Shown: piece after piece, positions 1 to 64,000 of the stretch | Position numbering within the stretch: position 1 is the stretch's first letter | Layout: every line of letters starts with the position of its first letter | From: an uncultured Acidobacteriota bacterium | GTDB taxonomy: Bacteria; Acidobacteriota; Thermoanaerobaculia; Multivoradales; UBA5704 | Direction of reading: 5' to 3' | NCBI GenBank assembly: GCA_963770895.1 | Contig: CAVYRF010000002.1 | Coordinates: 2,688,001-2,752,000, forward strand | Length of the DNA: 64,000 nucleotides | Program-made: the position numbers and the translations under genes | The notes under the pieces: generated by a model | What the model saw: the letters and a program-made list of their open reading frames with translations, nothing else | Told to the model about the DNA's origin: nothing | Database searches by the model: none

Positions 1-404
<404 letters not shown>

Positions 405-1277
405 ATGGCGATCTGGGTGAACCGCGACACGCGCCTGGTGGTGCAGGGCATCACCGGCAAGGAAGGGCTGTTCCACGCCCTGGCCTGCCGCGACTACGGC
501 ACGCAGGTGGTGGCCGGGGTGACGCCGGGCAAGGGCGGCACCACGGTCGAAGGCATCGCGGTCTACGACTCGATGGCGGAAGCGCGCCAGGCCAGCGGCT
601 GCAACGCCTCGATGATCTTCGTGCCGCCGCCGTTCGCGGCCGACGCCATCATGGAGTCGGCGGCGGCGGGGGTTGAACTGACGGTGTGCATCACCGAAGG
701 CATTCCGGTGGCCGACATGCTGCGGGTCAAGGCGTTCCTGGCGGACCACCCGACGCGCCTGATCGGCCCCAACTGCCCCGGCCTGATCTCGCCGGGCATG
801 GCCAAGATCGGCATCATGCCGGGCCACATCCACCGCCAGGGCGGCGTCGGCGTCATCAGCCGCTCCGGCACCCTGACGTATGAAGCGGTCTGGCAGCTGA
901 CCAACCTGGGGCTGGGGCAGTCCACCTGCGTCGGCATCGGCGGCGACCCCATCAACGGCACCAACTTCATCGACGTGCTGGAGCGCTTCGCCGCCGACCC
1001 CGATACGGAAGGGATCGTGATGATCGGCGAGATCGGCGGCAGCGCCGAAGAAGAAGCGGCGGCCTGGATCGCCGACAACTACAAGCGGCCGGTGGTCGGC
1101 TTCATCGCCGGCCGCACCGCGCCGCCCGGCCGCCGCATGGGCCACGCCGGCGCCATCGTCGCCGGCGGCAAGGGCACGGCTGCCGAAAAGATGGAAGCCA
1201 TGCGCGCCGCGGGGCTGCACGTCGTCGAATCGCCGGCGCAGCTGGGTGAGACGATGGCGTGGGCGCTGGGACACTAG
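405..1277 (+). CDS. sucD: Succinyl-CoA synthetase alpha subunit
   Basis: [24 protein letters not shown] and RRMGHAGA (phospho-His) motifs. Confidence 0.98.
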
Positions 1278-1289
1278 GGGCCGCCCGGG

Positions 1290-1988
1290 GTGGCGGTCTT
1301 CGAGCGCCTCCCCGGCAAGGGGTGGCTGGCGCTTCTGGGCGGCGGCGAATTCAGCTTCGGCGAGACGCTGGAAGCGGACCGGGCCTGGCTCGCCAGGGTG
1401 CCGCAGGGGCCGGTCGGCTTCGTGCCGGCGGCGAGCGGCTCCAACGACTATCCGCGCCACTTCGCCGCCTATCTGCGGCAGAGCTTCGGACGCGAAGTCG
1501 AGACGCTGCCGATCTACCGCGGGCGCGACGGGCGGCGCGGCAGGAACGCCGAACGCATCCGCGACTGCGCGGCGGTGTACCTGGGCGGCGGTGTGACCGA
1601 TCACCTGATGGAAGCGCTGGCCGGGTCGCCGGCGCTGGATGCGCTGGGCGAGCGGCTGGCCGGCGGCGGCATGGTGGTGGCGATCGCGGCGGCCGCCCAG
1701 GCGGCGGGGGCGGTGGCGCGCAGCATCGCGCCCGGCCGCACCTTGCCGGGCTTCGGCTGGCTGCCGGCGGGAGCGGTCGAGCCCAATTTCGATCCGGGCC
1801 ACGACCGCCGCCTGCGCCGCCTGCTGGCGCAGCCCGGCGTGCGCTGGGGCCTGGGTCTGCCGGCCGGCTCGGCGGTGCTGCTGGGGCCGGATACGGTCCA
1901 GGTGGTGGGAACGGTGTTCCGGCTCGACGAGCCGGAGGGAGACCTGCAAGTGCTGGAAGGCGCGGGCGGGGATGAGATCAACTCTTGA
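1290..1988 (+). CDS. Peptidase S51/cyanophycinase-like protein, catalytic residues apparently absent
   Basis: LALLGGGEF N-terminus, FVPAAS and VYLGGG match the S51 fold; GxSAG is replaced by AIAAAA. Confidence 0.7.
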   Translation: MAVFERLPGKGWLALLGGGEFSFGETLEADRAWLARVPQGPVGFVPAASGSNDYPRHFAAYLRQSFGREVETLPIYRGRDGRRGRNAERIRDCAAVYLGGGVTDHLMEALAGSPALDALGERLAGGGMVVAIAAAAQAAGAVARSIAPGRTLPGFGWLPAGAVEPNFDPGHDRRLRRLLAQPGVRWGLGLPAGSAVLLGPDTVQVVGTVFRLDEPEGDLQVLEGAGGDEINS

Positions 1989-2004
1989 AGCAGGGGAGCA
2001 TGCG

Positions 2005-2427
2005 ATGGAAACGACATTGGCGATTCTCAAGCCGGACAGCGTCGCTGCCGGCCATGCGGGCAGGATCGTTGCCCATTTGCAGGAAGCCGGCTTCACCGTG
2101 CGCGGCGTGCGCATGCTGCGGCTGAGCCAGGAGCAGGCGCAGGCGTTCTACGAGGTGCACAAGGAGCGGCCGTTCTACGGCAGCCTGGTGGAATTCATGA
2201 CCAGCGGCCCGGTGATGCCGCTGGCGCTGGAGCGCGACAACGCGGTGGCGCACCTGCGCGAAGTGATGGGGGCGACCGACGTGGCCAAGGCCGCCCCCGG
2301 CACGGTGCGGGCGCTGTTCGGCACCTCGATCGAGCGCAACGCCATCCACGGCAGCGATTCGGCGGCCAACGCCGCCGCCGAGCTGGCCTTCTTTTTCTCG
2401 CGCGCCGAGCTGCTCGCGGCGCGCTGA
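2005..2427 (+). CDS. ndk: Nucleoside diphosphate kinase
   Basis: TLAILKPD, FYEVHKERPFY and NAIHGSDS motifs; ATG at 2005 after a GGGGAG SD. Confidence 0.97.
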   Translation: METTLAILKPDSVAAGHAGRIVAHLQEAGFTVRGVRMLRLSQEQAQAFYEVHKERPFYGSLVEFMTSGPVMPLALERDNAVAHLREVMGATDVAKAAPGTVRALFGTSIERNAIHGSDSAANAAAELAFFFSRAELLAAR

Positions 2428-2441
2428 CCGCAGGAGGAGTC

Positions 2442-2828
2442 ATGGTCTACCGACTGCCACCGGCCGGCCCCGCCAGCCAGATCCCGCCCGAGCGGCGAGG
2501 CGCGGTGATGGGGCGTTTCTGCCTGATCTGCGCCGCGGTGTACCCGCTGCACCGCGCCGTCCACGCGGGCCAGCCGGTCTACGGCCGCGACCATATCGCC
2601 TCGCCGTGCGCCCACGAAGGCGACACCTTCACCCCCGGCGCCAGCTGGTGGGAGCCGGCGGTGGAGGTGCTGCCGGCGCCCCCCGCGCCGCCCAAGGACG
2701 CCACCCCGCCGGCCCCGCTGGTCGGCGCTCCGGGGCCGGCCGGCCCGACGGCTCCCGCCGGCGCGGCACCGGCGCCGAAGCTGGGCGCGCCGCCCCCGGC
2801 GGCGGGCGGCGGCGCGGCCAAGGGGTAG
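2442..2828 (+). CDS. Hypothetical protein with CxxC and His/Cys residues and a Pro/Ala-rich tail
   Basis: Strong SD (AGGAGGAG), GC3-biased codons, operonic position. Confidence 0.6.
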   Translation: MVYRLPPAGPASQIPPERRGAVMGRFCLICAAVYPLHRAVHAGQPVYGRDHIASPCAHEGDTFTPGASWWEPAVEVLPAPPAPPKDATPPAPLVGAPGPAGPTAPAGAAPAPKLGAPPPAAGGGAAKG

Positions 2829-2891
2829 CCGCCCCTGCCGCCGCGCCGCGCACCCGGTTTCACCTGGGAGGCGCTCGACGGGCACCTGGCG

Positions 2892-3470
2892 GTGGTGCGC
2901 GCCTGCCGCCTCTGCCCGCGCGTCGAGCCTTCGCCGGTCGCCTGGCGGCCCGAGGTGGCGCCGCGCATGCTGCTGCTGGGCCAGGCCCCCGGTCCGCGCG
3001 AGGCGGGGCGCGGCCGCCCTTTTGCCCACACCGCCGGCACGCGGCTGTTTTCGTGGTTCGCCCGGTTGGGTGCCCCGGAAGCGGAGTTTCGCCGCCGCGT
3101 CTACATGGCGGCGGTCCTGCGCTGCTTTCCCGGCCGCGCGCCGGCCGGCGGCGACCGGGTGCCCGCTCCCGACGAGATCGCCCACTGCGCGCCGCACCTG
3201 GAAGCCGAGCTGCGGCTGATCCGGCCGTGGACGGTCATCGCCGTCGGCCAGCTGGCGATCAGCCGCTTCCTGCCGGCGCCGGCGCCGCTTGCCGAGCGCA
3301 TCGGCCGCGTCTTTGCCGTCACCCACGCCGGGGTGCGCTTCGACCTGGTGCCGCTGCCGCACCCTTCGGGACGCAGCACCTGGCTGGTGCAGCCCGAAAA
3401 TCAGGCTCGCCTGGACCTTGCCCTGGCCGCCCTGGCCGCGACGCGCGGCTGGCGCCAGACCTTTCCTTAA
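2892..3470 (+). CDS. Uracil-DNA glycosylase superfamily protein (family 4/5-like); true start may be upstream (~2835)
   Basis: CRLC, GQAPG, RCFPG and PLPHPSG motifs. Confidence 0.85.
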   Translation: MVRACRLCPRVEPSPVAWRPEVAPRMLLLGQAPGPREAGRGRPFAHTAGTRLFSWFARLGAPEAEFRRRVYMAAVLRCFPGRAPAGGDRVPAPDEIAHCAPHLEAELRLIRPWTVIAVGQLAISRFLPAPAPLAERIGRVFAVTHAGVRFDLVPLPHPSGRSTWLVQPENQARLDLALAALAATRGWRQTFP

Positions 3471-3473
3471 TCT

Positions 3474-4466
3474 TCAGGGGCGGCGGGCCAGGGCCAGGCC
3501 GAACAGGCCTTCGGGGTCGGTGAACCAGCCGGCCGGCTCGAAGCCGGCGGCGGTGAGCAGCGCTTCGGCGCTGGCGCGGTCGTACTTGGCGCTGATCTCG
3601 GTGCGGATCTCTTCGCCGGGGGCGAGGGTGAATTCCAGGCTGAGGCCCGGCAGGTAGACCTTTTGCGCGCACAGCGAGCGCAGGCGCATTTCGATCCAGC
3701 GGTGCCGGGTGTCGAAGAAGGCGTCGTGGGCGAAGGCGGACGGGTCGAAGTCGCCGCCGGCCAGGCGGTTGACGACGCGCAGGATGTTGCGGTTGAACTC
3801 GGCGGTGATGCCGGCGGCGTCGTTGTACGCCGCCTCCAGGCGCGCCACCGGCTTGATCAGGTCGACGCCCAGCAGGAAGTGATCGCCGGGCGCCATCTCG
3901 TGGTGGCGGCGGCGCAAGAAGGCCTGCGCGTCGGCCGGCTGCAGGTTGCCGATGGTGCCGCCCAGGAAGATGACCAGGCGCCCGCCGAGGCCGCTGGTGG
4001 CGGGCAGCGGCGACAGGTCGGTATTGAAATCGGCGACCAGGGCGTGCACGGCAAGGTCGGGATATTCGCCCACCAGCTCTTCGGCGATGCGGTGCACGGT
4101 GCCGGCGGCGAAATCGATCGGCACGTACAGGCGCAGGGTGCCGGCGTGCTGCATGGCGTCGAGCAGCACGCGCGTCTTGGTGGCGGCGCCCGAGCCGATC
4201 TCCACCAGCTGCTCGGCGCGCGACAGGTCGGCCACCAGGGGGGCGATCTGGCGCAGCAGGGCATGCTCGGTGCGCGTCTGGTAGTACTCGGGCTGCTCGC
4301 AGATCGTTTCGAACAGGTGCGAGCCGCGATCGTCGTAGAAGAAGCGCGACGGAATCTCGCGCGGCGATCTTTCCAGCGCGGCGCGCAGATCTTCGCGGTC
4401 GCCCGCCGCCTGTTCGTCGCGATTGTGGACGGTGACCAGGATCCGTTCGGATGTCGCGATCGCCAT
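3474..4466 (-). CDS. egtD: L-histidine N-alpha-methyltransferase (EgtD family)
   Basis: FFYDDRGSHLFE, PEYYQTRTE, EIGSG, FLGGTIGN, AAYND and EISAKY motifs. Confidence 0.92.
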   Translation of the reverse strand: MAIATSERILVTVHNRDEQAAGDREDLRAALERSPREIPSRFFYDDRGSHLFETICEQPEYYQTRTEHALLRQIAPLVADLSRAEQLVEIGSGAATKTRVLLDAMQHAGTLRLYVPIDFAAGTVHRIAEELVGEYPDLAVHALVADFNTDLSPLPATSGLGGRLVIFLGGTIGNLQPADAQAFLRRRHHEMAPGDHFLLGVDLIKPVARLEAAYNDAAGITAEFNRNILRVVNRLAGGDFDPSAFAHDAFFDTRHRWIEMRLRSLCAQKVYLPGLSLEFTLAPGEEIRTEISAKYDRASAEALLTAAGFEPAGWFTDPEGLFGLALARRP

Positions 4467-4671
4467 GGCTTCCGACCCTCCCTTGCGCGCTGTGGTTGCC
4501 GGCGAGCCATGGCCCGGCCGGAGTACACGGTTACAACGCCTCTTTTACGCCCAGACTTCCCGGTTCGGATTCTTTGTCACCGTCGTGTTGCAGTGCCGCC
4601 GCTGCATGCCGCTCGCAACCGGCGTGCCACCGCGATCTGGTCCGCCGCGCCGCGCCACAAACCTCCCACGA

Positions 4672-6474
4672 TCAGGCCGGTGTCGCGTCGCCCCGGCCGC
4701 TGACGGCGTCGCCGTTGGCGCCAACGCCAGCGTCGGTGCCGGGGCCGGTCGGCGGCGCCAGGCCGGCGGGCCGCACCGCGCGTTCGACGGCGGCCAGCCC
4801 CAGGTCCACCAGCAAAGCCAATAGCGCCGCCGGGATCGCCCCTGAAAGGATCATGCCGGTGTCGGCCAGCTGCAGCCCGGTGACGATCGGCTCGCCCAGG
4901 CCGCCGGCGCCGATGAAGGCGGCCAGGGTCGCCGTCCCGACGGTGATCACCGCGGCGGTGCGCACGCCGGCCATCAGCACCGGCGCGGCGAGCGGCAGGC
5001 GCACCAGGCGCAGCACCTGCCCCGGCGTCATGCCCAGGGCGGTCGCCGCTTCGACCGCCTTGGGGTCGGCGTCGCGGACTCCCGTGTAGGTATTGCGCAC
5101 GATCGGGAACAGCGAGTACAGCCAGAGCGCCGCCACCGCCGGCGGCGCGCCGATCCCCAGCAGCGGGATCATGAAGGCCAGCAGCGCCAGCGACGGCACG
5201 GTCTGCAGCAGCCCGAGCAGGCCGATGACCGGTTCGGCGGCGTGCCGGTGCCGCTCCAGGTAGAGGCCCAGCGGCACCGCCAGCAGCGTGCCGAGGAGCA
5301 ACGCGATGCCGCAGAGCGCCAGGTGGGTCAGCACCCGCCGCCCGAAGACGCCGCGCTCGCGCCACAGCCGGCGCAGGCCGGCGGCCAGCTCGCCGCCGCG
5401 CCCGCCCGCCGCGGCGGCGCCGGGGCTGCCGGTGGCGGCGGTGGGATTGCCGGGGCGGCGCGGGGCGCCCGTCGCCGGCCGGCCGTCGTCGCCGGACCCT
5501 TCGCCGGCGGGGCGCGGCACCAGGCCGAGTGTCGCCAGGGCGTCGCGCGCCACCACCGCCTCGTCCTCATTGCCCTCCTGCAGGCGCAGGTTGAGGCGGC
5601 GCATCGCCGCTTCGTCCAAGGCGCCGCCCAGAAGCGACAGGGCGGCACCCAGCTCGGGGTGGGCGGCCAGAGCCGCGCCGCGTACCAGCGGCGCCGCCTC
5701 GTAGGGCGGGAAGAAGCCGCGGTCGTCGCGCAGCACGGTCAGGTGGTACAGGTCCAGGCGCGCGTCGGTCGTGTAGACGTCGAGCACCTGGATGGCACGC
5801 CGCCCCACCGCCTGGTACTTGAGCGTCTCCTGCATCGCCTGCACCGATTGGAAGTGCATGCCGTAGGCGCGCGCCAGCCCCGGCAGGCCGTCGGGGCGCG
5901 CCAGGAACTCGTGGCCGAAGCTGGCCGGCAGGCGCGGCGCGACGCGCGCCAGGTCGGACAGCGTCGCCAGGTGGTCGCGCGCCGCGAGCTCGTCCGGCAC
6001 CGCGATCTGGTAGGCGTTCTGAAAGCCCAGCGGCGCTCCCCACCAGAGGTCCCAGCGCGCCAGGAACTCCGCCCGCACGCGATCGAGCGTGGCGCTGGGG
6101 GCGCCGGCGGGCGGCGCTTCGCCCAGGATGGAGACCAGGCCGGTGCCGGTATATTCGGGATAGACGTCGATGGCGCCGCGCTTGATCGCCTCGAAGCAGA
6201 CCTGAGTCCCGGCCAACCCCAGCCGGCGCTCCACGGACAGGCCGGTGCGCGCCTCGATCAGCTGCGCGAACATCTCGCCCAGCAGGCGGCTTTCTTCGAA
6301 ATTCTTGGAACCGACCACCACGGTGCCGTGGCGGCCGCCGCCCAGGCGCGTGGCGGTCTGCGCCGTTGCCGGGGTCGTCGCCGGGTGCGCCGGCGACGGC
6401 GCCGCGGCCGCCAGGGCCAGCGCCAGCGCGACCCACGGCCGGCGGCGGAGCGACGATGGCGAGCGCCTGGGCAT
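4672..6474 (-). CDS. Glycine betaine/ergothioneine-type ABC importer, substrate-binding domain fused to permease (OpuBC/OsmX/EgtU-like)
   Basis: VGSKNFEES, YPEYTGT, EFLARPDG and DDRGFFPPY in the binding domain; C-terminal permease with EAATALGMT loop. Confidence 0.9.
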   Translation of the reverse strand: MPRRSPSSLRRRPWVALALALAAAAPSPAHPATTPATAQTATRLGGGRHGTVVVGSKNFEESRLLGEMFAQLIEARTGLSVERRLGLAGTQVCFEAIKRGAIDVYPEYTGTGLVSILGEAPPAGAPSATLDRVRAEFLARWDLWWGAPLGFQNAYQIAVPDELAARDHLATLSDLARVAPRLPASFGHEFLARPDGLPGLARAYGMHFQSVQAMQETLKYQAVGRRAIQVLDVYTTDARLDLYHLTVLRDDRGFFPPYEAAPLVRGAALAAHPELGAALSLLGGALDEAAMRRLNLRLQEGNEDEAVVARDALATLGLVPRPAGEGSGDDGRPATGAPRRPGNPTAATGSPGAAAAGGRGGELAAGLRRLWRERGVFGRRVLTHLALCGIALLLGTLLAVPLGLYLERHRHAAEPVIGLLGLLQTVPSLALLAFMIPLLGIGAPPAVAALWLYSLFPIVRNTYTGVRDADPKAVEAATALGMTPGQVLRLVRLPLAAPVLMAGVRTAAVITVGTATLAAFIGAGGLGEPIVTGLQLADTGMILSGAIPAALLALLVDLGLAAVERAVRPAGLAPPTGPGTDAGVGANGDAVSGRGDATPA

Positions 6475-6531
6475 GGGTGGCGGCGGCGGGCAGGGGCGGC
6501 GTGACGGGGGCGGTGGCCGGCGCGGTGGCGA

Positions 6532-7299
6532 TCAGGCGACGGGCGGCGCGCCGGTGCGCAGGGCCAGCAGCTCGCGCACGTAGTCGGTCGCGGGCGCCGC
6601 CACCAGGTCCGCGGGGCGGCCGAGCTGCAAGAGCGTCCCCTGCCGCATGACGCCGATGCGGTCGGCCAGGCGGAACGCTTCGCCCAGGTCGTGGGTGACC
6701 AGCACCGTCGTCTTGCCCAGGCGGCGCTTGAGGTCGAGGAACTGGCGGTGCAGCTCCAGGCGGGTGAGCGCGTCCAGCGCGCCGAACGGCTCGTCGAGCA
6801 GCACGACGGGCGGGTCCGCGGCCAGGGCGCGCGCAAAGGCGACGCGCTGGCGCTGGCCGCCCGACAGCTCGGCCGGGTAGCGCCGGGCATGGCGCTCCGG
6901 ATCCAGGCCCACCAGCTCCAGCATCGCCCGCGCCCGCGCCGCGCGGCGCGCCGGCTCCCAGCCGAGCAGGCGCGGCACCAGCTCGACGTTGCGCCCCACC
7001 CGCCAGTGCGGCAGCAGGCCCCCGTCCTGCGGCACGTAGCCGATGCTCCGGCGCAGCGCGATCGGGTCGAGGGCGCCGACCGGCCGTCCGTCCAGGCGCG
7101 CCTCGCCGGTCGTCGGCTCCACCATGCGGTTCCACATGCGCAGCAGAGTGGTCTTGCCGCTGCCGCTTTCGCCCACCAGCGCCAGCGTCTCGCCCGCGGC
7201 GACGGACAGGCTCACCGGCGTCAGCGCGCGCGTGCCGTCGCGCCAGGTCTTGGTGACGGCGACGGCTTCCAGCGCGGCGACCACGGCAGGGGATGGCAC
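6532..7299 (-). CDS. ABC transporter ATP-binding subunit (OpuA/ProV-like)
   Basis: GESGSGKT, LSGGQRQR and LLDEPFGALD motifs. Confidence 0.93.
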   Translation of the reverse strand: MPSPAVVAALEAVAVTKTWRDGTRALTPVSLSVAAGETLALVGESGSGKTTLLRMWNRMVEPTTGEARLDGRPVGALDPIALRRSIGYVPQDGGLLPHWRVGRNVELVPRLLGWEPARRAARARAMLELVGLDPERHARRYPAELSGGQRQRVAFARALAADPPVVLLDEPFGALDALTRLELHRQFLDLKRRLGKTTVLVTHDLGEAFRLADRIGVMRQGTLLQLGRPADLVAAPATDYVRELLALRTGAPPVA

Positions 7300-7337
7300 G
7301 GTGGGGGGCTGCCGTTACGGGGGAGGCCGGCGGGAGA

Positions 7338-8678
7338 CTAGAGCAGGCGGGTGACGATGTCCACGTGGGAGGTCAGGGTGCGGTGCACCGGGCAGCGGTC
7401 GGCGATCTCGTGCAGGCGGATGCGCTGCTGTTCGGTCAGCGGGCCGCGCAGCTCCAGGTCGCGCTCGATGCGCTCCAGCCTGGCGTCCGCGCCGGTCGCC
7501 GCTTCGCACCGCTCGCAGTCGGCGGCGTGCACGCGGCTGTGGCGCAGCCGCACCCGGACGCCGGCGAGCGGGATCTTCTTGCGATCGGCGTACAGCCGCA
7601 GGGTCATCGAGGTGCAGGCCCCGAGCGCGGCCAGCAGCAGGCCGTAGGGCGTCGGCCCGGCGTCGTTGCCGCCCTGGGCGACCGGCTCGTCGGCGACCAG
7701 GGTGTGGGTGCCGGCCGTGACGTCCTGGCGCAACGCGCCGGGCTCACCGGTCACCTCGACCTCGCCGGGCGGCAGCGGCGGGTGCTCGGGTTGGCCTGCC
7801 GCGGCCTCCGGCGGCCGCGCCGCCGCCTGCTGCGGGCGGGCCGGCAGGTAGCGCTCGGCCCAGGTTGCCAGGACGGCGCCGGCCTGGGCGGCGTCGCGGG
7901 GGTCGCTCAGCAGGTGGTCGGCGGCGCCGAGCGAAACGAAGCTCTTGGGGTGGCGCGCCGCCAGGAACAGGCGCTCGGCATGCTCGATCCCCACCACCCG
8001 GTCGAGCGGCGAATGGAAGATCAGCAGCGGCCTGCCCAGCTGTGCCGCGGCGCCGTGCAGGTGGTCCGCCGCCAGGTCGTCGAGCAGCTGGCGGCGGATG
8101 CGCACCGGCCGCTCGCCGCCCAGGTCCAGCTCGACGCCCTCGGCCGCGCCAGAGCCGGGAGCCCGTGGCTGCGACGGATCGGCCAGGTTTGCCGGATCGG
8201 CCAGGTTTGCCGGGTCGGCCGGGTCCGGCGCCGCTCCCAGGCGCGCCGCCAGCTTGTGGTGCAGGTGGGCGGTGTCGCTGGGGGCGGCGATGGTGGCGAC
8301 CGCCACGGCCTCGGGCACGTGACGGGCGGCGGCCAGCACCGCCGTGCCTCCCAGGCTGTGGCCGACCAGCAGCGCCGGCGGCAGCCCGCGCCGGCGCAGA
8401 AATTCCGCCGCGGCGACGATGTCCTGCACGTTGGACGAAAAATTGGACGCCGAAAAGTCGCCGCCGCTTTCGCCGATGCCGGTGAAGTCGAAGCGCAGCA
8501 CCGCGATGCCGCGCGAAGTCAGCTCGTGGCAGATCAGGCCCGCGGCGCGCAGATCCTTCGAGCAGGTGAAGCAGTGGGCCAGCAGGGCGCACGCGGCCGG
8601 CCTGTCCTCGGGGCTTTCCAGGCGGCCCACCAGGGTCGCCCCTTGCGAGCCCGCAAAGCTGACGTGCTCACGGATCAC
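7338..8678 (-). CDS. Bifunctional alpha/beta hydrolase-OsmC family protein
   Basis: [15 protein letters not shown] and HPKSFVSL, then an OsmC domain (ADEP, GACT, CPVHRTL); probable GTG start at 8678. Confidence 0.9.
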
Positions 8679-8864
8679 CAATGCATCGTAACACCCGTCG
8701 CCGGCCGGGGAGGGCAGACGACAACCTGCAGGATCGATCAGACCTCCGCAGGCTGCAACGCCGTCCACGAGGCAGGACACGCCACCGTCCCCAGCTGCCG
8801 CCAGGCCCCCTGGCTTGGGTGACTATGTATTTTGATTCAGATACTTACGTCATGATCGGGTCAT

Positions 8865-8879
8865 TGGCACGGTTCTTGG
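8865..8879 (+). promoter_or_regulatory. Candidate sigma54 (-24/-12) promoter
   Basis: TGGCAC-GGTTC-TTGG versus consensus TGGCAC-N5-TTGC; AT-rich IHF-like tract at 8824-8848; predicted +1 at 8891 is the first base of a hairpin. Confidence 0.55.
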
Positions 8880-8890
8880 AATCTACTCTT

Positions 8891-9000
8891 GTCGACGGCG
8901 GAAGTGGTCGAGCGGCTTCCGTCGACGAAGGAACGGACAAGGCTCCTCTCCCAAGCGCCGAGGCAGGTCTCAACCCTCCGCCTGCCTCGGCCTCTTTTTT
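8891..9000 (+). ncRNA. Candidate sigma54-dependent small RNA
   Basis: 5' stem GTCGACGG/CCGTCGAC, C-rich linker CTCCTCTCCC, terminator stem followed by T-tract, no credible ORF. Confidence 0.5.
8957..9000 (+). terminator. Intrinsic terminator
   Basis: 11-bp stem GCCGAGGCAGG/CCTGCCTCGGC followed by CTCTTTTTT. Confidence 0.75.
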
Positions 9001-9007
9001 CTCCCCG

Positions 9008-9013
9008 TATAAT
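9008..9013 (+). promoter_or_regulatory. sigma70 -10 element for pcnB (likely leaderless mRNA)
   Basis: Perfect TATAAT 7 nt before GTG at 9021, no SD. Confidence 0.5.
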
Positions 9014-9020
9014 TGTCGCC

Positions 9021-10319
9021 GTGAGTGAAGAGGCCGAGCTACCGCCACGGATCGTGCCGCGGTCCGAACATCCGATCTCGCGCGGTGACATCGACAAGAA
9101 CGCGGTCAAGGTTCTCTATCGTCTCCACCGCGCGGGCTACCTTGCATACCTGGTCGGCGGCGGCGTGCGCGACCTGATGCTGGGCCGCAAGCCGAAGGAC
9201 TTCGACGTCGGCACCGACGCCCGCCCCAACGAGCTGCGCCGCCTGTTCGGCAACAGCCGCATCATCGGCCGCCGCTTCCGCCTGGTGCACGTCTACTTTC
9301 AGGACGGCGACGTGGTGGACGTGTCGACCTTCCGCCGCGATCCGCAGCCCGAGGAGCAGGCGGCGGCGCCGGGCGAGCTGCTGATCACCAGCGACAACTC
9401 CTACGGCACGCCGCGCCAGGACGCCTTCCGCCGCGACTTCACCATCAACGCCCTGTTTTACAGCATCGCCGACTACACGGTGATCGACTACACCGGCGGC
9501 ATCGAAGATCTGCGCAACCAGCTGGTGCGCGCCATCGGCGATCCCGACGTGCGCTTCCGCGAGGACCCGGTGCGCATGCTGCGCGCCTGCGAGTTCGCCG
9601 GCCGGCTCGGCTTCGGCATCGAGGTGCGCACCCAGGAGGCGATCCACCGCCACCGCAAGGACCTCGAAAAGGCCTCCCCGGCACGCGTCACCGAGGAGAT
9701 CGTGCAGCTGCTGCGCTGCGGCCATGCCGGCGCCGCCATGCAATGGATGCTGGAGCTGGGCTTGCTGGAGGCGCTGCTGCCCGAGGTCTACGCCATGGTG
9801 GCCGCCGGCCAGCGCGGCCTGGGCGACTTCGGCCAGGTGCTGCCGGTGATCGACCGCCTGGTCGTCGGCGGCCGCGAGCTGGCGGACACCGCGCTGCTCG
9901 CCGCCCTGCTGCTGCCCAGCGTCATGCTGCGGCGCGACGACCTGGAAGCCGCCAAACGGCGGCCGATGAGCCGCGCCGCGGTCGAGCAGCTGGTCGACGA
10001 CCAGACGACGCCCTTCCTCACCCGCTTCACCCTGTCCAACCTGAAGGCGCAGCAGATCCGCCAGGCGCTGGTGGGGTTTTTCCGCCTGTGCGAGCCGCGC
10101 TGGAGCCTGCCGGAGCGGGTGCGGTTCACCCGCAAGCCCTACTTTGACGACGCGCTGCTGCTGTTCGAGCTGCTGGTGCTGGCGACGGGCGAAGGCGGCG
10201 AGGCCTACGCGGAATGGCGCGAAGCGGCGCGCCGCCGCACGCCGCAGGCGACCGAAGCGGCGGTGCCGCCGCGGCCGCGGGTGCGCCGCCGCCGGCGCCG
10301 CCGCGGGCAGGGCGCCTGA
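9021..10319 (+). CDS. pcnB: Poly(A) polymerase I
   Basis: [24 protein letters not shown] (PAP signature), RRDFTINAL and EDPVRMLRA motifs; Arg-rich tail. Confidence 0.92.
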
Positions 10320-10345
10320 GGGCGGATCGCCCGGAGAGGACGCGC

Positions 10346-11023
10346 ATGGCCTGGTTCCCTGACATCTATCGCTCGGCGGTGGGCAAAAAGGCGGTGATGG
10401 CCGCCACCGGCTTGATCCTGTTCGGGTTCGTGCTCGGGCACATGGCGGGCAACCTCAAGCTCTACGAGGGTCCGCGGGTGCTCAACGCCTACGCGGAATT
10501 CCTGCGCAGCGCCGGCCAGCCCGAGCTGCCGCGGGGGGCCCTGCTGTGGAGCGCCCGCGTGGTGCTGCTGGTCGCCGTCGTGCTGCACATCTGGGCCGCG
10601 TGGCAGCTCAACCTGGTCAGCCGCGCGGCGCGGCCGGTCGCCTACGCCGGCGGCACGCGCATCCACACCACCTACGCTTCGCGCACCATGCGCTGGGGCG
10701 GCGTCATCATCGCGCTGTTCGTCGTCTACCACCTGCTGCATCTCACCTGGGGGACGGTGCACCCCAGCTTCGTGCCCGGCGACGTCTACCACAACGTGGT
10801 GGCCGGCTTTCAGGTGTGGTGGGTGGCGGTGTTCTACGTCGCCGCCCAGGTGGCGCTGGGCTTCCACCTGTACCACGGCCTGTGGAGCCTGTTCCAGTCG
10901 CTGGGCTTGAACCATCCGCGCTTCAACCTGTGGCGCAACGGCTTCGCCCACGCCTTTGCCTGGATCGTCACCCTGGGCAACGTCGTCGCTTCCCCTCGCC
11001 GTGCTCAGCGGGCTGGTGCGCTG

Positions 11024-11024
<1 letters not shown>
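10346..11024 (+). CDS. sdhC: Succinate dehydrogenase cytochrome b558 subunit; apparent +1 frameshift near 10985
   Basis: [21 protein letters not shown] and HLYHG motifs; removing one base gives ...[16 protein letters not shown] overlapping the sdhA ATG. Confidence 0.88.
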
Positions 11025-12967
<1,943 letters not shown>

Positions 12968-12968
<1 letters not shown>

Positions 12969-13750
12969 TGAACCTGACTCTCTTCGTCTGGCGCCAGGCG
13001 GGGCCGGCAGCGGCCGGGCGCATGGCGCGCTACGAGGCGCGCGACATCAACCCGGACAGCTCCTTTTTGGAGATGCTCGACGTCGTCAACGAGCGGCTGG
13101 CCGAAAGCGGCCAGGATCGCATCGCCTTCGACCACGACTGCCGCGAAGGGATCTGCGGCATGTGCGGCTTCATGATCAACGGCGAAGCGCATGGGCCGCG
13201 CCGCGGCACCACCGTGTGCCAGCTGCACATGCGGCATTTCAAGGACGGCGACGTGCTGCACCTGGAGCCCTGGCGGTCGCGCGGCTTTCCGGTGGTCAAG
13301 GACCTGATGGTCAACCGCGGCGCCTTCGACCGCATCATCCAGGCCGGCGGCTTCATCTCGGTCGCGACCGGCAGCGCCCCCGAAGCCAACCTGATGCCGA
13401 TCCCCAAGGGGATCGCCGACCGCGCTTTCGAAGCCGCCGAGTGCATCGGCTGCGGCGCCTGCGTGGCGCAGTGCCCGAACGGCGCGGCGCAGCTGTTCAC
13501 CGCCGCCAAGATCTCCCACCTCGCCTTGCTGCCGCAGGGGCAGCCGGAGCGCTCGCCGCGGGCGCTGGCCATGGTCGAAGCGATGGAGCGTGAGGGATTT
13601 GGCTACTGCAGCAACCACGCCGAGTGCGAAGCCGTCTGCCCCAAGCGCATCTCGATCGACTGCATCGCCCGGCTCAACCGCGACTTTCTGCGCGCCCGGG
13701 CCGCAGCGCCGCCGCGCGGGCCGCAGGGCGGCGCCGGCGGCGCATCCTGA
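12968..13750 (+). CDS. sdhB: Succinate dehydrogenase/fumarate reductase iron-sulfur subunit
   Basis: [21 protein letters not shown] and [12 protein letters not shown] motifs; TAATG coupling. Confidence 0.95.
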
Positions 13751-13800
13751 GGAGCGCTGGCCGGCCGGGCGGCGCGCCAGCGGCAAGGAGTGAGCAAGCC

Positions 13801-14079
13801 ATGGCCCACCTGGTGATGCAGGACCTGGACCCGCGGGTGGTCGAAGCCCTGGCGGAGCGCGCCACGCGGCACGGCACCTCCATCGAGGCCGAGGCGCGGG
13901 CCGTGCTGGAAGGCGCGCTCGGCCTGTCGCGGGCGCGGGCGCTGGAGGGCGCGCGCCGCCTGCGGGCGCAGTGGGCGGGCCGGCCGCTGGCGGGCAGCGA
14001 CGAGCTGTTGCGGGCGGACCGCGACCGCCTGAGCGGCGACGCCGGCGACGACCCGGCGCCCGCCCGGGGAGGCGGCTGA
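13801..14079 (+). CDS. FitA-like ribbon-helix-helix antitoxin
   Basis: MAHLVMQDLD..L..RA..HG.S.EAEAR pattern; TGATG-coupled to a PIN gene. Confidence 0.8.
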   Translation: MAHLVMQDLDPRVVEALAERATRHGTSIEAEARAVLEGALGLSRARALEGARRLRAQWAGRPLAGSDELLRADRDRLSGDAGDDPAPARGGG

Positions 14080-14507
14080 TGCAGCGCTGCGTGGTGGACG
14101 CCTCGGTCGTGGCGCTGTGGTACTTCCCGCAGCCGGCCACGCCCCACGCCGACGCCCTGCTGGCCGGCAGGTGCGAGCTGCTGGCGCCCGACCTGCTGCA
14201 CCTCGAGATCGCCGCCCTGGTGGCGCGCCGGGTGCGCCGCGGCGAGATCGACGAAGAGGGCGGGCGCGCCGTGCTGGCCGAGCTGCGCCAGGTCCCCTTC
14301 GAGTGGGCGCCGGTCGCCACCCTGGTCCCCGCCGCCCTGGACCTGGCGCTGCGCGCCGATCTCAGCCTGGCGAGCAGCCTCTACCTGGCGCTGGCCATCC
14401 GCGACTCCTGTTCGCTGGTCACCGCCGACCGCCAGCTGTACGAAACCGCCTGCGCCGCCGGGCACGCCCGCAACCTGGTCTGGCTGGGCGACTTAGCCAG
14501 CGCGTAG
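14079..14507 (+). CDS. vapC: VapC-family PIN-domain toxin
   Basis: VVDAS, APDLLHLE and LVTAD motifs. Confidence 0.85.
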   Translation: MQRCVVDASVVALWYFPQPATPHADALLAGRCELLAPDLLHLEIAALVARRVRRGEIDEEGGRAVLAELRQVPFEWAPVATLVPAALDLALRADLSLASSLYLALAIRDSCSLVTADRQLYETACAAGHARNLVWLGDLASA

Positions 14508-14587
14508 CTCCTCTCAGCGACTCTCCGGCTGCACCGCAGTCTGTGCATTTTTTGCAGTTTGTCGGCGTCAGCGACGCGGAGGAGGGG

Positions 14588-14616
14588 TTGCGTTTGGCGG
14601 CAGTGATTCGTATAGT
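14588..14616 (+). promoter_or_regulatory. sigma70 promoter for glnA
   Basis: TTGCGT-N17-TATAGT, 30 nt before the ATG; GGAGG SD. Confidence 0.6.
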
Positions 14617-14646
14617 CTGCACATTCGACCCAAAAACGGAGGCGGA

Positions 14647-15978
14647 ATGTTGAATAGACAGGAGATTTTGAAGGCTTCTGACGAGCAGGGAGTGCGCTTC
14701 ATGCGCCTCCAGTTCACCGACATCCTCGGGATCATCAAGAACGTCGAGATCCCGCGCAGCCAATTTGAGAAGGCGCTGGACGGACAGATCCTGTTCGACG
14801 GCTCGTCGATCGAAGGCTTCACCCGCATCGAAGAGTCCGACATGCTGCTGGTGCCCGACCTGGCCACGTTCCGGGTCAATCCCTGGTCCAATCCCGACGG
14901 CTCCAAGGTGGCGCGCATGATCTGCGACGTCTACATGCCGGACGGCGACCCGTTCGTCGGCTGTCCGCGCATGACCCTCAAGCGCCAGGTCGAGCGGGCC
15001 AAGAAGCACGGCTTCACCATGGTCGCCGGCCCCGAGGCCGAATTCTTCCTGTTCCAGCGCGACGAAAAGGGCGGCGTGCGCATCGAAACCCACGACGTCG
15101 GCGGCTACTTCGACCTGACGCCGGTCGATCGCGGCGAAGAGTGCCGGCGCGACATCGTCATCGTGCTGGAGGCGATGGGCTTCGAAGTCGAGGCGGCGCA
15201 CCACGAGGTCGCCCCCGGTCAGCACGAAATCGACTTCAAGTACGCCGATGCCCTGTCCACCGCCGACAACGTCACCACCTTCCGCTTCGTGGTCAAGAAG
15301 GTGGCCCAGGACCACAACCTGCACGCCACCTTCATGCCCAAGCCCATCTTCGGCGTCAACGGCTCCGGCATGCACGTGCACCAGAGCCTCCTCAACAGCG
15401 CCGGCGAAAACGCCTTCTACGATCCCGACGCGCCCTGGCAGCTGTCCAAGGTGGCGCTGTCCTACATCGGCGGCATCCTGGAGCACGCCACGGGCTTCTC
15501 CGCGGTCACCAACCCGCTGGTCAACTCCTACAAGCGGCTGGTCCCCGGCTACGAAGCGCCGATCAACGTCGCCTGGTCGGAAAAGAACCGCAGCCCGCTG
15601 GTGCGCGTCCCCGCCAAGCGCGGCATGTCCACCCGCTGCGAAGTGCGCATGCCCGACCCCTCCTGCAACCCCTACCTGGCCCTGGCCGTCATGCTGGCCT
15701 CCGGCATGGACGGCCTGGAGCGCAAGCTGGACGCCGGCGCGCCGGTCAACAAGAACATCTTCACCATGAGCGCCCGCGAAAAGGCCCGCCTGCGCATCGC
15801 GCAGCTCCCCGCCAACCTGCAGGACGCCCTGGACAAGATGGAAAAGGACGACGTCGTGCGCGACGCCCTGGGCACCCACATCTTCGAGCACTACCTGCGC
15901 GCCAAGCGCCAGGAGTGGGCCGCCTACATCTCCCACGTCCACCCCTGGGAGCAGGACCGCTACCTCACCGAGTACTGA
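14647..15978 (+). CDS. glnA: Glutamine synthetase type I (GSI-alpha-like)
   Basis: FDGSSIEGF, HHEVAPGQHEI, TFMPKP, NGSGMH and NRSPLVR motifs. Confidence 0.97.
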   Translation: MLNRQEILKASDEQGVRFMRLQFTDILGIIKNVEIPRSQFEKALDGQILFDGSSIEGFTRIEESDMLLVPDLATFRVNPWSNPDGSKVARMICDVYMPDGDPFVGCPRMTLKRQVERAKKHGFTMVAGPEAEFFLFQRDEKGGVRIETHDVGGYFDLTPVDRGEECRRDIVIVLEAMGFEVEAAHHEVAPGQHEIDFKYADALSTADNVTTFRFVVKKVAQDHNLHATFMPKPIFGVNGSGMHVHQSLLNSAGENAFYDPDAPWQLSKVALSYIGGILEHATGFSAVTNPLVNSYKRLVPGYEAPINVAWSEKNRSPLVRVPAKRGMSTRCEVRMPDPSCNPYLALAVMLASGMDGLERKLDAGAPVNKNIFTMSAREKARLRIAQLPANLQDALDKMEKDDVVRDALGTHIFEHYLRAKRQEWAAYISHVHPWEQDRYLTEY

Positions 15979-15984
15979 TCCCCT

Positions 15985-16054
15985 CGGTGGGGCGAAGTGC
16001 TGACCGCCGGCCTCGCCGCTGGCGGCCCGCCGCTTCGCCCCACCGCCGTTGTTT
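15985..16054 (+). terminator. Long hairpin, probable terminator after glnA
   Basis: 13-bp stem CGGTGGGGCGAAG/CTTCGCCCCACCG followed by a T-rich stretch. Confidence 0.55.
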
Positions 16055-16098
16055 GCGCGTGGTACACGACGCCATGCGGCAGGGCGTAGAATCGCCAC

Positions 16099-17505
16099 AT
16101 GGCTACCCGGAAGCGGACCGCCGCCGGAGGACCTGCCGAGGCTGCGCGAGTCGATGGGCTGTATCGGCCCTTCGTGCCGTTCGCGGATTGGGGCAGGCTC
16201 GGCGGCGTGCGCCGGGATCTGTGGGCGCGGTTCGCCGCCGCGCTCGCCCAACGCCGGCAGCTGGCCCGCCCCGACCTGCTGGAGCGGGCGGTGGCGGTTG
16301 CGCTGCGCTCGGCCGCCCTGGATACCGGTGCCATCGAAGGTTTGTACCAGGTCGATCGCGGCTTCACCTGGAGCGTCGCGGTGCAAAGCTTCGCCTGGGA
16401 GCTGGCTCTGGCGGAGCGGGGCGACAGCGTGCCGCAGCTGTTCGCCGCCCAGCTGGCGGGCTACGAGCTGGTGATCGGCCTGGTGGGCGGACGGGCGCCG
16501 CTGGGCGAGGCGTGGTTGCGCTCCCTGCACGAGCGGATCTGCGCGCCGCAAGCGACGTACCGTGTGCTGACCGCCCAGGGGTGGCAGCAGCAGACGCTGC
16601 CGCTGGGCCTCTACAAGGCGGTGGCCAACCAGGTGCGGCTGGCGGACGGCACCGTACACGCCTACGCGCCGGTTGCGGACGTGGCGGCGGAGATGCACCG
16701 CCTGGTGGAGCAGCTCCGCTCCCCGGCATTCGAAAACGCCCATCCGGTCGAGCAGGCTGCCTACGCCCATCATGCGTTCACCGCCGTGCACCCCTTCGCC
16801 GACGGCAATGGCCGGGTGGCCAGGGCGCTGGCATCGGTCTACCTGTACCGCAGCCTTGGCATTCCGTTCGTGGTCTTCGCGCACCAGCGATCGCCATACT
16901 TTGACGCCCTGGAGCACCTGGACCGCGGCGATGCCGACCCATGGCTCTCCTTTGTCGCCGACCGCGGTATCGACACGATGCAGCTCGTCCTCGAAAGCCT
17001 GCAGGCGGCAGCCGCGCCGCGCCCGGACGAAATCGCCGAGCCGATGGCCGCGGACGATGGAGCGCGGGGCCGTACCGATGCCGAGTGGGACAACCTGGCG
17101 CTGCACCTGCTGGTGGGGTTGCAGGACCGCTGGGTGCGCGCCATCGCGCCGCTTCTGGCCGGCGCCGCGATCGAGCGCGGGCCTGGCGATTGGCGGCCGC
17201 CCGCGGGCTATCGCCGCATCGACAGCCCGCGTTTTCCCGTCCTGACGCTGGCGCTGCGAGCGCCGGCCCCGGTGGCGTTCACGCGCATGATCTCCTTGCG
17301 GGTGAACGTGGCACTGGACGATGCCAATCCCTTCGCCTTCCAGCTGGAGGCCTGCGGCAGCGACGACCGGCTGGACGTGCGCGACGCCGACGTGGCTCCC
17401 GACGTCAGCGACAGCCTCCTGTTCCGCATCGACCTGTGGACCGAGCGCCAGCTGGCCACGATGATGGCGGAGCGGGCGCGCCAGGTGGCCGGCGCCCCGG
17501 CCTAG
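16099..17505 (+). CDS. Fic family protein with an uncharacterised C-terminal extension
   Basis: HPFADGNGRVAR Fic motif; N-terminal TGAIEG inhibitory-type motif. Confidence 0.9.
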   Translation: MATRKRTAAGGPAEAARVDGLYRPFVPFADWGRLGGVRRDLWARFAAALAQRRQLARPDLLERAVAVALRSAALDTGAIEGLYQVDRGFTWSVAVQSFAWELALAERGDSVPQLFAAQLAGYELVIGLVGGRAPLGEAWLRSLHERICAPQATYRVLTAQGWQQQTLPLGLYKAVANQVRLADGTVHAYAPVADVAAEMHRLVEQLRSPAFENAHPVEQAAYAHHAFTAVHPFADGNGRVARALASVYLYRSLGIPFVVFAHQRSPYFDALEHLDRGDADPWLSFVADRGIDTMQLVLESLQAAAAPRPDEIAEPMAADDGARGRTDAEWDNLALHLLVGLQDRWVRAIAPLLAGAAIERGPGDWRPPAGYRRIDSPRFPVLTLALRAPAPVAFTRMISLRVNVALDDANPFAFQLEACGSDDRLDVRDADVAPDVSDSLLFRIDLWTERQLATMMAERARQVAGAPA

Positions 17506-17786
17506 CCGAAGCGCCCTTCGCCGCGGCAAGACCTCCCCCCCTCGCCCCCGGCCCGAGCGCGGTCGCGCCGTCAGGCGCGCCGCGGTCGGGGCAATCAGCC
17601 GTAGGTGCGACGACGCCTTCCGCGAGCGTGTGGCGGCGAAGGTTCACCGTGCGAGGCAACCCTTTCTACCGTTCAGGTCACCAATGCGTTATGAGCCACA
17701 CCCATCGAGCTCGGCTCGAGCAGGTGCGGATCAGGCGGCTTTATGGAGAACCTGAACCGCAGTCACTGAGACTGAGGAGAGCACAG

Positions 17787-19421
17787 ATGAAAGAAAGACC
17801 TTCCCGATGGGCTGTCGCGTTCATCCTGCTGTTCTCCAGCGCGTCAGCCTACGCCCAGGACGCGTGCGAACGCCTCACTGCGGCAAAGATTCCCAACGCC
17901 GCGATTACGCTCGCGCAGACGGTTGCGGCGGGCACGTTCAACGGCCCTCCCGCGCTTAGCGGCACCGATCTCTCGCCTTTATATAAGAGTCTCCCGGCAT
18001 TCTGCCGCGTCGTTGCCGAGGCGAAGCCGACCGCGGACTCCGACATCAAGCTCGAAGTCTGGCTTCCGGTCTTGGGATGGAATGGCAAGCTGCAAGGGAT
18101 CGGCAGTGGCGGATTCGCCGGACTGATTGACGATATGCAGCTCGCATTGTCGGTGAAGGCGGGGTACACCGCGACGGCGACGGACACGGGCCATACGGGA
18201 TCTCCGGGCGATGCGGGTTGGGCGATGGGGCACCCGGAAAAGATTATCGATTTCGGTCATCGCGGAATTCATGAGATGACGCGCGTCGCCAAGACGGTCA
18301 TCGCGGCTTATTACTCCAAGCCGCCGCAGCGCTCATACTTCGCCGGATGTTCCGACGGCGGGCGTGAGGCGTTGATGGAAGCCCAACGTTATCCCGAGGA
18401 CTATGACGGAATCCTGGCCGGCGCTCCCGCGAACAACTGGACTGCTCTGCTCGCGACTGCAGCGTATGACATCCAGGTCCTGACGACGGATTCGGCCAGC
18501 TTCATTCCTCTGGCAAAGATTCCCACGATTGGAGCGGCGGTGAACGCCGCGTGCGACGAGGTGGATGGCGTGCACGATGGGATTCTGAACGATCCGCGGC
18601 AGTGTCACTTCGATCCCGCGACGATCCAGTGCAAGGGAGAGGATTCCGACAAATGCCTGACGGCTGCGCAGGTCGCTGCGTTGAAGAAACTCTACGCGGG
18701 AACGCTTGATTCCGAAGGGCACGTGGTGTACCCCGGCTATCTGCCCGGCGCCGAAGAGGGCCAAGGCGGCTGGGGACTCTGGATCACCGGCCCGGCGCCC
18801 GCGAAGAGTTTCATGGCGGCTTTCGCCAATGGATTCTTCTCCGCCTTTGTCTTCGGGAACTCCGCTTGGGACTACAAGACGTTCAAGGTTGATGCGGACC
18901 TGAAAGCCGCCAATGAGAGAACCGCGCAGGCCCTGAACGCTATGGATCCCGACCTCAAGCCGTTCAAAGCCCGCGGAGGAAAGTTGGTTCTCTATCACGG
19001 CTGGAACGATCCGGCGATCACGGCGTTGAACACGATCGACTATTACGAGAGCGTCATCAAGAAGATGGGGCAAAAAGACGTCGACTCTTTTGTCCGCCTC
19101 TACATGGCGCCGGGCCTGCAACACTGCGCCGGAGGCCCGGGACCGGATTCCTTCGGAGCGGTGCTGACGCCGCTGTCGGACGTCGCCGTCCATGATCCGA
19201 AGTTCGACGACCCGCAGCATAGCGTCCACGCGTCTTTGGAGCAGTGGGTGGAAAAGGCCGCGGCGCCGTCAAAAATCATTGCGTCGAAGTTCGAGGGCCA
19301 GGACCGCACGCACGCGAAGATGACGCGGCCTCTATGCCCATATCCGCAGGTAGCGAAGTACAAAGGCCGCGGCGATCCGAATGACGCCGCGAACTTTGAG
19401 TGCGAGCGGCCGACGAAATAA
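17787..19421 (+). CDS. Secreted tannase/feruloyl esterase family hydrolase
   Basis: Signal peptide; GCSDGG, HGWND and QHC (CS-D-HC) motifs; RPLCPYP; GAGGAG SD. Confidence 0.92.
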   Translation: MKERPSRWAVAFILLFSSASAYAQDACERLTAAKIPNAAITLAQTVAAGTFNGPPALSGTDLSPLYKSLPAFCRVVAEAKPTADSDIKLEVWLPVLGWNGKLQGIGSGGFAGLIDDMQLALSVKAGYTATATDTGHTGSPGDAGWAMGHPEKIIDFGHRGIHEMTRVAKTVIAAYYSKPPQRSYFAGCSDGGREALMEAQRYPEDYDGILAGAPANNWTALLATAAYDIQVLTTDSASFIPLAKIPTIGAAVNAACDEVDGVHDGILNDPRQCHFDPATIQCKGEDSDKCLTAAQVAALKKLYAGTLDSEGHVVYPGYLPGAEEGQGGWGLWITGPAPAKSFMAAFANGFFSAFVFGNSAWDYKTFKVDADLKAANERTAQALNAMDPDLKPFKARGGKLVLYHGWNDPAITALNTIDYYESVIKKMGQKDVDSFVRLYMAPGLQHCAGGPGPDSFGAVLTPLSDVAVHDPKFDDPQHSVHASLEQWVEKAAAPSKIIASKFEGQDRTHAKMTRPLCPYPQVAKYKGRGDPNDAANFECERPTK

Positions 19422-19465
19422 GCACCTGTGCACGCAGCCCCAGGATTCATGGACAGGTTGCCCTG

Positions 19466-19573
19466 TATACCCTCATCGCTCAGAGCTGCCTGGACCACGA
19501 TGTAGCTCTCGTCACCAGGGATGGCGACTTTCGCCATTTCGCCGCAGCCCGCGGCCTGCAACTACTCGGCTGA
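19466..19573 (+). pseudogene. C-terminal remnant of a VapC/PIN toxin
   Basis: Translates as YTLIAQSCLDHDVALVTRDGDFRHFAAARGLQLLG*, with no in-frame start or N-terminus. Confidence 0.7.
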
Positions 19574-19766
19574 GCTCATTACGGATGACCTCAACCAAGG
19601 TGGCTGTGCCGCCTGGCTGACCGGCGTAAGGTTCATGGCGCTGCCCAAATGACGCGAGGGCTCAGTTTCTACTACGATGCGAAGGAAGATGCTCCGCGGG
19701 CCACGGCGGAGCTCCAACCGAGCGAATACTACGAGGAACTCACCTATGAGAACCCAAAGTGGGGCA

Positions 19767-21035
19767 ATGGCTAAGCCAATCCGGCCGGCGCGCGGGCCGT
19801 CCGCCTGGGGTCCCCTTCTTGCCGGGCAGGATCGCCAGCGGGCTCTGACGGCGGTGCATGCGATTGCCGACGATCTCCGAACGCTCCCCTTGCCGCGGCA
19901 AACCTCCGAGTCGGTCTGCGACCTGGCGTGCGCAGCTCTGTTCCTTACCTATCTGGCGCAGGCAACGGGCCGCACCGGCGATGCCGTGGCGGCGCAGACG
20001 CTGCTTGAAGCTGCCACCGACCGCGCAGGCGTCGCCGAGCAGCTACCGATGTCCCTCCAAAGCGGCGCCACGGGGCTCGCCTGGGTCCTCCACCACATCG
20101 CGAAGGTACTCGAGCTCGAGGGCGCCGCGGTAGCCACGAGCTCCCTCGACGAAGAGCTGCTTGGACGTCTGCATGGCCCCGCGGACATCGGCGAGCCGTA
20201 CGATCTGCTCGACGGACTCGTCGGGCTGGGGGTCTACGGCTTCGAGTCCGGAAACCGCCCGCTGGTGGAGAGAGTCATCCGTCGCCTGGCGGCACGCAAG
20301 CAGGCTGCCGCCGAAGGTCTTGCCTGGCATATCCCTCCGGAGGACGGCGAGGGAGACTGGTTCGCAGAGGGCCACTCCAACCTGGGACTCGCGCACGGCG
20401 TCGCGGGCGTCGTCGCCTTTCTGGCCGGCGCCATGGCCGAGGACATCGAACCAGACACGGCTCGTCCGCTGCTGCTTGACACGGTCCACTGGGTCCGCCG
20501 CCAGCGCCTGCCGGACGGCGAGGCGCGCGCTTTTCCCTGGGTTGTAACCCCTGGACGGCCGCCGTTGACGCAGGGCCTCGATCCGGGGTGGGCCTACGCG
20601 GATTCGGGCATTGCTGCGGCGCTCGGCCACGCGGCGCGGGTGCTCGGCGACGCGGACCTTCTGGAGGAAGCCCTCCTGGTAGCCGAACGGGAGGCCGCAG
20701 GCATGGACGAGCTGCCGGTGCGCCAGCCCAGCATCGGCTACGGACCGGCGGGCTTTGCGCAGATCTTCACGCGCCTCTACCGGCAGACGGGTCGGCCGAC
20801 GTTCCGGCGCGCCGCTCGCAGGGAGGTCGTTCGCCTCTTGGAAATGCAAGCGCCCGGAATGGGAGCTGGCGGTTTCTTGTCGCAAGACGAAGCGGGTCGA
20901 CCGCACCAGGCGGACGTCAGCTTCCTTCGCGGCACCAGCGGCATCGGCCTTGTACTGCTGGGCGTCGCGACTGCCGTCGATCCGCTGTGGGACCGGCTTC
21001 TTCTACTCTCTCCTCTCCGCCTGGAACCGCGCTAA
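19767..21035 (+). CDS. LanC-like (lanthionine synthetase C fold) protein lacking the zinc ligands
   Basis: YDLLDGLVG, NLGLAHGVAG, FLRGTSGIGL and WDRLLLLS LanC motifs; WCYG is WAYA and CHG is GYG. Confidence 0.88.
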   Translation: MAKPIRPARGPSAWGPLLAGQDRQRALTAVHAIADDLRTLPLPRQTSESVCDLACAALFLTYLAQATGRTGDAVAAQTLLEAATDRAGVAEQLPMSLQSGATGLAWVLHHIAKVLELEGAAVATSSLDEELLGRLHGPADIGEPYDLLDGLVGLGVYGFESGNRPLVERVIRRLAARKQAAAEGLAWHIPPEDGEGDWFAEGHSNLGLAHGVAGVVAFLAGAMAEDIEPDTARPLLLDTVHWVRRQRLPDGEARAFPWVVTPGRPPLTQGLDPGWAYADSGIAAALGHAARVLGDADLLEEALLVAEREAAGMDELPVRQPSIGYGPAGFAQIFTRLYRQTGRPTFRRAARREVVRLLEMQAPGMGAGGFLSQDEAGRPHQADVSFLRGTSGIGLVLLGVATAVDPLWDRLLLLSPLRLEPR

Positions 21036-21151
21036 AAACGCACTCCGCGATAGCCCCGGCTCCATTTCCGAAGTTTCGCGCACTGCTATAGATGTGAAGA
21101 CTCAATCCCTGGCAGAAGTCGACCAGGGCCGGACCGAGAAAGGACACCAAG

Positions 21152-21301
21152 ATGAAGAAGCAGAGCACCATCCTGAAGAAGCTGAGGATCAACAGCGAAA
21201 CCCTGCTCCCTCTGGCATCACGCCAGATCCATAACGTTAAAGCGGGGGCGGGTGCCGGCACAATGGTACACCTCAACAACTCACGCGTCATCCACGACTA
21301 G
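21152..21301 (+). CDS. RiPP precursor-like peptide, 49 aa, cysteine-free (MKKQSTILKKLRINSETLLPLASRQIHNVKAG-AGAGTMVHLNNSRVIHD)
   Basis: Manual translation; AAGGA SD; class I lanthipeptide-type leader KKLxIxxETL..L...VxAG; 116 nt downstream of the LanC-like gene. Confidence 0.7.
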   Translation: MKKQSTILKKLRINSETLLPLASRQIHNVKAGAGAGTMVHLNNSRVIHD

Positions 21302-21440
21302 GATGCCTTTTCGCCAGGTACTCGCGGCGCGATCGAGCGCTGTCGATGTGGCGGCCCAAGGTCTTCGCCGCGCCGTGAGTACCAATGCCAGGCGGCCTCT
21401 CGCCCATACATGGCTGAAGCCCCTGCTCCCGACCTTAAAG

Positions 21441-21468
21441 GCTGCGTGAGCCTGGCGGCTCACGCAGC
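21441..21468. terminator. Perfect 12-bp hairpin downstream of the peptide gene
   Basis: GCTGCGTGAGCC-TGGC-GGCTCACGCAGC; no T-tract. Confidence 0.4.
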
Positions 21469-21601
21469 TGCTCCTGCGATACGAACGACTCCGGCCCCTT
21501 GAGCGGTGACTTGACGGCCAGCACTGCTCACTTTTGCCTGCCGCGGGACGTCGCGGCGGCCGAGCGCGCGGCCGGCCGGATGCTGCAAGATGCCACCATG
21601 T

Positions 21602-21715
21602 TCAGCGTTTCATGATGTGCAGGGCGCGCTCCACGATCTTGTCGACGGTGAAGCCGAAGCGCAGATACAGGTCCTTGGCCGGCGCCGAGGCGCCGAAGCC
21701 TTCCATGCCGATCAT
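21602..21715 (-). pseudogene. Transketolase C-terminal fragment
   Basis: MIGMEGFGASAPAKDLYLRFGFTVDKIVERALHIMKR* matches the FGxSAP..L...FGFT end of transketolases. Confidence 0.8.
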
Positions 21716-22254
21716 TTCAGATGGAAAAGGACGATTTCGTGCGCGCTGCTACAGTATCGGACGACAGCGGTCCAGGATATGGTTTGCCTCAGCGGTGTGC
21801 ATGAAGGCGCTGAACGAGAATCCCGATTTGAACTCGGTTGTGGGCAAGATCTGGTCTCCCGTCAGAACATCAGCGCATAGCATAAGAGCCTCGGCGTATA
21901 ACGTCATCACCTCATCCGCGGCGAAAGCCAACGCGCACAGATCGAGCAGTTCGGGGTCGACGGCGCCATCTGCTTTGCCGGTGCACCTCGAGCTGGCCCG
22001 CGGTCACGCGGCCCTGGGTCACGAGTACCAGGCGATCGCTGCCAAGCAGAACTCTCTGGACTGCTTGTTCTGCTTTCTTAAGGGCGCTCGCCGATCAGGC
22101 GCTCAACGCACGGTTCGCTCCAGGAAACGCTGACTGGGTGCCCGGTAGGGCTGCCGAGTTGCACCTCCCGCCTGAATTCTACGGCGAGGTTTCGGTACCT
22201 GAGGGACGCATAGCTGGTATGCTTGAGGCGCTGAAACACCGCAAGGAGTGAGGG

Positions 22255-23064
22255 ATGAACAAGCACGGTCTGGTGTGGCTGATGCTGGCCTGCGCGTTGG
22301 TGTGGGCGGGGCGCGCGCAGGCGGCCTCGGTGGCGGAGGTGAAGGCGCGCGGCAAGCTGGTGATGCTGTGCTTTCCGCACCAGGAGAATCCGTTCATTCG
22401 CGTCAAGACCGAGATCGACCTGCAGCATTATGAAGGCATCGATTACGAGGTCATGGCAGGCTTTGCGCGCTCGCTGGGTGTGCCGCTGGAGGTGCGCCCG
22501 GTGAAGCCGTCGTTCGCCGCCCTGGTGCCGGAGCTGCTCGCCGGCAAGGGCGACGTGATCGCCAGCTCCTTCAGCATCACGCCCGAGCGTCGCGCCAAGG
22601 TGGAGTTTTCGACGCCGTACTTTGCCGTGCATCCGGTGGTGGTGGTGCGGGCCGACAGCGCCGCGCGGACGCCCGCCGACCTGGCCGGCAAGACCGCGGC
22701 GACGGTGCGGGGATCGAGCCTCGAAGAGCGCACGCGCGCGCTCAAGCCGGGCAAGATCGACTACGTCGACTTCACCCGCTGGAACTACGACGCCCTGGAC
22801 GACAAAGAGGCCGATTTCACCGTCCTGGACGAAACTTCGACCTGGCGCCTGCTGCGCTTCTACCCGGCGCTCACGGTGGCGTTCCAGCTGCCCGGCATCG
22901 ACACCTACGCCTATGCCGTCGCCCCCGGCGGCGACCTGCGCGCCGCCCTGGACCGCTACCTGGACCAGCTGCGCAAGAACGGCCGCCTGGCGGAGATCGT
23001 GCGCCGCTTCGTGGGTGACGCCGGCGCCGCCGGCCTGCTCGCCGCCGCGCCGGCCAAGCCATAG
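22255..23064 (+). CDS. Orphan amino-acid-type substrate-binding protein (SBP family 3)
   Basis: Signal peptide; GIDYEV, ITPERRAKVEFSTPYF and DLAGKT motifs. Confidence 0.85.
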   Translation: MNKHGLVWLMLACALVWAGRAQAASVAEVKARGKLVMLCFPHQENPFIRVKTEIDLQHYEGIDYEVMAGFARSLGVPLEVRPVKPSFAALVPELLAGKGDVIASSFSITPERRAKVEFSTPYFAVHPVVVVRADSAARTPADLAGKTAATVRGSSLEERTRALKPGKIDYVDFTRWNYDALDDKEADFTVLDETSTWRLLRFYPALTVAFQLPGIDTYAYAVAPGGDLRAALDRYLDQLRKNGRLAEIVRRFVGDAGAAGLLAAAPAKP

Positions 23065-23307
23065 GGCCGGCTCTCCGCTCTCGTTTGCCACCGCTCAGCC
23101 GGCGGCGCCCTCGCGAGCCGCGACCCGGTTGTCGGGAACTTGCGAGTAAGATAAAGTGGCAAACACGTCAATTGCGGCAGCAGTCCCGTGCTGGCGGTGC
23201 AGAGCGTCCGGACGGCATGGTGGGCGGGTGGGCAGCATCCTGCCTGCCGTGGCTTGCCGCCAGCGTCATGCAGGGTCACTGCTGTCCTTTCCAAGGAGGA
23301 ATCTCGG

Positions 23308-24042
23308 ATGAATCCCATGAAGAGTGCATTGCTGGGGGGAGTGCTGTTGCTGGCGTCGGTTGCCGCGGGGGGCGCCGCGGTGCAGCAGACCGCCTGCCCC
23401 GTGCCGCAGTCTCCCCGCAACATGCAAGGCCCCTACGACGGCGCCTCCACCCAATCGATCGTGACGGGCATCAGCCCCACACAGGACGAGCTGCACTACA
23501 GGGCGCGCCAGCCGGGCGCACCGGACCTGACCCTGTACCGCTGCGGCCAGCACTACCACGTGCCGGTCGAGGACGTGCAGGGCTGCCGTGGCGAGGCCGA
23601 CGTGACCTCGCTGCCTGCGTCAGCGGCGCCCTGGGTGCCTTCGCCCGACCAGTGGATCGAGGTCCACACCGCCTACTCGTCCGTAAAACCCCCCGTCCCC
23701 TGTCCCGACCCCGAGAGCCTCAACTGCTGCGATGGCACGGTCCTGGTTCTCGGTTTCAGCGCCAAGGTCAGCGCGATGCCGGGCGGCAGCCAGCCGATCC
23801 TCACTCCGCCGGCGCACCAATACGTCGAATGGTCGGGTTCGAACACCGGTACCGACAAGGTGCGGCCCACCGACTGCAAACCCACCGCGGCAGCCTGGAG
23901 CTTCCGGCTGGGCTGCAATTTCACGGTCGGAACGAACCAGTTGGGCGCCAACCTCCCCGGCGGCCCGCAGGGAGCCCGGCCGCTCCAGGCGGGCGCCCGC
24001 GTGAGCAACGACCTGACCCTGGTGACGCCGGCCAAGCACTGA
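23308..24042 (+). CDS. Secreted divergent delta-class carbonic anhydrase-like protein
   Basis: PQSPRN, CGQHYH..E, IEVH, SGSNTG and W-S-x-R motifs in delta-CA order; AGGAGGA SD. Confidence 0.6.
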   Translation: MNPMKSALLGGVLLLASVAAGGAAVQQTACPVPQSPRNMQGPYDGASTQSIVTGISPTQDELHYRARQPGAPDLTLYRCGQHYHVPVEDVQGCRGEADVTSLPASAAPWVPSPDQWIEVHTAYSSVKPPVPCPDPESLNCCDGTVLVLGFSAKVSAMPGGSQPILTPPAHQYVEWSGSNTGTDKVRPTDCKPTAAAWSFRLGCNFTVGTNQLGANLPGGPQGARPLQAGARVSNDLTLVTPAKH

Positions 24043-24115
24043 GCGGCAAGCGTGGGTGGCGAAGCGCGCCTGCCCCGCCTGCCCTGTCCGGGCGGAGTGC
24101 GGCGGGGCGGGCTGG

Positions 24116-25501
24116 TCAGCCTTCGTTGTCGTTGGATTTGAGGCCGGCCTTCTTGGCGTAGTAGCGGAAGCTGCGGAAGCTCATGTGCAGCAGCTCGGCG
24201 GCCTGGGTCTGGACGCCGCCGGTGCGCTCCAGGGCCTGGGCCATCAGCTGACTGCGGATCTCTTCGAGGTGGGCTTCCAGGTCCAGACCGTCTTCGGGCA
24301 GATTGACCATCTCCTGCTGCGAGCGGCGGTTTCCCAGCAGCTGCGCCGGCAGGTCGCGGGTCGAGATGGTGTCGGCGTGCGACAGTGCCAGCGACCGTTC
24401 GATCACGTTTTCCAGCTCGCGTACGTTGCCGGGCCAGTCGTGCGCTTCGAGCAGGCGCATGGCCTCGGTCGAGATCTGGCGCGGCGGCAGGTCCATCTGG
24501 CGGCAGTACTTCTGCAGGAAGAAATCCACCAGCAGCGGGATGTCTTCGCGCCGCTGGCGCAGCGGCGGCAGGTGGATCGGCAGGACGTTGATGCGGTAGT
24601 AGAGGTCCTCGCGAAACTCGCCGGAAGCCAGGCGGCTTTCCAGGTCCTGGTTGGTGGCGGTGATGACGCGCACGTCCACCAGCTCTTCCTGGTTGCCGCC
24701 CACCTTGCGCACCACCTTCTGCTGCAGCGCCCGCAGCAGCTTGACCTGCATCGAGGGCGTCATCTCGCCGATCTCGTCCAGGAACAGGGTGCCGTGGTCG
24801 GCCTCCTGGAACAGCCCCTTCTTTTCGCGCACGGCGCCGGTGAAGGCGCCGCGCTCGTGGCCGAACAGCTCGCTTTCCAAAAGGTTTTCGGGCAGGGCGC
24901 CGCAGTTGATGGAGAGGAACCGGCGGCCGGCGCGCGGCGACGAGAAGTGGATGGCGCGCGCGATCAGCTCCTTGCCGGTGCCGCTTTCGCCGTGGACCAG
25001 AACCGTCGAGGTGGTGCGGGCGATGCGTTCGACCAGGGCGAAGATGCTCTGCATGCTGGAGCTCTTGCCGATGATGTTGTTGAACGTGTACTTCTGCTCC
25101 AGCTCGCGCCGCAGGTAGACGTTCTCGTCGGCGAGCTGCGCCCGTTCGATCGCCTTCTGGGTGATGATCTTCAGCTCTTCGACGTCGAACGGCTTGGACA
25201 CGTAGTCGTAGGCGCCCAGCCGCATCGCTTCGATCGCCGTCTTGGTCGAGGTGAAGGCGGTCATCATCACCACCGCCGTCGATGGGCTGCCGGCCTTGAT
25301 CTCGCGCAGCAGATCCAGACCGTTGCCGTCGGGCATCAGGATGTCGCACAGCACCAGCGCGTAGCTGTTGGCGGCGAGCGAGCGCTGCGCTTCGGCCGTC
25401 GAGTGGGCGGTGTCGACCGCGAACCCTTCGGACTCGAAGAGCAGCGACAGAAATTCCAGGATGCTGTCTTCGTCGTCGACGATGAGGAGCTTGGCGGCCA
25501 T
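24116..25501 (-). CDS. pilR: Sigma54-dependent response regulator (PilR-like)
   Basis: Receiver domain, GESGTGKE, ESELFGHERGAFTGA, HTH; in a pil operon. Confidence 0.88.
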   Translation of the reverse strand: MAAKLLIVDDEDSILEFLSLLFESEGFAVDTAHSTAEAQRSLAANSYALVLCDILMPDGNGLDLLREIKAGSPSTAVVMMTAFTSTKTAIEAMRLGAYDYVSKPFDVEELKIITQKAIERAQLADENVYLRRELEQKYTFNNIIGKSSSMQSIFALVERIARTTSTVLVHGESGTGKELIARAIHFSSPRAGRRFLSINCGALPENLLESELFGHERGAFTGAVREKKGLFQEADHGTLFLDEIGEMTPSMQVKLLRALQQKVVRKVGGNQEELVDVRVITATNQDLESRLASGEFREDLYYRINVLPIHLPPLRQRREDIPLLVDFFLQKYCRQMDLPPRQISTEAMRLLEAHDWPGNVRELENVIERSLALSHADTISTRDLPAQLLGNRRSQQEMVNLPEDGLDLEAHLEEIRSQLMAQALERTGGVQTQAAELLHMSFRSFRYYAKKAGLKSNDNEG

Positions 25502-25503
25502 GG

Positions 25504-27375
25504 TCAGCTGAGCGTTTCGGCGGTGACGGCGGCGGCCCGGGTGCGGGCGGCGCCGGGCGGCGGCGCACCGGCGCCCGCGCCGGTGGCGGGCAGCTCCACG
25601 GTGATGGTGGTGCCGCCGCCGGGAGAGCTTTCGACGCGCAGCCGGCCGCGGTGGTCTTCGACGATGCGGTAGACGATCGCCATGCCGATGCCGGTGCCGC
25701 CGTCGAAGAACGAATGAAAGGGATGGAAGAGGTTGGCCCGCTCCGTTTCCGACATGCCGCGGCCGGTGTCGATCACCTGCAGCCGGTAGGTGTCGCCGTC
25801 CAGGCGCCCGACCAGGCGGAAGGTGCCGCCCTCCGGCATCGCCCGCAGGGCGTTGCGCGCCAGGTTCCAGAAGATCTGGCTGACCTGGTCGGGGTCGGCG
25901 ATCAGGCGTGCGGAGCGCGGTTCCAGGTCGAGCTCCAGGCGGTGATTGCTGGAGACCTCTTCGCTGTTGCCGAGCAGCTCCATGTTTTCGGCCAGCAGCC
26001 GGCCGATGTCGAACGGCGCGATGGTGCGCTCGCGCGGCCGGGCGAAGCGCAAAAAGCCCTTGATCGTGCGGTCGAGCCGCTGGCTCTCCTTGCGCAGGAT
26101 CTCGATCAGGCGGCGCTGCGCCACCTCGTCGGGTTTGGTGCTGGAGAGCAGCTGCACCGACCCCGAGATCGCCGCCAGCGGGTTGCCGATTTCATGCGCC
26201 AGGCCGGCGGCCAGCTCGCCGACCGCCGCCATGCGGTCCTTCATGCGCAGCTCCTCCTGCATGCGGCGCCACGCCGTCAGGTCCTGGAAGATCACGATAT
26301 AGCCGCGATGCGCGCCCATGGCGTCGCTCAGGCGCGACACCGAAAAGCCGATGAACACCAGGTCGGTGCCCACCGGCACCTGCACCTCCAGGCGGAGCTT
26401 GCCCGGCGTCGAGCTGGCCGCGGTCATCTCCTCCCAGGCGCCGGTCGAAACCAGGCCGGAACGGTGGATGGGCGAGGCCAGGAGCTGTTCTTCGCTCTGC
26501 CGCAGGATGGCGACGCCGGCCTGGTTGACGCTGGTGATGACGCCTTCCAGGTCGGTGGTCATCAGGCCGCTGCTGATCGATTGGATGACGTCGCGGTGCA
26601 CCACCTGCAGGTAGGCGAGGTGCTCGCTTTTGACTTCCAGCTCGCGCTCGGCGCGGGTGGCGTCGTGGGCCAGAAACGAGGTGAGCAGCGCCATGGCGTA
26701 GAAGCCGAAAAAGTGCACCGCCAGGTTGTAGATCACGTTCCAGCGGGCGATGGCGTCGACCGCGCTCAGCCGCTGGGGCGCCGCGGCCGCCCGCGGCCGG
26801 TTGCCGCGCTCGCCGGCGGCCGGGGGCAGCGGCGAGGCTGCCTGTCCCCGAACCGATGAAGGCGGCGGCCCTGGCGTCGCGTCCACCACGGTGGGCCCCA
26901 CCGCTTCCCCCGTGTCCGCCGTCGGCGCCGTCAGGTCCTGCGGCTGCTGCAGCCAGCCGGCGGCGACCGACAGCGTCATGCCGGCGTACAGCACGAAGGC
27001 GCAGGTGGCGATGGTGACGCCGGCGCGGCGCCGCAGCAGGGTGGACGCCACGGCGATGATGACCAGGTACAGCAGGGTGAAGGGGCTGGAACCGCCGCCC
27101 AGGTGGAACACCATGACGGTGATCAGCAGCAGGTCGCCGCCGAACTGCACGTAGGCATGGGCGGCAAGGTGGTGCCGCAGCAGGCGCAGCAGGGCGATGT
27201 AGACCAGGGTGGCGCCGAAGGTGGCGGCGGCGAGCAGCATGATCCAGCGCGTCGGCTCGGCGGCAAAGGCGCCGGGGCGCGCCAGCTGGAGCAGGAAGAA
27301 GGGCAGCAATACGCTGGTCACCGCCACCACGCGGATGGCGATGTACCAGCGGATATGGCGTGCCAGGGCGACCAT
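25504..27375 (-). CDS. pilS: Membrane sensor histidine kinase (PilS-like)
   Basis: Six TM-like segments, PAS, AHEIGNPL H-box, HATPase; between pilC and pilR. Confidence 0.85.
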   Translation of the reverse strand: MVALARHIRWYIAIRVVAVTSVLLPFFLLQLARPGAFAAEPTRWIMLLAAATFGATLVYIALLRLLRHHLAAHAYVQFGGDLLLITVMVFHLGGGSSPFTLLYLVIIAVASTLLRRRAGVTIATCAFVLYAGMTLSVAAGWLQQPQDLTAPTADTGEAVGPTVVDATPGPPPSSVRGQAASPLPPAAGERGNRPRAAAAPQRLSAVDAIARWNVIYNLAVHFFGFYAMALLTSFLAHDATRAERELEVKSEHLAYLQVVHRDVIQSISSGLMTTDLEGVITSVNQAGVAILRQSEEQLLASPIHRSGLVSTGAWEEMTAASSTPGKLRLEVQVPVGTDLVFIGFSVSRLSDAMGAHRGYIVIFQDLTAWRRMQEELRMKDRMAAVGELAAGLAHEIGNPLAAISGSVQLLSSTKPDEVAQRRLIEILRKESQRLDRTIKGFLRFARPRERTIAPFDIGRLLAENMELLGNSEEVSSNHRLELDLEPRSARLIADPDQVSQIFWNLARNALRAMPEGGTFRLVGRLDGDTYRLQVIDTGRGMSETERANLFHPFHSFFDGGTGIGMAIVYRIVEDHRGRLRVESSPGGGTTITVELPATGAGAGAPPPGAARTRAAAVTAETLS

Positions 27376-27440
27376 CGATGAGCGGCGGGGCCGGTGTCCG
27401 GCGCCGGGTGACGTCCGGCGCCGGTGCGGTCCCGCGTTTT

Positions 27441-28652
27441 TTATCCGATCTTCGACAGGACGTCGTAAAGCGGCAGATACATCGCCGTCACGATCGTGCC
27501 GATGATGACGCCCAGGACGCTGATCATCAGCGGCTCGATCAGCTTCATCAGGCCGGCCACCGCGGTGTCGACCTCATCTTCGTAGAAGTCGGCGATCTTG
27601 GAAAGCATCTGGTCCAGGGCGCCGGTCTGCTCGCCGACGTTGATCATCTGGATCACCATCGCCGGGAACACTTTGGTTTCGGCGAGCGGTTCGCTGATCG
27701 TCTTGCCCTCTTCGACGCTCTTGCGCACCACCATGACGGCGTCTTCGATGATGGCGTTGCCGGCGGTCTTGGCGGTGATCTCCAGGCCGTCCAGGATCGG
27801 CACGCCCGAGGAGGTGAGGGTCGCCAGGGTGCGGCAGAACCGTGCCACGGCGATCTTGCGCAACAGCATGCCGATCACCGGGATCTTGAGCAGGAAGCCG
27901 TCGAGGACGCGCCGGCCGCGGTAGGTGTTGTGCCAGCGGCTGATGGCGACGCTGCCGGCGACGATGACGATGGCGATGAAGATGAAGTAGCGGCCGATGA
28001 AGTTGCTGGAGCCGACCACCACGCGGGTGATGAAGGGCAGCTCGCCGCCCAGGCCGGCAAACAGCTGGGCGAACACCGGGATGACCTTCCACAGGATGAT
28101 GAACACCACGAAGGCGGCGATGACGATGACCGCCACCGGATAGATCAAGGCCGACTTGACCTGGCTCTTGAGCTTGACCGCCTTTTCGATGTAGGTCGAC
28201 AGGCGTTGCAGGATCACGTCCAGGATACCGCCGGCTTCGCCGGCCGACACCATGTTGGTGTACAGGTTGTCGAACGCCTTGGGGTGCTTGCGCATCGCGT
28301 CCGCCAGCGACGAGCCGGATTCGACGTCGGTGCGGACGCCCTGGATCACCGCCTGGAAGACGCGGTTCTCTTCCTGCTCGCCGAGGATTTCCAGGCACTG
28401 CACGAGCGGCAGGCCGGCGTCGAGCATGACCGAGAACTGGCGGGTGAAGATGGCGATCCGCTTGCTGCTGATGCCGCGCGGGAAGGGGAGGCGTGGGATC
28501 AGCTTGATCTGGCGCCCCTTCTCGCGGATGGTGGTGACCTGGATCTGCTGGCGTCGCAGCACGGCGATGGCCGCCGCCTGCGAGTCCGCGAGCAGCTGGC
28601 CTTCCTGGACCTGACCGCCGCGTGTACGACCTTTCCAAACGAAGCTGGGCAT
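27441..28652 (-). CDS. pilC: Type IV pilus platform protein PilC (T2SS F family)
   Basis: FTRQFSVMLDAGLPL, GEAGGILD, GEQTGALD and AMYLP motifs. Confidence 0.95.
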   Translation of the reverse strand: MPSFVWKGRTRGGQVQEGQLLADSQAAAIAVLRRQQIQVTTIREKGRQIKLIPRLPFPRGISSKRIAIFTRQFSVMLDAGLPLVQCLEILGEQEENRVFQAVIQGVRTDVESGSSLADAMRKHPKAFDNLYTNMVSAGEAGGILDVILQRLSTYIEKAVKLKSQVKSALIYPVAVIVIAAFVVFIILWKVIPVFAQLFAGLGGELPFITRVVVGSSNFIGRYFIFIAIVIVAGSVAISRWHNTYRGRRVLDGFLLKIPVIGMLLRKIAVARFCRTLATLTSSGVPILDGLEITAKTAGNAIIEDAVMVVRKSVEEGKTISEPLAETKVFPAMVIQMINVGEQTGALDQMLSKIADFYEDEVDTAVAGLMKLIEPLMISVLGVIIGTIVTAMYLPLYDVLSKIG

Positions 28653-28680
28653 CGTGGCGCTCCTTACCTGCAGCCTGACC

Positions 28681-29778
28681 TCAAGCCTGCATCGCCGGAC
28701 CCAGGCTGGCGGGGCCGCGGGCGATGATCTCTTGCAGTTCGTCGGGATACGAAGAGCGGGACATGGCGGTCTCCAGCGAGATCAGGCGGCGGAAGTAGAG
28801 CGCGGCCAGCGACTGGTTGAAGGTCTGCATTCCGTGCTTGGCCTGGCCGGCCTGCATCATGCCGTAGATCTGGTGCACCTTGTCTTCGCGGATGAGGTTG
28901 CGTATGGCGGCGCTGGGCACCAGGATCTCCATGGCCAGCGCCCTGCCCTTGCCGCCGGCGCGCGGCAGCAGCGCCTGGCAGAGGATCCCCTCCAGCACCA
29001 ACGACAGCTGGGCGCGGATCTGCGTCTGCTGGTGGGCGGGGAACACGTCGATGATGCGGTTGATCGATTGCGCCGCCGAGTTGGTGTGCAGGGTGGCGAA
29101 GGTCAGGTGGCCGGTTTCGGCGATGCGCAGGGCCGATTCCACGGTTTCGAGGTCGCGCATCTCGCCGATCAGCACCACGTCGGGGTCCTGGCGCAGCGCC
29201 GACCGCAGCGAGTTGGCGAAGCTGTGGGTATCGGCGTGGATCTCGCGCTGGTTGACGATGCAGCTCTTGTGGGAATGGAGGTATTCGACCGGGTCTTCGA
29301 CCGTGACGATGTGTTCGTGGCGCTCGCGGTTCACCTTGTCCAGCATGGCCGCCAGGGTGGTCGACTTGCCCGAGCCGGTCGGCCCGGTGACCAGCACCAG
29401 GCCGCGCGGCTTTTCGCACATGCGCTCGATGACCGGCGGCAGCCCCAGGTCGCGAAAACCGCGGATCTCGAACGGGATCTGCCGGAACACGGCGGCGATG
29501 GCGCCGCGCTGATGAAAGATGTTGGCGCGAAAGCGGGCCAGCCCCTTGAGGCCGAAGGAGAGGTCGATCTCCAGGTTCTCCTCCAGCCGGTGCTTCTGGT
29601 TGTCGGTGAGGATGGAGTAGGCCAGCTGCTTGGTTTCACTGGGCGTCAGCGGCGGCAGGTTTTGCGGCCGCAGCACCCCGTCGACGCGGATCTGCGGCGG
29701 CGAGTTGGTCGTGATGTGCAGGTCCGACCCCCCCTGCGCCACCATATCCTTCAACATTTGATTAAGCGTCGGAAGCAT
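28681..29778 (-). CDS. pilT: Type IV pilus retraction ATPase
   Basis: GPTGSGKSTT, TVEDPVE, LRQDPD, AETGH and AIRNLIRE motifs. Confidence 0.95.
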   Translation of the reverse strand: MLPTLNQMLKDMVAQGGSDLHITTNSPPQIRVDGVLRPQNLPPLTPSETKQLAYSILTDNQKHRLEENLEIDLSFGLKGLARFRANIFHQRGAIAAVFRQIPFEIRGFRDLGLPPVIERMCEKPRGLVLVTGPTGSGKSTTLAAMLDKVNRERHEHIVTVEDPVEYLHSHKSCIVNQREIHADTHSFANSLRSALRQDPDVVLIGEMRDLETVESALRIAETGHLTFATLHTNSAAQSINRIIDVFPAHQQTQIRAQLSLVLEGILCQALLPRAGGKGRALAMEILVPSAAIRNLIREDKVHQIYGMMQAGQAKHGMQTFNQSLAALYFRRLISLETAMSRSSYPDELQEIIARGPASLGPAMQA

Positions 29779-29982
29779 TCAGAACACCTCTCGCCGGCCT
29801 CTGCGGCCAACCCCAAGCCACCCCGGGCCGCCCAGGCCCCGTGGAGTCGATGGCCCCTCAAGTACTGGCCCGGCCGAGTCTTGCGCTGGATCTTACACCA
29901 TCGCCCGGCGGCTAGAAAGCCGCGCGGGAGCGCCGCGGCGCGCTGGACTGGACGGCGCCCGGGGCGCCGCTCCCGCACAGGA

Positions 29983-30011
29983 TTGACAAGCGATCGATAT
30001 TTGATTATATT
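29983..30011 (+). promoter_or_regulatory. Near-consensus sigma70 promoter for the small Cys-rich gene
   Basis: TTGACA-N17-TATATT in an AT-rich patch. Confidence 0.7.
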
Positions 30012-30073
30012 AAACAATCATCGTATAGCCCCGGTGGGCATCCTCCGGCGGCTAACTCAAATGGGAGATACCT

Positions 30074-30328
30074 ATGAGCTTGTCATCGAAGCGGGGGATC
30101 CTTCTGCTCGTCGCCGGCTTCCTGCTGGTGGCTGCGGCCTACGCGCCGCCCGCCCCAGGACATGGACCGCAGGGCGCTCAGCTGCTGACCACCTGTCCGT
30201 CCGTGCACTGCCCCGGCAATGGCGGGACGCTCACCTGCACCACTCCTCCCTGCTCGGTCATCGACAATTGCAGCATGTTTTGTGACCATGTCGTGCTGAG
30301 GTGCGGCGGACATTGCATCTCTGAATAG
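30074..30328 (+). CDS. Small secreted cysteine-rich protein (84 aa, 8 Cys)
   Basis: GGGAGA SD, Sec-type signal peptide, own promoter and downstream hairpin. Confidence 0.7.
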   Translation: MSLSSKRGILLLVAGFLLVAAAYAPPAPGHGPQGAQLLTTCPSVHCPGNGGTLTCTTPPCSVIDNCSMFCDHVVLRCGGHCISE

Positions 30329-30352
30329 CGGCCTGCGCTGCCGGTTGAGAAC

Positions 30353-30380
30353 GACGGCGCCGGCAGCAGCCGGCGCCGTC
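30353..30380. terminator. Bidirectional hairpin between convergent small genes
   Basis: GACGGCGCCGGC-AGCA-GCCGGCGCCGTC, 12-bp stem. Confidence 0.6.
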
Positions 30381-30392
30381 CGGGTGTTGCGT

Positions 30393-30545
30393 CTAGCCGA
30401 CGCAGATCTGGGTGCAGTCGCAGGACGCGCCGGTCGCCACGTAGCAGCTCGGGCGCGCCGAGCCGCCGGCTGCCTCGCGGGTCTGGGCGGGGGTGAGCTG
30501 GCGCAGGACTTCCCGGTTGAGCTGCAGCGAAATCTTCTTCTTCAC
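30393..30545 (-). CDS. Lanthipeptide-like precursor, 50 aa (MKKKISLQLNREVLRQLTPAQTREAAGG-SARPSCYVATGASCDCTQICVG)
   Basis: GTG start with GAGGAG SD; LxLxx-E..L leader ending in GG; core has 4 Cys and 5 Ser/Thr. Confidence 0.8.
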   Translation of the reverse strand: MKKKISLQLNREVLRQLTPAQTREAAGGSARPSCYVATGASCDCTQICVG

Positions 30546-30569
30546 GTTGTCTCCTCGGTTCTGGCCGCC

Positions 30570-30595
30570 TCGCGGTTCCCGGATTGGAACCGCGA
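30570..30595. promoter_or_regulatory. 10-bp hairpin in the 5' UTR of the precursor gene
   Basis: TCGCGGTTCC-CGGATT-GGAACCGCGA just upstream of the SD. Confidence 0.45.
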
Positions 30596-30703
30596 AACTG
30601 GCGCAGTGTGTTGTGTGCCTGCCTAACGATGCGCAGATCCGTGGTGGTAGGGGACACGGTGTGGCGGCGAAGCGCCGGCCGCTGAAGACCAGGTTGCCGA
30701 CGA

Positions 30704-34689
<3,986 letters not shown>

Positions 34690-34693
<4 letters not shown>

Positions 34694-37600
34694 TGTGCCG
34701 GCGGCTCCGCCCTGAGGAGCGTCCACAGCACCGGCGCTGCGAACAGCCCGCCCAGCAGCATGCCGGCGCCGCCGCACAGCACGACGCCGGCGAAGGGCCT
34801 GGCCAGGTCGCCCACCGGGCTGCGCAAAACCAGCAAGCCGGCAAGCGCCGGCAACGCCAGCAGGCAGCTGGCAATCAGCGGCCGGAACAGCTCCCCGGCC
34901 GCCGTGGCAGCTGCGGTCGCCGGGCTTGCCGTGGCCGCGGCGGTCGGTGCGATCGCCGTGTTTGCCGCGGTCGCCGTAGTCGCCGCGGTGGTCGCTGCTG
35001 TTGCCGCGGTTGCTGCGGTTACCGCGGTTGCCGTGGCCGGAGTGGCCGCCGCAGTCGCCGGGGTTGCTGCGGTCGCCGTGGTCATCACAGCGGACGTGTC
35101 GCCGGCGTACCTGGCGTCGCTGGGGTTGCTGGCATCGCTGGAGTTGCTGGCGGCGGGGTGCCGCAGTTCGCGCTCGGCTCGCCGCACGAACAGCAGGGCT
35201 GGGCGCAGGCCGAGGGCGCCGATCACCACCCAGCCGACCGCGGCTGGCAGCCGCGAGGGGCCCGGCCAGGCGAGCGCCGCCGCCGTGGCGCAGGCGAGCG
35301 GCGCGATCGTTGCCGCCAGCGCCGCCAGGGTTGCGGCCGCCGCCGGCGTCGCGCCGCGGCGCAGGAAAAGGCCGGCCGCGGCTGCCAGCAGGCCGGCGCC
35401 CAGCGCCACCACGAAGCGGCCGGCGACGGCGGCCGGCGGCAGCGCGGTGCCCGGGACGTAGAGCTGGGCGCCGGGCGGCACCTGCAACCGGCCGAGGGTC
35501 GCGGCGATCGTCCCGGCGCATGGCAACCGCACCGCGGCGTTGCCGTCCAGGCGCCACACCGGCCGCGGCGCCGGTTGCAGGCTGAGGACGGCGAGGGCTT
35601 CCAGGGGGACGATGCCCGCGGCCATGGGAGGGCGGGCCGGGCTCGCCGCGTCCTCGGTCAGGGGCGGGCGCGGTTGGCTCGCCGTGTCGTCGGAGGCCTG
35701 GCCGGCGGCCGGTTCGCCGTTCGGTGCGGCAGCCAGCCGGATGGGGAGGGCCGCCAGGTCGGCCGGAGTCTCGGCGGCAAGGTGGACCTGGGGCGCCAGT
35801 CCGGGAATGTCCAGGTGCCCAAGGTCGCTGCCGCCGAGCGCTGCCGCCACCTGCCGGTCCAGGTCGGCCGCGGTGCCGGCGATGGCGGCCAGTGGGGCCG
35901 GCCGCCAGGTGAGCTGCATCTGCGTCGCGAGCACGGCCGCCGGCGCCGGGTTGCCGCAAAGCCCGGCAACCTGTTGCGCCAGCCGGTCGCGCGCGGCTGG
36001 CGCCGCGCCGCCGGCGTAGACCGCCAGGGGACCGTCCCGCCGGTCCAGGTCCGAGGGCGCCGGCGCCAGGTGGGCGTCGCTCAGGTCGGAGCGCCGGGCC
36101 AGCAGCTGTTGCAGCCGGTCGCGGGCCTGGCGCGCCGCGGCGCCGGTCGGCAGATCGATGCGGATCGCGCCGCCGCCGGCACCGCCGTCGTCCCCGCCGG
36201 GGCCGCTGTCATCGCCGTCACCGTCGGCGTCGTCGTTGGCGTCGCCGAGGCCGCCGCCGGTCGCGTCGCCGTCGATCGCGCCAACGGCGTCGCCGGTCCG
36301 CCGCAGTTGTCGGGCGACAGGCGCCGAACGCGAAGTCACCGCGCCGCCCAGGTCCGCCACCGCGGCGCGAACCGCGTCGTCGAGCGCCCTGCCGTGCGCC
36401 GCCGCGGCATCCGCCGGCAGGTTTGCCGGCAGCGTGAAGGACAGATCCAACCCCGCGGCGCTGTCGGCCGCACCCCCAGGCCTGCCATGGGCGAGCAGCA
36501 CACCGCCCGCGGCCAGCAGGGTCGCGGCTGCCGCGACGCCGGCCAGCGCCAGGCGCGGCCGGGCAAGGCAGCGGCTCAGCAGGCGCAGATACGGCACCGG
36601 AGCCGCAGCCAGATCCAGGCGCCGGCCGCCACGGTCGCCGGGAGCCGTGCCGGCGCCGCCGGCGCGCCACGCGAGCCTGGCGGAGGTCGAAGAGGTCGAG
36701 GCGGTCGAAAGAACCCATGCCGTCGCCGCCGTCAAGGCGCAGGCGACGATCCCCAACCGACCCGCGGCCAGCGCACCGGCCGCCAGAACCACCGCCGCCG
36801 CCACGTTGGCGATCGCCAGGTCCCCCGCCGCCGGCGGCAGGATGCGGTGGCGCGCAAGCTCGCCGCCGCCGCTCACCGGCGGCGCCGCCGCCTGCGCCGG
36901 CAGGGGCGCTGCCGTCGCCGTCACGGGACCGAGCAGCAGCAAGCCGGCGGTGCCGCAAAGTGCGATCAGCGCCAGCAGGTCGGGGGTGGCGCCGGCCGCC
37001 AGCAGCAGGCCGCTGGTCGTCAGCAGTACGGCGGGAACGCCGGCGGCGAGCGCGGCGGCGTGCCGCCAACGGCCCAGAACCCAACGCAGCGGCGCGACGG
37101 CGGCCAGCAAGCCGGCGGCGGCGACCGCACAGAGCAGGAGCAAGCCCTGCCAGGCCTGCTGCCCGCCATCGGTGACCCAGCACAGGCGCAAGCCGTCGGG
37201 AGTGCGGCCGGTGACGTCGGCCAATCGCCGATGCGCGGCGCGCGACAGCGCCGCGTCGTCGGCGCCGGGGGCACGAAAGATCCGCAGCAGCGTCCCTTCG
37301 TGCCCGTCGCGGCGGAACCAGGTGCCGTCGCCGATCGCGCTCGCCTCGACGCGCGCCACGTCGCGCAGGGCGACCGGGCCGCCCGGTGCATCCAGGGAAA
37401 TCGCCGCCAGCTGCGCCAGGCTGGACACCGTTTCCCGCACCACCAGGGGGTGGGTTCCGGCGCCGTCGCGTGCCTGACCGGCCAGGGTCGCAAGGCCCAT
37501 CTGGCGCAGGCGCGCGGCGACGTCGGCGGCTGCCAGGCCGCGCCCCGCCAGAGCCGCCGCCAGCGGGGTGACGACGGCGCGCGGTGTGGCCAGGCCGTAG

Positions 37601-38151
37601 ACCTGGATGCGTTCGACGCCGGGGAGCGCCGCAAGCTCGGGCACCAGGACTTGCGACACGAAGGCCGCCCGCTCGCCGGCCACGGCTTTCGCGCCGGCTC
37701 CATCCGCCGCTCGATCACCCCCGGCATCGACCACGGCCACTTCGAGGCTCGGCAGCGATTCGCCGGCGGTGACCCGCAGCACCAGGTTTTCCAGGCCGAG
37801 GTCGCCGGCGCCGTCCAGAACCTCGCGCGCCGCCAGCCGCAGGCGGTCCAGATCGCCGCCCGGCTCGCTGGCGATCTCCATTCGGACACCGCCGTCCTGC
37901 GTCCTGCTCACCACCGCGGCGACGCCGTCGAGCGCCCGCAGGCGTTGCTCCAGGATGGGGGTGACGCGCTTCAGCAGATCGTGCCCCGGCCGCCCCGGCG
38001 CCGGCGCTTCGACGACCAGGACCGGCGCCTGCCGGTAGGGCAGCAGCCCTTCTCCCCAGCGCGCCAGGCCGAGGGCGCCGAGCAGGGCGATCACCAACCA
38101 GGCCGCCGCCAGGGCGGCCCGCCGCCGCGGCGGTCCGCCGCGGGCGGTCAA
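34690..38151 (-). CDS. Divergent RND (AcrB/CzcA-like) permease subunit
   Basis: LLP...P.LVV, RVTPILEQRL..LDGV, ELAALPGVERIQVYG and PVALRDVARV motifs; TTGA-coupled start. Confidence 0.8.
34910..35150 (-). repeat. In-frame Ala/Thr-rich 9-bp and 18-bp microrepeat insertion in the RND gene
   Basis: ASNSSDASNPSD followed by TTATAATPATAAATPATAT... Confidence 0.7.
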
Positions 38152-39899
38152 GGCAGCGGTGCTCCCGCCGCCTCTGCCGGGCCGGTCGAATCGGCGCCCG
38201 GCGGCTCCTCGCGAACGGCGGCACCGTTGCTCAGCGCGGCGGTGCCGTGCACCACCACCTTGTTGCCGGGCCGCAGGCCGCCGATCACCTCCACCCGCCC
38301 GCCGGCGCGCCCGCCGGTCGTCACCGGCTGCAGGCGGGCGCGTGGCGGCTGGCTGCCGGAGACCACGAACGCCGCCTGCCCCGCGGCGGTCATGACCAGC
38401 GCTTCTTCCGGCACGGTGATCGCCTGGCGCGGGTCGAGCGCCACCTCCAGCTGCACGCCTTCGCCGGCGATCGGCTGCCGGCGGACCTGGTCCACCCTGG
38501 CGAGGATGAGGGCGGCGCCGGTGGCATCGACGGCCGGCGGCACCTCGGAGATCGTGACCGTCCCCTGGTCGTCGCCTTCGGCGGTGCGCATGCTGCCGGC
38601 CAGGCCGGCGTGCAGCAGCGCGATCTCGGCGGGCGTGGCGCGCGCGGCGACCTGCAGGTTGCCCGGTCCGACGATCTCCGCCAGCTCGGTGTCGTGCAGT
38701 ACCTGCGAGCCGTCGGGCAGGGTGTTGGCGATCGCCAGGCGGCCGGCCATCGGCGCCCGCACCAGCAGGTGAGCGGCGAGCACCTGGGCGTGCCGGTAGC
38801 GCGCTTCGGCGAGCGATTCCTGCACCTTGGTGTGTTCCAGCTCGACGCGCGGGATCAGCCCCTGCGCGAAGGAGCGCTGGCTGCGATCGAGGTCGGCCTT
38901 TGCCGACTCGAGGGCCAGCCGCGCCTCCTCCAGGCCCAGGTCCAGGGTGGGGTTGGCGATGGTCAGCAGCACCTCGCCCGCCGCCACCTGGGCGCCGGTC
39001 GGCAGCCGCCCCGGAAAGCGGGCGGGGTAGTGCACGACGCCCTCGGCCGGTGCCTTGACCAGCATCGAGCGCGCCGGCCGCAGCACGCCGAGCAGCAGGA
39101 CGGTCGGCTGGAAGGGGGCGCGCTGGACGGTCTCGGTCTGCACCGTCCACATCCGGTCCGCCGGCGGATCGACCGGTTCGGGGCCGCAACCCAGGAGGCT
39201 GAGCAGCACGCCGGCCAGGACCAGGACCGTCGCGGCGAGCGGCGCGGCGCCGGCCAGGCGGCGGCGCGCGAACAGCAGCAGGGCCGCCGCCGCCGCTCCC
39301 AGCACAAGCCAGCTGGCGAGCGCCGTGCCGATCTCGGCGGCGCTGCCAAACACCGCATGCGGCGCCGCTTCGGGCGGCGGCACCGGATTGTGGCCGAGCC
39401 AGGGCCAGGCCGCCGCGGCGCTCAGCAGGGTCGCGGCCCAGGTGCCCCCCGCGGAGGCGAAGCGCGCCCCCCAGAACAGCGCGGCGGCGCCCAGGAAGGC
39501 GGCGGCCATCGCCGGCTGGACCAGGGCCGGCAGCAGCGGGAAGGAGCGGGACGCGTGCAGCCACAGCAGGGCGACGACCAGCCAGCTCTGGGCCGTGGCC
39601 AGCGCGACCAGCAGGGCCAGCCGGCGTTCGAAATAGCGCCCGCCGCGCGGCAGCGCCAGCGCCATCTCAAGGCTGCCGGCGCGGCGCTCGATCGCCACCA
39701 CCTCGGACATGGGCAGCACCCCCAGGAGCAGCAGCGGCAGCAGGACCAGCACGGCATAGAACGTGCGCGGCTGGTCGCCGCCGAACAGCGCCGCGAGCAG
39801 ACCGCCGCCCAGGAGCAGGGCGTCCGCGGCGACGAAGAGCGCGGTCCGGCCGGCGAACGGCAGCGCCAGCTGGCTGGCCAGGCGGGCGCGCCGGTTCAA
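38148..39899 (-). CDS. ABC-2-type permease domain fused to an RND membrane fusion protein (periplasmic adaptor)
   Basis: N-terminal TMs with ERRAGSLEMALALP; then APAEGVV, an alpha-hairpin, VRAPMAG, VPEEAL and GLRPGNKVVV; GAGGAG SD before TTG. Confidence 0.78.
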   Translation of the reverse strand: MNRRARLASQLALPFAGRTALFVAADALLLGGGLLAALFGGDQPRTFYAVLVLLPLLLLGVLPMSEVVAIERRAGSLEMALALPRGGRYFERRLALLVALATAQSWLVVALLWLHASRSFPLLPALVQPAMAAAFLGAAALFWGARFASAGGTWAATLLSAAAAWPWLGHNPVPPPEAAPHAVFGSAAEIGTALASWLVLGAAAAALLLFARRRLAGAAPLAATVLVLAGVLLSLLGCGPEPVDPPADRMWTVQTETVQRAPFQPTVLLLGVLRPARSMLVKAPAEGVVHYPARFPGRLPTGAQVAAGEVLLTIANPTLDLGLEEARLALESAKADLDRSQRSFAQGLIPRVELEHTKVQESLAEARYRHAQVLAAHLLVRAPMAGRLAIANTLPDGSQVLHDTELAEIVGPGNLQVAARATPAEIALLHAGLAGSMRTAEGDDQGTVTISEVPPAVDATGAALILARVDQVRRQPIAGEGVQLEVALDPRQAITVPEEALVMTAAGQAAFVVSGSQPPRARLQPVTTGGRAGGRVEVIGGLRPGNKVVVHGTAALSNGAAVREEPPGADSTGPAEAAGAPLP

Positions 39900-42649
39900 C
39901 GCGTCTCCTCCTGGAAGCCGACGTACTCGGCGATTCCCCCCGGCACCTTGGGGCGCAGGCGGTGGCAGGACTGCTGCGGGTCGAGCTCCAGGGACTGCGG
40001 CCGGTCGGCGGTCAGCAGGCGGAACGGGGTGTCGCCGCCGCCGTCGACCCTGACCACGGTGTCGATCGTGCCCAGGTCGGTATTGAGCAGCAGGGGGCAG
40101 ACCGCCTGTCCCGAGGTGCGGTTGGTGATCCGACCCGTCACCACCCAACCGGCGCCGCGCCGGTGCTCTTCGACCGCGGCCAGCGTCAGCTCCGGCAGCG
40201 CGGTGCCGACGAAGTAGTCGCGGTACAGGCCGGCCAGGGAGGTGCCGCCGGCGCGCTCCAGGTCGGCCAGCAGCTCTTCGATCGTGCCGGTGCCCGGCCG
40301 TGCCAGGAACGCGTCGAGGCCGCGCACCATGGCTGCGTCGCCGACGCGCGCCGTCAGGTCGGCGGCGACGGCGGCGAGCCGCTGCTGCCAGGTCGTCCAG
40401 CCCCAATAGCGCGCGTCGAGCAGAGCGATCTGTAGCAGCGGCACCTCCCAGCGCTGCACCGCCAGCACCGCACCGGTCGACGGGCCGATGCCCAGGCGCT
40501 GGGCGACCAGCGCGCGCACCAGCTCGCGAAACAGGAACTGCTGCCGTTCCACCACCTCCCGCCGGGCGAGCAGGGTGGCGCCGACCAGCTCCGCGACCAC
40601 CTGCTCGGCGGGCAGCGGCGCGCTGCGCGCCACCCAGCCTTCGGGCACCAGGACCAGGGCGCCGTGGATCTCCAGCTGCGGCCCGTCTCCCCAGAGCGGC
40701 GAGGGTTCGAGGCTGGCCGGACCGTCCAGCGCGTCGGCGTCGAAGGGCGGGCTCCATTCGAGCAGCACCGGCAGCGCCGGCGGGGCGGCTCCCGGCCACG
40801 CGTGCGGCAGGCCCGCCGCCAGGGTGCGCAACGATTCGTCGTAGGCGGGGCCGAGCGCCCGGTGCTGCGGCAGCAGGGCGAAGACCGGGCTGCGCGGATC
40901 GGCGGTGGCCGCCGTCGCGGCGCGGGCGCCGCGCAGCGCCAGGTCGTCGAGCGCGGTGCGGCAGCGGCCGCGCAGCAGGCCGGCGGCGTCCGAGTGGTGG
41001 CCGCAGGAGTCGGCCAGGAACAGCCGCGGCGGTACGGCGACGTCGATGTCCAGGTCGACTTCGCGCCGCAGCTTTTCGCGCAGCACCTGGGCGGTCTGGC
41101 TGCCGCGGGGCGCCAGCTCCAGGCTGCTGAAGCGCGGTACCGGCGCCAGGTCGGACGCCGCCAGCTCGATCCGCCGCGGCGACACCGCGCGCACTTCGTA
41201 GGAGGCCGACAGGTCGGTGAGGTCGTGCGCGATGCGGTCCGCCTGCATCTGGCGCCAGCGGGCAAAGAACGCCAGGCCGGGCGCGGGCAGGTTGAAGTGG
41301 ACCTGGGCCGGCCGGCCGGCGACGTCAAAGGTGAGGCGGCGCTGGTCGCCGTCTGCCAGCGGCGGCGCCACCACGACCTGGATGCGGTCCCAGCGGCGCT
41401 CGGCGGTGGCGCTGCCGCGGTCCGCCTGCAGGCGCGTGACGGCGAGCGCCGGGTTGAGCAGGAAGGCCAGCCGGGATACCGCCACGCCGCCGGTGTTGCG
41501 CACGTCCAGCGTCGCCCGCGTGGCGACCTGGCCGCCGGCCGCGATGGCGCCGCGCAGCGTGCAGCGGACCGGCACGATCGCCGGCGGGGTCGGCGCCGGC
41601 CAGCCGCTCACCTCGGCCGCGTAGCGCGCCGCCGCCAGGTCGCGATAGCGGCCGTCCCGCCAGGCGAAGGCCGCCGCCGCCAGCGCCAGCACGGCGACCG
41701 CCGCCACCAGCGCCAGGCGGTCGGCGGCGTCGGGCACGGGGTCGGGGGAGTAGCGCTGGCGCAGGCGATGGAGCAGGCGCAGGAAGTCCCGCAGCGGGTG
41801 GGTGGGAGCGATCCGCCAGGGTCTGGCATCGCGCTGGCCGCGGCGCAGAAAGCTGGCTGCCACGCCCAGAGCGGCCAGGCCGATCGCCAGGGCGATCGCC
41901 GCGGCGCCCAGCCACTGGCCGGCGGCAGCCAGGGCGTCGTAGCCGCCTTCGCTGGCGACGATGGCCGGGCGTGCGCCGTAGTGGCGGCCGTTCAGGTAGA
42001 GCTGGAGGCGCTCCGCCAGGCGGTCGCCGCCGATCCAGGCAGCGGCCGAGTCGACGTGGCGGCCGCCCGCGGCGAGCAGCAGGTTGAGGCCGCCGGGGAT
42101 GAGCAGCAGCGCCAGCAGGCCCTGGACGCCGCCCGCCAGCACGCCGTCGGCGATGGTGCACATGCCGAGGCCGAGCGCCGACCCGGCGATCGCTACCGGC
42201 ATCACCCGCAGCGCCCAGGGCGCGACGACGTTGGTCCACTCCGGCGCCGGCGCCCGCGCCGCGAACGCCAGGGCGCAGGCGACGCCCAGAGGCAGCAGCG
42301 ACAGGCCGACGACGATCACGGCGAGCGCCAGCCAGCGCCGCAGCAGGTACCCGGCGTTGCCGGTCGCGCTGGTGGTCAAGGCGATCCACATGCCCTGGCC
42401 GCGCTCGCGCAGGATGCCGTCGCTGCTGGCGAGCAGCGCAAACAGGGCGGTGGCCGGCGGCAGCACCGTCAGCACTTCCGCGGCGTAGGTGGCGGCGCCC
42501 AGCTGCGTCGCCGTTTGCAGGCGAACCAGGTAGACCACCACCGCGGGCGCCGAGCACAGCGCCAGGTAGACACCGGCAGCGATGCGGAAGCGCGCCGAAC
42601 GCAGCGCGGTCCGCGCTTCGTGCGCCAGGAAGTACAGGGTCAGGCGCAC
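39896..42649 (-). CDS. ABC-2 permease fused to an M1-aminopeptidase-like ectodomain lacking HEXXH
   Basis: N-terminal TMs (RERGQG..IALT); FLLNPALAV, VGDAAMVRGL, LYRDYFVG..LP and LELDP typical of ABC/M1 fusions. Confidence 0.68.
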   Translation of the reverse strand: MRLTLYFLAHEARTALRSARFRIAAGVYLALCSAPAVVVYLVRLQTATQLGAATYAAEVLTVLPPATALFALLASSDGILRERGQGMWIALTTSATGNAGYLLRRWLALAVIVVGLSLLPLGVACALAFAARAPAPEWTNVVAPWALRVMPVAIAGSALGLGMCTIADGVLAGGVQGLLALLLIPGGLNLLLAAGGRHVDSAAAWIGGDRLAERLQLYLNGRHYGARPAIVASEGGYDALAAAGQWLGAAAIALAIGLAALGVAASFLRRGQRDARPWRIAPTHPLRDFLRLLHRLRQRYSPDPVPDAADRLALVAAVAVLALAAAAFAWRDGRYRDLAAARYAAEVSGWPAPTPPAIVPVRCTLRGAIAAGGQVATRATLDVRNTGGVAVSRLAFLLNPALAVTRLQADRGSATAERRWDRIQVVVAPPLADGDQRRLTFDVAGRPAQVHFNLPAPGLAFFARWRQMQADRIAHDLTDLSASYEVRAVSPRRIELAASDLAPVPRFSSLELAPRGSQTAQVLREKLRREVDLDIDVAVPPRLFLADSCGHHSDAAGLLRGRCRTALDDLALRGARAATAATADPRSPVFALLPQHRALGPAYDESLRTLAAGLPHAWPGAAPPALPVLLEWSPPFDADALDGPASLEPSPLWGDGPQLEIHGALVLVPEGWVARSAPLPAEQVVAELVGATLLARREVVERQQFLFRELVRALVAQRLGIGPSTGAVLAVQRWEVPLLQIALLDARYWGWTTWQQRLAAVAADLTARVGDAAMVRGLDAFLARPGTGTIEELLADLERAGGTSLAGLYRDYFVGTALPELTLAAVEEHRRGAGWVVTGRITNRTSGQAVCPLLLNTDLGTIDTVVRVDGGGDTPFRLLTADRPQSLELDPQQSCHRLRPKVPGGIAEYVGFQEETR

Positions 42650-43536
42650 TGCGGTGCCCCGCCCGCGGCCGCCGGCTGCCAGCCGAGAAAGGCGCGGTAG
42701 GCGGATTCCAGGTCGGGTTCGCGCGGCTGCGCGCCGGCGATGGGCTGGCGCGTCGCCACCACCGTCGCGGTGCCGGCCTGCCCATCGGCGCGCAGTCCCA
42801 GGTCCAGGCTGCCGGGCGGCAGCGGCGTGCCGGGGCTCACCAGGTACAGGCGGCCCGCGAGGCGCCGCATCAGCTCCGCCGGCGTGCCGTCGAACAGCAT
42901 GCGGCCCGCCGCGATGACGCCGATGCGGGCGCAGGTCGCCTCGACGTCTTCGACGATGTGGGTCGACAGGATCACCGTCGCCGCGGCCGCGACGTCGGCG
43001 ATCAGGTTGCGAAAGCGGATGCGCTCTTCGGGGTCGAGGCCGGCGGTGGGCTCGTCGATGACCAGCAGGCGCGGCCGGTGGATGAGGGCCTGGGCCAGGC
43101 CGAGGCGACGGCGCATGCCGCCCGAAAAGGTGGTGGCCGGGCGGTTGGCCGCGGCCGTCAGGTCCACCGCGTCCAACACCTGGCGCACCCGCTGCCGCAG
43201 AAGGGCGGCGGGCAGGCCGGGAAACCGCAGGCGCCCGCAATGGGCGAGGTATTCGCCGCCGGTCAGGCCGGCGAGCGGTGCAAAATCCTGCGGCAGAAAA
43301 CCGATCTGGCGGCGCAGGGCGCGGCGGTGGCGCGGCGAGCTCACGTCCTGACCGTCGTAGAGCCGGCTGCCGCGGCTGGGCTCCAGCGCCAACACCAGGA
43401 TCGACAGCAGCGTGGTCTTGCCGGCGCCGTTGGGCCCCAGCAGGCCGAACAGCCCTCCGTCGAGCGCCAGGTCGATGCCCTGAAGCGCCACCGTGCCGTC
43501 GCCAAACGTCTTGGCGAGATCGCGCACTGCAAGCAT
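42640..43536 (-). CDS. ABC transporter ATP-binding protein (ABC-2 exporter type)
   Basis: GLLGPNGAGKTT, FSGGMRRR, DEPTAGLDPEER and STH motifs. Confidence 0.93.
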   Translation of the reverse strand: MLAVRDLAKTFGDGTVALQGIDLALDGGLFGLLGPNGAGKTTLLSILVLALEPSRGSRLYDGQDVSSPRHRRALRRQIGFLPQDFAPLAGLTGGEYLAHCGRLRFPGLPAALLRQRVRQVLDAVDLTAAANRPATTFSGGMRRRLGLAQALIHRPRLLVIDEPTAGLDPEERIRFRNLIADVAAAATVILSTHIVEDVEATCARIGVIAAGRMLFDGTPAELMRRLAGRLYLVSPGTPLPPGSLDLGLRADGQAGTATVVATRQPIAGAQPREPDLESAYRAFLGWQPAAAGGAPQCA

Positions 43537-43600
43537 GGCCGGAAGACTACAGGAAGGCCCGCAAGGTGTCATGGACGGTGGCGCCTGGTATCTTTGGCCG

Positions 43601-45565
43601 ATGAGCGAAGCCGAGTCGCCGCACGAAGAGGAAGAGATCCTCGGCAAGGCATACGACGCCCGGTTGATGCGGCGTCTATTGAGCTATGTCAAGCCTTACC
43701 GCGGGATGACCCTCGCATCGGTGGCGCTGATCCTGGTGTCGTCGGTGCTGCAGCTGGTCGGGCCGCTGGTCACGGCGGTGGCGCTCGACCTGTTCATGCG
43801 GCCGGACGCGCCGCGCGGCGCCGTGCTGTCCAACGCCGGCCGCGCCGTGCGCGACGTGATGATCGCGCACGGCATCGACCCGCGGCTGGTGCAGCCGCAG
43901 GGGCTGGCGGTGGCGGCGATCGTCTACCTGGCCGCCGTGGCGCTCACCTTCGTCACCGTCTATGCCGAAGGCTACGTGATGCAGCTGATGGGTCAGTACA
44001 TCATGTACGACCTGCGCCGCCAGATCTTCCGCCGCCTGCAGGAGCTGCCGATTGCATTTTTCGATCGCAATCCGATCGGCCGCCTGGTGACGCGCGTCAC
44101 CACCGACGTCGACGCGCTCAACGAAATGTTCACCTCCGGGCTGGTCGAGCTGATCGGCGACGTGCTGCTGCTCGGCGGCATCGTGGTGGTGCTGTTCTGG
44201 CTGGATTGGCGCCTGGCGCTGGTCGCCTTCGCGATCGTGCCGCTTTTGGCGCTGTTCACGCTGTGGTTCCGCGTCGGAGTGCGGCAGGCGTTCCGCAGCG
44301 TGCGGGTGAAGATCGCCAGCATCAATACCTTTCTACAGGAGCACATCACCGGCATGCCGGTGGTGCAGCTGTTCGGCCGCGAGCAGCGGGCCTACGACGA
44401 GTTTGCCGACATCAACGACAATCACCGCATCGCCAACGTGCGCTCGATCTTCTACTACGCCATGTACTACCCCGGGGTGGAGCTGATCACCGCGGCGGGG
44501 CTGGGCGCGCTGATCTGGGCCGGCGGCAGCCAGGTGCTGTCCCGCACCGTGTCGGTGGGCGCATTGATCGCTTTTCTGCAGTACGCCCAGCGCTTCTACC
44601 TGCCGCTTTCGGACCTGTCGGAAAAGTACAACATCCTGCAGGGGGCGATGGCCAGCTCCGAGCGCATCTTCCGGCTGCTCGACACGCCGGTGGCGATCGC
44701 CTCGCCGCCCGCCGCGCACGCGGTGCAGCCGGTGCGCGGCGACCTCGAGCTGGACCGGGTGACGTTCAGCTACCTGCCGGGAGAACCGGTGCTCAAGCAG
44801 GTGTCCTTCCGCGTGCGGCCGGGGGAAACGCTGGCGGTCGTCGGTCACACCGGCGCGGGCAAGAGCACGCTGGCCAACCTCCTGTTGCGCTTCTACGACG
44901 TCGATTCGGGTGCGGTACGGGTGGACGGCGTGGACGTGCGGCAGTGGTCGCTGCCGCTGCTGCGCCGCTCGATCGGCCTGGTGTTGCAGGACGTGTTCCT
45001 GTTCTCGGGCACCGTCGCCGGCAACATCCGCCTGGGCGAACCGGCGATCGACGAAGGGCGGCTGCGCTGGGCCGCCGGCGAAGTGCACGCGCTGCCCTTC
45101 ATCGAACGCCTGCCGGACGGGCTCGCCACCGCCGTGCGCGAGCGCGGTGCCGGTCTGTCGGTGGGGCAGAAGCAGCTGATCGCCTTTGCCCGCGCCCTGG
45201 CCTTCGATCCGGCGGTGCTGATCCTGGACGAAGCGACCTCGTCGATCGACACCGAGACCGAGCGGGCGATCCAGCAGGCGCTCGATCGCCTGCTACGCGG
45301 CCGCACCAGCGTGGTCATCGCCCACCGGCTGTCCACCATCCAGCGCGCCGACCGCATCCTGGTCATGCACAAAGGCGAGGTGCGCGAGCTGGGAACCCAC
45401 CAGGAGCTGCTCGCCCTGCGCGGCATCTACTACCGCCTCTACCTCCTGCAATACCAGGAGCAGGAGCTGGCGATCCACGCCCAGCAGGAGCACCGCCAGG
45501 CGGCTGCCGGCGCGTTATCCTTAGAAGCCGGTGAAGCAGCTCAGCCTCTTCGACTCGGGTCCTGA
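43601..45565 (+). CDS. ABC exporter, permease plus ATPase (MdlB/MsbA-like)
   Basis: GKAYDARL, TM domain, GHTGAGKST, LSVGQKQ and LDEATS motifs. Confidence 0.92.
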   Translation: MSEAESPHEEEEILGKAYDARLMRRLLSYVKPYRGMTLASVALILVSSVLQLVGPLVTAVALDLFMRPDAPRGAVLSNAGRAVRDVMIAHGIDPRLVQPQGLAVAAIVYLAAVALTFVTVYAEGYVMQLMGQYIMYDLRRQIFRRLQELPIAFFDRNPIGRLVTRVTTDVDALNEMFTSGLVELIGDVLLLGGIVVVLFWLDWRLALVAFAIVPLLALFTLWFRVGVRQAFRSVRVKIASINTFLQEHITGMPVVQLFGREQRAYDEFADINDNHRIANVRSIFYYAMYYPGVELITAAGLGALIWAGGSQVLSRTVSVGALIAFLQYAQRFYLPLSDLSEKYNILQGAMASSERIFRLLDTPVAIASPPAAHAVQPVRGDLELDRVTFSYLPGEPVLKQVSFRVRPGETLAVVGHTGAGKSTLANLLLRFYDVDSGAVRVDGVDVRQWSLPLLRRSIGLVLQDVFLFSGTVAGNIRLGEPAIDEGRLRWAAGEVHALPFIERLPDGLATAVRERGAGLSVGQKQLIAFARALAFDPAVLILDEATSSIDTETERAIQQALDRLLRGRTSVVIAHRLSTIQRADRILVMHKGEVRELGTHQELLALRGIYYRLYLLQYQEQELAIHAQQEHRQAAAGALSLEAGEAAQPLRLGS

Positions 45566-48500
45566 CGATCCAGCCGCCGGCGATCGCGCGGGCGGCGCCG
45601 CCTCTGAGCGGCCGACCGGTGCGAGCCAGGCGGCCGCCGCGGCCGGCGGTGGCGGCCAGGTCGCCCCCGCCCTCCCGTTGCCGGGTGAGCAGTCCTTGCC
45701 TGCTGGCGGTCTTCTGCTGGCGGACAGTCTGCTGCCGGCGGATGGTCTGCTGCCGGCGGGCGGTCTGCTGCTGGTGCGCGGCGCCCGCGCCGCCCAGGCG
45801 GCGGTGCTGGCGCGGCTGGACCAGCTGGCGGCGGAGGCGCGCCGGGAGCCGGCGCTGCTCGGGCTGCCGGTGCGGGTGATCGTGCCGTCGCGCAGCCTGC
45901 GGCGGCACGTCGCGGCGCAGCTGGTGCGGCCGCGGGCGGCAGCGGCAGGCGGCGCCAGCTCCGGCCATCCGGCGGGCGGCGGGCCGCGGCGGGCGGTGGC
46001 CGGCGTGGTGGTGCAGACCCTGTATGGCGTCGCCTGCGAGGTGTTGGAGCGCGGCGGCCGCCCGGCGCGCCGCGGCGTCCACCTGTTCGAGACGCTGGTC
46101 GAGCGCGCGGCGCGGCGCGAGCCCATCCTGCGCCGCGGCCTGGGCGACCTGGTCGACGGCTTCCTGAGCGTGGCGGTGGTGGTCGCGGACCTGCTGGACG
46201 CGGCCTTCGAGCCGGCCCATGCCGAGGCTCTGGACGAGGCGCTGGCGAGCGACGGCCCGCGCTTCTGCGGCCGCGCCCAGGTCGAGCGCGCGCGGGCGCT
46301 GGTGCGCGTCGCGGCACGGACTGAGATGGGCCTGCGCGCGGCCGGTCTGGGGCGGCGTTCGACCCTGCTGCGCGAGGCGGCCGAGGCGCTGGCGGCGGCG
46401 CCCGACCAGGCGCTGCCCGCCAGGTCCATCGTGTTGCACGGCTTCATCGCCCCCAGCGGCGTCGCCGTCGACCTGCTGGCGATCCTCTGCCGGCGTCCGG
46501 GCGCCCTGCTGGTCGTGGACCAGCCGCCGCGGCCCAGTGCCGGCGCCGGCGGCGGCGGCGCTTACGGCGGCGCTGGCGGCGGCGGCCATGAGCCGGATGC
46601 GGTCGAGACCGCGGCCACGGCCCGCCTGGTGGAGCGCGCCGCCGGCCTGCTGCCCGTGCTGCGCCTGGGACACCATGCCGAGTCCGCGGACGCCGTCGCG
46701 AAAGCCGCGGTGCCACATGCCGAGCCCGCGGCTGCGACCGCGAAAGCCGCGGTGCCACATGCCGAGCCCGCGGCAGCCGCGGTGCCGCCGGCGCGCCTGG
46801 CCGCCTTCACCGCCGTGGGCGCCGAAGCCGAGGCGCGCGAGGTGGCGCGCCGCCTGCGCCTGCTGCTGGATGGCGCGGATGGCCGGCAGGGAGCTGGCGG
46901 CGGCGCGGCAGCCGTGTGGCCGGAGGGGCTGGCGGTGGTGGCGCGGGACCTGGCGCCCTACCGGGCGGCGTTGCGGCGCCACCTGTCGCGGCTGAACGTG
47001 CCGTTTTCGGGGATCGGCGAACCCGGCGGCCTGGTGGCGGCGGGCCGCCGCGCGGCGGCGGCGCTCGACCTGCTGCGCCTGGGGCCGGAAGCGCCGGCCG
47101 ATCGCTGGCTGGACGCCTGCGCCAACCTGTCGGCCGGGCTGCGCGTCGACCTCAGCCTGGCGCTGCGCGCCCTGGGCGCTGCGCGCCTGCGCGACGTGGC
47201 GGGCCTGCGCCACCAGCCCTTCAGCGGTGGCCTGGCGCTGCCCATCCGGCACGGCCTGCAATCCGTGGCGGCAGGCGACGCAGCGAACGCGGCGCCGGCT
47301 GCGCCGGGGGCCGCGGGTGCCGACGGGACGGGAACCCCGGCCGGTTTCGATGCCGACCGGTACGGCGCGGCGGGCGATGCCGCGGGCATGGCGGGCGCGG
47401 GCTGGAGAGCGGAGCCCGGCGGCCAGGCTGATACGGAGCCTGGCGGCCAGGCTGGTACGGAGCCCGGCAACCAGGCTGGTACGGAGCCCGGCAACCAGGC
47501 TGGTACGGAGCCCGGCAACCAGGCTTGTACGGAGCCCGGCAACCACGCCGGGATGGAGCCTGGCGGCCAGACTGGGACGGAGTCTGGCAACCAGGCCGGG
47601 ATGGAGCCTGGTGACCACGCCGGGGACGGCGGGACGGGGACGGGGCGCGAGGCGCCGCTGGACGAAGATGGCGAGGGGCGGGCGGTGGCGCGGGCGCGGC
47701 GGATCTCGGGGGAGCGGCTGCGCTGGGGGGTGCAGGCGGCGGCGCGGGTCCACGATCGGCTGGCGTCCCAGCCGCGGCAGGCGGCGGCGAGCGAGCAGTT
47801 CGCGCGCTTGCGCCGGTTGCTGGAGGAGCTGGGGCTGGGGGAGGCGGACCAGCCGCTGGCCGCGGCGCTGGCCCAGCTGGAAGAAGAGGTGCCGGCCGGC
47901 ATGTCTCTGGACGCCGAAGAGCTGCGCCTGCTGATGGCGCGGGCGCTGGGCGACCGCGGCCAGAGCCCCCTGGGCGGCGCCGGCGGCGGGGTGCAGGTGC
48001 TGAGCGTGGCGGAAGCGCGGGGCCGCACCTTCGACCAGCTTTTCCTGGTGGGCCTCAACCGCGACCAGTTCCCCCGCCCGGTGCGCGAAGACCCGCTGCT
48101 GGCCGACGACCTGCGCCTGGTCCTGCGCCGCGTGCTGCCCGACCTGCCGCTGCGGCGCGACGCCTTCGACGACGAGCGCCACGCCTTTGCCCAGCTGCTG
48201 TCGGCCGCGCCGGCGGTCTGCCTGTCGTGGCGGATCGGCGACGACGACGGCAAACCTCTGCCGGCGTCGCCGCTGGTCGAGCGGCTGCTGCCGGCCCTGG
48301 CGCCGCGGCTGGCGCCCGCGGTCTATGCACCGCCCCCGCCGGCGGCTGGACCGGACGTTCCGGGGCGCGCGGACGTGCCGCGGCCGGCGGACGAGCACGC
48401 CATCCTGGCGGGGCTCTACGGCAGCCGGCGCGACCTGGGCCTGGTGCTGCCGCTGGCGGTGGCCCAGGTGCGGCAGCAGTTGGGCCGGCCGCTGGTCGAC

Positions 48501-49832
48501 CTGGACATGGAGGCGGTGGCCGCCGGGCGCCTGCGCGTCCTGGAGGAGCAGGACCCCGATCCGCGCACGCCGGCGGGCCAGGCCGCCGCGGCCAGCCTGG
48601 GACCCTATTTCGGTTTCGTCGGAGCGCGCGCTCACCGTCCCGGCCACGGCCTGCACATCACCCACCTGGAAGCCCTGGCCGCCTGCCCCTGGCAGCTGTT
48701 CCTGGGCCGCGTGCTCCGCTTGGAAAGGCCCCCCGACCCGCTGGGCGCGCTGCCCGGCGCCGATCCGCTGCGGCTCGGCAACCTGGTGCACCGCGCCCTC
48801 GATCGCCTGATCCAGCGGGCCATCGGCGCGGCCGCAACCGCGGGCGTTGGCTCACCCTCGGACGGCGACCGGCGGGTGGCCGAGGTGGGACAGGGCCTGG
48901 GGCAGGCTGAGCTGGCTGGCCGGCGGCTTGGGACCGGCGAGCGACAGACGATCTCCGGCGCGGTTGGAGTGGCGGATGGGGCGGCGACTCGCGGCCCGGC
49001 GCACGGCGGCCGGGGAGCCGCGATGGACGGCGGTGCGACGGCGGTCCTGGTGCGATGGCCGCCGGCGCGCGACGTGGAGGCGGCGCTGACGGCGGCGGCG
49101 GCCGAGCTGCTGGCGGAAGATGGGCTGGCGCTGCCGGGATGGGCGGCGGCGCTGGCCGCGCATGCGCTGCCCTTCGTCGAGGCGGCGCGGCAGGTCGATT
49201 GGCCGGATGAGGGCGCGACGGTGGCGGTGGTGGCGAGCGAGGTGGCGGGCGAGCTGGTGGTGGAGCGGCCGGGCGGCGGGCCGGCGTTGCGCATCCGCTG
49301 CCGCGCCGACCGCGAGGATCGCGTCGACGGACGCCGCCGTTTCACCGACTACAAGACCGGCAAGCCGATGTCGGAGGCGCGCGACGCGGGCAGGCGGCGC
49401 CAGAAGCTGCTGGCCGACATCCGCGCCGGGTCCCGGCTACAGGCCGTCGCCTACCTGCTCGCCGCCGGCCAGGCTGCCGAAGGGCGCTATCTCTTCCTGC
49501 GCCCGGATCTGCCCGTCGCCGAGGCGCGCGAAGTCGCGGTGGAGACCGGCGACGCGGAAGCGCTCGCCGCCTTCGATGGCGCCATCGAGATCTTGCTGGA
49601 GGCCTGGGACGCCGGCGCCTTCTTCCCCCGCCTGCTCGATCCGGCCGGCCGCAAGGAGCCGCCCCGCTGCCAGTTCTGCGCCGTCGCCGAAGCCTGCGTG
49701 CGCTCCGATCCCGCGGCGCGCGGGCGCCTGTGGCGCTGGACCAGCCAGGCGCATGCCGCCGCCGGCGCCGAAGCGGCGCTGCTCGCCCTGTGGGAGCTGC
49801 CGCGGGCAGTGCAAGAGGAGGACCCCGCGTGA
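45531..49832 (+). CDS. addB: AddB-like PD-(D/E)XK nuclease subunit
   Basis: ARGRTFD, ACPW, ADRED, DYKTG, LQ..Y and CQFC..C Fe-S staple; upstream of addA. Confidence 0.85.
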   Translation: MKQLSLFDSGPDDPAAGDRAGGAASERPTGASQAAAAAGGGGQVAPALPLPGEQSLPAGGLLLADSLLPADGLLPAGGLLLVRGARAAQAAVLARLDQLAAEARREPALLGLPVRVIVPSRSLRRHVAAQLVRPRAAAAGGASSGHPAGGGPRRAVAGVVVQTLYGVACEVLERGGRPARRGVHLFETLVERAARREPILRRGLGDLVDGFLSVAVVVADLLDAAFEPAHAEALDEALASDGPRFCGRAQVERARALVRVAARTEMGLRAAGLGRRSTLLREAAEALAAAPDQALPARSIVLHGFIAPSGVAVDLLAILCRRPGALLVVDQPPRPSAGAGGGGAYGGAGGGGHEPDAVETAATARLVERAAGLLPVLRLGHHAESADAVAKAAVPHAEPAAATAKAAVPHAEPAAAAVPPARLAAFTAVGAEAEAREVARRLRLLLDGADGRQGAGGGAAAVWPEGLAVVARDLAPYRAALRRHLSRLNVPFSGIGEPGGLVAAGRRAAAALDLLRLGPEAPADRWLDACANLSAGLRVDLSLALRALGAARLRDVAGLRHQPFSGGLALPIRHGLQSVAAGDAANAAPAAPGAAGADGTGTPAGFDADRYGAAGDAAGMAGAGWRAEPGGQADTEPGGQAGTEPGNQAGTEPGNQAGTEPGNQACTEPGNHAGMEPGGQTGTESGNQAGMEPGDHAGDGGTGTGREAPLDEDGEGRAVARARRISGERLRWGVQAAARVHDRLASQPRQAAASEQFARLRRLLEELGLGEADQPLAAALAQLEEEVPAGMSLDAEELRLLMARALGDRGQSPLGGAGGGVQVLSVAEARGRTFDQLFLVGLNRDQFPRPVREDPLLADDLRLVLRRVLPDLPLRRDAFDDERHAFAQLLSAAPAVCLSWRIGDDDGKPLPASPLVERLLPALAPRLAPAVYAPPPPAAGPDVPGRADVPRPADEHAILAGLYGSRRDLGLVLPLAVAQVRQQLGRPLVDLDMEAVAAGRLRVLEEQDPDPRTPAGQAAAASLGPYFGFVGARAHRPGHGLHITHLEALAACPWQLFLGRVLRLERPPDPLGALPGADPLRLGNLVHRALDRLIQRAIGAAATAGVGSPSDGDRRVAEVGQGLGQAELAGRRLGTGERQTISGAVGVADGAATRGPAHGGRGAAMDGGATAVLVRWPPARDVEAALTAAAAELLAEDGLALPGWAAALAAHALPFVEAARQVDWPDEGATVAVVASEVAGELVVERPGGGPALRIRCRADREDRVDGRRRFTDYKTGKPMSEARDAGRRRQKLLADIRAGSRLQAVAYLLAAGQAAEGRYLFLRPDLPVAEAREVAVETGDAEALAAFDGAIEILLEAWDAGAFFPRLLDPAGRKEPPRCQFCAVAEACVRSDPAARGRLWRWTSQAHAAAGAEAALLALWELPRAVQEEDPA
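46674..46787 (+). repeat. In-frame 42-bp tandem repeat (~2.7 copies) in addB
   Basis: HAESADAVAKAAVP/HAEPAAATAKAAVP/HAEPAAAAVP. Confidence 0.8.
47412..47627 (+). repeat. In-frame 24-bp tandem repeat (9 copies) in addB
   Basis: GAGCCCGGCAACCAGGCTGGTACG-like units encoding EPG(N/G)QAGT. Confidence 0.9.
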
Positions 49833-52800
49833 CGCCGCCGGACGACGCGGCGGCTGCCCTGGCGCGCGACCGGCAGGCGCGCGCCGCGGCGCAGACCCGC
49901 TTCGACCGGCCGCTGGTCCTGGAGGCGGGCGCGGGCACCGGCAAGACGACGACGCTGATCGCCCGACTGCTGGCGTGGTGCCTGGGACCTGGCTGGGACA
50001 GGGCGGCCGGCGAACCCGGCGCCGCGACGGCGGCGCCGCCAGTCTCGGAGATTCTGGCAGGCCCGGAGACGCTGACAAGCTCAACCTCGCCGACAGGCTC
50101 GCAGGCGCTGGCAGGTGTGGCGACGCTGGCAGGCGCGGCGACGCCTGCAGCCCCGACGTTGCTCACGGGGCCGGCGGTGGCGGCGGACGAGGTGGTGGCG
50201 GCGCGGGTGCTGCGCCGGGTGGTGGCGCTCACCTTCACCGAGGCGGCGGCGGCGGAGATGGCGGAGCGCGCCGCGCGCGAGCTGGCGGCGCTGGCGCGCG
50301 GCGGCCGGGTGGCGGACTGGATGGGCGCCGCGGCGCTGCCGGCGGGGCCTGACTTGGTGCGGCGGGCGCGGGCGCTGGTGGCGACGCTGGATCACCTGTC
50401 GGTCGAAACCATCCACGCCTATTGCCTGCGGCTGCTGGCCAGCTATCCGCTGGAGGCGCGGGTGCACCCCGTCCTGCAGGTGGACGTGGACGGCAGCCTG
50501 GTCGAGCAGGCGATCGCCGAAACGGTGGAAGGCGCCCTGCGGTCCGGCTATGGGTCGCCCGGCGATCCGCACCTGCTGGCGCTGGCGGCGGCAGGGTGCG
50601 GTCCGCGCGAGGTGGCCGAGGCGCTCGCCGTGCTGGTGGCGGCGGGGTTGCCGGCGGCGGTCCTGGAGCGCGATCCGTTTGCCGGTGACGGCTGGGCGCG
50701 GCTGGTCGAGCGCCTGGTCGAGGCCGCGTCGGGACTGCACCAGATCCTGACCCCCCGCCTTGCCGGCAGCCGCCTGCCGCTCGCCGCGGCGGTCGAAGCG
50801 GCGCTGGCGCACCTGGCGCCGCGGGCACGGCTGGCGCTGTTGGCCCTGTCGACGCGGTCGGCACGATCGGCGGGGCCGGCGCTTGGCGCCGGTGGTGCCG
50901 GCGATGTCGGAGATGCCGGGGGCCATGGCGATGGGGGCGATGCGGGTGGTACCGGCGGCGATCGCGATGCGGCCGATGCGACCGACCCGAACGATGGGGG
51001 CGGTGCCGGCGGCGGCGCGCCCCTGGAGCGGCTGGCGGAGGAGCTGCGGCAGGCGGCGCTGCAATGGTTTCCCGCCAACCTCCGCCAGCGTCTGGCGGAT
51101 TGGGGCAAGGGGCGGCTGGTCAAGCAGGAGCAGGAGCGGCTGGGCGAGGTACGCCAGGAGCTGGAGGCGCTGGCGGCGGCCATGGCGCGGCTGCTCGACC
51201 AGTTGGAGCGTATCGATCCGGCGCGGCTGCGCACGGCGCGGCTGGCGCTGGCGCCGCTGCTCGGCCAGGTGCGCGAGCAGCTCACCCGCCGCGGCATCGT
51301 TTCGTTCGACGACCTGCTGCGCGGCGCGCGGCGCCTGCTCGCGGCGCACCCGGAGGTGCGCACGCGGCTGCGGCGCGGCATCGATCAGCTCCTGGTGGAC
51401 GAGTTTCAGGACACCGACGCGACGCAGTGCGAAGTGCTGCGCTGGCTGGCCCTGGACGGACCGCCCGGCGAGCGGCCGGGGCTGTTCCTGGTGGGCGATC
51501 CCAAGCAGTCGATCTACGGTTGGCGCAGCGCCGACCTGCGCGCCTACGCCGGCTTCGTGGCGGCGGTGGTCGCGGCCGGTGGCGTGGTGCTGCCGCTGGT
51601 CGAAAACTTCCGCTCCCTGCCGGCGATCCTGGACGAGGTGACGCGGGTGATGGCGCCCGTCATGCGCGAGCGCGCCGGCGTGCAGCCGCCGCACGCGCCG
51701 CTCGTGCCCTGCGAGCGCCGCGTCGCCGATGCGCCGCCGGCGGGCGGCGGCCGGGCGGCGGTCGAGCACTGGATCTCCTGGCCGCCGGACGCCGGGCAGG
51801 AGGCCGATCTCGCCGCCGCGACGGCGCTCGAAGCCGAGGCCATCGCCGGCGACCTGGCCGCCTTGCATGCGGACCGCGGCATGGCCTGGCGCGAGGCGGC
51901 CATCCTGCTGCGCAGCACCGGCGACCTGGACGTCTATCTGGATGCGCTGCGCCGCCGGGGGATCCCGTTCGCGGTTGGCCGCGACACGCAGTATTTCCGC
52001 CGGCGCGAGATCATCGATGCCGCGGCGCTGGTGCGGGCGGTGCTCGATCCGGGCGACCACCTGGCGCTGGTCACGCTGCTGCGCTCGCCGATGGTCGGCG
52101 TGCCGGATGCCGCGCTCATCCCCCTGTGGCGCCACCAGCTGCCGCGCCTGGTCACCGACCTGGACGCACCCGCCGCGGAGCCGCTGGCGGCGGTGTGCGC
52201 GGCGGTCGCGGCGGCGGTGCGCGACATGCCGCCCGGCGTGCCCGGCCTGGCGCGGGTGGCAGGCTGGGACCTCAACCTGATCTCGGCCATCGAGCACCTG
52301 GCGGTGTTGCGCCAGTCGTTCGCCGTGCAGCCCATCGACCTGTTCGTCGAGCGGCTGCGGCGGCTGTTCCTGCTCGACGCCATCGCCGCCGCCCGGCACC
52401 TGGGCGCCTACCGGCTGGCCAACCTGGACCGCTTCTTCCGCCTGCTGCTGGTCGAGATCGAGCGCGGCGGCGGCGACGCGACCGCGGTCCTGCGCGCCCT
52501 GCGCGTCAAGATCGCAACCGGCCGCGAGGCCGAGGAGGGGCGGCCGCTGGCCGGCGCCGAAGACGCCGTTTCAGTGCTCACCATCCATGGCGCCAAGGGC
52601 CTGGACTTCACCCACGTCTACCTGCCGCAGCTGCACAAACCGGGCAAAAAGGACCAGGCGCCGCCCACCGCGGTGGGCTGGGACCCCCCGCAGTCCGGCC
52701 GCCGCCCGCCCGGCGATCCCGACCTGGACGGCTGGGAGTACTGCCTGTTCGGCAACGCCACGCCGGACTTCGATCGGGTGGAGGAGCGGCGCCTGGAGGT

Positions 52801-54001
52801 CGAATCCGCCGAGCGGGTCCGCACCCTCTACGTCGCCATGACCCGCGCCAAGGACCGCCTGGTCCTTGCCGCCTGCTGGCCGCGCCGCGCCGCCGCGCCG
52901 CCCGCCCCCGAGCAGGCCCGCAGCCACCTGCACCTGCTCGCCTGGCGCCCCGGCAGCCCCGATCTGCAATGGCTCTGGGAGGCCGCAGGCCGATCGGTCC
53001 CGGCCGCCCAGACCGATTCTCCGGTTGCCGCGGTGGATTTTGTCGACTCCGCGGGCGTGGCCTGGCGTTTTCCGGCGTTTGCCGCGTGGGCCGCGCCCGC
53101 CGTCGCCGCGCCCGCCGTGACCGCGCTGGCCGGAGGGGTGCCCGCCGTAGGAGCGCTCGCCGCGCCCGCCGCGGTCGCGGCGCAGGCCGCCGACCAGGAC
53201 CGCAACCGCGCGGTGGCGGCGGCGCGCATGGCAAGCCCCTTCGGCGCCGCCGCTTCGGAAGAAGCCCACGCCGAGCTGCGCGAAGAGATCGCCACCCGCA
53301 CCGCCGCCGTGGAGCCGTCCACCCCATCGCCTGCCGTGGAACCGGCCCCACCTCCCGTCGACGCGGCTTCGGCGGCGCCCGACGCAAACGTCGAGGAAGC
53401 GGCGGCGGCGCGCGCGGCGGCGATGGCGGCGGGCGCGGCGTTTCACCGGGCGGTGGAGCTTTGGGACCTGGGCGCCGACGTGGGCGCAGAGACCGAGCGC
53501 CAGCGCGCGATGCTGGCCTCCTACCTGGCGGCGGTGACGGCGGACCGCGATCGCGAGCGGGGCCTGGCGCGCGCCAGCGCGATGCTCGACCGGTTTGTCG
53601 CCGGCGGCCTGGCGGAGCGGCTGTGTCAGCTGGCGCCGCAGGTGATCGCCCGCGAGCTGCCGGTGCTGCTGGCGCCGCCGGCGGCGTTTCCCGCGTCGGC
53701 GGGGTCGGCGGGGTCGGCGCACGGGGTGCCGGCGGGTTTCGTGTCGGGCACGATCGACCTGCTGTACCGCGACCCCGCGAGCGGCGCCCTGGTGATCGCG
53801 GACTACAAGACGGACGACGTGGCTGGCGCCGCCCTGGCGAGCCGGGCGGCGATCTACGCCAGCCAGGGGGCGGCGTACGTGACCGCGATCCAGGCGGCGC
53901 TCGCGCTGCCGGCGCCACCCCGCTTCGAACTGTGGTTTGTCATCGCCGGCCAGGTGGTGGCGCCGGCCATGGCCGCCCCCGGCCGCGGCGGCGCGGGGTA
54001 A
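49829..54001 (+). CDS. addA: AddA-like UvrD helicase/nuclease
   Basis: AGAGTGKT, VDEFQDT, GDPKQSIY, TIHGAKGL, YVAMTRA, GTIDL and DYKT motifs; GTGA coupling. Confidence 0.92.
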   Translation: MTPPDDAAAALARDRQARAAAQTRFDRPLVLEAGAGTGKTTTLIARLLAWCLGPGWDRAAGEPGAATAAPPVSEILAGPETLTSSTSPTGSQALAGVATLAGAATPAAPTLLTGPAVAADEVVAARVLRRVVALTFTEAAAAEMAERAARELAALARGGRVADWMGAAALPAGPDLVRRARALVATLDHLSVETIHAYCLRLLASYPLEARVHPVLQVDVDGSLVEQAIAETVEGALRSGYGSPGDPHLLALAAAGCGPREVAEALAVLVAAGLPAAVLERDPFAGDGWARLVERLVEAASGLHQILTPRLAGSRLPLAAAVEAALAHLAPRARLALLALSTRSARSAGPALGAGGAGDVGDAGGHGDGGDAGGTGGDRDAADATDPNDGGGAGGGAPLERLAEELRQAALQWFPANLRQRLADWGKGRLVKQEQERLGEVRQELEALAAAMARLLDQLERIDPARLRTARLALAPLLGQVREQLTRRGIVSFDDLLRGARRLLAAHPEVRTRLRRGIDQLLVDEFQDTDATQCEVLRWLALDGPPGERPGLFLVGDPKQSIYGWRSADLRAYAGFVAAVVAAGGVVLPLVENFRSLPAILDEVTRVMAPVMRERAGVQPPHAPLVPCERRVADAPPAGGGRAAVEHWISWPPDAGQEADLAAATALEAEAIAGDLAALHADRGMAWREAAILLRSTGDLDVYLDALRRRGIPFAVGRDTQYFRRREIIDAAALVRAVLDPGDHLALVTLLRSPMVGVPDAALIPLWRHQLPRLVTDLDAPAAEPLAAVCAAVAAAVRDMPPGVPGLARVAGWDLNLISAIEHLAVLRQSFAVQPIDLFVERLRRLFLLDAIAAARHLGAYRLANLDRFFRLLLVEIERGGGDATAVLRALRVKIATGREAEEGRPLAGAEDAVSVLTIHGAKGLDFTHVYLPQLHKPGKKDQAPPTAVGWDPPQSGRRPPGDPDLDGWEYCLFGNATPDFDRVEERRLEVESAERVRTLYVAMTRAKDRLVLAACWPRRAAAPPAPEQARSHLHLLAWRPGSPDLQWLWEAAGRSVPAAQTDSPVAAVDFVDSAGVAWRFPAFAAWAAPAVAAPAVTALAGGVPAVGALAAPAAVAAQAADQDRNRAVAAARMASPFGAAASEEAHAELREEIATRTAAVEPSTPSPAVEPAPPPVDAASAAPDANVEEAAAARAAAMAAGAAFHRAVELWDLGADVGAETERQRAMLASYLAAVTADRDRERGLARASAMLDRFVAGGLAERLCQLAPQVIARELPVLLAPPAAFPASAGSAGSAHGVPAGFVSGTIDLLYRDPASGALVIADYKTDDVAGAALASRAAIYASQGAAYVTAIQAALALPAPPRFELWFVIAGQVVAPAMAAPGRGGAG

Positions 54002-54041
54002 GCTTGGGACCCATGAGCAGCGGTCGCCGGCGGTCTCACCC

Positions 54042-55001
54042 ATGAGCAGCCCCGAATTCTCGGTGGTGGTGCCGACGCACAACCGGCTGGAGGTGCTGGC
54101 GGAGGTGCTGTCGGCCCTGGCGCGGCAGGAGGGCGCGCCGGCGTTCGAGGTGGTGGTGGTGGACGACGGCTCGACCGACGGCACCGGCGAGTGGCTGCGC
54201 GGCCGCAGCTTCGATCTGGCGCTGCGCGTGCTCAGCCAGGAGAACCGCGGTCCGGCGGCGGCGCGCAATACCGGCGTGGCCGTGGCGGCGGGGCGCTGGG
54301 TGGCCTTTCTGGGGGACGATACCGTCCCCGCGATTGGATGGCTGGCGGCCCATCACGCCGCCCATCGCAGCCATGGCGACGACCCCCACCTGGCGGTGTT
54401 GGGCTACACCGGCTGGCACCCGCGCATGCGGCTGACCCCCTTCCTGCGCTACATCAACGAATACGGCCTGCAGTTCGGCTATGCGCTGATCAAGGATCCC
54501 CAGGACGTGCCGTTCAATTTCTTCTACACCTCCAACATCTCCCTGGCGCGCGAGCTGCTGTTGGCGGAGCCCTTCGACCTGCGATTTCCCTATGCGGCAT
54601 GGGAAGATATCGAGGTGGCGTACCGTTTGAAGAAGAGAGGGCTCAGGATGATGTACCAACCGGCTGCACAGGTCGCCCACGATCACCCCACCGACCTTGC
54701 GCGCTTCGCCGCGCGCCAGGAGCGGGCGGGCTACTGCGCCGCCGTCTTCGAGCGCCTGCACCCCGAGCTCGGCGGCTTCCTGGGCATCGGCCCGGACGGC
54801 CCGCCGCCGCTCCCCGACGCCGCCGTCCAGAGGCGGCGCGAAAAGCTGGTGCGGGCCTTGCAAAAATGGCCAATAGCACTACCCCACATGTGGGAGGATG
54901 TGCTGAGATTTCACTACGTCAAAGGTCTTCATCGCGCTTGGAACAACCCGGAACTTCATCCGGCAGCCAGCCTGGAGACCAAAAAGGAGATGAACCCATG
55001 A
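54042..55001 (+). CDS. Glycosyltransferase family 2
   Basis: SVVVPTHNR, VVDDGSTD, GPAAARN, FLGDD and WED motifs. Confidence 0.92.
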   Translation: MSSPEFSVVVPTHNRLEVLAEVLSALARQEGAPAFEVVVVDDGSTDGTGEWLRGRSFDLALRVLSQENRGPAAARNTGVAVAAGRWVAFLGDDTVPAIGWLAAHHAAHRSHGDDPHLAVLGYTGWHPRMRLTPFLRYINEYGLQFGYALIKDPQDVPFNFFYTSNISLARELLLAEPFDLRFPYAAWEDIEVAYRLKKRGLRMMYQPAAQVAHDHPTDLARFAARQERAGYCAAVFERLHPELGGFLGIGPDGPPPLPDAAVQRRREKLVRALQKWPIALPHMWEDVLRFHYVKGLHRAWNNPELHPAASLETKKEMNP

Positions 55002-56368
55002 CAACCCTGCGGCGGGCACTCAAGAGTCCCTTCAAGGGTGCGTCCATCCAGGCACTCGCGGCGCTCCTCTGCGCGGGGCTGCTGCTCATCGCCGTCCAAC
55101 CGGCTCTTGCAAGCACGCATGGCGGTGGCGGCGGCGGCGGTCACGCCGGCGGGGGTCACGGGGGTGGTGCAAAGTCCTCCGCGCACCCGGTCGGCGGCGG
55201 CCACTACTACGGCCCCTATCGCGGCGGCTTCGGTGGTCGCGGCTTCGGTGGACGCGGCTTCTACGGCGGCCGCGGCTTCTACGGCTACGGTTTCGGCGGC
55301 TGGGGCTTCGGCCTCGGTCTGGGCCTTGGCCTCGGCTTCGCCTGGGACTACCCCTGGTGGGGCCCCGGCTACTACGGCTACGGCTACCCGTACTACTACA
55401 CCAGCCCCTACTACTACGGCTACCAGACTCCGGCCGCACCTCCGGCGGCTGACGACGACGGCGGGTACAACCCGGGTGGCAACGACGACGGCGGCAACGG
55501 TGGCAATGGTGGGAACGGCGCCGGCACCAATCCCGCTCCGCGTGCCATGCCGCCGGCCAGCCGCGACGGCCGCGGCGCCATGGGCGCCATCAACATCGAC
55601 CTGTCGCCCAGCGACGCCCAGGTCTATCTCAACGGCCAGTACATCGGCCGCGTCCGCGACTTCGGCGGCTGGCAGCACGGCTACCTCTGGTTGAAGGAAG
55701 GCACCTACGACATCGCCTTCTACAAGGAGGGCTTCAAGACCCTGGCCCGCCAGGTGACCATCTATCCGGGCCTCATCATCACCTGGGACGACAAGATGGA
55801 GCCCGGCCAGGCCGTGCGGCCCGAAGATCTGCCCAGCAAGTCCCACGCTCGGCGCGACGCGCGCATTCAGTTCGAGCGCGATCGCGCGGCGCAGATCGAC
55901 CAGGGCACCTACAACGCGGCCCCGCAGGGCTCGGCGACCCCGCAGACCGACGAGCCGCCCCCCTACGCCGGTGGCGACAGCTGGCGTGATCGCGTCGACC
56001 AGGACCGCGCCAACGGCTCGGCCAATCCGGCCCAGCCGCAGCGCAACACCCAGCCCGCGCCGGCGGCCGCTCCGTCGATGGTTGCCGCCGACTCGGATAC
56101 CGAACCGCCGGCCAGCGGCGCCAATGCCCGCTACGGCCACCTTCACCTGAAGGTCGACCCGGCGGACGCCTGGGTGTACCTGGACGGCCGCCTCGTCGGC
56201 ACCGGCGGTGATCTGGCCGCCGATTCCACCGGTCTGGTCATCGCCCCCGGCCACCACAAGCTCTCCGTCGCTCGCCCTGGCCGCCAGGCCAAGGTGCGCG
56301 ACTTCGACGCCGCCGTGGGCAACGACGTCAACCTGACGGTCAATCTGGCGCCGGCCCCCGCGCAGTAA
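54998..56368 (+). CDS. Secreted PEGA-domain protein with a Gly/Tyr-rich N-terminal region
   Basis: Signal peptide; GGRGF repeats; two PEGA-like domains (PSDAQVYLNG..G, PADAWVYLDG..G). Confidence 0.8.
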   Translation: MTTLRRALKSPFKGASIQALAALLCAGLLLIAVQPALASTHGGGGGGGHAGGGHGGGAKSSAHPVGGGHYYGPYRGGFGGRGFGGRGFYGGRGFYGYGFGGWGFGLGLGLGLGFAWDYPWWGPGYYGYGYPYYYTSPYYYGYQTPAAPPAADDDGGYNPGGNDDGGNGGNGGNGAGTNPAPRAMPPASRDGRGAMGAINIDLSPSDAQVYLNGQYIGRVRDFGGWQHGYLWLKEGTYDIAFYKEGFKTLARQVTIYPGLIITWDDKMEPGQAVRPEDLPSKSHARRDARIQFERDRAAQIDQGTYNAAPQGSATPQTDEPPPYAGGDSWRDRVDQDRANGSANPAQPQRNTQPAPAAAPSMVAADSDTEPPASGANARYGHLHLKVDPADAWVYLDGRLVGTGGDLAADSTGLVIAPGHHKLSVARPGRQAKVRDFDAAVGNDVNLTVNLAPAPAQ

Positions 56369-56397
56369 TCGAGCGGACGCCAGCTTCACCACCTCCG

Positions 56398-56427
56398 ACG
56401 GCGGGCTTCCAAAGCCCGCCGTTTTTG
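56398..56427 (+). terminator. Intrinsic terminator
   Basis: ACGGCGGGCTT/AAGCCCGCCGT stem followed by TTTT. Confidence 0.8.
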
Positions 56428-56475
56428 CGTTCCGACCGCCGTGCGGATAGCGATTGGCACTGCACAGAGGCCCCA

Positions 56476-56637
56476 GTGGCCTGTACCAGCAAAATCCGTA
56501 GTGCCTGGCTTGCCCTCGACGGCTGGGGCGGCGTTACGCCTCCTCGACATAGCTTCGACTATGCCTGCGTCGGCGCGCCTGGCCCCCGCCGCCGATTGGC
56601 GGCGCCATCCACTACGAATTTCACTGGTACAGGCCAC
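56476..56637. mobile_element. MITE-like or REP-like foldback element
   Basis: 28-bp terminal inverted repeats (25/28 match) enclosing nested stems, including CATAG-CTTCGA-CTATG; no ORF. Confidence 0.5.
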
Positions 56638-56640
56638 CGA

Positions 56641-56767
56641 GGCGACCCCTCTTCAGGAGTCCGCCGTTGTGTGGCTTATTTGGGGGAGGGAATTGAAAGA
56701 GGCGGGCCGCCAACGACCAATGGGCTACCGGGGCTGCGAGTTTCGCGCTACCGACCCTGCCTCTGGC
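56641..56767 (-). ncRNA. Candidate sigma54-dependent small RNA
   Basis: Downstream of TGGCAT-N5-TTGC; long 5' stem, CCCTCCCCC linker, 3' hairpin with GAAG loop. Confidence 0.42.
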
Positions 56768-56778
56768 TCGGGTTAACC

Positions 56779-56793
56779 GCAAGAGGCATGCCA
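56779..56793 (-). promoter_or_regulatory. Candidate sigma54 promoter
   Basis: Minus strand TGGCATGCCTCTTGC matches TGGCAC-N5-TTGC at 9 of 10 conserved positions. Confidence 0.55.
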
Positions 56794-56928
56794 GAAGAAT
56801 GAGGCCGCGGTGGTGGTGTAGCATCGCGGTGAATGGAGCCGCCAGGCTCGGCCCGCCTCGCGGTTCGCTGCGCGAGACCACCTCGGCCGAGACCGCGCCG
56901 GGCCGGCTCGGTACGGGAAGGACATGCC

Positions 56929-57300
56929 ATGCCGGACCAGGACGACACGTTGAGCGCCAAACGATGCAAGCCATGCGAAGGCGAAACCGCGCCGATCGAG
57001 GGCGAAGAGCTGCGGCGCCTGGCGGCGCAGGTGCCCGATTGGACGGTGACCGGCGGCGAGGGCTCCGGCGGCGGCGCCAGGCGCCTCGAACGGCAGTTCA
57101 AGTTCCCCGACTTCCGCAGCGCGCTCGCCTTCGTCAACCGCGTCGGCGAGGTCGCCGAAGAGGAAGGCCACCACCCCGATCTCGAGCTGGGCTGGGGCCG
57201 CGTCAAGGTGATCCTGTGGACGCACTCGATCGGCGGCCTGTCGGAAAACGACTTCATCCTGGCCGCCAAAGCCGACCAGGCGCTGGCTGCAGCCGGGTAA
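56929..57300 (+). CDS. phhB: Pterin-4-alpha-carbinolamine dehydratase
   Basis: CKPCEG, FKFPDF, EGHHPDL, WTHSIGGLSENDFILAAK motifs. Confidence 0.92.
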   Translation: MPDQDDTLSAKRCKPCEGETAPIEGEELRRLAAQVPDWTVTGGEGSGGGARRLERQFKFPDFRSALAFVNRVGEVAEEEGHHPDLELGWGRVKVILWTHSIGGLSENDFILAAKADQALAAAG

Positions 57301-57315
57301 GGCGCCGCCGCCGTC

Positions 57316-59469
57316 TCAGGGGACGGCGGCGTGGCTGGTTTCACCGCCGGCGGCGGGCAGGTAGCACTGGCAGACGTAGTCGATGACCATGCGATCGGCG
57401 CTGTAACGCCACCCCAGGGTGCGGATGGCGCGCTTGACGCGGGCGATCCAGCCTTGCGGGATGCCCTGGTCGTCGCGCTCGAAATAGAGTGGCACCACCT
57501 GTCGTTCCAGCACCTGGAACAGCGCTTCGGCGTCGCGGGCGTCCTGCACCTGGGGATCGCGGTGCGAGGTCGTGCCGCCGATGGCGAAGCCGTTGCCGCC
57601 GTCATAGGCTTCGGCCCACCAGCCGTCCAGGATGGAGATGTTGAGGACGCCGTTGAGGATGCACTTCTGGCCGCTGGTGCCGCAGGCTTCGAGCGGGCGC
57701 CGCGGGGTGTTGAGCCAGGCGTCCACGCCCTGCACCAGCTGCCGGCTGACGTGCATCGAGTAGTCCTCGACGAAGACGATGCGGCCGGCGAAGCGCGGGT
57801 CTTCGTCCAGCCGCGCGACGCGCTGCGCCAGCTCCTTGCCGCCGTTGTCCTGCGGGTGCGCCTTGCCGGCATAGATGATCTGCACCGGGCGGCCGGGGGC
57901 GTTCAGCAGCCGCTCCAGCCGCTCCGGGTCGCTGAGCAGCAGATCGGCCCGCTTGTAGGTGGCAAAGCGCCGGGCAAATCCGATCGTCAAGGCGGCGGGG
58001 TTGAGCGGCGGCGGCGGCGGCGCCGCGGCGTCGGGCACCTGCAGCCGCTCGCGGCGGCTGGCCCGGCGCGCGCGCACGAAGGCCAGCAGCTGCGTTTTCA
58101 GGACCTGGTGCACCTCCCACAGCTCGGCGTCGGGGATGGCGTCGATCTGGCCCCACACGTCGGCGCGCGAGATGGTTTGCAGCCAGCGATTGCCCAGGTA
58201 GTGGGCGATCAGCTCGTGCATGTCGCTAGCCATCCAGGTGCGGGCGTGCACGCCGTTGGTGATGTGGCCGATCGGCACCGCTTCCTCGGCCAGCCCCGGA
58301 TAGAGCCGCTCCCACATCCGGCGAGAGACGCGGCCGTGCAGCGCCGACACGCCGTTGGCGCGGCGGCACAGCCGCAGCGCCAGGGCGGTGGGGCCGAACG
58401 GCGCATCGCCATCGAACGGCGATTCCAGGCCCAGCGCCAGCACGTCGTGCACCGCCATGCCGAGCCCTGCCGCCAGCGGCGCCAGGTGGCGCGTCGCCAG
58501 GTCGGCGTTGAAGTGGTCGTGGCCGGCGGGAACCGGGGTGTGGGTGGTGAAGACGCTGGCCGCGCGGACTTCCCGCAGGGCATCTTCGGCGGTCATCTGC
58601 TCGCGCTCGACCAGCTGGCGCGCCCACTCCAGCAGGGCGAAGGCGGAGTGGCCCTCGTTGAGGTGCAGGACCGCGGGCTGGATGCCCAGCAGACCCAGGG
58701 CGCGGAAACCGCCCACGCCCAGCAGGATCTCCTGCTGGATGCGGGTCTCCTTGTCGCCGCCGTAGAGGCGCGAGGTCAGTTTGCGATCGGCCTCCGAGTT
58801 GGCGTCGTCGCGGGCGTCCAGCAGCAGCAGGTCGCTGCGCCCCACCTTGACGTGCCAGACGCGCAGGTAGACCTCGCGGCCGGGCAGCTCGACGGCGAAG
58901 CGCAGCTGCGTGCCGTCGGCGCCGGGCCAGGGATCGACCGGCAGCTCTTCGACCGCGATGGGCTCGTACAGGTCCTGCTGCCACCCCTGGGCGTCGATCT
59001 CCTGGTGGACGTAGCCTTCGTGATAGAGCAGGCCGACGCCGACCACCGGCACCCGCAGATCGCTCATGCTCTTGAGGTGGTCGCCGGCGAGCACTCCCAG
59101 GCCGCCCGAATAGATGGGCAGCGAGTGATGCAGGCCGAATTCGGCCGAAAAGTAGGCGACCGGACGCGCCAGGAGCGGTCCGGCGTGCACGAACCCCCAG
59201 CCGCCGGTGTCGCTGCCCAGGTCGTCGGCCAGGCGGCGATGGGCCTGGTTGATGCGGGCCTGGCTCTCCAGCTCGGACACCCGGCGGGCGATTTCGTCGG
59301 GCCCCATGCGCTGGAGCAGCGCGACGGGATTGTGATGGAGGGTGCTCCAGAGCTCGGGCGACAGCTCGTGGAAGAGGGCGCGGACCTCCGGCTGCCACGC
59401 CCAGAACAGGTTGCGCGACAGCTCCCGCAGCTTGGTAACCACGTCATTGTCGATGCCAGCGGTCATCAT
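57316..59469 (-). CDS. glgP: Alpha-glucan (glycogen) phosphorylase
   Basis: YFSAEFG, YSGGLGVLAGD, HLNEGH, RRFATYKR and EACGTSGQK motifs. Confidence 0.96.
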   Translation of the reverse strand: MMTAGIDNDVVTKLRELSRNLFWAWQPEVRALFHELSPELWSTLHHNPVALLQRMGPDEIARRVSELESQARINQAHRRLADDLGSDTGGWGFVHAGPLLARPVAYFSAEFGLHHSLPIYSGGLGVLAGDHLKSMSDLRVPVVGVGLLYHEGYVHQEIDAQGWQQDLYEPIAVEELPVDPWPGADGTQLRFAVELPGREVYLRVWHVKVGRSDLLLLDARDDANSEADRKLTSRLYGGDKETRIQQEILLGVGGFRALGLLGIQPAVLHLNEGHSAFALLEWARQLVEREQMTAEDALREVRAASVFTTHTPVPAGHDHFNADLATRHLAPLAAGLGMAVHDVLALGLESPFDGDAPFGPTALALRLCRRANGVSALHGRVSRRMWERLYPGLAEEAVPIGHITNGVHARTWMASDMHELIAHYLGNRWLQTISRADVWGQIDAIPDAELWEVHQVLKTQLLAFVRARRASRRERLQVPDAAAPPPPPLNPAALTIGFARRFATYKRADLLLSDPERLERLLNAPGRPVQIIYAGKAHPQDNGGKELAQRVARLDEDPRFAGRIVFVEDYSMHVSRQLVQGVDAWLNTPRRPLEACGTSGQKCILNGVLNISILDGWWAEAYDGGNGFAIGGTTSHRDPQVQDARDAEALFQVLERQVVPLYFERDDQGIPQGWIARVKRAIRTLGWRYSADRMVIDYVCQCYLPAAGGETSHAAVP

Positions 59470-59738
59470 GTCTCCAGCACTTCAGCAAGGCCATCTGCGG
59501 CCGTCTCGGCCGCCGGATTGTCGATCGGAGTACGGCATGCGGCGAAGAAGGGGAATCATACCGTGAAGGCCGGGGTGCAACACGCGCCTCACTCGCGAGG
59601 CACGCGTGGTGCCGTCGCGACACGGACCAAGGGCCTTGCGCTGGCCCGCCCGCCCGCGCCGAGCCGGCCTGGATCGCCAGCCGGTCGCGCTGCAAAGACC
59701 CCGCGCGCGGGGTCGATCCATGCGCGCAGGGGTATCGA

Positions 59739-61046
59739 TCAGTTGCTGGTGGGATCGGTGTGGTTGGGGGCGCAGGCGCTGTCGAAGTGGGTGGCGTCCA
59801 CCGCCGACGAGTAATACGGGACGCCGGGGGCGTTGTAGATGGCGGATACCCACGCCTGCGCGGCGGTCGCGTCGGCGGGCGGCACCGCGCCGGCGGCCGC
59901 GATCGAGGTGTTCAGGTTGAGATAGACCCATCCATACTGGTAGGGCACCGGCAGCAGCGGGCCGCCGATCTGGATGCGCTGCACCACCGCCGGCAGCGGC
60001 CCGTTGCCCACCGCTCCCGGTGAGTCGATGTCCGTCGCGGGGACAAAGGCGTGCTCCTGTTCGTCGAAGACGACGATCGATTCCTGCCCGAGCGGGAACC
60101 ACGGCGGCCGCGCGTGACGGGCGGCAGGACAGGTGAAGGGCTGTTGCGACAGCTTGGGGTCGCGCCAGACGTCCAGCTGGGTGGTGTCGCCGTTGCCGTT
60201 GAGGTAGCGCACCCCGAACGTCGTCGGCAGCGGCTCGCGGTTGTCCGCCGCGTTGAATCCGTCGCTGCCCCCGTAGAAGGTGTAGGAGCCGGAGGTGGTG
60301 ACGCGGGCGTCGGTGCTGCTCGCCTGGATGGGGACCAGCGGCAGGGTGAGCAGCGTTCCGGCGCCGGTGTTGAGCAGGAAGGCGTTGCCGAACAAGACGT
60401 TGCTGTTGCTCGCGTCGCCGGTGCCGCCGCTGCCGAAGTAGCCGGGATCGCCGGGGAACCGGGTCGAGCAGTTGTTGACCGTATCGATCGTCACGTAGCC
60501 GCGGGCGACGTTGTCGCCCAGGCTGCGGCCGGCACAGAGACCTCCCAGCAGTCTGGATGGCTGGCCGGTGAGCGATTCCTGCAGGTGAGCGGTATAGGCC
60601 GTCGGCAGCATTGGCAGCGGCAGGTAACCGTTGCAGCTGGGAAAGTTTGTATCCTGCGAATAGATACCCTTGGGGCTGATGGTGTCGGTCGGGTCCTGAC
60701 CGGTCGAGGCGGTCTGCGGCAGGTTGCCGTTGATGATGATGTCGCTCATATTGAAGGACTGCTCATCGAAGCCGGTGAGATACATATTGAAGCCGAGCAC
60801 CGGCACCGCCATGTCGGACCAGAACATGACCTTCACCAGGGTGGCGGTCGCGCTGGAGTTGGTGACCGCTACCAGCGTGATCGGGCCGCCGTTGTTGGCC
60901 AGGCCCACTTCAAAATAGGGCAACAGCAGGGTGGCGGCGGGCGCGTTCTCGATGGTGCAGATGGCAGCATGGGCGGCCGGCGCGGTCATTAGCGCCAGCG
61001 CGAGCAACGCTGGCAGGGTCCTGCGGAAAGCGCTCATCCTCTTCAT
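59739..61046 (-). CDS. Secreted protein of unknown function (AATLLLPYFEV family), copy 2
   Basis: Signal peptide, conserved Cys pairs, AGGAG SD before ATG 61046; close paralog adjacent. Confidence 0.85.
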   Translation of the reverse strand: MKRMSAFRRTLPALLALALMTAPAAHAAICTIENAPAATLLLPYFEVGLANNGGPITLVAVTNSSATATLVKVMFWSDMAVPVLGFNMYLTGFDEQSFNMSDIIINGNLPQTASTGQDPTDTISPKGIYSQDTNFPSCNGYLPLPMLPTAYTAHLQESLTGQPSRLLGGLCAGRSLGDNVARGYVTIDTVNNCSTRFPGDPGYFGSGGTGDASNSNVLFGNAFLLNTGAGTLLTLPLVPIQASSTDARVTTSGSYTFYGGSDGFNAADNREPLPTTFGVRYLNGNGDTTQLDVWRDPKLSQQPFTCPAARHARPPWFPLGQESIVVFDEQEHAFVPATDIDSPGAVGNGPLPAVVQRIQIGGPLLPVPYQYGWVYLNLNTSIAAAGAVPPADATAAQAWVSAIYNAPGVPYYSSAVDATHFDSACAPNHTDPTSN

Positions 61047-61381
61047 CGCACACACTCCTTCCGTATGGCCGCCGTGGCTGCGCGGGCAGCTGGCGGCGCG
61101 TCAGGGTGCAACGCGGATGGTCGCTCCGGAGCTGACCTCTATGTATGTGATATTAGCATTTCATGGTAAGGCTGCATAGGGGTGGTCTCCGCCGTGCCGC
61201 CCTGGGCCGGTCGTGCGGGCGACTGCCGGTGGTATCGGCGTGGGGGGGTGGCCTTCGGCGAGCTGGTAACCGCGCCGAGCCAGCGGGAGAGGATACGGCT
61301 GGAGGCGGGCCGAGCCGACCTGGAGAGGCCGGCCGGCGCCTCTCCAGGTCGCGCTTCAAAAGATGGCGCGCGAACGTTCGG

Positions 61382-62686
61382 TCAATTGCTGGTGGGGTCG
61401 GTGTGGTTGGCGCTGCAGGCGCTGTCGAAATGGGCGGCGTCGGCCGCCGACGAGTACGAGGTGGTGCCGGGGGTGTTGTAGATGGCGGAGACCCACGCTT
61501 GCGCCGCCGTTGCGTCGGCGGGCGGCACCGCGCCGGCGGCGGCGATCGAAGTGTTCAGGTTGAGATAGAGCCATCCAAAGCTGTAGGGCACCGGCAGCAG
61601 CGGGCCGCCGATCTGGATGCGCTGCACCGCGGCCGGCAGCGGTCCGCTGCCCGTCTGTTCCGGCGAGTTGATGTCGGTCGCGGGGACGAAGGCGTGTTCC
61701 TGGCTGTCGAAGGCGACGATCGATTCCTGACCGAGCGGGAACCAGGCGGGCCGCGCCTGGCGGGCGGCGGGGCAGGTGAACGGATGTTGCGACAGCTTGG
61801 GGTCGCGCCACACGTCCAGCTGGGTGGTGCTGCCGCTCAGGCTGTAGTAGCGCACGCCGAACGTCGTCGACAGCGGCGTGCGGTTGTCCGCCCCGCTGAA
61901 CCCGTCGCTGCCGCCGTAGAAGGTGTAGGAGCCGGGTGTGATGACGCGCGCGTCGGTGCTGCTGGCCTGGATATGGACCAGCGGCAGGGTGAGCATCGTT
62001 CCCGCGCCGGCGTTGAACAGGACGACGTCGCCGAACAGGACGTTGCTGTCGGTCGCGTCGCCGGTGCCGCCGGCGCCGAAATAGCCGACGTCGCCGGGGA
62101 ACCGGAGCGTGCAGTTGTTGACCGTATCCATGGTCACGTAGCCGCGGGCGACGTTGTCGCCCAGGCTGCGGCCGGCACAGAGACCTCCCAGGATTGCCGA
62201 GGGCTTGCCGGTGAGCGACGATTGCAGGTGGGTGATGTAGGTCTGCGGCAGGGCGGGTGGGGGCAGGACGCCGTTGCAGCTGGCGTAGTTGATGTCCTGC
62301 GAATAGACCCCCTTGGGGCTGATGGTGTCGTTCGGATCCTGGCCGGTCGAGGCGGTCTGCGGCAGGTTGCCGTTGTCGATGATGTCGTTGAGGCTGAATT
62401 GCTGCTGGTCGAAGCCGGTCAGGTAGAGGTTGAAGTCCAGCACCGGCACCGCCAGGTCGGACCAGAGCACGACGTGCACCAGGGTGGCGGCGGCGCTGGC
62501 GTTGTTGATCGTCACCGAGGTGGATGCACCGCCGTTGTTGGCCAGCGCCACCTCAAAATAGGGCAGCAGCAGGGTTGCGGCGGGGGCGGTTTCGATGCCG
62601 CAAATGGCGGCGTGGGCCGCCGGGGAAGCCAGCAGCGTCAGCACCAGCAACGCCGGCAGGCTCCTGGGGAAATCGCTCCTCCTCAT
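61382..62686 (-). CDS. Secreted protein of unknown function (AATLLLPYFEV family), copy 1
   Basis: Colinear with 59739..61046 over the full length. Confidence 0.85.
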   Translation of the reverse strand: MRRSDFPRSLPALLVLTLLASPAAHAAICGIETAPAATLLLPYFEVALANNGGASTSVTINNASAAATLVHVVLWSDLAVPVLDFNLYLTGFDQQQFSLNDIIDNGNLPQTASTGQDPNDTISPKGVYSQDINYASCNGVLPPPALPQTYITHLQSSLTGKPSAILGGLCAGRSLGDNVARGYVTMDTVNNCTLRFPGDVGYFGAGGTGDATDSNVLFGDVVLFNAGAGTMLTLPLVHIQASSTDARVITPGSYTFYGGSDGFSGADNRTPLSTTFGVRYYSLSGSTTQLDVWRDPKLSQHPFTCPAARQARPAWFPLGQESIVAFDSQEHAFVPATDINSPEQTGSGPLPAAVQRIQIGGPLLPVPYSFGWLYLNLNTSIAAAGAVPPADATAAQAWVSAIYNTPGTTSYSSAADAAHFDSACSANHTDPTSN

Positions 62687-62944
62687 CGCACACACTCCTT
62701 CCGGAATGGCCGCCGTGGCTGCACGCAGCGGGCGGCGCGTCAGAATGCCAACGTGGGTGGTCGCTCCGGAGCGAACCCGAACCTATGCGATAATAGCATT
62801 TCATGGTCTGGCTGCATAGAGGGCAGCACGGCGCGCGGCCGGCCCCGGCGATCCCCCGCCGGCGCCGGGTGCGGTTGGCCTGTCCGGGGAAAGGTGATAT
62901 GAAATGTCACAATTACATGCGGCTGCGGCCGAAGGAGAGCCGAC

Positions 62945-63808
<864 letters not shown>

Positions 63809-63922
63809 TCCGCCCGCGACGGCCGCGGCCCGACCCAGGAGCAACAGGTCCGGTCGCGGCCGGCGGCGCCCGCGGTCCAACGCCGGGCGTGCCGCCGGTG
63901 CGATCAGGGAGTCTGAACGCTG

Positions 63923-64000
63923 ATGGCTGAAGTTCCCGCAAAGCTGGAAGAGACGCTGGAGGTGCTGGACATGGTTGCCGACCGGTCCGAGCGCATCCAG
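63923..64000 (+). CDS. SufE family protein, N-terminus (truncated by window edge)
   Basis: MAEVPAKLEETL..L....DRSERIQ directly after rhodanese; this pairing is common. Confidence 0.65.
   Translation, partial: MAEVPAKLEETLEVLDMVADRSERIQ

Follow-up and report, generated by a model that had tools for sequence, protein, structure and literature searches.

A clade of stand-alone LanC proteins without zinc ligands, paired with Cys-poor, His-motif peptides: a candidate cassette for histidine crosslinking

The window, by which we mean the whole 64,000-nt stretch of DNA from a soil acidobacterium that was analysed, holds a stand-alone LanC-family gene whose product has substitutions at all three zinc-ligand positions, and next to it a small ORF for a Cys-free, lanthipeptide-like precursor with spaced His residues. 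The two genes recur as a pair in every complete related locus. Our preferred reading, to which we assign a probability of roughly 0.5, is that they form a working two-gene RiPP cassette, in which a LanB acting in trans dehydrates the peptide and the zinc-free LanC adds His to Dha or Dhb. Zinc-activated thiol addition has its textbook example in the LanC enzymes. To our knowledge, zinc-free cyclases have been described only as fused class III domains, of which a noursin-type subgroup alone is known to use His. The features of the cassette are as follows.

19746..21035, + strand: stand-alone LanC-family gene of the zinc-ligand-free clade; the alternative start, ATG 19767, gives 422 aa
20385..20399, + strand: GLAHG motif, with the His found in the alignment opposite the residue proposed as acid/base His in class I cyclases
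20589..20600, + strand: W-A-Y-A in place of canonical W-C-Y-G; first zinc ligand, Cys to Ala
20736..20744, + strand: G-Y-G in place of canonical C-H-G; second ligand, Cys to Gly, and third ligand, His to Tyr
21137..21143, + strand: Shine-Dalgarno-like site GAAAGGA, with AAAGGA about 8 nt ahead of the small-ORF ATG
21152..21247, + strand: leader, residues 1-32, with the KKLRI...ETLLPL motif and a Gly/Ala-rich, double-glycine-like end
21248..21301, + strand: core, residues 33-49, and stop codon; Cys-free, with Thr37...His40 (x2) and Ser44...His48 (x3)

Two gene pieces lie outside the cassette, a PIN-like piece upstream at 19400-19573 with a faint Pfam match (E 0.065), and downstream, at 21602-21715, a transketolase C-terminal piece (23.6 bits over the last 23 profile positions).

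The LanC product is 100% identical to the database protein P0001, the 429 residues of which begin at the in-frame ATG at 19746. Its ORF scores 88.1 bits against Pfam PF05147 LANC_like (cut-off 23.2), and the AlphaFold2 model (mean pLDDT 84.7, pTM 0.88) is an α,α-toroid, so that profile match and fold together place it in the LanC family. In a Foldseek search the top match to the model was the class I cyclase MadC (8byk; TM 0.80, E 2.6e-15), with NisC (2g02) at TM 0.73 and ThurKC at 0.54-0.60. In sequence it is closest, beyond the clade, to canonical stand-alone LanCs; both these relatives and its fold mark it as a class I-type LanC rather than a cyclase domain of class III. The open frame has no more than 460 aa in the window (425-469 aa at related loci) and carries no fused lyase or kinase domains. 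A class III origin was considered and rejected, as the NCBIfam LanL, LanM and LanKC models match weakly and partially, at 41-62 bits where the cut-offs are 304-650, and class I is the nearer fold.

In NisC the zinc ligands are Cys284, Cys330 and His331, and the His proposed as acid/base in class I cyclases is His212 (PMC9889658), a numbering carried over here through the MadC alignment and the text of that paper rather than by structure overlay. In the phmmer alignment to MadC, W-A-Y-A of the window protein stands opposite W-C-Y-G, and I-G-Y-G opposite F-C-H-G; all three zinc-ligand positions are therefore substituted. The initial annotation had read GLAHG as kept, with WAYA and GYG at the ligand positions, and the frame from 19767 bears this out.

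The small ORF, 21152-21301 on the + strand, encodes 49 aa and was first described as having a Shine-Dalgarno site, a lanthipeptide-type leader and a Cys-free core with Thr, Ser and two His; we find the same. Its core has one Thr and one Ser, making one exact [S/T]-x3-H and one [S/T]-x2-H. Against the class I leader model NF038153 (NCBIfam, lant_leader_L1a) the window peptide scores 21.8 bits, just below the cut-off of 22, and seven of nine related peptides score 28.1-34.6 bits, those of loci L016 and L019 falling below the cut-off. The ORF is conserved among the related loci in start codon, Shine-Dalgarno site, frame and leader, with a core that has little or no Cys; an AAAGGA(G)-type site stands at an equal distance from the ATG in 7/7 loci examined, and K9, E16, T17, L18, L19, L21, G32 and His40 are invariant in an alignment of 12 peptides. 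The dN/dS over the whole ORF, a check proposed at the outset, came to 0.44-1.03, so that constraint on the peptide is position-specific rather than global. With 49 codons, too short a length, and a core that is too variable, these values argue for coding neither one way nor the other, and the coding argument thus rests on the conserved frame, start codon and Shine-Dalgarno site. A weak hint of expression comes from X7, a soil metatranscriptome (RNA library, contigs), in which a single 186-nt contig matches window positions 21027-21210 with 0 differences, running from the 3' end of LanC across the spacer and 59 nt into the small ORF; it is a weak hint only because RNA libraries can contain DNA, and it is one contig of low depth, the rest of the stretch being uncovered there. 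Runs X1 and X4 hold near-identical DNA contigs covering most of the stretch, and X6 holds diverged pieces.

How constant is the association of the two genes? An ORF of 42-63 aa adjoins the zinc-free LanC in 13/13 complete related loci, in the window, and at a paralogous locus of the same genome. The family leader is of a class I, L1a-like type with a clade-specific ETLL[P/S]L motif. When all ORFs of at least 90 aa within 8 kb on either side of the 13 loci were clustered, only LanC, with frames overlapping it, recurred in all. MacB/FtsX-type permeases, a Sortilin/BNR protein and a DUF4386 protein recur in part of the loci and are taken to be unrelated neighbours. LanC and the ETLLPL peptide are the only conserved pair of the neighbourhood, and the recurrence of the substitutions and the peptide type in every complete related locus is more than chance.

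The same partnership is seen across 301 sampled genomes of the class Thermoanaerobaculia. LanC matches at clade level (>580 bits) occur in three of them, the next best match being 310 bits, and full-length peptide matches occur in those three and in no other, with a peptide profile that was itself derived from peptides of these three. These tallies include the unpublished genome G184, one of the 298 negatives, in which the LanC match is of canonical level (235.6 bits) and the peptide has no match. Nine leader-only matches fall in other genomes; each of the eight that were inspected has 2-8 Cys, and WCYGD is the reading of the adjacent LanCs seen there. The pairing and co-occurrence counts come from related genomes and are not independent events.

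Zinc-site loss extends to the whole clade. The homolog set comprised 36 database homologs at 44-100% identity and 62 more distant ones. W-A-Y-[A/S] and G-[Y/F/H]-G are present in 35 of the 36, the remaining one being a fragment that lacks those columns, so that close homologs share the substitutions and do not retain Cys/Cys/His. Among the distant homologs C-H-G is found in 60/62 and W-C in 61/62. The first-ligand column is Ala in 100% of the clade and Cys in 100% of the canonical group, and the third-ligand position, in the 35 informative clade members, is Phe in 24, Tyr in 10 and His in one. GLAHG is kept in 36/36 clade homologs and in nearly all canonical ones, its His (H217, P0001 numbering) and D153 being conserved in both groups alike. 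Residues conserved specifically in the clade are H116, H210, R261, W265, D279 and E316. The former ligand loops are invariant within the clade (DPGWAY.D and GIG.GPAG), which points to a remodelled pocket and not to relaxed selection. In a tree of 92 homologs the 33 zinc-free ones make up one side of a branch (SH-aLRT 100) with one state change, a topology that gives zinc-site loss a separate, single origin inside the class I-type stand-alone LanCs. The window genome carries a second member, a paralog at G000:C1:1580170-1581510, and both copies are intact. With its peptide, which has two exact x3 motifs, the paralogous cassette covers G000:C1:1579906-1581510. In the literature searched, with subscription journals largely outside its scope, we found no description of such a zinc-ligand-free stand-alone LanC clade.

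The cores of the peptide family carry a regularity. Fourteen cores were compared for their Cys, His, Ser and Thr, a check that the initial annotation had proposed; 11 have no Cys and three have one, and each has 2-6 Ser/Thr. The motif [S/T]-x3-H occurs 25 times, against 4.3 +/- 1.9 in shuffled cores, and 0/20,000 shuffles reach 25; in nine divergent cores it occurs 15 times against 2.9 expected (again 0/20,000). No other S/T-to-His spacing exceeds 7 occurrences. Exactly two motifs are present in 12 of the 14 cores, and the peptide of L014/L116 contains one His only and lacks an exact x3 motif. None of Lys, Asp and Glu is conserved. The H-x3-S-x3-H spacing of the initial annotation thus survives in part: it is present as an overlap of two [S/T]-x3-H motifs, but in only part of the family, and the general signature is two [S/T]-x3-H in tandem. 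In this signature the dehydratable residue is N-terminal and the nucleophile C-terminal, i to i+4. Such an order is that of a small lanthionine ring, as in ring A of nisin, with His in the place of Cys.

Complex modelling, which had been proposed as a check, gave an ipSAE of 0.10 for the best control and of 0.70 for LanC and peptide, a mark reached by 58/80 solved complexes and 2/110 mismatched pairs, counts that are rough, as own alignments were used. The runs share at least 61% of contacts, and peptide pLDDT is at least 49, so the fold of the peptide is uncertain. In the predicted interface, leader residues 5-15 and 17-24 lie on LanC residues 84-161, including the clade-specific positions 111, 122, 131 and 134. 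The prediction is confident for placement of the leader only, the core being excluded.

Where would dehydration come from? The initial annotation saw no LanB. We sought one in the window and within 8 kb on either side of the related loci and found none there; the sole full-length LanB of the genome (552.8 bits, G000:C2:5180050-5183589) lies 2.47 Mb from the cassette, convergent with a canonical LanC and having no local precursor. The 5/5 other genomes that bear the clade also have a LanB elsewhere, at 495 bits or more. In the window genome only 5 of 71 precursor-like ORFs are within 5 kb of any LanC, LanM or LanB gene; because the other 66 are far from lanthipeptide enzyme genes, and there is one full-length LanB, modification in trans looks like the rule in this genome, and a dehydratase acting in trans would fit it. 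Several dedicated LanCs are scattered through the genome, which also has nine C39-peptidase matches. The 67 other leader-HMM matches of the genome carry 2-10 core Cys, and the four ETLLPL peptides 0, 0, 1 and 1, the two that adjoin the genome's two zinc-free LanCs being those without and the other two being orphans.

The cassette might work as follows. The peptide would be translated with its L1a-type class I leader bearing the clade-specific ETLLPL, and the LanB encoded elsewhere, which presumably also dehydrates dozens of dispersed Cys-rich precursors of the genome, would convert core Ser/Thr to Dha/Dhb. The leader would be held on the N-terminal helices of the zinc-free LanC, where the retained acid/base residues (the GLAHG His and the conserved Asp, Trp and Tyr) could promote a Michael-type attack on each Dha or Dhb by the imidazole of the His that lies four residues further on. 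Zinc would be dispensable, since there is no thiol to activate. The product would have up to two small histidinoalanine or histidinobutyrine rings instead of lanthionines, and a C39-peptidase ABC exporter from elsewhere would cleave at the Gly/Ala-rich junction. By analogy with noursin, the function is possibly metal binding. A counterpoint is that the dehydratase gene is absent from the cassette and from conserved neighbouring positions; dehydration is a step that we infer. The noursin authors, moreover, describe (PMC10206099) His addition to Dhb as chemically difficult, and there it required prior ring strain.

Comparison with known systems shows how the window pair is placed between them. 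Like NisC and MadC, the enzyme is stand-alone, of about 420 aa, an α,α-toroid that keeps the GxAHG His, Asp and Trp-x-Tyr, and its adjoining peptide has a leader like the class I L1a type. Unlike them, it belongs to a clade with ligands changed from Cys to Ala, Cys to Gly and His to Tyr or Phe, with conserved residues and a leader motif peculiar to it, with a Cys-free adjacent substrate and with no adjacent LanB. Set against the canonical class I system, the acid/base His and the Asp are present, and the zinc ligands and core Cys are missing. In noursin, His11 and Dhb8 are joined as histidinobutyrine in a Michael-type reaction by the cyclase domain of NorKC, which is free of zinc (PMC10206099). 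Like NorKC/LanKC-Hbt, the window LanC is without zinc ligands and its peptide has a Thr N-terminal of a His, Thr37...His40 having noursin's x2 spacing. NorKC differs in being a fused lyase-kinase-cyclase with an LELQEL-type leader on its substrate and in needing a Cys and a labionin ring first. The window system is stand-alone, with a class I-like fold, an L1a/ETLLPL leader and usually Cys-free cores in which x3 occurs twice, and its His crosslink is a prediction. The dispersed precursors and one full-length LanB of the window genome resemble the prochlorosin-type arrangement (PMC7268733). Prochlorosins are class II (LanM) and cyanobacterial; the leaders of the window genome are class I L1a-type and acidobacterial, and its several scattered dedicated LanCs are a further difference.

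Other readings of the pair must be weighed. The zinc-free LanC might no longer be a cyclase at all, and serve instead as a leader-binding partner (a chaperone, LanB scaffold, immunity or sensing protein), with peptides that are linear, dehydrated or unmodified and spaced His that bind metal or are recognized by a receptor. The loss of all three ligands, the restriction of confidently predicted contacts to the leader, the location of several clade-specific conserved residues in that interface and the lack of a dehydratase nearby speak in its favour. Against it stand the active-site acid/base His, Asp and Trp-x-Tyr, which stay invariant, and the former ligand loops, which are 100% conserved with specific replacements and no drift; and the strict x3 spacing from S/T to His, twice per core across cores that are otherwise unalignable, is a constraint expected of a ring-forming enzyme and needless for metal binding. 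We consider a non-cyclase role unlikely. A different reaction on the dehydrated or native peptide is quite unlikely: the nucleophile might be a small molecule, water, or a carboxylate or amine side chain, the enzyme might carry out stereoselective protonation, or the chemistry might be unrelated to Dha/Dhb, with His as recognition element or catalytic helper. The clade's own conserved polar residues H116, H210, R261, D279 and E316, which have no assigned role, would leave room for this, but His is the sole potential nucleophile that almost every core keeps at a set spacing from Ser/Thr, and Lys, Asp and Glu lack conservation there.

Might the enzyme instead resemble class III LanKC and close thioether or labionin-type rings without zinc, with Cys peptides as true substrates and the Cys-free neighbours degenerate or secondary? 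Class III cyclase domains do form thioethers without zinc ligands (PMC7268733), and three of the 14 ETLLPL-type peptides have one Cys. In the lineage of L011, L012, L091 and L092 the zinc-free LanC is directly preceded by a precursor-like ORF with Cys, and another lies 3.6 kb upstream; zinc-independent thioether formation may therefore occur. They are confined, however, to that one closely related lineage and have a generic leader, not ETLLPL; 11 of the 14 family peptides are Cys-free, including both beside the zinc-free LanCs of the window genome, and the enzyme is class I-type in its fold, nearer to MadC and NisC than to ThurKC. As a general account we judge thioether formation very unlikely. 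Simple decay, in which a dying lanthipeptide cluster lost its LanB, the LanC ligands and the peptide Cys, is scarcely credible. The window cassette does lie between gene remnants, but the substitutions and the peptide type persist in homologs down to 43-44% identity, both copies in the genome are intact and no complete locus has a frame disruption. The initial annotation had held that decay would be indicated by close homologs with Cys/Cys/His and Cys-containing peptides, and close homologs lack Cys/Cys/His while their peptides have little or no Cys; clade-wide conservation, intact paired loci, the second copy and the single-branch tree led us to reject it.

Histidine addition in trans-dehydrated peptides is accordingly the reading we carry forward. 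A wider claim, offered tentatively and as possible rather than probable, is that these loci represent an undescribed class I lanthipeptide-like RiPP branch, in which a stand-alone LanC, acting after a LanB from elsewhere, gave up its zinc site in exchange for His addition to Dha/Dhb and makes small, sulfur-free bicyclic peptides with two (i, i+4) histidinoalanine or histidinobutyrine rings. Zinc-site loss is matched, locus by locus, with precursors that have His for Cys at ring-forming spacing, and this yields a sharply testable crosslink prediction that involves three genes only, LanA, LanC and LanB. The zinc and zinc-free sister enzymes would form a natural pair with which to ask how a LanC picks its nucleophile. 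The work also flags these acidobacterial genomes as holders of very large, dispersed libraries of lanthipeptide precursors. If the proposal is true, the LanC family would gain its first dedicated aza-Michael cyclase that is not of class III, and the products may be metal-binding peptides of soil Acidobacteriota.

What kind of enzyme is the zinc-free LanC of the window? The gene, its motifs and its neighbors are as follows.

14647-15978: ORF that, from its translation, reads like a glutamine synthetase
16099-17505: Fic-domain protein (64.6 bits)
17700-19421: tannase/feruloyl esterase (413.7 bits)
19746 or 19767 to the stop at 21035, plus strand: LanC ORF (Pfam LANC_like, 88.1 bits vs a cut-off of 23.2)
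20385, plus strand: GLAHG, frame from 19767
20589, plus strand: W-A-Y-A, frame from 19767
20736, plus strand: G-Y-G, frame from 19767
21152-21301, plus strand: small ORF of 49 codons, starting 116 nt past the LanC stop, AAAGGA site ahead
24116-25501, minus strand: ORF that reads like a response regulator (from translation)
25504-27375, minus strand: ORF that reads like a histidine kinase (from translation)

The genes around the cassette look like ordinary chromosome content. Two gene remnants flank it. The one at 19400-19573 (plus strand, 57 aa) has a faint PIN-domain match (E 0.065), and the window has a PIN-domain ORF that is still intact at 13971-14507; the one at 21602-21715 (minus strand, 37 aa) matches no more of the transketolase C-terminal domain than its final 23 positions (23.6 bits, below cut-off).

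The three motif positions given by the initial annotation were reproduced exactly. W-A-Y-A and G-Y-G align with W-C-Y-G and C-H-G of MadC (8byk), the best solved relative by sequence. In the available part of PMC9889658, MadC is a class I cyclase, the NisC equivalents of these motif residues are the zinc ligands Cys284, Cys330 and His331, and NisC His212 and Asp141 are proposed acid/base residues. An AlphaFold2 model of the zinc-free LanC (pLDDT 84.7, pTM 0.88) is nearest in fold to class I MadC (TM 0.80) and NisC (TM 0.73), whereas class III ThurKC is more distant (TM 0.54-0.60). The enzyme is of class I type, and its loss of the zinc site was independent of class III.

A search of a 5.8-billion-protein collection gave 98 LanC homologs, all of which were aligned. 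GLAHG is found in 36 of the 36 closest (44-100% identity), and W-A-Y-[A/S]-D together with G-[F/Y/H]-G in 35, the 36th being a fragment without those columns; the close homologs with the same substitutions that the initial annotation had proposed to look for are thus at hand. At the His-ligand position of the 35, Phe stands in 24, Tyr in 10 and His in 1. Among the 62 distant homologs (at most 39% identity), W-C is kept in 61 and C-H-G in 60, the exceptions being one misaligned fragment and one gap. A tree was built from 92 homologs, P0026, P0029, P0035, P0071, P0084 and P0096 being dropped as shorter than 340 or longer than 520 aa, and its alignment kept the few zinc-ligand trait columns. The 33 zinc-free rows fall together, set apart by a branch with SH-aLRT 100, so that a single loss of the zinc site is enough to explain the tree. 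Residues H116, H210, R261, W265, D279 and E316 (numbering of P0001, an identical database protein) are conserved in the clade and absent in canonical LanCs. One might take the missing ligands as the mark of a dying lanthipeptide cluster. The loops that once held the ligands do not vary among clade members, and among the loci compared the peptide ORFs differ in length by whole codons; we regard decay as extremely improbable. In a 301-genome sample from the class to which this genome belongs, clade-level matches (583-714 bits) turn up in three, the next best match scoring 310 bits. The window's own genome has 14 PF05147 matches, two of them zinc-free (the window's and C1:1580170-1581510), and the remaining readable ones carry canonical motifs.

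On L1a, the NCBIfam model for class I lanthipeptide leaders, the window's peptide reaches 21.8 bits, vs a cut-off of 22 that is passed by 7 of 9 relatives; its last 17 residues lack Cys and include a single Thr, a single Ser and two His. We gathered nine genome and five metagenome loci of the clade, one of which (L018) is broken off inside LanC. Each of the 13 complete loci has, next to its zinc-free LanC, a small ORF that shares this leader: ten have it about 100-150 bp downstream, L012 has it 779 bp downstream, and L016 and L019 have it directly upstream. The paralog in the window's genome also has such a peptide, so that the retention of the small ORF, which had been put forward as a check, is borne out. 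The gap at L012:9216-9993, about 780 bp vs about 110 bp elsewhere, suggests an insertion. The paralog's cassette (C1:1579906-1581510) is intact, and the core of its ETLLPL peptide has two exact [S/T]-x3-H motifs. An AAAGGAG-type Shine-Dalgarno site precedes the peptide ORF in 7 of 7 loci checked, and K9, E16, T17, L18, L19, L21, G32 and His40 are invariant in 12 distinct aligned peptides. The only conserved neighbors found around the clade loci are LanC and peptide. Among the 301 genomes, full-length matches to a peptide profile occur in just the three with a zinc-free LanC; since the profile was built from those three, the informative part is its absence in the other 298. Nine more matches are to the leader only. 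The eight inspected all have 2-8 Cys, and in the two cases with a LanC in view it reads WCYGD.

Is there a signature in the cores? Ser or Thr with His four residues on occurs 25 times in 14 distinct ETLLPL-type cores, vs 4.3 +/- 1.9 in composition-preserving shuffles (0 of 20,000 reach 25), though the peptides are homologous and the counts are not independent trials. A reduced set of nine divergent cores has 15, vs 2.9 expected (0 of 20,000). Each other spacing from 0 to 7 occurs 0-7 times in the 14 cores. The subgroups' cores are otherwise unalignable, and [S/T]-x3-H is kept in each subgroup. Exactly two motifs are present in 12 of the 14; the window's core has one plus a spacing-2 motif, and that of the L014 peptide has none, with one spacing-2 motif. 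The H-x3-S-x3-H spacing first remarked on holds for part of the family; the general signature is [S/T]-x3-H, of which it is two overlapping copies.

What does the enzyme do with such a core? The best reading of the sequences, to which we give a probability of about 0.5, is that a LanB would dehydrate core Ser/Thr to Dha/Dhb and the zinc-free LanC would then join the downstream His to each, giving small nitrogen-linked rings, analogues of lanthionine rings. Noursin offers a precedent: the likewise zinc-free cyclase domain of NorKC links His11 to Dhb8 by a leader-dependent, Michael-type addition (PMC10206099, available part). The same text has the noursin authors calling His addition chemically difficult, which counts against our reading, as do the lack of a dehydratase gene near the cassette and the two imperfect cores, the window's own among them. 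A further difficulty is Cys: 3 of 14 peptides have a single one, and in one lineage (L011, L012, L091, L092) LanC is preceded by Cys-bearing, precursor-like ORFs whose leader is generic, one immediately upstream and one 3.6 kb off (in L091, 7703-7996 and 4366-4587), although the window has neither. Such residues might be substrates if the LanC made thioethers zinc-independently, which we think improbable given how few of the family's own peptides have Cys.

Modeling of the LanC-peptide complex, suggested at the outset, succeeded for the leader contacts. The prediction passed with a score of 0.70, vs 0.10 for the best control. Of 80 solved complexes, 58 reach this mark, as do 2 of 110 mismatched pairs; these counts apply only roughly, because our own alignments went into the prediction. 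Runs share at least 61% of contacts, and the peptide has a pLDDT of at least 49, so that its own fold is uncertain. The confident predicted contacts place leader residues 5-15 and 17-24 on LanC residues 84-161, with four clade-specific conserved positions (111, 122, 131, 134) in the interface; the core has no confident placement. A non-catalytic leader binder would give the same picture, but GLAHG and the core signature persist, and we hold this to be unlikely, if the leading alternative to His addition. Catalysis of another reaction seems somewhat less likely again, the [S/T]-x3-H spacing being what His addition would use.

In the literature searched, which largely omits subscription journals and supplements, we found no account of a clade of zinc-free, stand-alone LanCs, nor of class I-type peptides with His replacing Cys. 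In the parts available, the analysis of Walker et al. 2020 leaves out Cys-free peptides (PMC7268733), and a 2026 study of LanC latent spaces in PNAS names only class III as without ligands (PMC13552915). In X7, a soil metatranscriptome run, a single 186-nt contig matches window 21027-21210 without a difference (LanC 3' end, spacer, start of the small ORF), a weak hint of cassette expression.

Where might dehydratase and export come from? A single full-length LanB is encoded in the genome (552.8 bits, 1179-aa open frame, C2:5180050-5183589), at a distance of 2.47 Mb from the window. It and a canonical LanC are convergently oriented, and no precursor lies close by; a second LanB-like match is weaker (124.5 bits). 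A LanB of at least 495 bits lies elsewhere in the genome in 5 of 5 other clade-bearing genomes searched. For cleavage at the Gly/Ala-rich end of the leader, the window's genome offers nine C39-peptidase matches as candidates. A leader HMM finds at least 71 precursor-like small ORFs there (E at most 1) with class I L1a-type leaders, for example:

C2:5161123-5162370 and C1:844718-845236: library spans
C2:5020187-5020498 and C1:652841-653143, both minus strand: orphan ETLLPL peptides, no LanC nearby, each with two [S/T]-x3-H motifs and a single Cys

Their cores have 2-10 Cys in 67 of 71, and 0, 0, 1 and 1 in the four with ETLLPL, two of which adjoin zinc-free LanCs and two of which are these orphans. 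In the window, a long minus-strand frame carries at its 3' end (30393-30560) another L1a-like leader with a Cys-rich core (leader HMM E = 1.6, weak); the neighboring ORF at 30074-30328 (plus strand) encodes 84 aa, is Cys-rich too, and its N-terminus is signal-like. The genome holds a large, dispersed lanthipeptide precursor library, at least 71 ORFs vs a single full-length LanB and roughly twelve genes with a LanC domain. Because only 5 of the 71 lie within 5 kb of a LanC, LanM or LanB gene, and 66 lie farther away, modification in trans seems to be usual in this organism.
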